64,000 nt of DNA from Escherichia coli (GTDB lineage Bacteria; Pseudomonadota; Gammaproteobacteria; Enterobacterales; Enterobacteriaceae). The position numbers were made by a program, and so were the translations under genes. This document shows positions 1-64,000 of this stretch, piece after piece. The stretch is taken from NCBI RefSeq assembly GCF_046105845.1, contig NZ_CP151004.1, one strand, 5' to 3'. The notes under the pieces were generated by a model. It ran no database searches. It was not told the origin of the DNA and worked only from the letters and a program-made list of their open reading frames with translations. Numbering within the stretch: position 1 is the first letter of the stretch; each line of letters opens with the position of its first letter.

Positions 1-700
<700 letters not shown>

Positions 701-1034
701 TCAAAAAATCACAGTGCTCGGTCAACTCTTACCCCGCAAGCACAGGTTGTTGGCTTCGCGGAACCGGGATGTTCTTATAATCAATCACATTCCCTGTTAC
801 CAGAATCATCCCGAAAGCATTCAAATAGGACGCGGCATTATAGCGGCATCACTTTTATGAGTCGAGAACGGTTATTGCGCGCTGTCGCGTATTTTTTCAC
901 AATTCCCGGGCAATTTTCGTCTGAATGCTGGGCAAAAAGCGCAAAATCCAGACAAAACAAAACGGCCCGCAGGCCGTTTTTCATAAAATCTTTAGCAACA
1001 TACTGGAAAAGCGCCGACAGTTGCAAATGCGTTT

Positions 1035-1352
1035 TTACGCGATGCTTCCTGCTCCACGACAGGGAGGAGAGGCAAAGACGGTGTCCTGCAACCCTTCCCA
1101 CTCCTTAATAGTGTAAGTATGCAGAGCCAGCGCATGAACGGTAGTAGAGAGTTCCTCCGCTAAAGTACTGTAAATCATTCGATGACGATTCAGAAAACGT
1201 TCACCCGTAAAACGATCGCTGACCAGCACAACTTTAAAATGGCTTTCAGAGCCGGCTGGGACATTGTGACGATAGCTTTCATCCACTACTTCGAGGAATA
1301 CGGGTTGGAACGCCGCCCTTAATTTTTCTTCTATCCGCTCACGTATCATCAT
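1035..1352 (-). CDS. bolA: BolA transcriptional regulator (105 aa); ORF-track entry 1035..1385 trimmed to the internal Met
   Basis: Translation [48 protein letters not shown]... recognised as BolA; position upstream of tig. Confidence 0.9.
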
Positions 1353-1656
1353 GAAATATCTCCTCCGACAACGCTGAGATGTCATCCATCCCTTTAAATA
1401 CTAGCCGCTTTTACCGTTTCCATTGCAGCTTAACAACAAATATTTAGGTTTCGTCCTGGTTTTTCTGTCAAGCGTATGAAGTTTACTGATTTAAAGATTG
1501 AAACACAGGCCTCGCATCAGCGTTTCTTTTACCAGGGGCGATTATTTCGTCAACATGATGAATTTACATGCCTTACCCACTTCCCCTCGCCGTTGGCAAT
1601 GTTATGATGGCGGGAATTTTTACCAAACACGCTTAAGAGTCTCTGAGAGCCCGAAC

Positions 1657-2235
1657 ATGTTCAAAAAAATCCTCTTCCCGTTAGTTGCTCTGTTTATGCT
1701 TGCAGGATGCGCAAAACCGCCAACAACTATTGAAGTTTCCCCGACGATTACACTGCCACAGCAGGATCCAAGCCTGATGGGCGTCACCGTAAGCATTAAT
1801 GGTGCTGATCAGCGTACCGATCAGGCGCTGGCAAAAGTCACCCGCGATAATCAAATCGTTACCCTGACCGCCTCCCGCGATCTGCGTTTCCTGCTGCAAG
1901 AAGTGCTTGAAAAACAGATGACCGCGCGTGGTTACATGGTCGGTCCGAATGGCCCGGTTAATCTGCAAATCATCGTTAGCCAACTGTATGCTGACGTGTC
2001 CCAGGGCAACGTGCGCTACAACATCGCTACTAAAGCGGATATCGCCATCATCGCTACCGCGCAGAATGGCAACAAAATGACCAAGAACTATCGTGCCAGC
2101 TACAACGTTGAAGGTGCGTTCCAGGCCTCCAACAAAAATATCGCCGATGCGGTTAACAGTGTGCTGACCGATACCATCGCTGATATGTCTCAGGACACCA
2201 GCATCCACGAATTCATCAAGCAGAACGCGCGTTAA
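1657..2235 (+). CDS. yajG: lipoprotein YajG (192 aa); start moved to MFKKILFPLVALFMLAGC
   Basis: Lipoprotein signal peptide with lipobox LAGC; ORF-track entry 1498..2235 is 5'-extended; ATG seen at 1657-1659. Confidence 0.85.
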   Translation: MFKKILFPLVALFMLAGCAKPPTTIEVSPTITLPQQDPSLMGVTVSINGADQRTDQALAKVTRDNQIVTLTASRDLRFLLQEVLEKQMTARGYMVGPNGPVNLQIIVSQLYADVSQGNVRYNIATKADIAIIATAQNGNKMTKNYRASYNVEGAFQASNKNIADAVNSVLTDTIADMSQDTSIHEFIKQNAR

Positions 2236-2278
2236 TTTCTGCCCTCTGGCCCGGTGCAAGCCGGGCCTGTAGACACCC

Positions 2279-3754
2279 ATGTCCAGTCAATATTTACGTA
2301 TTTTTCAACAGCCGCGTTCAGCCATATTGCTGATCCTGGGTTTTGCTTCCGGGCTACCGCTCGCCCTGACATCCGGCACCTTACAGGCCTGGATGACGGT
2401 CGAGAATATCGACCTCAAAACCATTGGTTTCTTCTCGCTGGTAGGCCAGGCTTACGTTTTTAAATTCCTCTGGTCACCGCTGATGGACCGCTACACGCCC
2501 CCATTTTTCGGGCGGCGGCGCGGTTGGCTGCTCGCCACGCAAATTCTGTTATTAGTCGCCATTGCGGCGATGGGTTTTCTCGAACCAGGCACCCAGCTCC
2601 GCTGGATGGCGGCACTGGCGGTGGTGATCGCTTTTTGCTCTGCCTCCCAGGATATTGTCTTCGATGCGTGGAAAACCGATGTGCTCCCGGCAGAAGAACG
2701 TGGTGCGGGCGCGGCAATCAGCGTGCTGGGTTACCGTTTAGGGATGCTGGTTTCCGGCGGCTTAGCCCTGTGGCTGGCAGATAAATGGCTGGGCTGGCAG
2801 GGCATGTACTGGTTGATGGCGGCGCTGTTGATCCCCTGTATTATCGCGACGTTACTTGCACCAGAACCAACCGACACCATTCCAGTGCCCAAAACGCTGG
2901 AACAAGCGGTTGTTGCACCTCTGCGCGATTTCTTTGGTCGCAATAATGCCTGGCTTATTTTGCTTCTTATCGTGCTGTATAAGCTGGGCGACGCATTCGC
3001 CATGAGCCTGACAACCACGTTTTTGATTCGTGGCGTCGGGTTTGATGCGGGTGAAGTAGGCGTGGTTAACAAAACGCTTGGCTTACTGGCGACCATTGTT
3101 GGCGCATTGTACGGTGGGATTTTGATGCAGCGCCTGTCACTGTTCCGGGCGCTGCTGATTTTCGGTATTTTACAAGGTGCGTCTAACGCCGGTTACTGGC
3201 TGCTGTCGATTACTGATAAGCATCTCTACAGCATGGGCGCAGCCGTCTTTTTCGAAAACCTCTGTGGCGGGATGGGTACATCAGCCTTTGTCGCGCTGTT
3301 AATGACGCTGTGTAATAAGTCATTTTCCGCTACTCAATTTGCCCTGCTCTCAGCGCTTTCTGCTGTAGGGCGAGTTTATGTCGGCCCCGTGGCGGGTTGG
3401 TTTGTTGAAGCACACGGCTGGTCGACATTCTATCTGTTCTCCGTCGCCGCTGCCGTACCAGGGCTTATTTTGCTGCTGATTTGTCGCCAGACGCTTGAAT
3501 ATACACGAGTAAATGACAACTTTATCTCCCGTACCGAATATCCGGCAGGTTATGCCTTTGCCATGTGGACACTGGCGGCGGGCGTCAGCCTGTTGGCCGT
3601 GTGGTTACTGCTGTTGACGATGGACGCGCTGGATTTGACGCACTTCTCTTTCCTGCCTGCTCTGCTGGAAGTCGGGGTTTTAGTCGCCCTTTCTGGCGTC
3701 GTGCTTGGTGGTTTACTGGATTATCTGGCGCTACGAAAAACGCATCTGACGTAA
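2279..3754 (+). CDS. ampG: muropeptide permease AmpG (MFS, 491 aa)
   Basis: 491-aa polytopic membrane protein; sequence and synteny (yajG-ampG-cyo) recognised. Confidence 0.93.
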   Translation: MSSQYLRIFQQPRSAILLILGFASGLPLALTSGTLQAWMTVENIDLKTIGFFSLVGQAYVFKFLWSPLMDRYTPPFFGRRRGWLLATQILLLVAIAAMGFLEPGTQLRWMAALAVVIAFCSASQDIVFDAWKTDVLPAEERGAGAAISVLGYRLGMLVSGGLALWLADKWLGWQGMYWLMAALLIPCIIATLLAPEPTDTIPVPKTLEQAVVAPLRDFFGRNNAWLILLLIVLYKLGDAFAMSLTTTFLIRGVGFDAGEVGVVNKTLGLLATIVGALYGGILMQRLSLFRALLIFGILQGASNAGYWLLSITDKHLYSMGAAVFFENLCGGMGTSAFVALLMTLCNKSFSATQFALLSALSAVGRVYVGPVAGWFVEAHGWSTFYLFSVAAAVPGLILLLICRQTLEYTRVNDNFISRTEYPAGYAFAMWTLAAGVSLLAVWLLLLTMDALDLTHFSFLPALLEVGVLVALSGVVLGGLLDYLALRKTHLT

Positions 3755-4210
3755 TCTGTAAATATTATTTAGCTGTAGTAATCACTCGCCGTAATTATTA
3801 CGGCTAAATAAACATCAGCATCGCTTATTAATATTTGTTCTTTTGTGCGACTTAGCGTCTGGAAATTATTGACGCCATTTATGAATTCTATTTTTCTTAC
3901 ACGATTCAGCTAATGAGTCTTTATTTTCTCACTACCCAGTTGTCACCTTAATGATAATTATTTGTTAAATAATTGTTTTATTTCGCATTGGTTATACCAA
4001 TTGCCCGCCCAGACTCCTTCTGCACTCCCCTTTTGTTATAACGCCCTTTTGCAACAGCTTCTTAAAATCAACCTGATATGTTTTGCAACATATGTGACCT
4101 GGAAGCCAAATCCAAGTAACAGGAATTTAATCATGTTTACAGTAATGTAACCTTCCCGTAAAATGCCCACACACTTTAAACGCCACCAGATCCCGTGGAA
4201 TTGAGGTCGT

Positions 4211-5161
<951 letters not shown>

Positions 5162-5170
5162 AGGGGTTGA

Positions 5171-8107
<2,937 letters not shown>

Positions 8108-8118
8108 GAGCGGCGGTT

Positions 8119-9009
8119 ATGATGTTTAAGCAATACCTGCAAGTAACGAAACCAGGCATCATCTTTGGCAACCTGATCTCGGTGATTGGGGGATTCCTAC
8201 TGGCCTCAAAGGGCCGCATTGATTATCCCCTGTTTATCTACACGCTGGTTGGGGTGTCACTGGTTGTGGCGTCGGGTTGTGTGTTTAACAACTACATCGA
8301 CAGGGATATCGACAGAAAGATGGAAAGGACGAAGAATCGGGTGCTGGTTAAAGGCCTGATCTCTCCTGCTGTCTCGCTGGTGTACGCCACCTTGCTGGGT
8401 ATTGCTGGCTTTATGCTGCTGTGGTTTGGCGCGAATCCGCTGGCCTGCTGGCTGGGGGTGATGGGCTTTGTGGTTTATGTCGGTGTTTATAGCCTGTACA
8501 TGAAACGCCACTCGGTCTACGGCACATTGATTGGTTCGCTCTCCGGCGCTGCGCCGCCGGTGATCGGCTACTGTGCAGTAACCGGCGAGTTCGATAGTGG
8601 CGCAGCGATCCTGCTTGCTATCTTCAGTCTGTGGCAGATGCCTCACTCCTATGCCATCGCCATTTTCCGCTTTAAGGATTACCAGGCGGCAAACATTCCG
8701 GTATTGCCAGTGGTAAAAGGCATTTCGGTGGCGAAGAATCACATCACGCTGTATATCATCGCCTTTGCCGTTGCCACGCTGATGCTCTCTCTTGGCGGTT
8801 ACGCTGGGTATAAATATCTGGTAGTCGCCGCGGCGGTGAGCGTCTGGTGGTTAGGCATGGCTCTGCGCGGTTATAAAGTTGCTGATGACAGAATCTGGGC
8901 GCGCAAGCTGTTCGGCTTCTCTATCATCGCCATCACTGCCCTCTCGGTGATGATGTCCGTTGATTTTATGGTGCCGGACTCGCATACGCTGCTGGCTGCT
9001 GTGTGGTAA
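8119..9009 (+). CDS. cyoE: haem O synthase (protohaem IX farnesyltransferase, 296 aa)
   Basis: ORF-track entry 8074..9009 trimmed to [19 protein letters not shown]; UbiA-family membrane protein. Confidence 0.9.
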
Positions 9010-9023
9010 CACAACCCCTCAGT

Positions 9024-9051
9024 AAAAAAGGTGCTACGGCACCTTTTTTCT
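9024..9051 (+). terminator. rho-independent terminator of the cyo operon
   Basis: AAAAAAGGTGC-TACG-GCACCTTTTTT: GC-containing stem followed by a T6 run, 15 nt after the cyoE stop. Confidence 0.8.
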
Positions 9052-9157
9052 TAGCATTAGAAACATATCCCTCTCGAAATATTTACTAAAAAATCCGTAT
9101 GTTTACCCCATTCGTTTGCCGCTTTACACTAGTCGCGAATTTAAAACAGAGGTGGTA

Positions 9158-10522
9158 ATGAACGATTATAAAATGACGCCAGGTGAGCGGCGCGCGACCT
9201 GGGGTTTAGGGACCGTATTCTCGTTGCGCATGCTGGGCATGTTTATGGTTCTGCCGGTTCTGACCACATACGGCATGGCTCTGCAAGGTGCCAGCGAAGC
9301 ATTAATCGGTATTGCCATTGGTATTTATGGTCTGACGCAGGCCGTTTTTCAGATTCCGTTTGGCCTGCTTTCCGACCGCATTGGCCGCAAACCATTAATT
9401 GTCGGTGGGCTGGTGGTATTTGCCGCCGGTAGCGTTATTGCTGCGCTCTCTGACTCCATCTGGGGAATTATTCTGGGCCGGGCGTTACAAGGCTCTGGAG
9501 CGATTGCCGCTGCCGTTATGGCGCTGCTTTCCGATCTCACGCGCGAACAAAACCGCACCAAAGCGATGGCGTTTATCGGCGTGAGTTTTGGCATTACCTT
9601 CGCCATTGCGATGGTGCTTGGTCCGATCATCACTCACAAACTTGGGCTGCACGCGCTGTTCTGGATGATCGCTATTCTGGCAACAACCGGCATTGCATTG
9701 ACCATTTGGGTTGTGCCCAACAGCAGCACGCACGTACTCAATCGTGAGTCCGGGATGGTGAAAGGCAGTTTCAGTAAAGTGCTGGCGGAACCGCGGCTGC
9801 TGAAACTCAACTTTGGCATTATGTGTCTACATATTTTGCTAATGTCGACGTTTGTTGCCCTGCCAGGGCAACTGGCTGATGCGGGATTTCCGGCGGCTGA
9901 ACACTGGAAGGTCTACCTGGCAACGATGTTAATCGCCTTTGGCTCGGTCGTGCCTTTCATTATCTACGCTGAAGTTAAGCGCAAAATGAAGCAAGTCTTT
10001 GTCTTCTGCGTTGGGTTGATCGTGGTTGCGGAAATTGTGTTGTGGAACGCACAAACGCAGTTCTGGCAACTGGTGGTCGGCGTGCAGCTTTTCTTTGTGG
10101 CGTTTAATTTGATGGAAGCCCTCCTGCCCTCACTTATCAGTAAAGAGTCGCCAGCAGGTTACAAAGGTACGGCGATGGGTGTTTACTCCACCAGCCAGTT
10201 TCTTGGCGTGGCGATTGGCGGTTCGCTGGGTGGCTGGATTGACGGCATGTTTGACGGTCAGGGGGTATTTCTCGCTGGCGCAATGCTGGCCGCAGTGTGG
10301 CTGGCAGTCGCCAGCACCATGAAAGAACCGCCGTATGTCAGCAGTTTGCGCATTGAAATCCCGGCGGACATTGCCGCAAACGAGGCGTTAAAAGTGCGTT
10401 TGCTGGAAACCGCGGGCGTCAAAGAAGTGTTGATTGCAGAAGAAGAACATTCAGCTTATGTGAAAATCGACAGTAAAGTGACGAATCGCTTTGAGGTTGA
10501 ACAGGCAATTCGTCAGGCATAA
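9158..10522 (+). CDS. yajR: MFS transporter YajR (454 aa)
   Basis: ORF-track entry 9116..10522 trimmed to MNDYKMTPGERRATWGLG; polytopic MFS protein with C-terminal soluble domain. Confidence 0.85.
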   Translation: MNDYKMTPGERRATWGLGTVFSLRMLGMFMVLPVLTTYGMALQGASEALIGIAIGIYGLTQAVFQIPFGLLSDRIGRKPLIVGGLVVFAAGSVIAALSDSIWGIILGRALQGSGAIAAAVMALLSDLTREQNRTKAMAFIGVSFGITFAIAMVLGPIITHKLGLHALFWMIAILATTGIALTIWVVPNSSTHVLNRESGMVKGSFSKVLAEPRLLKLNFGIMCLHILLMSTFVALPGQLADAGFPAAEHWKVYLATMLIAFGSVVPFIIYAEVKRKMKQVFVFCVGLIVVAEIVLWNAQTQFWQLVVGVQLFFVAFNLMEALLPSLISKESPAGYKGTAMGVYSTSQFLGVAIGGSLGGWIDGMFDGQGVFLAGAMLAAVWLAVASTMKEPPYVSSLRIEIPADIAANEALKVRLLETAGVKEVLIAEEEHSAYVKIDSKVTNRFEVEQAIRQA

Positions 10523-10537
10523 AAAACGAGGCGAATT

Positions 10538-10610
10538 GCCTGCTGCGCTACGCTTACCAGGCCTACAAAGTTCTTGAGTTACAAATCGTTGTAGGCCGAA
10601 TTAGCTGTTC
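10538..10610. repeat. REP/BIME-like palindromic element
   Basis: GCCTGCTGCGCTACGCTTACCAGGCCTACAA followed by the inverted partner TTGTAGGCCGAA; classic REP-type sequence between the convergent 3' ends of yajR and yajQ. Confidence 0.55.
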
Positions 10611-10649
10611 ATGCTGCATTCGGCATGAACAAAACGCACATTGTCGCGA

Positions 10650-11141
10650 TTAATCGCGGAAGTTTTTGAACTGGAACGGCTGACCCAGATCGCCACCACG
10701 TACCATCGCCATGACAGCCTGCAAATCATCACGAGATTTACCCGTTACGCGGATCTCATCACCCTGAATTTGCGCCTGCACTTTCAGTTTGCTGTCTTTG
10801 ATCATCTTGACGATTTTCTTCTGGGTCGCACTCTCAATGCCCTGTTTCAGTTTCGCTTCCACAAACCAGGTTTTACCGCTATGAACGATATTTTCCGGTA
10901 CATCCAGCGAACTGCCTTCAATGCCGCGCTTCAGCAGCTTGGCACGCAGAATATCCAGCAACTGATTGACCTGGAAATCGGACTCGCTCAACACTTTGAT
11001 GGTTTTGCTGGCGTCGTTCAGCTCAAATGAGGCTTCAACATTACGGAAGTCAAAACGGGACTCCACTTCGCGGCTCGCGTTATCGACCGCGTTACGTGCT
11101 TCCTGAAGATCAACTTCAGAGACAATATCGAAAGATGGCAT
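10650..11141 (-). CDS. yajQ: nucleotide-binding protein YajQ (163 aa)
   Basis: ORF-track entry 10650..11186 trimmed to [26 protein letters not shown]. Confidence 0.9.
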
Positions 11142-11220
11142 CTTTTCCTCTCCCTTCATTTTTGATGCGAAGCATAATACCTGCAAAGTTAAATAACCAA
11201 CAGTCCTGCACCAGGACGTA

Positions 11221-11264
11221 TCCCTTAATTGTGCATAGTCGCAACAGCATGCACAATTAAGGGA
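11221..11264. repeat. perfect 16-bp inverted repeat with 12-nt spacer in the yajQ/panE divergent intergenic region
   Basis: TCCCTTAATTGTGCAT-agtcgcaacagc-ATGCACAATTAAGGGA read directly; a second short palindrome GTCCTGCACCAGGAC lies just upstream at about 11203-11217. Confidence 0.9.
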
Positions 11265-11308
11265 TAGCCTTATTGAACACCCGGAGTGGTTGCGGGTGAG
11301 GAGGAAGA

Positions 11309-12773
<1,465 letters not shown>

Positions 12774-12774
12774 T

Positions 12775-12814
12775 GTCGGATGCGGCAAACGTCGCATCTG
12801 ACCAGATGCGACGT
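12775..12814. repeat. REP-like palindromic unit
   Basis: GTCGGATGCGGCAAACGTCGCATCTGACCAGATGCGACG between the convergent 3' ends of yajL and thiI. Confidence 0.45.
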
Positions 12815-12826
12815 AAAAAACACAAA

Positions 12827-14275
12827 TTACGGGCGATATACCTTCACATTGTTAAAGCCCTGCTCGCGCAGATAGAGCGCCTGCAGGCGGCTCATCACCC
12901 CGCGCTCACACCACAACAGCCAGGTTTTGCTCTGATCGAGATCGCCAAATTTGGTGCTCAACTTGTAGAACGGCAGAGAAACCACATCAATCCCTTCGAC
13001 TTTCAGTGGCTTATCTTCCTGTTCATCGACAGAACGGATATCGAGAATCACGTCGTTCGGGCCAAAGCCGTTGACGGTTTCCACTTCCACCACTTCCTGC
13101 TCGGTCTGCTGGGCGATTTCGCGGATATCAACGTTATTCGCTTCCTCCACCACTTTATCGAGAATGCTGAAGTCGAACTTCTCTTCTTCCGCTTCAATCT
13201 TCGATTTAACCGCTTTCACCGTCGGGCTTTTGGAGATCACGCCACAATATTCCGGCATCGTGCGGGCAAAGTCTTCAGTGCCAATCTGGCGAGCCAGGTT
13301 GATGATGTGCTCTTTGTCGTAAGAGATCAGCGGACGCAGGATCAGCGTATCGGAGACGTTATCAATCAGGCGCAGGTTGGTCAGCGTCTGGCTGGACACC
13401 TGGCCGAGCGCTTCGCCGGTGACCAGCGCCTGTACGCCGTAACGTTCTGCCACTTTGGACGCGGCACGCACCATCATACGTTTGAGGATAACACCCATCT
13501 GACCGTCGTCGATTTTCTCGAGAATTTCCCCGACGACAGGTTCGAAATTAATAGCGACAAAACGCACGCGGTGGGAGCTGCCAAAGCGGTTCCACAGATA
13601 ATGCGCCACCTGACGCACGCCAATTTCATGCGCCGCGCCGCCGAGGTTAAAGAAGCAGTAATGCACGCGGCAGCCGCGACGCATCAACATATAACTGGAA
13701 ACACCGGAGTCGAAACCACCGGAAATGAGCGACAGCACATCTTCCTGGGTGCCGATCGGGAAACCGCCAATACCTTCGTAGCGGCCTTTAATCAGCAGGA
13801 GACGATCGTCTTCAACTTCCAGATGGACAGTGACATCCGGGTTAGTCAGCTTCACGCGCGCGGATTCAATATGTTGATTTAAACCGCCGCCGACGTAACG
13901 TTCCACATCAATCGAGCTAAAATCATGTTTGCCGCGGCGCTTCACGCGTACGCAGAAGGTTTTCCCCTCCAGCTGATCGCGATACTGAACCAACGCTTTT
14001 TCGAAAATATCGTGCATGTCGGTAAACGGCACGTCTTCAACTTCGAGAATATGGTGGATACCCGGAATACGGGTTAGGGCGTCGCGAATGGCCAGACGCT
14101 GGTTTTCATCTTTTGCGCGAACTTCGATGTTATCCCAGTGGCGGACGACAGCGAGCGTCTCATCATAGTGCTTTAAAACGTTACGAATGTTCCCGGTAAG
14201 GATTTTTATAAAGCGCAAGCGCACAGATTGGCTTTTGATGGTGATTTCCGGGAACAATTTAATGATAAACTTCAT
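12827..14275 (-). CDS. thiI: tRNA 4-thiouridine synthase / thiamine biosynthesis protein ThiI (482 aa)
   Basis: 482 aa; THUMP, PP-loop and rhodanese-type regions; recognised sequence. Confidence 0.95.
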
Positions 14276-14480
14276 GGCGGCAATGGTTCGTTGGCAAGCC
14301 TTAAGCGACTTGTATAGGGAAAAATACAGCAGCCCACACCTGCGGCTGCATCCAGGCGCGGAAGTATACCACTAACATCGCTTTGCTGCGCACATCACCT
14401 TACCATTGCGCGTTATTTGCTATTTGCCCTGAGTCCGTTACCATGACGGGGCGAAAAATATTGAGAGTCAGACATTCATT

Positions 14481-14723
14481 ATGCCGAAGAAAAATGAGGC
14501 GCACGCCAGCTTTGAAAAGGCGCTGAGCGAGCTGGAACAGATTGTAACCCGTCTGGAAAGTGGCGACCTGCCGCTGGAAGAGGCGCTGAACGAGTTCGAA
14601 CGCGGCGTGCAGCTGGCACGTCAGGGGCAGGCCAAATTACAACAAGCCGAACAGCGCGTACAAATTCTGCTGTCTGACAATGAAGACGCCTCTCTAACCC
14701 CTTTTACACCGGACAATGAGTAA
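14481..14723 (+). CDS. xseB: exodeoxyribonuclease VII small subunit
   Basis: 80 aa; recognised; 1-nt overlap (TAATG) with ispA. Confidence 0.95.
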
Positions 14724-15622
14724 TGGACTTTCCGCAGCAACTCGAAGCCTGCGTTAAGCAGGCCAACCAGGCGCTGAGCCGTTTTATCGCCCCACTGCCC
14801 TTTCAGAACACTCCCGTGGTCGAAACCATGCAGTATGGCGCATTATTAGGTGGTAAGCGCCTGCGACCTTTCCTGGTTTATGCCACCGGTCATATGTTCG
14901 GCGTTAGCACAAACACGCTGGACGCACCCGCTGCCGCCGTAGAGTGTATCCACGCTTACTCATTAATTCATGATGATTTACCGGCAATGGATGATGACGA
15001 TCTGCGTCGCGGTTTGCCAACCTGCCATGTGAAGTTTGGCGAAGCAAACGCGATTCTCGCTGGCGACGCTTTACAAACGCTGGCGTTCTCGATTCTAAGC
15101 GATGCCGATATGCCGGAAGTGTCGGATCGCGACAGAATTTCGATGATTTCAGAACTGGCGAGCGCCAGCGGTATTGCCGGAATGTGCGGTGGTCAGGCAT
15201 TAGATTTAGACGCTGAAGGCAAACACGTACCTCTGGACGCGCTTGAGCGTATTCATCGTCATAAAACCGGCGCATTGATTCGCGCCGCCGTTCGCCTTGG
15301 TGCATTAAGCGCCGGAGATAAAGGACGTCGTGCTCTGCCAGTACTCGACAAGTACGCAGAGAGCATCGGCCTTGCCTTCCAGGTTCAGGATGACATCCTG
15401 GATGTGGTAGGAGATACTGCAACGTTGGGAAAACGCCAGGGTGCTGACCAGCAACTTGGTAAAAGTACCTACCCTGCACTTCTGGGTCTTGAGCAAGCCC
15501 GGAAGAAAGCCCGGGATCTGATCGACGATGCCCGTCAGTCGCTGAAACAACTGGCTGAACAGTCACTCGATACCTCGGCACTGGAAGCGCTAGCGGACTA
15601 CATCATCCAGCGTAATAAATAA
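14723..15622 (+). CDS. ispA: farnesyl diphosphate synthase
   Basis: 299 aa; DDxxD motifs (LIHDDLPAMDDDD and FQVQDDILD). Confidence 0.95.
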   Translation: MDFPQQLEACVKQANQALSRFIAPLPFQNTPVVETMQYGALLGGKRLRPFLVYATGHMFGVSTNTLDAPAAAVECIHAYSLIHDDLPAMDDDDLRRGLPTCHVKFGEANAILAGDALQTLAFSILSDADMPEVSDRDRISMISELASASGIAGMCGGQALDLDAEGKHVPLDALERIHRHKTGALIRAAVRLGALSAGDKGRRALPVLDKYAESIGLAFQVQDDILDVVGDTATLGKRQGADQQLGKSTYPALLGLEQARKKARDLIDDARQSLKQLAEQSLDTSALEALADYIIQRNK

Positions 15623-15646
15623 ACAATAAGTATTAATAGGCCCCTG

Positions 15647-17509
15647 ATGAGTTTTGATATTGCCAAATACCCGACCCTGGCACTGGTCGACTCCACCCAG
15701 GAGTTACGACTGTTGCCGAAAGAGAGTTTACCGAAACTCTGCGACGAACTGCGCCGCTATTTACTCGACAGCGTGAGCCGTTCCAGCGGGCACTTCGCCT
15801 CCGGGCTGGGCACGGTCGAACTGACCGTGGCGCTGCACTATGTCTACAACACCCCGTTTGACCAATTGATTTGGGATGTGGGGCATCAGGCTTATCCGCA
15901 TAAAATTTTGACCGGACGCCGCGACAAAATCGGCACCATCCGTCAGAAAGGCGGTCTGCACCCGTTCCCGTGGCGCGGCGAAAGCGAATATGACGTATTA
16001 AGCGTCGGGCATTCATCAACCTCCATCAGTGCCGGAATTGGTATTGCGGTTGCTGCCGAGAAAGAAGGCAAAAATCGCCGCACCGTCTGTGTAATCGGCG
16101 ATGGTGCGATTACCGCAGGCATGGCGTTTGAAGCGATGAATCACGCGGGCGATATCCGTCCTGATATGCTGGTGGTTCTCAACGACAATGAAATGTCGAT
16201 TTCCGAAAATGTTGGCGCGCTCAACAACCATCTAGCGCAGCTGCTTTCCGGTAAGCTTTACTCTTCACTGCGCGAAGGCGGGAAAAAAGTTTTCTCTGGC
16301 GTGCCCCCCATTAAAGAGCTGCTCAAACGTACCGAAGAACATATTAAAGGCATGGTAGTGCCTGGCACATTGTTTGAAGAGCTGGGCTTTAACTACATCG
16401 GCCCGGTTGACGGTCACGATGTGCTGGGGCTTATCACCACGCTTAAGAACATGCGCGACCTGAAAGGCCCGCAGTTCCTGCATATCATGACCAAAAAAGG
16501 TCGTGGTTATGAACCGGCAGAAAAAGACCCAATCACTTTCCACGCCGTGCCTAAATTTGATCCCTCCAGCGGTTGTTTGCCGAAAAGTAGCGGCGGTTTG
16601 CCGAGCTATTCAAAAATCTTTGGCGACTGGTTGTGCGAAACGGCGGCGAAAGATAACAAGCTGATGGCGATTACTCCGGCGATGCGTGAAGGTTCCGGTA
16701 TGGTTGAGTTTTCTCGTAAATTCCCGGATCGCTACTTCGACGTGGCAATTGCCGAGCAACACGCAGTGACCTTTGCTGCGGGTCTGGCGATTGGTGGGTA
16801 CAAACCCATTGTCGCGATCTACTCCACCTTCCTGCAACGCGCCTATGATCAGGTGCTGCATGACGTGGCGATTCAAAAACTCCCGGTCCTGTTCGCCATC
16901 GACCGCGCGGGCATTGTTGGTGCTGACGGTCAAACCCATCAGGGTGCTTTTGATCTCTCTTACCTGCGCTGCATACCGGAAATGGTCATTATGACCCCGA
17001 GCGATGAAAACGAATGTCGCCAGATGCTCTATACCGGCTATCACTATAACGATGGCCCGTCAGCGGTACGCTACCCGCGTGGCAACGCGGTTGGCGTGGA
17101 ACTGACGCCGCTGGAAAAACTGCCAATTGGCAAAGGCATTGTGAAGCGTCGTGGCGAGAAACTGGCGATCCTTAACTTTGGTACGCTGATGCCAGAAGCG
17201 GCGAAAGTCGCTGAATCGCTGAACGCTACGCTGGTCGATATGCGTTTTGTGAAACCGCTTGATGAAGCGTTAATTCTGGAAATGGCCGCCAGCCATGAAG
17301 CGCTGGTCACCGTAGAAGAAAACGCCATTATGGGCGGCGCAGGCAGCGGCGTGAACGAAGTGCTGATGGCCCATCGTAAACCAGTACCCGTGCTGAACAT
17401 TGGTCTGCCGGACTTCTTTATTCCACAAGGAACACAGGAAGAAATGCGCGCCGAACTCGGCCTCGATGCTGCCGGTATGGAAGCCAAAATCAAGGCCTGG
17501 CTGGCATAA
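15647..17509 (+). CDS. dxs: 1-deoxy-D-xylulose-5-phosphate synthase
   Basis: 620 aa; TPP-binding GDG motif; recognised sequence. Confidence 0.95.
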
Positions 17510-17588
17510 TCCCTACTCCACTCCTGCTATGCTTAAGAAATTATTCATAGACTCTAAATAATTCGAGTTGCAGGAAGGCGGCAAACGA

Positions 17589-40276: not shown

Positions 40277-41572
40277 TTAATCGCTGTTTTTGGCAATTAA
40301 ACGTTCCGGGATAACAAAACTGAAACGTGTTCCTTTTCCTACTGTACTCTCAATATTCAGGCGACTTTCGTGATGATTCACCGCATGTTTCACGATCGCT
40401 AACCCTAATCCGCTACCGCCGGTTTGCCGGGAACGCGCTTTATCAACGCGATAAAAACGCTCGGTCAGGCGCGGAATATGCTCCGGTGCAATGCCCGGTC
40501 CGTTATCTTCAACGCTAAATTCAGCACCGTGCGGCACTCGCTGCCAGCGTACGGTGATATGCGTGCCTTCCGGCGTATGATTTACGGCGTTATAGACCAG
40601 GTTCGAAATCGCACTGCGTAGCTGATCTTCGTTGCCAGACACCTTGAGGCCGTTATCTATCTCAAAGGTAAATGTCTGTTTTTTCTGACTCAGAGTCTGA
40701 GCCTCGCGCTCAACAACGCGCAGCATCATTGGCACATCAACCTTTTCATTGAGCAAATGCGTCGGTGCGGCTTCTATTTTCGACAGCGTCAGCAACTGCT
40801 TCACCAGCCCTTCCATCCGCTGGGTCTGCTCGCGCATGGTGTGCAACGCTTTTTCACGTACCGCGCCTTCCAGCGGTTGCTCATCCATCATCTCCAGGTA
40901 ACCCTGTAACACGGTCAATGGCGTACGTAACTCATGGCTCACGTTGGCAAAAAAGTTACGCCGCGCCCCTTCCAATTGATGCATTTGCGTGACATCACGC
41001 GCCACCATCAGCAACTGTTTGTGGGTATAAGGCATGACGCGAATTTCCAGATGCCGCCCGGTGTTGAGCACCAGATTAAGCGGGCGAGAAAAATCACGCG
41101 TTTTCAGATATTGCGTAAACTCCGGGTAACGCAGCAAGTTAAGGATGTTCTGCCCGTTATCTTCCGGCCAGCGCAAGCCAAGAATCTGTTGCGCCAGACC
41201 GTTACACCAGAAAATACCGCCCTCTTCCGTGGTCAGCACCACCGCGTCGGGCAGCGACTCCGCGCCGCTACGAAAGCGTTTAATCAGATTGCCCAGTTCA
41301 CGGCGGCGTTTTTTATTTCGCAGCTGCATCTGGTGTAAGCCGTATAGTAGCGGTTCCCAGCTACCACGCCCCGGTGGCGGGGTCATACTGCGATCCACCC
41401 ACAGCCACCATGAAAGGCGCAATAAATTCCAGAAATGCCAGATAAGCAGTCCTGTTACCGATGCCAGCAAAAACCAGGGCAGGTAACCAAAAAATACACC
41501 CAGGATGAAAGCCGGGAGGCAGCAAAGTAGCAGCTCCAGCACCAGCCTTTTCCACGACAGCCGTTCCAGCAC
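40277..41572 (-). CDS. phoR: phosphate regulon sensor histidine kinase
   Basis: 431 aa; H-box SHELRTPL and HATPase motifs; recognised sequence. Confidence 0.95.
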
Positions 41573-41629
41573 GTAAGATACTCCAGTTAAGAAATCATAA
41601 GCCCTGCTCTGCGTCCGATGAGCAAGGCG

Positions 41630-42319
41630 TTAAAAGCGGGTTGAAAAACGATATCCTGTACCGCGCACGGTCTGCACCATGCGGTCATGCCCACCGGGCT
41701 CCAGTGCTTTACGCAGGCGACGAATGTGGACATCGACCGTGCGGTCTTCCACATACACGTTGGTTCCCCAGACGTGGTTTAACAGCTGCTCGCGGCTGTA
41801 CACGCGCTCAGGATGCGTCATAAAAAAGTGCAGCAGTTTAAATTCTGTCGGCCCCATCTCCAGCGGTTCTTCGCCCGCCATCACCCGGTGAGATGTCGGG
41901 TCGAGACTTAGCCCCTGCATCTCGATCACCTCTTCCACCGCCATTGGCGAAATACGGCGCATTACCGCTTTGATTCGCGCCACCAGCTCCTTCGGCGAAA
42001 ACGGCTTGGTGATATAGTCATCCGCGCCGGTTTCAAGGCCGCGCACGCGATCTTCTTCTTCCCCTCTGGCGGTCAACATCACCACTGGAATATCCCGGGT
42101 CATCGACTCGCGCTTGAGGTGTTTGATGAACTGGATACCGGAGCCGCCAGGTAACATCCAGTCAAGGAGAATTAAATCCGGCCAGGGTTCATTCAGTTGA
42201 TTCACAGCACTGTCATAATCTTCCGCTTCGACCGGCTGAAAGCCATTTTGTTCGAGCACGAAGCAGACCATTTCGCGAATTGGTGCTTCATCTTCTACGA
42301 CCAGAATACGTCTCGCCAT
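41630..42319 (-). CDS. phoB: phosphate regulon response regulator
   Basis: 229 aa; receiver domain (ILVVEDE ... DWMLP) plus winged-helix domain. Confidence 0.95.
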
Positions 42320-42372
42320 GATTTGCCCTGTTGTAATAAATAGGTTGCGATCATTAATGCGACGTCATTATG

Positions 42373-42400
42373 CGTCAGATTTATGACAGATTTATGAAAA
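42373..42400 (-). promoter_or_regulatory. Pho box of the autoregulated phoBR promoter
   Basis: Minus strand reads TTTTCATAAATCTGTCATAAATCTGACG (CTGTCAT direct repeats), about 55-80 nt upstream of the phoB ATG. Confidence 0.75.
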
Positions 42401-42508
42401 GCTCGTCGCACATATCTTCAGGTTATTGATTTCCGTGGCGCAGAAAAAAGCAAATGGCACATCTGTTTGGGTATAATCGCGCCCATACTTTTTCGCCAGG
42501 GAACCGTT

Positions 42509-43711
42509 ATGCGCATCCTTCACACCTCAGACTGGCATCTCGGCCAGAACTTCTACAGTAAAAGCCGCGAAGCTGAACATCAGGCTTTTCTTGACTGGCT
42601 GCTGGAGACAGCACAAACCCATCAGGTGGATGCGATTATTGTTGCTGGTGATGTTTTCGATACCGGCTCGCCGCCCAGTTACGCCCGCACGTTATACAAC
42701 CGTTTTGTTGTCAATTTACAGCAAACTGGCTGTCATCTGGTGGTACTGGCAGGAAACCATGACTCGGTCGCCACGCTGAATGAATCGCGCGATATCATGG
42801 CGTTCCTCAATACTACCGTGGTCGCCAGCGCCGGACATGCGCCGCAAATCTTGCCTCGTCGCGACGGGACGCCAGGGGCAGTGCTGTGCCCCATTCCGTT
42901 TTTACGCCCACGTGACATTATTACCAGCCAGGCGGGGCTTAACGGTATTGAAAAACAGCAGCATTTGCTGGCAGCGATTACCGATTATTACCAACAACAC
43001 TATGCCGATGCCTGCAAACTGCGCGGCGCTCAGCCTCTGCCCATCATCGCCACGGGACATTTAACAACTGTGGGTGCCAGTAAAAGTGATGCCGTGCGTG
43101 ACATCTATATTGGCACGCTGGACGCGTTTCCGGCACAAAACTTTCCGCCAGCCGACTACATCGCGCTTGGGCATATTCACCGCGCGCAGATTATTGGCGG
43201 CATGGAACATGTTCGCTATTGCGGCTCCCCCATTCCACTGAGTTTTGATGAATGCGGTAAGAGTAAATATGTCCATCTGGTGACATTTTCAAACGGCAAA
43301 TTAGAGAGCGTGGAAAACCTGAACGTACCGGTAACGCAACCCATGGCGGTGCTGAAAGGCGATCTGGCGTCGATTACTGAACAGCTGGAACAGTGGCGCG
43401 ATGTATCACAGGAGCCACCGGTCTGGCTGGATATCGAAATCACTACTGATGAGTATCTGCATGATATTCAGCGCAAAATCCAGGCATTAACCGAATCATT
43501 GCCTGTCGAAGTATTGCTGGTACGCCGGAGTCGTGAACAGCGCGAGCGTGTGTTAGCCAGCCAACAGCGTGAAACCCTCAGCGAACTCAGCGTCGAAGAG
43601 GTGTTCAATCGCCGTCTGGCACTGGAAGAACTGGATGAATCGCAGCAGCAACGTCTGCAGCATCTTTTCGCCACAACGTTGCATACCCTCGCAGGAGAAC
43701 ACGAAGCATGA
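42509..43711 (+). CDS. sbcD: nuclease SbcCD subunit D (400 aa)
   Basis: ORF-track entry 42467..43711 trimmed to [20 protein letters not shown] (Mre11-type phosphoesterase motif). Confidence 0.9.
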
Positions 43712-46700
43712 AAATTCTCAGCCTGCGCCTGAAAAACCTGAACTCATTAAAAGGCGAATGGAAGATTGATTTCACCCGCGAGCCGTTCGCCAGCAACGGG
43801 CTGTTTGCCATTACCGGTCCAACCGGCGCGGGAAAAACGACCCTACTCGATGCCATTTGTCTGGCGCTGTATCACGAAACTCCGCGCCTTTCTAACGTTT
43901 CACAATCGCAAAATGATCTCATGACCCGCGATACCGCCGAATGTCTGGCGGAAGTGGAGTTTGAAGTCAAAGGTGAAGCGTACCGTGCGTTCTGGAGCCA
44001 GAATCGGGCGCGTAACCAGCCGGACGGTAATTTGCAGGTGCCACGCGTTGAGCTGGCGCGCTGTGCCGATGGCAAAATTCTCGCCGACAAAGTGAAAGAT
44101 AAGCTGGAACTGACGGCGACGTTAACCGGACTGGATTACGGGCGCTTCACCCGTTCGATGCTGCTTTCGCAGGGGCAATTTGCTGCCTTCCTGAATGCCA
44201 AACCCAAAGAACGCGCGGAATTGCTCGAGGAGTTAACCGGCACTGAAATCTACGGGCAAATCTCGGCGATGGTTTTTGAGCAGCACAAATCGGCCCGCAC
44301 AGAGCTGGAGAAGCTGCAAGCGCAGGCCAGCGGCGTCGCGTTGCTCACGCCGGAACAAGTGCAATCGCTGACAGCGAGTTTGCAGGTACTTACTGACGAA
44401 GAAAAACAGTTACTTACCGCGCAGCAGCAAGAACAACAATCACTAAACTGGTTAACGCGTCTGGACGAATTGCAGCAAGAAGCCAGCCGCCGTCAGCAGG
44501 CCTTGCAACAGGCGTTAGCCGAAGAAGAAAAAGCGCAACCTCAACTGGCGGCGCTCAGTCTGGCACAACCGGCACGAAATCTTCGTCCGCACTGGGAACG
44601 CATCGCAGAACACAGCGCGGCGCTGGCGCATACTCGCCAGCAGATTGAAGAAGTAAATACTCGCTTACAGAGCACAATGGCGCTTCGCGCGAGCATTCGC
44701 CACCACGCGGCGAAGCAGTCAGCAGAATTACAGCAGCAGCAACAAAGCCTGAATACCTGGTTACAGGAACACGACCGCTTCCGTCAGTGGAACAACGAAC
44801 TGGCGGGTTGGCGTGCGCAGTTCTCCCAACAAACCAGCGATCGCGAGCATCTGCGGCAATGGCAGCAACAGTTAACCCATGCTGAGCAAAAACTTAATGC
44901 GCTTGCGGCGATCACATTGACGTTAACCGCCGATGAAGTTGCTACCGCCCTGGCGCAACATGCTGAGCAACGCCCACTGCGTCAGCGCCTGGTCGCGCTG
45001 CATGGACAGATTGTTCCCCAACAAAAACGCCTGGCGCAATTACAGGTCACTATCCAGAATGTCACGCAAGAACAGACGCAACGTAACGCCGCACTTAACG
45101 AAATGCGCCAGCGTTATAAAGAAAAGACGCAGCAACTTGCCGATGTGAAAACCATTTGCGAGCAGGAAGCGCGCATCAAAACGCTGGAAGCTCAACGTGC
45201 ACAGTTACAGGCGGATCAGCCTTGTCCTCTTTGTGGTTCCACCAGCCACCCGGCGGTCGAGGCGTATCAGGCGCTGGAACCAGGCGTTAATCAGGCCCGG
45301 CTATTAACGCTGGAAAACGAAGTGAAAAAGCTCGGTGAAGAAGGTGCGGCGCTACGTGGGCAACTGGACGCCTTAACGAAGCAGCTTCAGCGTGATGAAA
45401 ACGAAGCGCAAAGCCTCCGACAAGATGAGCAAGCACTTACTCAACAATGGCAAGCTGTCACGGCCAGCCTCAATATCACCTTGCAGCCACAGGACGATAT
45501 TCAACCGTGGCTGGATGCACAAGATGAGCACGAGCGCCAGCTGCGGATACTCAGCCAACGGCATGAATTACAAGGGCAGATTGCCGCACATAATCAGCAA
45601 ATTATCCAGTATCAACAGCAAATTGAACAACGCCAGCAGCAACTCTTAACGGCATTGGCGGGTTATGGACTGACATTGCCACAGGAAGATGAAGAAGAGA
45701 GCTGGTTGGCGACGCGTCAGCAAGAAGCACAGAGCTGGCAGCAACGCCAGAACGAATTAACCGCGCTGCAAAACCGTATGCAGCAGCTGACGCCGATTCT
45801 GGAAACGTTGCCGCAAAGTGATGAACTCCCGCACAGCGAAGAAACTGTGGCGCTGGAAAACTGGCGGCAGGTTCATGAACAATGTCTCGCATTACACAGC
45901 CAGCAGCAGACCTTACAGCAACAGGACGTTCTGGCGGCGCAAAGTCTGCAAAAAGCCCAGGCGCAGTTTGACACCGCGCTACAGGCCAGCGTCTTTGACG
46001 ATCAACAGGCGTTCCTTGCGGCGCTAATGGATGAACAAACACTAACGCAACTGGAACAGCTCAAGCAGAATCTGGAAAACCAGCGCCGTCAGGCGCAAAC
46101 GCTGGTCACTCAGACAGCAGAAGCGCTGGCACAGCATCAGCAACACCGACCTGACGGGTTGACTCTCACTGTGACGGTGAAGCAGATTCAGCAAGAGTTA
46201 GCGCAAACTCACCAAAAGTTGCGTGAAAACACCACCAGTCAGGGCGAGATTCGCCAGCAGCTGAAGCAGGATGCAGACAACCGTCAGCAACAGCAAACCT
46301 TAATGCAGCAAATTGCTCAAATGACGCAGCAGGTTGAGGACTGGGGATATCTGAATTCGCTAATAGGTTCCAAAGAGGGCGATAAATTCCGCAAGTTTGC
46401 CCAGGGGCTGACGCTGGATAATTTAGTCCATCTCGCTAATCAGCAACTTACCCGGCTGCACGGGCGCTATCTGTTACAGCGCAAAGCCAGCGAGGCGCTG
46501 GAAGTCGAGGTTGTTGATACCTGGCAGGCAGATGCGGTACGCGATACCCGTACCCTTTCCGGCGGCGAAAGTTTCCTCGTCAGTCTGGCGCTGGCGCTGG
46601 CGCTTTCGGATCTGGTCAGCCATAAAACGCGTATTGACTCGCTGTTCCTTGATGAAGGTTTTGGCACGCTGGATAGCGAAACGCTGGATACCGCCCTTGA

Positions 46701-46851
46701 TGCGCTGGATGCCCTGAATGCCAGTGGCAAAACCATCGGTGTGATTAGCCACGTTGAAGCGATGAAAGAGCGTATTCCGGTGCAGATCAAAGTGAAGAAG
46801 ATCAACGGCCTGGGCTACAGCAAACTGGAAAGTGCGTTTGCAGTGAAATAA
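43708..46851 (+). CDS. sbcC: nuclease SbcCD subunit C (SMC-like ATPase)
   Basis: 1047 aa; Walker [10 protein letters not shown], long Gln-rich coiled coil with CPLCGS hook, C-terminal signature LSGGE; overlaps the sbcD stop. Confidence 0.95.
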
Positions 46852-46976
46852 CTATTCAGCAGGATAATGAATACAGAGGGGCGAATTATCTCTTGGCCTT
46901 GCTGGTCGTTATCCTGCAAGCTATCACTTTATTGGCTACGGTGATTGGTAGCCGTTCTGGTGGTTGTGATGGTGGT

Positions 46977-48161
46977 ATGAAAAAAGTCATTTTATCTTTG
47001 GCTCTGGGCACGTTTGGTTTGGGGATGGCCGAATTTGGCATTATGGGCGTGCTCACGGAGCTGGCGCATAACGTAGGAATTTCGATTCCTGCTGCCGGGC
47101 ATATGATCTCGTATTATGCGCTGGGGGTGGTGGTCGGTGCGCCAATCATCGCACTCTTTTCCAGCCGCTACTCACTCAAACATATCTTATTGTTTCTGGT
47201 GGCGTTGTGCGTCATTGGCAACGCCATGTTCACGCTCTCTTCGTCTTACCTGATGCTCGCCATTGGTCGGCTGGTTTCCGGCTTTCCGCATGGTGCATTT
47301 TTTGGCGTCGGCGCGATCGTGTTATCGAAAATTATCAAACCCGGCAAAGTCACCGCCGCCGTGGCGGGGATGGTTTCCGGGATGACAGTCGCCAATTTGC
47401 TGGGCATTCCGCTGGGAACGTATTTAAGTCAGGAATTTAGCTGGCGTTACACCTTTTTATTGATCGCTGTTTTTAATATTGCGGTGATGGCATCGGTCTA
47501 TTTTTGGGTGCCGGATATTCGCGACGAGGCGAAAGGGAAGCTACGCGAACAATTTCACTTTTTGCGCAGCCCGGCCCCGTGGTTAATTTTCGCCGCCACC
47601 ATGTTTGGCAACGCAGGTGTGTTTGCCTGGTTCAGCTACGTAAAGCCATACATGATGTTTATTTCCGGTTTTTCGGAAACGGCGATGACTTTTATTATGA
47701 TGTTAGTTGGGCTAGGGATGGTGCTGGGGAATGTGCTAAGTGGCCGGATTTCAGGACGTTATTCACCACTGCGCATTGCGGCAGTAACTGACTTTATTAT
47801 TGTGCTGGCACTGCTGATGCTCTTTTTCTTCGGCGGCATGAAAACAACGTCGCTTATTTTTGCATTTATTTGTTGCGCGGGATTATTTGCCCTTTCAGCA
47901 CCACTGCAAATATTGTTACTGCAAAATGCCAAAGGCGGAGAGTTATTAGGTGCCGCAGGTGGGCAAATAGCGTTTAACCTCGGTAGCGCCGTCGGCGCAT
48001 ATTGCGGTGGTATGATGCTGACGCTGGGGCTGGCATATAATTACGTGGCGCTGCCTGCCGCCCTGCTTTCGTTTGCTGCGATGTCGTCGTTGCTGCTGTA
48101 TGGTCGCTATAAGCGCCAGCAAGCGGCGGATAGTCCGGTGCTGGCGAAACCACTGGGGTAG
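46977..48161 (+). CDS. araJ: MFS transporter AraJ (394 aa)
   Basis: ORF-track entry 46893..48161 trimmed to MKKVILSLALGTFGLGMAEFG. Confidence 0.85.
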   Translation: MKKVILSLALGTFGLGMAEFGIMGVLTELAHNVGISIPAAGHMISYYALGVVVGAPIIALFSSRYSLKHILLFLVALCVIGNAMFTLSSSYLMLAIGRLVSGFPHGAFFGVGAIVLSKIIKPGKVTAAVAGMVSGMTVANLLGIPLGTYLSQEFSWRYTFLLIAVFNIAVMASVYFWVPDIRDEAKGKLREQFHFLRSPAPWLIFAATMFGNAGVFAWFSYVKPYMMFISGFSETAMTFIMMLVGLGMVLGNVLSGRISGRYSPLRIAAVTDFIIVLALLMLFFFGGMKTTSLIFAFICCAGLFALSAPLQILLLQNAKGGELLGAAGGQIAFNLGSAVGAYCGGMMLTLGLAYNYVALPAALLSFAAMSSLLLYGRYKRQQAADSPVLAKPLG

Positions 48162-48188
48162 ATTACTGTCACGGTGCGCGTTGCTTAT

Positions 48189-48281
48189 TGCCGGATGAGG
48201 CGTGAACGCGTTATCGGCCTGCGGTTCCGGCACATTTTGCAGGCCTGATAAGACGCGGCATCGCATCAGGCATGATGCGCC
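48189..48281. repeat. BIME (two inverted REP units)
   Basis: TGCCGGATGAGGCGTGAACGCGTTATCGGCCTGCGG and the inverted GCAGGCCTGATAAGACGCGGCATCGCATCAGGCATGATGCGCC between araJ and mak. Confidence 0.7.
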
Positions 48282-48296
48282 AATTGCCTACGTTTT

Positions 48297-49205
48297 TTAC
48301 TCTTGTGGCCATAACCACGCAGCGCCGCGTACGCCGCTGGAATCACCGTGCTTCGCCTTACGCACCGGCGTTTCACATTCGCCGCCGAAGACAAATTGTT
48401 TAATCAACTGCGGAACCGTTTGATATAAACGGTCTACATTGCTCATCCCGCCCCCCAGGACAATCACATCCGGATCGAGAATATTCACGACATGTGCCAG
48501 CGATTTTGCCAGCCGCAGCTCGTAGCGACGCAATGCCAGTTCCGCTACCGGATCGCTTTCTTCAACCAGGCGGATAATTTCACTGCCTTTCAGCGCATGT
48601 CCGCTCAAACGACGATAATCCGTCGCGAATCCCGTGCCCGAAATAAAGGTTTCAATACAACCTTGTTTACCGCAATAACAAGGGACTTCCTCGCGATAAC
48701 GCAGTTCGTCTTCGTCCATCCACGGTAGCGGATTGTGTCCCCACTCACCTGCCGTGCCATTGCCGCCGATATGCGCCCGCCCATTGAATGCCACGCCCGC
48801 GCCGCATCCCGTGCCGATAATCACGGCAAATACCGTCTGCGCTCCCGCTGCCGCGCCATCTACCGCTTCTGAAACCGCCAGACAGTTGGCGTCATTTGCC
48901 AGCCGCACTTCCCGCTGCAACCGCGCGCTTAAGTCTTTATCGAATGGCTGACCGTTGAGCCAGGTTGAATTGGCATTCTTCACCACGCCGGTGTAAGGCG
49001 AAATTGAGCCAGGAATGCCCATACCTACCGTTCCGCGCAGCCCTGTCGCCTGCTCCGCCATATCAACCAACGTGGCGATCGTTTCAATAGTCTGCCGGTA
49101 ATCATCACGCGGCGTGGGCAGACGATGGCGGTACAACTGCTCCCCTGCATCGCCCAGTGCAATCACTTCAGTTTTGGTGCCGCCTAAATCGATACCTATA
49201 CGCAC
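48297..49205 (-). CDS. mak: fructokinase / manno(fructo)kinase (302 aa, non-ATG start)
   Basis: ORF-track entry 48297..49343 trimmed to (V)[21 protein letters not shown], a ROK-family N-terminus. Confidence 0.85.
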
Positions 49206-49329
49206 GGTACTCTCCTTATTTTTTTCAATATCAATAGCGTAGAGACGGACAACTGGATTGGCAATGCAAGGCCGCCGACAATTCGTTATCATGCCCGCTA
49301 AATTTAACGACAAGGCCGTGGAAATTATC

Positions 49330-50241
49330 ATGCTGTGGTTCAAAAATTTAATGGTTTACCGTCTTAGCCGCGAGATTTCGTTGCGTGCAGAAGAGATGGA
49401 AAAACAGCTAGCCTCGATGGCATTTACCCCATGCGGCAGCCAGGACATGGCGAAGATGGGCTGGGTTCCTCCGATGGGATCGCACAGCGATGCGTTAACG
49501 CACGTTGCCAATGGTCAAATTGTTATCTGCGCGCGCAAAGAAGAAAAAATCCTCCCGTCTCCGGTGATTAAACAGGCGCTGGAAGCGAAAATCGCCAAAC
49601 TGGAAGCGGAACAGGCGCGTAAGCTGAAGAAAACCGAAAAAGATTCGCTGAAAGACGAAGTGCTGCACTCTCTGCTGCCACGTGCTTTCAGCCGTTTTAG
49701 CCAGACAATGATGTGGATCGACACGGTTAACGGTTTGATTATGGTGGACTGCGCCAGTGCCAAAAAAGCGGAAGATACGCTGGCATTACTGCGTAAAAGC
49801 CTGGGGTCGTTACCGGTTGTACCATTGAGCATGGAAAACCCGATTGAACTGACGCTGACCGAATGGGTACGCTCCGGCAGCGCGGCACAGGGCTTCCAGC
49901 TGCTTGATGAAGCCGAGCTGAAATCACTGCTGGAAGATGGTGGAGTGATCCGCGCGAAGAAACAAGATCTGACCAGCGAAGAGATCACCAATCACATTGA
50001 AGCCGGAAAAGTGGTGACTAAACTGGCGCTCGACTGGCAGCAGCGCATTCAGTTTGTGATGTGCGACGATGGTTCGCTCAAGCGTCTGAAGTTCTGCGAC
50101 GAGCTGCGCGATCAAAACGAAGATATCGACCGTGAAGATTTCGCCCAGCGTTTTGATGCCGATTTCATCCTGATGACTGGTGAACTGGCAGCGTTAATTC
50201 AAAACCTGATTGAAGGATTAGGTGGCGAAGCACAACGTTAA
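49330..50241 (+). CDS. rdgC: recombination-associated protein RdgC (303 aa)
   Basis: ORF-track entry 49258..50241 trimmed to [18 protein letters not shown]. Confidence 0.9.
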
Positions 50242-50260
50242 TTGCTGATTTACCTTTAAT

Positions 50261-50297
50261 GCCGGATGCGACGCCTGCCGCGTCTTATCCGGCGTAC
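50261..50297. repeat. REP element
   Basis: GCCGGATGCGACGCCTGCCGCGTCTTATCCGGCGTAC, 20 nt after the rdgC stop. Confidence 0.65.
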
Positions 50298-50398
50298 GAA
50301 GCCACACCAGGCATATAATTATTCGCTACGGCGGGCAATAATTTTTAGCGCAGCAATATTATGCGTTTTACGCTGTAACTTGCTCCATGGGCGTTGTG

Positions 50399-50680
50399 TC
50401 ATTGTTTTTCCTCAAGCCGGTGACGCGCTTCACTGCGAATTTTCCGCGTTGCCCCGGTTTTCACTAAATCACGTAACAGCGAAAGATCGGGTTGATCGAC
50501 AAATAAGAGTAATGATGGATCCTCTTTTAACCACATCGTTTTCACATCGGCAGCCAACTGTGGATTATTAATAACCAACGCCCGATCCTGAGGCTCAGTC
50601 AATGCCGTTAACAACGACGCCGGGGTATGTGCGTTGCGCAATGCCGTTTGGCGCAAATGATCATTGCGACTTTGCAGCAA
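50399..50680 (-). CDS. small hypothetical protein at the position occupied by ykiA in K-12 gene order
   Basis: 93-aa ORF between rdgC and ppnP; identity not recognised with certainty. Confidence 0.4.
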   Translation of the reverse strand: MLQSRNDHLRQTALRNAHTPASLLTALTEPQDRALVINNPQLAADVKTMWLKEDPSLLLFVDQPDLSLLRDLVKTGATRKIRSEARHRLEEKQ

Positions 50681-50887
50681 TGCACGCCACCATTCATCAT
50701 CTGATTTATCTTTTATCGTAGCCAGTTCCGCAAAAATATCTGGGGATCTTCGCTGATATTTATATCAACCTTGATGAATTATGAATATATCGGAAATCGA
50801 AAAAATCCCAGCAAAGGAAATATTATTATGGGTTAAAGAGAGGACATTTCAGAAAAATGCCCTCCCGTTCAAGGGGAAGGCGAGGAA

Positions 50888-51172
50888 TTACAGATAGCGG
50901 CACAGATAAGAGGTGGGTTCGGCAACTTGCAGATGAAACTCGCTGTGACCGGGAACATTAAACACCGAACCGGCTTCATACACCTGCCAGTCGGTCGCGT
51001 CAGGCAGTAACACATTCAGCGCACCACTGATTACCGTCATCTCTTCAGGCTCAGCGGTGCTGAAGGTGTATTCGCCTTCAACCATAACACCCACGCTGGC
51101 GCGACCAGTGCTGCTGCTGGAAAAGCCGATCGATTTCACTTTGCCTGAAAAGTACTCATTACTTTGAAGCAT
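50888..51172 (-). CDS. ppnP: pyrimidine/purine nucleoside phosphorylase (cupin)
   Basis: 94 aa; [19 protein letters not shown] recognised (formerly yaiE). Confidence 0.9.
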
Positions 51173-51243
51173 AAACTGGCCCTGTCTGGTAGTTGAACAT
51201 CTACTTCACTATAGGGGCCAGAGGCGCTGGCTGTCACGCAAAA

Positions 51244-51921
51244 TTACACCAGTAATTCCGCAGCCAGCCGTGCAATCAATACGTTAGACAGCAAGACAGG
51301 AACATCGAGCTGTTTTTGCAGTAAATCGCGATGACGCTGGTTAAATCCCAAACAATCCAGCATGATGACATCTGCGCCTTTCGCCAGTAATTCTTTCCCG
51401 GCATCAATGATTTTTTGTTCTGAATCATGAATGGGGTTACCCAATGAAAATACCGGCGGTTTCTGCAAAATTTGCCATTTTTGCGCCTGAACGGTCAGCA
51501 ACTCCTCAACCGGTACGATAACCCCTACCTGATGATCTTCAACAATAGAGGAAACCAGCGGTGGCAATATCCGCGACGGCTCAAGAAAGATCGTATTACG
51601 CGCAGTCATACTACTAATGTTTGCCGTACTCATTAATATAATGACGTCGTAGCCCTGATTATCGAGCACTTCAACCACACCTTGCAGGTCACGCTCTACT
51701 TTGCGACGCGAAACATGGGCCAGATGGTTGTCATTTAATAATGTGAGAATTGTGTCTTCGCCTGCTTCTGGCGCGTACTCCGCCATCACTTCTTCGCGGC
51801 TTAACTTCCCCAGCAGGCTATGATGGGAAATATTATCTTCGTCAATGTATTCTGTCAGGAGCGGCAAAACTTCCTGCATAGGTACAATGCCGATGGTCAG
51901 GATCGCCAACGACGCACTCAT
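51244..51921 (-). CDS. aroM: AroM protein
   Basis: 225 aa; recognised sequence and synteny aroL-yaiA-aroM. Confidence 0.9.
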
Positions 51922-52178
51922 TGTTCTTCCACCTTACTTTTATTTCGTCGTTAATTACCGGGCAAGCGCTAAGCACCACTGCTGACACTTACCTGTGCTA
52001 CAAATGACAAAAAGCGTAGCAGCAGACCTACACGGCATAATGTAAAGATTCCAAATGATTCCAGTAATGGATTGTTATTGTTTAATATTCTAATTATTTG
52101 AAAAACATGAATTGTGAAAAATGTGACGCAGATCCCTTGTGGTGGCACTCAGAATCCCTTCCGAGCAGTCTGATGCGG

Positions 52179-52379
<201 letters not shown>

Positions 52380-52419
52380 TTATTTCACGGGATGAACGTT
52401 AAGTATAGGCGCTCGAAAA

Positions 52420-52944
52420 TCAACAATTGATCGTCTGTGCCAGGGCACTGCGAATTTCAGAAATCACCTGGCTGGGTTCGTTTGTTGCGTCGATGATAAT
52501 ATGCGCAACTTCGCGATAAAGCGCATCGCGTTCTTCCAGCACTTCCTGAACTTCTTCGCTCAGCGGTTTCCCCGTTAAGGTTGGCCGTAAATCTTCTTCC
52601 GGTGCAGCTTGCAGTCGGTTAACCAGGACTGATACTGGCGCACACAAATAAACCACGATCCCGTTATTTTGCATAAAGTGACGATTAAATTCCGTCAGGA
52701 TAATGCCGCCGCCTGTAGCGATAACGGTGGATGGCGCAGTTACCGCTTCCAGCGCCGCCGTTTCTCTGGCGCGGAATCCCGCCCACTCTTCCCTTTCGAC
52801 GATCTCCGCGACCGTCATATTGAGCTGTGATTGCAACCACTGATCGGTATCGACAAACCGACGGTTAAGCGAATCGGCAAGGGCCATTCCGACCGTTGTT
52901 TTACCACAGCCCCGAGGCCCGATCAGAAAAAGAGGTTGTGTCAT
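52420..52944 (-). CDS. aroL: shikimate kinase II
   Basis: 174 aa; Walker [10 protein letters not shown]. Confidence 0.95.
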
Positions 52945-53107
52945 CGTGGGTTTTCCCCAATAGGTCGCAATGCGGCGAAAGCCGGTGTCATGAGAATAGC
53001 GATCATACCATCAAACTAGTACAATTTCGATTGTAAAGAAAAAATTCCACTTAAAGTGAAAATCTCAATACATCCCTTACTATACCAATAAATATTCAAG
53101 AATGAAG

Positions 53108-53125
53108 TGTAAATAATAAATTACA
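53108..53125 (-). promoter_or_regulatory. TyrR-box-like palindrome upstream of aroL
   Basis: TGTAAATAATAAATTACA approximates the TyrR consensus TGTAAA-N6-TTTACA; aroL is a known TyrR target. Confidence 0.5.
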
Positions 53126-53126
53126 T

Positions 53127-53585
53127 TTAGCCACGACTACGTTGCACTTCCAGCCACCACTTCTCCAGCTCCGCGGCAAAGGCCTGGCGGTCACGTTGTG
53201 AAAGGCTATCTGGTCCCCCGGTCTGGATCCCACTGGCGCGTAAGGTATCCATAAAATCGCGCATCGTCAGGCGCTCACGAATGGTCGCTGGCGTGTAACG
53301 TTCGCCGCGTGGATTAAGCGCCGCCGCGCCTTTCTCGATGGCTTCAGCAGCCAAAGGAATATCTGCGGTGATCACCAAATCGCCAGCTTCACACTGCCGG
53401 ACAATTTCGTTATCGGCAACGTCGAAACCTGCCGCGACGCGCAGCGTTCGAATTAATCGCGAAGGCGGTACGCGTAAACTCTGGTTTGCTACCAGTACCA
53501 GCGGCATCTGCATACGTTCAGCCGCGCGATACAAAATCTCTTTAATTACATTGGGACACGCGTCGGCATCCACCCAAATTGTCAT
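53127..53585 (-). CDS. yaiI: UPF0178 protein YaiI (152 aa)
   Basis: ORF-track entry 53127..53705 trimmed to [24 protein letters not shown]. Confidence 0.85.
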
Positions 53586-53704
53586 AAAGTCATCCCTTGT
53601 TGGGTAATTCTCTATTGTGTCGCGCTTTTGCCTTCCGGCATAGTTCTGTTTATGCTTCTGCCAGCGATTATCAAAACAATGAATTTCACGGCAGGAGTGA
53701 GGCA

Positions 53705-54514
53705 ATGGAAAAGAAAATCGGTTTTATTGGCTGCGGCAATATGGGAAAAGCCATTCTCGGCGGTCTGATTGCCAGCGGTCAGGTGCTTCCAGGGCAAATC
53801 TGGGTATATACCCCCTCCCCGGATAAAGTCGCCGCCCTGCATGACCAGTTCGGCATCAACGCCGCAGAATCGGCGCAAGAAGTGGCGCAAATCGCCGACA
53901 TCATTTTTGCCGCCGTTAAACCTGGCAGCATGATTAAAGTGCTTAGCGAAATCACCTCCAGCCTGAATAAAGACTCTCTGGTCGTTTCTATTGCAGCAGG
54001 CGTCACGCTCGACCAGCTTGCCCGCGCGCTGGGCCATGACCGGAAAATTATCCGCGCCATGCCGAACACTCCCGCGCTGGTTAATGCCGGGATGACCTCC
54101 GTAACGCCAAACGCGCTGGTAACCCCAGAAGATACCGCTGATGTGCTGAATATTTTCCGCTGCTTTGGCGAAGCGGAAGTAATTGCCGAGCCGATGATCC
54201 ACCCGGTGGTCGGTGTGAGCGGTTCTTCGCCAGCCTACGTCTTTATGTTTATCGAAGCGATGGCCGACGCTGCCGTGCTGGGCGGGATGCCACGCGCCCA
54301 GGCGTATAAATTTGCCGCTCAGGCGGTAATGGGTTCCGCAAAAATGGTGCTGGAAACGGGAGAACATCCGGGGGCACTGAAAGATATGGTCTGCTCACCG
54401 GGAGGCACCACCATTGAGGCGGTACGCGTACTGGAAGAGAAAGGCTTCCGTGCCGCAGTGATCGAAGCGATGACGAAGTGTATGGAAAAATCAGAAAAAC
54501 TCAGTAAATCCTGA
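53705..54514 (+). CDS. proC: pyrroline-5-carboxylate reductase (269 aa)
   Basis: ORF-track entry 53597..54514 trimmed to [21 protein letters not shown] (Rossmann motif). Confidence 0.95.
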
Positions 54515-54530
54515 TGACTTTTGCCGGACG

Positions 54531-55646
54531 TCAGGCCGCCACTTCGGTGCGGTTACGTCCGGCTTTCTTTGCTTTGTAAAGCGCCAAATCTGCCGATTTC
54601 AACCACTCACGATAGTGACTCATTTGTGGGTTCAGCGGCGCAACCCCCACACTAATCCGTAATGTTACCTGTGGCGTATTCGGCAGACGTAATGTATTTA
54701 GCCCTTCATGCACTCGTAACATGGCGGTAATGGCGCTCTCAGCTGGCGTACCGGACATGATTACCGCAAACTCATCGCCGCCAAACCGACCAATCACATC
54801 GCTACCGCGCAGGGTTATTTGTAACTGTCGGGTAAGCGCCACAATCGCTTCATCGCCCACATCATGGCCCCAGGTATCGTTGATGCTCTTGAAATGGTCG
54901 ATATCGATAATCAGTAATGTCGCATCGCGGTTATGCCGCCGACAGTTATCAAATTCATTGCGTAACATAGTTTCCCAATGACGTCGGTTATACACGCCCG
55001 TCATACCGTCGCGGGTACTCATGACCTGCAACCTGCGTTTATGTTCCGCCAGTTTAGTCGCCGTCTGGTAGCTGACCCAGCCAAACAGCAGAGGATAAAT
55101 GACGATAATGGGAAGGGAGAGCCACCATTCCAGCGGCGCACTATTGAACGACACGGTGATGCCCGTCAGTTCGAGGGTGACAAGGCAGGAAACCACCATC
55201 AACACCAGACCCGCGACAAACAGACGGGGGCCGCCTGCCCCCATCAAATTCAGACACATAATCATCAACATCGCGGTGGAAGGCAGCACGTTTACGCCCA
55301 TTACGCCTACCCACATTCCCGCTAATACTGCATCGGTTTTTAAGTTGTAAATTTCCCGGCTAAGCGGATCGACGGCCCTGCTCGCTATCTGCCAGGCTAA
55401 ATGCGGCCAGACGAACGCCCAGCCAACCAACACCAGCCACCACCAGCCCGGCGGCGGGTGCGAAACCAGCGTTGAAGCAATCGGTAAGAACATGCCAGCC
55501 AGGCCAACCGCGCGGGGTAGTCTGACGCGACGGGCGAAGCGCAGCCCGGATCGCTGATGTTCGTTTTGAGGAGTTAAAGGAGGTTCCTCCCCATGCGCCG
55601 CCGCTTTTTTGAAAAAATTTTCATCATTCATTATTTTTGGGAACAT
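54531..55646 (-). CDS. dgcC: diguanylate cyclase (AdrA/YaiC type, MASE2 + GGDEF)
   Basis: 371 aa; GGDEF motif (RFGGDEFAVI) after N-terminal membrane domain. Confidence 0.9.
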   Translation of the reverse strand: MFPKIMNDENFFKKAAAHGEEPPLTPQNEHQRSGLRFARRVRLPRAVGLAGMFLPIASTLVSHPPPGWWWLVLVGWAFVWPHLAWQIASRAVDPLSREIYNLKTDAVLAGMWVGVMGVNVLPSTAMLMIMCLNLMGAGGPRLFVAGLVLMVVSCLVTLELTGITVSFNSAPLEWWLSLPIIVIYPLLFGWVSYQTATKLAEHKRRLQVMSTRDGMTGVYNRRHWETMLRNEFDNCRRHNRDATLLIIDIDHFKSINDTWGHDVGDEAIVALTRQLQITLRGSDVIGRFGGDEFAVIMSGTPAESAITAMLRVHEGLNTLRLPNTPQVTLRISVGVAPLNPQMSHYREWLKSADLALYKAKKAGRNRTEVAA

Positions 55647-55747
55647 TCAGAAACAATTTTCCCAAATTATAGAGACGGGGCTAAAGGCAGAAGTATGAAA
55701 TTTCGGGTGAGCCATTTTCGTAGCTCACCCGTTAGCACTATCAGGTA

Positions 55748-56068
55748 TCAGGCGGCTTTCTTGAGGCAGGCGCTCATAAACTTATTACGATCATCACCTT
55801 TCAGAGATTGTTGCGTTGCTTGATTATTACATTCGCGCATCTTTTGCTGCTGTGGCGTCAAACTTTTTTCACCAGGCGCAGACTTGCTGTTCTTCAGGCA
55901 ATCACTCATGTAGGTCTTACGAGCATCCCCTTTCAACGCCTGCGCCGTCGCCTGCTGATTACAGGAGGTCATACGCTGTTGTTGCGGGGTTAAGGTTCTC
56001 TCGGCAGCGCCGACGGTGGTTAAAAAAACCAGACCGAAAAGCAAGGTAACCAGTAATGTTATTTTCAT
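55748..56068 (-). CDS. psiF: phosphate starvation-inducible protein PsiF (106 aa)
   Basis: ORF-track entry 55748..56086 trimmed to MKITLLVTLLFGLVFLTTVGAA; two internal TPQQQ repeats. Confidence 0.85.
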   Translation of the reverse strand: MKITLLVTLLFGLVFLTTVGAAERTLTPQQQRMTSCNQQATAQALKGDARKTYMSDCLKNSKSAPGEKSLTPQQQKMRECNNQATQQSLKGDDRNKFMSACLKKAA

Positions 56069-56159
56069 AGCACCATCCCTCTTCATGTTTTAACCATGAG
56101 CGTGTGCGCCCGTGATCTGCCATTAAGTCTGGTTGCTAACAGCAAAAAAACCACCCGAC

Positions 56160-56185
56160 AGCGAAAATTCACCGCCGGGCGCGGT
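56160..56185 (-). terminator. putative partial terminator between phoA and psiF
   Basis: ACCGC-cgggc-GCGGT hairpin with T-rich flanks on both strands immediately 3' of the phoA stop. Confidence 0.4.
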
Positions 56186-56186
56186 T

Positions 56187-57602
56187 TTATTTCAGCCCCA
56201 GAGCGGCTTTCATGGTGTAGAAGAGATCGGTCTGGTCGGTCAGTCCAACGACATTGGCAGCATGTGGGCCATACGCTGCAATACGCAACTGACTGCCGGT
56301 ATGTTCTTGTGAATCCTCTTCGGAGTTCCCGTAACTCATCACCATCACTGCGCCATCTTTTGTATTTAGCGCCTGGGTGAGGCCCGGCGCTTTGGTGTCC
56401 GGCGCGACAATCTGGCTGGCGTGGGCGTGATCAGCGGTGACTATGACCAGCGTGTTGCCATCCTTTTTAGCGAATTCCAACGCCCGTTGTACGGCTTCGT
56501 CGAGATCGACCGTCTCGCCAATTTGCCCACAAGGATTCGCAGCGTGATCCTGTTTATCGATTGATGCACCTTCAACTTGCAGGAAAAAGCCTTTCTCATT
56601 TTTACTCAACAATTCAATGGCTTTGTCGGTCATCTGCGCCAGGGTCGGTACGCTGTCATTACGTTGCGGATTAGGCGTACAGGTAACTGCGGGCTTGTCG
56701 ATATTGCCGTGGTACGTTGCTTTCGGTCCTAGCCAGCGCACTGGCATATTGCCGTCAGCAAACAGTCCTAGCAGGGGTTTTTGCTGGTTCGCTTCCGTCA
56801 CCGCATTTAGCGAGGCAGCATCACTCACCAACTGATAACCACGCGCCTGTGCCTGTTCACGCAGCGTTTTTCCCTGCCATTCACCGGCGGTTGCCGTTTC
56901 AGCAAAGGTTTTTGCGCCGCCGCCAAGCGTAACATCGGCACGAGCGTTAAGCAGCTGTTCGGTAATCGATCCTTTCCCGCCTTTTTCTAGCGTGTTACCC
57001 GTACATTTTTCACTGGTCACGCTCGGACCGTAGCATTTGCGCGAGGTCACATGCGACACCAGCGCAGCGGGCGTAGCATCCTGCAACTCTGCGGTAGAAA
57101 CGTTACCGGTCGCCAGACCTGCGGCTTTTGCCATTTCCAGAATCGTTGGGTGATCTTTTTCGTGAATATCGACGCCCAGCGCGCCGTTATAGGTTTTGAC
57201 ACCAGTTGACCAAGCGGTTGCTGATGCAGCCGAGTCGGTGACGTAGTCCGGTTTGCCGGTTTTTTTATTCAGCGCATAGTGAGTGTATTGCCCGGTAAGC
57301 GGTAATGCATCGATACCTTTAAAAAAGCCGCCCGCACCTTCGGCATAATTGCGTGCAGCAGTAATTTCCGAGTCCCCCATCCCATCGCCAATCAACAAAA
57401 TAATATTTTTGGCAGGTTTATCGCTAAGAGAATCACGCAGAGCAGCGGTCTGATCCCCCGTTAAGCGGCGAGCACCGCCGGGTGCAGTAATATCGCCCTG
57501 AGCAGCCCGGTTTTCCAGAACAGGCATTTCTGGTGTCCGGGCTTTTGTCACAGGGGTAAACAGTAACGGTAAGAGTGCCAGTGCAATAGTGCTTTGTTTC
57601 AC
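56187..57602 (-). CDS. phoA: alkaline phosphatase precursor (471 aa, GTG start)
   Basis: ORF-track entry 56187..57644 trimmed to (V)[20 protein letters not shown] signal peptide; active-site [12 protein letters not shown]. Confidence 0.95.
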
Positions 57603-57662
57603 TTTATTTTCTCCATGTACAAATACATTAAAAAATAAAAACAAAGCGACTATAAGTCTCGG

Positions 57663-57682
57663 CCGTGACAGCTTTATGACAG
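57663..57682 (-). promoter_or_regulatory. Pho box of the phoA promoter
   Basis: Minus strand reads CTGTCATAAAGCTGTCACGG, two CTGTCA-type direct repeats about 60-80 nt upstream of the phoA start. Confidence 0.8.
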
Positions 57683-57702
57683 CTGTTGAAAAGATTAACT
57701 TT

Positions 57703-57963
57703 TTACTGACGAGGATGCTTCAATAACTTCTTTACATAATTGCGCAGCAGCTCCGTATCGTCGTCAGGAATGCTGGCATCGGGCTTTACCTCGTACAGCG
57801 CCCCCTCTACCTGATCAATCAACCTCTGTTGGTCATTTTGCGCCATATTGCGAAGCATTGCAGTGACGATAATCTCCAAAGCTTCTACCTGCGCGCACAG
57901 TTCTTTCGACTCTTCTTCTTTTTGGGCAAGCTTAAATAACAACTCAGCAATGAGATTTTTCAT
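57703..57963 (-). CDS. iraP: anti-adaptor protein IraP
   Basis: 86 aa; [30 protein letters not shown] recognised. Confidence 0.9.
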
Positions 57964-58424
57964 GTCTGTATTTCCTTATCCAAAGTATGGAGAAGTTAAC
58001 ATTATGTTTCACAACTTCATAGTGTCTGGAAGTATTATTTTTATGACAAAGGAAATACTTTGCGCAAATATTTTTTGTTTGATTACCAGCGAAACGTTTC
58101 TCTTATTTAAATAATTACCCTCACAAAATATAGGCTTTTAATTATCAACCTTTATTATAAATAAAAGTTATGAAATATATTCTCTTCGTTAACTTATAAT
58201 TAAGAGAAAAAACTCACTGCATGGCCATTTAAGCCAGGAATAAATTAGCTTCCCGTTCATCATTTTTGTGATCTTGCGCACATCATTGAGATAACGCACT
58301 TTCTTCACCAGTACGTTGCACGCTTTGTCAGCAGAAGATTGCAACATTCTGTCAGAAGGCCGCGAATCCCCCGTTTTGTCGTGGTAATGTATGCACTTTG
58401 TGTTAGACGGGATAGGTTTTTAAG

Positions 58425-59519
58425 ATGGAAAAACTGCGGGTAGGAATCGTTTTTGGTGGTAAATCAGCGGAACATGAAGTGTCTCTGCAATCGGCAAAAA
58501 ACATTGTCGATGCCATTGATAAAAGTCGCTTCGACGTTGTGCTGCTGGGCATTGATAAACAAGGGCAATGGCACGTCAGCGATGCCAGCAATTATCTGCT
58601 AAATGCAGACGATCCTGCCCATATTGCGTTGCGCCCTTCGGCGACCAGCCTTGCGCAGGTGCCTGGTAAACATGAACATCAGCTTATCGACGCGCAAAAC
58701 GGTCAGCCGTTGCCGACGGTGGATGTCATTTTCCCGATTGTCCACGGTACGCTGGGCGAAGATGGTTCCTTGCAGGGAATGCTGCGGGTCGCCAATTTAC
58801 CGTTTGTAGGTTCTGATGTTCTGGCTTCAGCGGCCTGTATGGATAAAGATGTCACCAAACGTCTGCTGCGCGATGCCGGGCTGAACATTGCGCCATTTAT
58901 TACCCTGACGCGCGCTAATCGTCACAACATCAGTTTTGCCGAAGTGGAGTCTAAACTGGGGTTACCGCTGTTTGTAAAACCAGCTAATCAGGGCTCTTCT
59001 GTTGGTGTCAGCAAAGTAACCAGTGAAGAACAGTACGCAATTGCCGTCGATCTGGCGTTCGAGTTCGACCATAAAGTGATCGTTGAGCAAGGGATCAAAG
59101 GTCGTGAGATCGAATGCGCAGTTCTGGGCAACGACAATCCGCAAGCCAGCACCTGTGGCGAGATCGTACTAACCAGCGATTTTTATGCCTACGACACCAA
59201 GTACATTGACGAAGATGGCGCGAAAGTGGTAGTTCCGGCAGCCATTGCGCCAGAAATCAACGATAAGATCCGGGCGATTGCCGTTCAGGCTTATCAGACG
59301 TTGGGATGCGCAGGCATGGCGCGTGTAGACGTGTTTTTAACCCCAGAGAACGACGTGGTGATCAACGAGATCAACACACTGCCTGGCTTCACCAACATCA
59401 GTATGTATCCGAAGCTGTGGCAAGCCAGCGGTCTGGGTTACACCGACCTGATCACCCGTTTGATTGAGCTGGCGCTGGAGCGTCACGCTGCGGATAACGC
59501 ATTGAAAACCACAATGTAA
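58425..59519 (+). CDS. ddlA: D-alanine--D-alanine ligase A
   Basis: 364 aa; ATP-grasp; recognised sequence. Confidence 0.95.
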
Positions 59520-59542
59520 TTTTTAAATGCCCGATAATATTC

Positions 59543-59755
59543 TTATTGGGCGTTTTCAGTTTCTTCATCGCGACGACGAATAATCAGCCCCGCCAGCCAG
59601 AAACTAATCACCCACGTCACCAGACCGACGGCATAGGTCTGCCAACCTTTTGCTTCAAATCCCAGTAAACCCACCACGCCATTAAGAATGAATATAAGGC
59701 CAATGGCGAACGCATAGTAGTGCCAGTCACGGCGGATTTTTACAGGCAAGTTCAT
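59543..59755 (-). CDS. yaiZ: small membrane protein YaiZ (70 aa)
   Basis: ORF-track entry 59543..59887 trimmed to MNLPVKIRRDWHYYAFAIGLIFILNG. Confidence 0.7.
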   Translation of the reverse strand: MNLPVKIRRDWHYYAFAIGLIFILNGVVGLLGFEAKGWQTYAVGLVTWVISFWLAGLIIRRRDEETENAQ

Positions 59756-60014
59756 GGCAGCTCCGTTAACGAAAAACAACATCCTTGCATATTCTGCAAC
59801 ATCCGTCTGTGCCGTAGACAACATTTCCGTAATTGTTAATAAATTTAACTTAAGGTTGTCATTTTGTGACTCACGACGAAGATTCACGCTTCGGGAATAT
59901 TCCCAACATCAATTTACCATGATTCTGATATTGACAATCTTAATGACCTGTCAGACTTGCCATAAGCCGCTGGTATCACACCAGAAGAGAAGCAGATGAC
60001 TTCCGGAGGTTTTT

Positions 60015-60323
60015 ATGGCTGATTTCACCCTGTCAAAATCGCTGTTTAGCGGAAAATATCGCAATGCCTCTTCAACGCCTGGCAATATTGCCTATGCGTT
60101 GTTTGTGCTGTTTTGCTTTTGGGCTGGGGCGCAATTGCTGAACCTGCTAGTGCATGCGCCCGGCGTCTATGAGCGTTTAATGCAGGTCCAGGAAACAGGT
60201 CGCCCACGGGTGGAAATTGGTTTAGGTGTCGGCACCATTTTCGGGCTGATCCCGTTTTTAGTTGGCTGCCTCATTTTTGCAGTAGTGGCGCTATGGCTGC
60301 ACTGGCGACATCGCCGCCAGTAA
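60015..60323 (+). CDS. yaiY: inner membrane protein YaiY
   Basis: 102 aa, two predicted TM helices; recognised sequence. Confidence 0.8.
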
Positions 60324-60380
60324 GATTTACTTGCCAGATAGGACCTAAAACGCTTTATCTGGCATGACATTCCTGTTTGA

Positions 60381-61475
60381 TCACTGTTTCATACAACGCG
60401 CCCGCCGTTCGTCTACGCGCTTCGCAAACCAGGCCGTAGTCAGGTTGCGGGTGATTTTCGGGCTTTCCAGTTGAATGCCAGGCAACATTTCGCGGGGTAG
60501 TGATTTACCCGTTTTCGCTTCGGCAAGTTGATAAACTTTCTTGTACAGCGCCGTCTCCTCAAAAGAGAAGCTGTCCCCTTTCTCTAACTGGCGGCGAATT
60601 TCACTGTCGCTCATCCCCAGTTTTCCCGCCAGTTTGCGCGTTGCCAGTTCGGTTTTCCCGGGCTCTTTACTGTCGTAACGAATTAAATCACCGTCCAGTG
60701 CCAGCTTCACGCCGCTGGCCTTACTGACCGCGTTCTGAAACGCGGCATTACGGCTGGCGTACCAGCCAGCGTTAAAATCAGCAAAACGGTATATCGGCGC
60801 GCTATAGCTGGCGGGATAATTCAGTAAATGGTAAGTACCAAACCACAACCCGCCGCGACGACTGAAGACTTCCTGACGGACTGTACCGTCCATTTTCCAC
60901 GGATATCCTTTGGTATGCTGTTCGGCAAAAGCAATGCTGACCTGCATCGGCCCACCGGTGCGCACCGGATTAAGCGAACCAAACAACGTCTGCCCCATTG
61001 GCACCATGCTGATCAGATCGTCAAAAATCGCGCTCAATTGCTTTTCTGTACGCACCGAATCTAACCGTTCGCTATAGCTTTTGCCGTTTGGCGATTTGAT
61101 TTTTAGCGCGGTATGCACCAGAAAAGCAGGAATGTGCATCCGTTCAGCACGACGGTCAATCTCTTGCCAGGCGATCTTGCTTAAGCCCGGAACGGCCGGA
61201 TCTGCCTGATAATTTGACTCCTGCTGCGCCACCGCCAGCACCGAGCAGACGTTTTCCAGCGTCGGTGCCAGCCCCTGACTTTCAAACGTGGTGGCGAGAT
61301 CTTTCGCCCAGGCATCGCGGTCTTTCACGCTCGCAGGCATCTTCTGCCGCACGACGCTCGCCACATCTATCGCTTTTTCGCCCTTTTTCAACGGTTGCGG
61401 AGCCTGATTACTACACCCCGCTAAAACCAGAACCGCCAACAATGACAGCGAAGATAGATGATTGACGCGCGACAT
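60381..61475 (-). CDS. yaiW: lipoprotein YaiW
   Basis: 364 aa; lipobox LAGC at N-terminus. Confidence 0.85.
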   Translation of the reverse strand: MSRVNHLSSLSLLAVLVLAGCSNQAPQPLKKGEKAIDVASVVRQKMPASVKDRDAWAKDLATTFESQGLAPTLENVCSVLAVAQQESNYQADPAVPGLSKIAWQEIDRRAERMHIPAFLVHTALKIKSPNGKSYSERLDSVRTEKQLSAIFDDLISMVPMGQTLFGSLNPVRTGGPMQVSIAFAEQHTKGYPWKMDGTVRQEVFSRRGGLWFGTYHLLNYPASYSAPIYRFADFNAGWYASRNAAFQNAVSKASGVKLALDGDLIRYDSKEPGKTELATRKLAGKLGMSDSEIRRQLEKGDSFSFEETALYKKVYQLAEAKTGKSLPREMLPGIQLESPKITRNLTTAWFAKRVDERRARCMKQ

Positions 61476-61487
61476 TACTTCTCCTTT

Positions 61488-62708
61488 TTAGCTCAAGGTA
61501 TGGGTTACTTCCTGAATTTTGTCACCATCCAGCTCATGTTCAAAGCTGCGCAGACGTTTGTAGATAGACATCAACTCAACCAGTGTGGTCCATGAGTTAA
61601 TCAGGTACTGGAAAGCTCCGCGAACCTGACCAAAAACGTTGGTAATCTGCGTCATCAGGCCGAGCGTAATCGTACCGGCAACAATTGACGGAAACAGCAA
61701 GAACAAACCGAAAACGTTATCGACCTGCAAATAGAGAATGCGGGCGATGTTGAAATACATATAGTGAAAATAGAGGCGGAAATAGTTTTTCCGTACGGCG
61801 CTAAACAGCTCGCGTACCGTAGGCGGCGTCGCGCGCGTGGCATCGTCTTCACCATAAACCAGCTCTTTACGGTAGGCAGCCTCTACACGCTGGTTTTTAA
61901 ACTCCAGCCCCGGCAGTTTGATCCCTACCACTGCCAGTAATCCGGTCCCCATCAGCGACCAGACGATAGCGGCAATCACCAGACCATACGGAATGTGCCC
62001 GACAATCGGCAGCTCCGGCACATGCGCGGAGAGCGTTACCAGCACCGGCAGGAAGGCGATCAACGTCATGATAGCGTTGATAAAGCTGACGCCCATATTC
62101 TCCAGCGTTGAAGCAAAACGCATGGTGTCTTCCTGCACACGTTGGGCGGCACCTTCGATATGACGCAGTTGTTGCCAGTTCGCCATGTAATATTCGTTCA
62201 TCGCTGTACGCCAGCGGAACACGTAGTGACTGACAAAGAAGTTGTTCAGCACACTGATCACTACCGCGATCAGCGCAATCCCCAGAAAGACGCCCACTTC
62301 GCGGTAAAATTGTTCGATGGTGACTTTATGCGGCGAACTTAGCGCGGTTTGAATCAGATCATAGAACGGCGCATACCAGGCGTTGACGGCGACCCCGACT
62401 TCCACCAAAAACCAGGTGACGAAGATGATCAGTGCAGTACCGAGTATTGACCAGTATTGCCAACGATGCGGGCTGTAGATAAACCAGAACAATGCAAAAA
62501 GTCCTACGCAAACAATGTAGTAAGCGTAAAAAATCAGGAAATCCAACGACCAGAAACGTGCAGCGCTAATCGGGATCTGCCCGGAAGCTCCGGTGATACG
62601 CGCCACCCAGTCACCCCCACCTGCTTGCCAGAAGATAACGGCAATCAATGCCCAAACGAAGGCCGAGAGAAAAAACGTTCCCGGCTTTGGGAAAAAAGAC
62701 TTAAACAT
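61488..62708 (-). CDS. sbmA: peptide antibiotic transporter SbmA (406 aa)
   Basis: ORF-track entry 61488..62714 trimmed to [27 protein letters not shown]. Confidence 0.9.
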
Positions 62709-63059
62709 ATGCACTCCTGCTAACTTCTTATCGTTTTAACAACTGCTGTGTATTAACCGCATGACCGCTACAAAGCGTCAGCCAAATGAAACCGCCCATT
62801 GTGACCCATAGCAAGGCGCTTAGTTCGCCAGCCTGACCATAAGAATTGTTTCGACGGATTTCACAAACCAAAGATTGTTTACATAAGCGGATTAACACGC
62901 GCAGGATCACAAATGCAGGCATTAGTGAGCAGGAAAAAGATCGTGTTTACGCGCCGTTACGTTTTTAACACTATTATTGCACTAATTCGCCCTTTGCAAT
63001 CCATCAATGAGTAGTATAAATACGCTCAGTTACCTTCATTCAATCTATGGACACCACCG

Positions 63060-64000
63060 TTGAAACGTAGTCTGCTTTTTTCTGCCGTGCTGTGTGCGGC
63101 GTCATTGACCTCCGTCCATGCGGCGCAGCCTATCACTGAACCGGAGTTTGCCTCTGATATTGTCGATCGTTATGCCGATCATATTTTTTACGGCAGCGGT
63201 GCCACGGGGATGGCGCTGGTAGTTATCGACGGTAACCAGCGCGTCTTTCGTAGTTATGGCGAAACGCGACCTGGTAATAACGTTCGCCCGCAGCTGGACT
63301 CGGTCATACGTATTGCTTCCCTCACCAAGCTAATGACCAGTGAGATGCTGGTGAAATTGCTCGACCAGGGGACCGTGAAGTTAAACGATCCGCTAAGTAA
63401 ATATGCTCCGCCAGGCGCACGCGTACCGACTTACAATGGGACGCCCATTACGCTGGTGAATCTGGCAACCCATACCAGCGCCCTGCCCCGTGAACAGCCC
63501 GGTGGCGCGGCACATCGTCCGGTGTTTGTCTGGCCGACGCGCGAGCAACGCTGGAAATACCTTTCCACAGCCAAACTAAAAGCCGCGCCGGGCAGCCAGG
63601 CCGCGTACTCTAACCTTGCGTTCGACCTGCTGGCAGATGCACTGGCGAATGCGTCCGGCAAGCCTTATACCCAGTTGTTTGAAGAGCAGATTACCCGTCC
63701 ATTGGGGATGAAAGACACCACCTACACCCCCTCGCCGGATCAGTGCCGCCGTTTAATGGTTGCTGAGCGTGGTGCCAGTCCGTGCAATAACACGCTGGCG
63801 GCAATTGGCAGCGGCGGAGTCTATTCCACTCCTGGCGATATGATGCGCTGGATGCAGCAGTATTTGTCATCTGATTTTTATCAGCGCAGTAACCAGGCAG
63901 ATCGCATGCAGACGTTGATTTATCAGCGAGCGCAGTTTACAAAAGTGATTGGCATGGATGTCCCCGGCAAAGCGGATGCGCTTGGTTTAGGCTGGGTATA
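63060..64000 (+). CDS. ampH: penicillin-binding protein AmpH, N-terminal ~313 codons (3' end beyond window); probable TTG start
   Basis: Manual translation from 63060: LKRSLLFSAVLCAASLTSVHAAQPIT ... IASLTKLM (SxxK active-site motif); no in-frame ATG between the upstream stop at 63012-63014 and 63060; frame open to the window end. Confidence 0.85.
   Translation, partial: MKRSLLFSAVLCAASLTSVHAAQPITEPEFASDIVDRYADHIFYGSGATGMALVVIDGNQRVFRSYGETRPGNNVRPQLDSVIRIASLTKLMTSEMLVKLLDQGTVKLNDPLSKYAPPGARVPTYNGTPITLVNLATHTSALPREQPGGAAHRPVFVWPTREQRWKYLSTAKLKAAPGSQAAYSNLAFDLLADALANASGKPYTQLFEEQITRPLGMKDTTYTPSPDQCRRLMVAERGASPCNNTLAAIGSGGVYSTPGDMMRWMQQYLSSDFYQRSNQADRMQTLIYQRAQFTKVIGMDVPGKADALGLGWV

Follow-up and report, generated by a model that had tools for sequence, protein, structure and literature searches.

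A palindromic insertion between yajQ and panE as the probable core of two mirror-image promoters in Escherichia and the source of an RNase III hairpin

In divergent gene pairs like ilvY/ilvC and bioA/bioBFCD, the two core promoters lie within a dyad-symmetric region and overlap each other over about 50 bp, and these dyads are bound by the regulators IlvY and BirA. Symmetry-based bidirectional promoters as described by Warman et al. (bioRxiv 10.1101/2020.01.31.928960; PMC12825309) have starts 7 to 25 bp apart, mostly 18, and their -10 elements overlap. For the spacer between panE and yajQ, Gordon, Cameron and Pfleger (mBio, 2017; PMC5371410) reported an intergenic RNase III site at MG1655 position 444573, which was crossed by 96 reads in an rnc deletion and by 2 to 3 reads in the wild type (a 32- to 48-fold difference). 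These authors pointed out that either strand can fold into this hairpin, placed the site in the yajQ 5' UTR, and proposed that cleavage leaves behind a stabilising 5' hairpin; the yajQ mRNA had a half-life of about 6 min in the wild type, compared to about 3 min in the mutant. Our analysis of this spacer makes it probable that in Escherichia two sigma-70 promoters, mirror images of each other and fully overlapping, are built around a lineage-specific palindromic insertion as their core, with the RNase III hairpin as its secondary role.

We studied the locus in a 64-kb stretch of an E. coli chromosome (64,000 nucleotides of contig NZ_CP151004.1), called the window below and used for all positions unless another genome is named. 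The gene order is yajR, yajQ, spacer, panE, yajL, and thiI, with yajQ on the minus strand (10650–11141), panE on the plus strand (11309–12220), and a spacer of 167 nt (11142–11308) between these divergent genes. The coding sequences of panE and yajL overlap by ca. 38 nt (12177–12220, with the panE end at 12220), consistent with the panE-yajL operon named previously (PMC8743547). Within the spacer, the whole palindrome spans 11219–11266 and is composed of two perfect 18-bp arms—TATCCCTTAATTGTGCAT on the left (11219–11236) and its complement ATGCACAATTAAGGGATA on the right (11249–11266)—around the non-palindromic 12-nt centre agtcgcaacagc (11237–11248), which would be the loop of a hairpin in RNA and makes up most of a 17-nt promoter spacer in DNA. 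A previous sequence-only reading of this DNA had described a perfect inverted repeat of 16 bp; the perfection and the 12-nt spacing hold, and the arms are really 18 bp long. This is the longest perfect inverted repeat of the 64-kb window (the arms of the runner-up measure 12 bp), the number of such repeats expected by chance in 64 kb of random sequence with a loop of up to 20 nt is about 2e-5, and none of 100 shuffles had two matches to the arm. The same reading was right about a very stable RNA hairpin, given a predicted energy of about -30 kcal/mol on either strand with a stem of 18 perfect pairs followed by 2 more past a small bulge; as DNA, the palindrome folds at -18.7 kcal/mol (z = -8.6).

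The second small palindrome that the sequence-only reading had seen just upstream is present as well, as a small GC-rich hairpin with the sequence GTCCTGcacCAGGAC at 11203–11217. On the minus strand it has a U-rich tail, and it was the only structure that a terminator scan of the region flagged as terminator-like, on that strand. The large palindrome itself was rejected as an intrinsic terminator since it has an AT-rich stem that is not followed by a run of T on either strand. An Rfam scan of 10500–12000 with E values up to 10 gave two chance-level matches to snoRNAs (E about 9).

The spacer was found in 5,424 of 5,426 complete E. coli genomes and contains the palindrome once in each of these, with the 48-mer unchanged in 5,383 of the 5,424 (99.2%). 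Each genome gives two blast places, which reflect the palindrome matching its own reverse strand, and the locus is therefore single-copy. The search for further genomic copies that the sequence-only reading had proposed thus returned only this locus across complete E. coli genomes, and its judgement that the repeat is not REP-like agrees with one locus per genome. No second copy was found in the window with up to 3 mismatches allowed, and the E. coli genomes contain no dispersed copies of the kind that characterise MITE, REP, or ERIC elements. Five plasmid matches were discarded as chromosome-sized records of 1.2 to 4.9 Mb that are filed as plasmids, and the Citrobacter-type version of the element described below had no match among plasmids and E. 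coli genomes. Common variants are absent from the 48-mer, and the remaining 119 nt of the spacer show 3 differences when K-12 is compared with the window, a contrast that is not statistically decisive. In some E. coli strains, IS3-family elements interrupt the yajQ-panE spacer: strain 13TMH22 carries IS1203 directly after the CACAAT that ends at window position 11257, between the putative panE -10 and the start, and another genome (LT883142) has an IS3-family element near window position 11195.

Mapped transcription starts place the palindrome among the promoters of both genes. We used published Cappable-seq data for K-12 (supplement of PMC4782308, in U00096.2 coordinates and for the yajQ strand only) and for EDL933 under eight conditions (supplements of PMC10469882) and transferred the coordinates of both strains to the window base by base. 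EDL933 and the window are collinear in this region with 4 substitutions in 501 nt, none of them within the palindrome, and the coordinate map is therefore exact. The panE transcript starts at the A in position 11264 of the plus strand with a leader of 45 nt; this is the single panE start of EDL933 (510613), seen in 8 of 8 conditions with similar signal (ca. 31 to 63 units), and for K-12 it was taken over by sequence identity. On the minus strand, one yajQ start, which we call P2, is the A at 11221 with an 80-nt leader (K-12 U00096.2 443827; EDL933 510656 in all conditions). The strongest yajQ start in both EDL933 and K-12 is the proximal, conserved P1 (11166–11179), which starts at 11166 with a -10 element TATTAT at 11174–11179 and a 25-nt leader (K-12 443882, PMC4782308; EDL933 510711 in all conditions, PMC10469882). 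A minor yajQ start lies at 510726 in EDL933 (PMC10469882), and a published comparison table of 5' UTRs lists yajQ leaders of 80, 25, and 10 nt. The ROSE and Romero supplements have no entries for panE or yajQ.

The starts at 11264 and 11221 are each the A of a GGGATA that lies 3 nt inside the respective end of the palindrome, they point outward, and they are 43 bp apart. Reads from both starts enter unique flanks at once, so that mis-mapping within the repeat is of no concern. As both starts sit within the arms and face away from the centre, the main panE, P2, and P1 mRNAs do not contain the hairpin. The sequence-only reading had envisaged a hairpin in a 5' UTR, an expectation that does not fit with principal transcripts starting inside the palindrome; only read-through RNAs carry it whole. 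One such RNA begins within the panE coding sequence, at a distal start in the yajQ sense (11408, minus strand; K-12 443640) with the -10 element TACAAT at 11415–11420, and spans the whole hairpin; this start is not among the antisense starts listed for panE in the EDL933 excerpts examined. In the opposite direction, a panE-sense start inside the yajQ coding sequence (11002, plus strand) corresponds to the EDL933 antisense start 510875, and read-through from there would carry the hairpin as well. RNAs from 11408 and from the panE start at 11264 would overlap in sense and antisense over about 145 nt, which is possibly another RNase III substrate.

The sequence around the two starts is the same in either direction. 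On both strands it reads TTGTGC, 17 nt, CACAAT (-12 to -7), 6 nt, and A at +1, and from -40 to +3 the two strands are identical except for the central spacer. For panE, the putative -35 TTGTGC lies at 11230–11235 on the plus strand, 17 nt upstream of the CACAAT at 11252–11257 that, judged from the mapped start, would be the -10 element with its A at -11 and T at -7. For yajQ P2, the corresponding putative elements on the minus strand are TTGTGC at 11250–11255 and CACAAT at 11228–11233, and each -10 overlaps the opposite -35 by 4 bp. The arrangement has the general features of a divergent sigma-70 pair (a -10 whose positions -11 and -7 are A and T, and a -35-like hexamer 16 to 18 nt upstream), with hexamers that are weak compared to consensus (3 of 6 positions for the -35 and 4 of 6 for the -10). 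A consensus promoter scan of the region called no promoter because its thresholds are stricter than these hexamers. In the proposed mechanism, RNA polymerase moving rightward would use TTGTGC in the left arm and CACAAT in the right arm to start panE at 11264, and the same hexamers on the other strand would give rise to the secondary yajQ transcript P2 at 11221; since each -10 overlaps the opposite -35, only one orientation of RNA polymerase should be possible at a time. This promoter role at the level of DNA is probably the main one, which the sequence-only reading had missed, and we found no literature that identifies the panE promoter with the palindrome or explains how the palindrome arose.

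At the level of RNA, that reading's idea of a regulatory hairpin is real and already known for this exact locus, as a published RNase III site with a reported change in the half-life of yajQ mRNA (PMC5371410). Mapped base by base, the RNase III-dependent position corresponds to 11251 in the right arm. Purified RNase III cut in-vitro transcripts through the spacer that had been made in both senses from T7 templates beginning at window positions 11095 (panE sense) and 11449 (yajQ sense), and several cuts were located by 5' RACE (PMC5371410). The stem provides the approximately 20 bp (two helical turns) of largely uninterrupted double-stranded RNA that an RNase III substrate needs, and the outside starts at 11408 in K-12 and 11002 in EDL933 together with the 96 reads of the rnc deletion show that both arms occur on one RNA in vivo. 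RNAs from 11408 (yajQ sense) or 11002 (panE sense) would fold into the hairpin of 18 to 20 bp, and cleavage by RNase III would trim or insulate these read-through RNAs. On the yajQ side, the cleavage product would keep the small hairpin at 11203–11217 near its 5' end, and we infer that this is the stabilising 5' hairpin proposed by Gordon and colleagues. The small hairpin is specific to Escherichia among the relatives compared and lies 4 nt from the 5' end of the P2 transcript; it might attenuate or stabilise P2 and the long transcripts. Because P1 at 11166 lies downstream of the large hairpin, part of the reported effect of RNase III on yajQ half-life may be indirect.

To trace the palindrome among relatives, we compared the spacer in about 70 Enterobacterales loci. 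In most genera, the spacer has a length of 113 to 140 nt with three conserved features: the -10 element of yajQ (GCATAATACC on the opposite strand), that of panE (GCGCTATACT, in Salmonella TATAAT), and a hairpin in the panE leader. The latter (CACCCG...CGGGTG at 11278–11298 on the plus strand; CACCYG...CRGGTG in its general form) abuts the Shine-Dalgarno sequence and has undergone compensatory changes across the Enterobacteriaceae, with one pair column containing UA 10 times, CG 6 times, GC twice, and UG 4 times, so that it may be a conserved element acting on translation or stability. E. coli, E. albertii, and 8 genomes of the Citrobacter freundii complex (C. werkmanii, C. youngae, C. braakii, and others) carry an insert of 55 to 61 nt, placed exactly between the ancestral panE -10 and this leader hairpin. 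The site is empty, in the same spacer backbone, in C. amalonaticus, C. farmeri, and one further locus (L094), and the insert is absent also from Salmonella and Enterobacter. The suggestion of a miniature palindromic element in the sequence-only reading is therefore borne out to the extent that filled and empty sites exist among relatives, and fails in that the element is single-copy in each E. coli genome. Loose TA(G/T)G motifs flank the insert on both sides in Citrobacter, and its history may have been one gain with several losses or a transfer between lineages. When E. fergusonii and E. marmotae were sought via the PanE cluster, the only names found there were E. coli, E. albertii, and Shigella, and a contig encoding a PanE with 90% identity to that of E. 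coli ends short of the palindrome.

The two versions of the insert differ considerably. E. coli and E. albertii share the same perfect palindrome, and Escherichia has TGCACC (11207–11212) where relatives without the insert keep GCGCTATACT or TATAAT; the small hairpin at 11203–11217 is made from this decayed ancestral panE -10. Citrobacter keeps TATACT directly upstream of the insert, and its panE mRNA would therefore begin with the hairpin or carry it close to the 5' end. The Citrobacter copies are imperfect, with folding energies of -25 to -32.5 kcal/mol in the panE sense and -7 to -22 kcal/mol in the yajQ sense. Over the same 25 pair columns of a 9-sequence alignment, 87.4% of cells are paired in the panE sense and 71.7% in the yajQ sense, and G-U pairs occur in 9 pair columns in the panE sense and, within the Citrobacter rows, in only 1 in the yajQ sense. 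A palindrome that matters only as DNA should decay symmetrically, and the asymmetry in Citrobacter therefore points to selection on the panE-sense RNA. Within the Citrobacter copies there are plausible hexamers as well, TTGTAC-18 nt-AACAAT reading rightward and TTGTTC-18 nt-TACAAT reading leftward. For Escherichia, the alignment together with the single mapped start argues for promoter turnover, in which the palindrome with the mapped panE start would have replaced the decayed TATACT upstream and would now supply the panE promoter.

The yajQ-panE spacer is apparently a hot spot of small insertions. One locus (L010) has a different insertion in the same spacer, presumably an ERIC-like piece, and the spacer of a Kluyvera locus (L007) contains an unrelated insert of about 54 nt. 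The Salmonella spacer (L083) is Enterobacter-like, and the spacers of C. amalonaticus and C. farmeri (L086, L089, and L094) have an E. coli-type backbone with the first 47 nt identical, which suggests a mosaic or recombinant history of the region.

Three other explanations of the palindrome can be weighed against its probable role as a double promoter. That it is primarily a regulatory hairpin in the 5' UTR of the main E. coli panE and yajQ mRNAs, controlling their stability or translation, is improbable: the RNA fold is very stable on both strands and the RNase III study placed its site in the yajQ 5' UTR, but the sole mapped panE start and P2 face outward from within the arms, P1 as the major yajQ start lies downstream of the palindrome, both arms are found only on the minor long transcripts from 11408 or 11002, and Rfam has no match. 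This explanation fits best for Citrobacter, where the retained TATACT upstream of the insert and the pairing specifically in the panE sense indicate that the hairpin probably sits at the 5' end of the panE mRNA. It is less likely still that the palindrome is a functionless selfish or structural relic—either a decayed miniature inverted-repeat element or a product of cruciform formation or replication slippage. The filled and empty sites in related genomes and the repeated gain of other insertions by this spacer (the ERIC-like piece and IS3-family elements) are what one would expect of such a relic, but E. coli genomes have one copy each, neither version of the element matches a genuine plasmid, the Citrobacter-type version has no match in E. 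coli genomes, and the near-invariance of the 48-mer, the starts mapped inside it in two strains, and the experimental cleavage by RNase III all speak against a lack of function. Cruciform extrusion, which the sequence-only reading had considered, is unlikely because the 12-bp centre is non-palindromic.

The palindrome could instead be chiefly the operator of a symmetric regulator, NtrC or another factor, that co-regulates panE and yajQ in the way that BirA binds the bio operator, and its perfect dyad symmetry over both promoters has the appearance of an operator. The full dyad consensus of NtrC is TGCACCAnnnTGGTGCA, and this is absent from the sequence, which has an NtrC-like half-site TGCACCA at 11207–11213 inside the small hairpin as well as GTGCA/TGCAC motifs in the arms; these half-sites are an atypical 30 bp apart from centre to centre. 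Genomic SELEX gave an NtrC peak of 41% intensity in the spacer (U00096.2 443846, around window position 11202; PMC8743547), but this peak is of low resolution and does not place binding on the palindrome, and the panE start signal is similar in 8 of 8 EDL933 conditions. We therefore regard a primary operator function as unlikely, though an operator role could exist alongside promoter function. Operators for CRP, PdhR, and Fnr and a full NtrC operator were rejected on inspection, with the spacing or half-sites being wrong.

Promoter function alone does not explain why 18 positions are fully complementary in E. coli and E. albertii. Possible causes of this perfect symmetry are selection that acts on both senses of the RNase III hairpin, a putative symmetric DNA-binding protein, or the correction of quasipalindromes by intrastrand template switching. 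The latter is documented in E. coli (Lovett laboratory; PMC7202029), and its conversion of imperfect into perfect repeats would fit the perfect copies in Escherichia and the imperfect ones in Citrobacter, although here we infer this link and the perfection may be either ancestral or derived. A more far-reaching reading, which we hold only tentatively and consider rather doubtful, is that the palindromic insertion is a two-way promoter cassette which replaced the panE promoter of Escherichia and whose symmetry is maintained by concerted evolution of the arms or by dual selection. Concerted evolution would in this case proceed by intrastrand template switching, and dual selection would act on the mirror promoters in DNA and on an RNase III insulator in RNA that would destroy read-through and antisense transcripts coming from either side.

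Taken as a double promoter, the palindrome is real and functional, an ordinary though tidy regulatory element. It offers a compact natural example of promoter turnover, in which a small palindromic insertion at the ancestral panE start site seems to be an mRNA hairpin in Citrobacter and, in Escherichia, a two-way promoter next to a decayed old -10. The hairpin is found in read-through RNAs and not in the principal mRNAs, and the effect on yajQ stability therefore needs re-examination with strand and isoform resolution, which qualifies the published RNase III target. For engineering, a symmetric 48-bp sequence that drives two divergent genes would be a simple model for polymerase competition at overlapping promoters.

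Among known systems, the hairpin resembles the RNase III-processed stem-loops in the mRNA leaders of rnc, pnp, and adhE in having about two helical turns of near-perfect double-stranded RNA, an RNase III-dependent loss in vivo, cleavage in vitro, and an altered half-life of the downstream mRNA. Unlike in those cases, most transcripts of the flanking genes start inside the palindrome and never contain the hairpin, so that the substrate is read-through or antisense RNA and not the principal mRNA. The insertion shares with ERIC/IRU, REP/BIME, and miniature inverted-repeat elements that it is short, intergenic, and palindromic, has a patchy distribution among species, and can alter mRNA structure, but it is single-copy, showed no similarity to other loci, and shows no clear target-site duplication. 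With the symmetry-based bidirectional promoters of Warman et al. it has in common that primary starts on opposite strands point outward from one symmetric segment to which RNA polymerase can bind either way, with competition to be expected; it falls outside the definition of that class as its starts are 43 bp apart with each -10 over the opposite -35, and its symmetry is that of a perfect 18-bp repeat. The arrangement falls into a class that has long been known, the overlapping divergent promoters—as in ilvY/ilvC and bioA/bioBFCD, overlapping core promoters serve two divergent genes, but at yajQ-panE a regulator is putative and one and the same sequence makes up both promoters.

Follow-up and report, generated by a model that had tools for sequence, protein, structure and literature searches.

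Which codon starts phoA, and how far can an open reading frame (ORF) track that reports the longest frame be trusted for phoA and its neighbours? We addressed both questions in a 64,000-nucleotide stretch of the Escherichia coli chromosome running from tig to ampH, hereafter the window. The first-pass annotation of this DNA had reported non-ATG starts in four genes, phoA among them, together with ORF entries that run upstream of the recognised protein N-termini. In the ORF track each frame begins at the first ATG, GTG or TTG after a stop codon. For phoA this rule yields a 485-residue entry with a TTG start (56187-57644), which is 14 codons longer than the frame from the GTG at 57602-57600. We regard it as almost certain that phoA is an ordinary gene with a GTG start, that the longer entry is an artefact of the longest-ORF rule which affects 26 of 60 genes, and that the 8 of 60 genes with non-ATG starts are a normal share.

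Identity of the window and reference gene starts

All 60 K-12 MG1655 proteins from tig to ampH could be mapped onto the window with their order kept and at 97-100% protein identity, and the window is oriented opposite to K-12 coordinates. A 14-kb query taken from the window found matches covering 80% or more of it in 5,414 complete E. coli genomes (95-99% identity or better), the closest of which was strain MEW (99.2%). The annotated records of K-12 MG1655 and of MEW (PGAP) served as references for gene starts. Over the 60 mapped genes, the start codons are 52 ATG, 7 GTG and 1 TTG. For the genes whose ORF entries had to be trimmed, the short starts agree with the K-12 annotation, and the PGAP lengths in MEW equal the K-12 lengths in 25 of 26 cases, so that the alignment to curated proteins proposed as a check upheld the trimming. 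The exception is malZ, for which the PGAP start lies one codon earlier than that of K-12.

The phoA coding sequence and its start codon

The coding features of phoA are as follows; the signal peptide and the ribosome-binding site were read from the sequence.

57611..57614, minus strand: Shine-Dalgarno (SD) element GGAG of phoA, 8 nt upstream of the GTG
56187..57602, minus strand: phoA coding sequence, alkaline phosphatase precursor of 471 aa, from GTG 57602-57600 to the stop at 56189-56187
57540..57602, minus strand: codons of the 21-residue Sec signal peptide
56152..56181, minus strand: terminator-like stem-loop and T run just past the phoA stop (consensus scan, pattern match only)

By homology, the GTG at 57602-57600 corresponds to the first residue of K-12 PhoA, and PGAP annotates the same extent of the gene in strain MEW. 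The start codon that had been assigned to phoA is hence the K-12 start. The translation matches Pfam PF00245 (E = 3.4e-135; 451.7 bits, cut-off 24.4) and contains the motif D-S-A-A-S, which we take to be the active-site serine motif. At its N-terminus, charged residues are followed by a hydrophobic core and by a cleavage motif of small residues, a pattern common to 18 Enterobacteriaceae sequences. PhoA is predicted from this to carry an N-terminal Sec signal peptide for periplasmic export, with cleavage presumably before RTPEMPV. The predicted anti-SD pairing is -6.4 kcal/mol at the GTG and -3.0 kcal/mol at TTG 57644. Translation of phoA would begin at the GTG, 8 nt past GGAG, and the resulting precursor would carry a Sec signal peptide of 21 residues. 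The candidate terminator has 13 pairs, eight of them G-C, and the tail GTTTTTTTGC.

The locus closely resembles that of K-12 (b0383), with which it shares the gene order iraP-phoA-psiF, the GTG start, the GGAG site, the signal peptide, the -10 hexamer TATAGT and the position of the Pho box. The two PhoA proteins are 98.5% identical, with seven amino-acid differences over 471 residues. A literature search on the GTG start of phoA and on the start codon of mak found no relevant papers.

Promoter and leader of phoA

Three features occupy the region upstream of the phoA start codon, of which the -10 hexamer was likewise read from the sequence.

57665..57682, minus strand: Pho box CTGTCAT-AAAG-CTGTCAC (ctgtcataaagctgtcac), a putative PhoB site found by consensus match
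57649..57654, minus strand: -10 hexamer TATAGT, 10 nt downstream of the Pho box
57603..57644, minus strand: longest-ORF extension of phoA, 14 codons from TTG 57644, corresponding to the 5' untranslated leader

The Pho box consensus consists of two CTGTCAT repeats placed 4 bp apart (PMC4447250). Position 57682, at which the segment singled out in the first-pass annotation ended, is the 5' edge of this box and not an ORF boundary. The layout is that of the Pho regulon, in which the Pho box replaces the -35 element upstream of the -10 hexamer, and TATAGT is probably the promoter -10 element, given its position relative to the Pho box and established knowledge of such promoters. A scan for sigma-70 promoters found no -35/-10 pair at the phoA promoter, and the number of hits equalled that in shuffled sequence; the miss is expected because a PhoB-dependent promoter lacks a -35 element. 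On this evidence phoA would be transcribed from the minus strand under a PhoB-dependent promoter. TTG 57644 sits 5 nt past the -10 element, whose position suggests that transcription starts near this codon. The TTG would belong to the untranslated leader, close to the expected transcription start, and the longer ORF entry is almost certainly an artefact of the rule. A search of the entire window with Rfam, run at gathering thresholds, returned no matches, so that the leader is not explained by an RNA element.

The length of the extension is itself variable among strains. The second repeat of the Pho box reads CTGTCAC in the window and TTGTCAC in K-12 (C versus T at window position 57671), and because of this single base difference the phoA extension is 14 codons here compared with 23 in K-12. 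Among 5,426 complete E. coli genomes, 616 carry the allele of the window and 4,771 that of K-12. Extension length also differs among the window, K-12 and MEW for cyoE, yajR, yajQ, yajO and acpH, making six of the 26 trimmed genes with phoA, while the proteins are unchanged.

Conservation of the phoA initiation region

A DNA-pattern scan for a PhoA motif in species-representative genomes identified 120 loci, including about 20 Enterobacterales loci with flanks. At the position of the phoA start, the 18 Enterobacteriaceae sequences have GTG in 14 cases, TTG in two and ATG in two, so that GTG or TTG is kept in 16 of 18. The start is preceded by GGAGA in 17 of the 18, and by AGAGA in one metagenome-assembled genome (MAG). 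By contrast, only E. coli among the 18 has an in-frame TTG at codon -14, and 10 of the 16 non-E. coli sequences are without any upstream in-frame start-like codon. What is kept across genera in this region is a string of nucleotides: the Pho box, TATAGT or a close variant, then cgct(t/c)tg, with the E. coli TTG falling inside the string. In E. albertii and one divergent "E. coli" representative, a 1-nt difference in the length of a T run in the leader shifts the frame, and a frame-shifting change of this kind is a hallmark of non-coding sequence.

One could speculate that the non-ATG start and the near-invariant initiation region of phoA (GGAGAAAATAAA-GTG-AAACA) are under selection to limit initiation of a strongly induced exported protein and, separately, that one or two upstream codons elsewhere in the window (a GTG upstream of rdgC, for example, or the start of the araJ extension) give rise to minor extended forms. 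We consider this an unlikely addition to the simpler reading of an ordinary GTG-started gene.

Over-extension by the longest-ORF rule

The first-pass annotation had put the number of over-extended entries at 20 or more, and the count against the reference starts is 26 of 60. Their extra codons add up to 527 (median per gene 15.5, maximum 53 in yajG). As a null model, we walked upstream in frame from each gene and scored it as over-extended if a start-like triplet preceded a stop triplet. Over the 150 nt that precede the genes, start-like triplets have a frequency of 0.0527 and stop triplets one of 0.0497, which gives an expected fraction of 0.515. With shuffled upstream sequence, 29.2 +/- 3.8 genes are expected to be over-extended compared with the 26 observed (binomial p = 0.25), and the null overall comes to about 29-31 of 60. 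Going upstream in frame from a genuine start, one would thus meet a start-like triplet before a stop about as often as the reverse. Since the observed rate equals the chance rate, over-extension is a property of the ORF rule and not of the locus. The over-extension had been called systematic; this holds in that it is a mechanical effect of the ORF track, but not in the sense of a bias, the rate being that of chance.

In all these respects the window shows no difference from the start-site error known for longest-ORF calling in prokaryotic genomes: the rate of extension follows the ratio of start-like to stop triplets, the extensions are without ribosome-binding sites or coding signal, and they reach into neighbouring genes or promoters (secF, mak, rdgC). 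The same error has already been corrected by PGAP in strain MEW, where the short start is used in 25 of the 26 genes.

Taken as it stands, the raw longest-ORF track would give 26 of the 60 window proteins false N-terminal extensions, would bury promoters and leaders in "coding" sequence, as with the Pho-box promoter of phoA, and would mis-predict the signal peptides of exported PhoA, Tsx and YajG. A practical rule is to trim each entry to the start that is backed by a ribosome-binding site, homology and K-12 experiments, after which about one gene in seven begins with GTG or TTG. The value of the result is for annotation only, and no new biology follows from it. This was also the judgement of the first-pass annotation, with which curated annotation, SD and codon signals, sequence variation and K-12 experiments all agree.

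Sequence signals at the competing starts

Could the longer starts nevertheless be genuine in at least a handful of the 26 genes, whose curated starts would then be wrong or coexist with N-terminally extended forms? Proteoforms extended in this way are found in E. coli, albeit rarely: TRAINSPOTTER reported 17 upstream sites, and Ribo-RET found 6 in BW25113 and 36 in BL21. Pooled over the 26 genes, the sequence signals favour the short starts. The strength of the SD interaction, calculated as the duplex energy with the 3' tail of the 16S rRNA, averages -6.3 kcal/mol at the annotated starts and -2.75 kcal/mol at the longest-ORF starts, and in 21 of the 26 genes the stronger pairing is that of the annotated start (Wilcoxon p = 1.6e-4). 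The ORF-track start is at least as strong in yajO, yajI, acpH and araJ, and the two are tied in malZ. Codon log-odds were trained on gene bodies versus intergenic sequence; the mean is -0.32 in 501 extension codons versus +0.23 in matched downstream codons (p = 2e-12), a contrast that carries some bias in favour of our conclusion, as the background included the extensions. The phoA extension scores -0.56 (non-coding) versus +0.17. Two extensions, those of araJ (+0.44) and rdgC, are mildly positive, and these exceptions, like the one-codon difference in malZ, are what would be expected if a few longer starts were in use.

Protein profiles and comparison with relatives speak against such use. 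Pfam profiles start 1-3 residues into the short form for mak, rdgC and proC, and the profile of RdgC begins at residue 2. The cross-genus comparison of extensions covers six of the 26 genes (phoA, mak, proC, yaiI, psiF and yaiZ), and in all six the extension is interrupted or absent in relatives. For proC, yaiI, psiF and yaiZ, most of the compared genomes keep the annotated ATG, and the extensions seen in E. coli are not conserved. At the homologue of the mak start codon, three other genera have GTG and Kluyvera has ATG, with a stop codon directly upstream in Kluyvera. In rdgC, a GTG four codons upstream recurs in four of five genera, which would suit an extended form, but Cedecea has no upstream start-like codon. 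The phoA extension, for its part, begins in the -10/+1 region of the promoter.

Published initiation data from K-12

All experimental support for the gene starts comes from K-12 and was transferred to the strain studied here. In the nascent N-terminomics data of TRAINSPOTTER (Table S1), 14 window genes have a peptide that begins at the annotated start, namely aroL, yaiA, proY, tgt, secF, yajD, nrdR, ribD, ribE, thiL, yajO, dxs, yajR and tig (PMC13245402). All 14 peptides are encoded identically in the window, and all 14 genes begin at the short position. Five of them are trimmed genes (proY, ribE, yajO and yajR among them), and none shows an upstream form. In proY the two candidate starts are adjacent codons, and the short one is fixed by its peptide in K-12.

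INRI-seq (Table S2, which also lists in vivo Ribo-RET results from Meydan et al.) adds initiation peaks; its templates carry a leader of about 30 nt, and its signals therefore show that a short start is competent while being blind to initiation far upstream (PMC9825163). Across the genome, 86% of the annotated starts that are expressed were recovered by Ribo-RET, and the upstream in-frame sites seen in BW25113 numbered only six (bioRxiv 10.1101/520783). Combining the tables gives some experimental support to 48 of 59 genes in the window, to all eight non-ATG starts and to 22 of the 26 trimmed genes, and in 13 of the latter this includes in vivo data. In the same tables no initiation data were found for the remaining trimmed genes (cyoE, tsx, sbcD and rdgC), in which a longer start is accordingly less improbable.

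Among the genes with K-12 data, the number in which a longer start is supported is zero, and no experimental N-terminus lies at a longer start. Genuine extended proteins were accordingly rejected for every gene with data, on the grounds of peptides, sequence signals and comparison with relatives. Taken over all 26 genes, we judge it highly improbable that even a few of the longer starts are genuine, and retain the reading of short starts with a rule artefact upstream. Given the 97-100% protein identity to K-12, initiation probably takes place at the short starts in the present strain as well.

N-terminal sequencing of mature proteins is blind to the start codon of exported proteins because the signal peptide has been removed. 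Their start codons call instead for initiation-site profiling or for methods that capture nascent, formylated N-termini. The exported proteins concerned in the window are PhoA, AmpH, Tsx, YajG, YajI, PsiF and YaiW.

Other non-ATG starts

Non-ATG starts occur in eight of the 60 genes (13%): nusB, ribD, secF, secD, phoR, mak, phoA and ampH. The four genes that had been named as having such starts (phoA, secF, mak and ampH) were named rightly, and four further GTG starts, those of nusB, ribD, secD and phoR, had been missed. The starts other than that of phoA, each equivalent to the K-12 start, are as follows.

22672..22674, minus strand: nusB, GTG; SD pairing -8.3 kcal/mol
24354..24356, minus strand: ribD, GTG; SD pairing -9.3 kcal/mol
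28164..28166, minus strand: secF, GTG; longest ORF from ATG 28211, 15 codons upstream, inside secD
30022..30024, minus strand: secD, GTG
41570..41572, minus strand: phoR, GTG
49203..49205, minus strand: mak, GTG; longest ORF from TTG 49343, 46 codons upstream
63060..63062, plus strand: ampH, TTG; also the longest-ORF start, the gene running past the window end

In nusB, ribD, secD and phoR, the longest-ORF start coincides with the annotated start. The secF and mak entries are over-extended, and trimming them to a Val codon, as had been proposed, leads to GTG 28166 and GTG 49205, the curated K-12 starts. The GTG of secF is preceded by GAGGAG, with an SD pairing of -8.7 kcal/mol versus +0.6 kcal/mol at the longest-ORF start, and the secF extension overlaps secD by 35 nt. 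The mak GTG has AAGGAG 7 nt upstream (-9.7 kcal/mol), and the ROK domain profile begins at residue 3 of the short Mak. The extensions of mak and rdgC cross each other within a divergent promoter region of 124 nt. Overlaps of this sort make several of the extensions implausible on physical grounds.

A second alternative is that the non-ATG starts are an annotation convention and that the real start is a downstream ATG or, for ampH, the GTG at codon 10. The case for it is best in ampH, where the SD pairing at the TTG is weak (-3.0 kcal/mol), in-frame GTG and TTG codons follow at codons 10 and 16, and the K-12 tables hold no in vivo Ribo-RET signal. The initiation data for the seven genes with INRI-seq or Ribo-RET peaks in K-12 (PMC9825163) are these.

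phoA: INRI-seq yes, Ribo-RET yes; K-12 position 401747
mak: INRI-seq yes, Ribo-RET yes; annotated start
secD: INRI-seq yes, Ribo-RET yes; K-12 position 427647
secF: INRI-seq yes, Ribo-RET yes; annotated start
ampH: INRI-seq yes, in vivo Ribo-RET no; K-12 position 396287
phoR: INRI-seq yes, Ribo-RET no; K-12 position 417889
nusB: INRI-seq no, Ribo-RET yes; K-12 position 435137

In each of these genes the peak lies at the GTG or TTG itself. The K-12 peptides of secF and ribD (MQDEYYMAR for the latter) begin with the initiator Met decoded from GTG (PMC13245402), which is likewise at odds with a downstream start. Moreover, start-type codons are kept at these positions across genera, the ampH position being TTG in all three other genomes compared (two Citrobacter and one Pseudocitrobacter). 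A downstream start would also deprive AmpH or PhoA of the positively charged beginning of its signal peptide, which a periplasmic protein requires; initiation at codon 10 of ampH would delete the Lys-Arg of its signal peptide, which favours the TTG at 63060, the curated K-12 start, despite its weak ribosome-binding site. Downstream initiation is in our view extremely improbable, and the GTG and TTG codons are best taken as the true starts.

The reported split of E. coli start codons among AUG, GUG and UUG is 83/14/3% (bioRxiv 10.1101/063800), and the 13% of non-ATG starts in the window does not differ from the corresponding 17% (p = 0.61). Compared with non-AUG initiation in E. coli generally, the window has nothing distinctive, and no AUU or CUG start is needed for any of its genes. 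The finding as a whole is already known, consisting of the textbook GTG start and Pho-box promoter of phoA, the usual share of GUG and UUG starts, and a familiar longest-ORF error. Five of the eight genes with non-ATG starts encode envelope proteins, numbers that are too small for an enrichment test.

Pho box allele and leader of phoA

The alkaline phosphatase gene phoA, on the minus strand with a GTG start codon at 57602-57600, is preceded by a PhoB binding site:

57682-57665, minus strand: phoA Pho box, CTGTCAT-AAAG-CTGTCAC in the window sequence

The second repeat of this Pho box reads CTGTCAC in the window and TTGTCAC in K-12 MG1655, the differing base lying at window position 57671 (minus strand). 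The C at this position is the consensus base and is also found in E. albertii and most other genera. Of 5,426 complete E. coli genomes searched for exact matches to a 41-nt word centred on the variable base, 616 carry the C allele and 4,771 carry the T allele. Because the K-12 phoA Pho box has been reported to have low affinity for PhoB (PMC4447250), the C allele might bind PhoB more strongly.

Between the Pho box and the start codon, the leader and initiation region (tatagtcgct.tgttttt...catGGAGAAAATAAA-GTG-AAACA; 57603-57660, minus strand) was compared with loci L010-L123, which are matches from a DNA-pattern scan of species-representative genomes for a PhoA motif. Its nucleotides are near-invariant in Escherichia, Citrobacter, Enterobacter, Lelliottia, Phytobacter, and Cedecea, and the signal-peptide codons directly 3′ of it are far more variable. 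An Rfam scan of the whole window returned no match in the leader.

Low-GC islets missing in K-12

Two low-GC islets are present in the window and missing in K-12:

~18750-20700, between yajO and pgpA: 35-38% GC, with an ORF at 18973-20529 (plus strand)
~33540-35130, between acpH and malZ: 36% GC, with an ORF at 33807-34943 (minus strand)

The product of the ORF in the first islet is a pentapeptide-repeat protein of 518 aa (Pfam PF00805, E = 4e-17). The best-matching complete E. coli genome (MEW, annotated by PGAP) also carries this islet, with only 94.6% nucleotide identity compared with about 99% in the flanks. No Pfam match was found for the ORF of the second islet. Its MEW homologue is 481 aa long, with which the window copy aligns in a single frame over the full length (78% identity); an in-frame stop shortens the window copy to 378 aa, and it may therefore be a pseudogene.

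Gene calls and start codons

Three further features concern gene prediction:

58145-58347, minus strand: counterpart of a 68-aa hypothetical protein (PGAP, MEW) in the iraP-ddlA intergenic region
36941-36946, minus strand: malZ start, two adjacent ATG codons
49330-49345, plus strand: rdgC start, with an in-frame GTG four codons 5′ of the ATG

The window counterpart of the 68-aa protein is divided between two reading frames, and this ORF is probably not a genuine gene. For malZ, the K-12 annotation takes the second ATG (604 aa) and PGAP in MEW the first (605 aa). Enterobacter and Kluyvera share the GTG upstream of rdgC, and Cedecea lacks it. Shine-Dalgarno pairing with the 16S rRNA tail is weak at the rdgC start, and no initiation-profiling signal for rdgC was found in the published K-12 tables (INRI-seq, Ribo-RET); the match to the Pfam RdgC profile speaks for the ATG as annotated.
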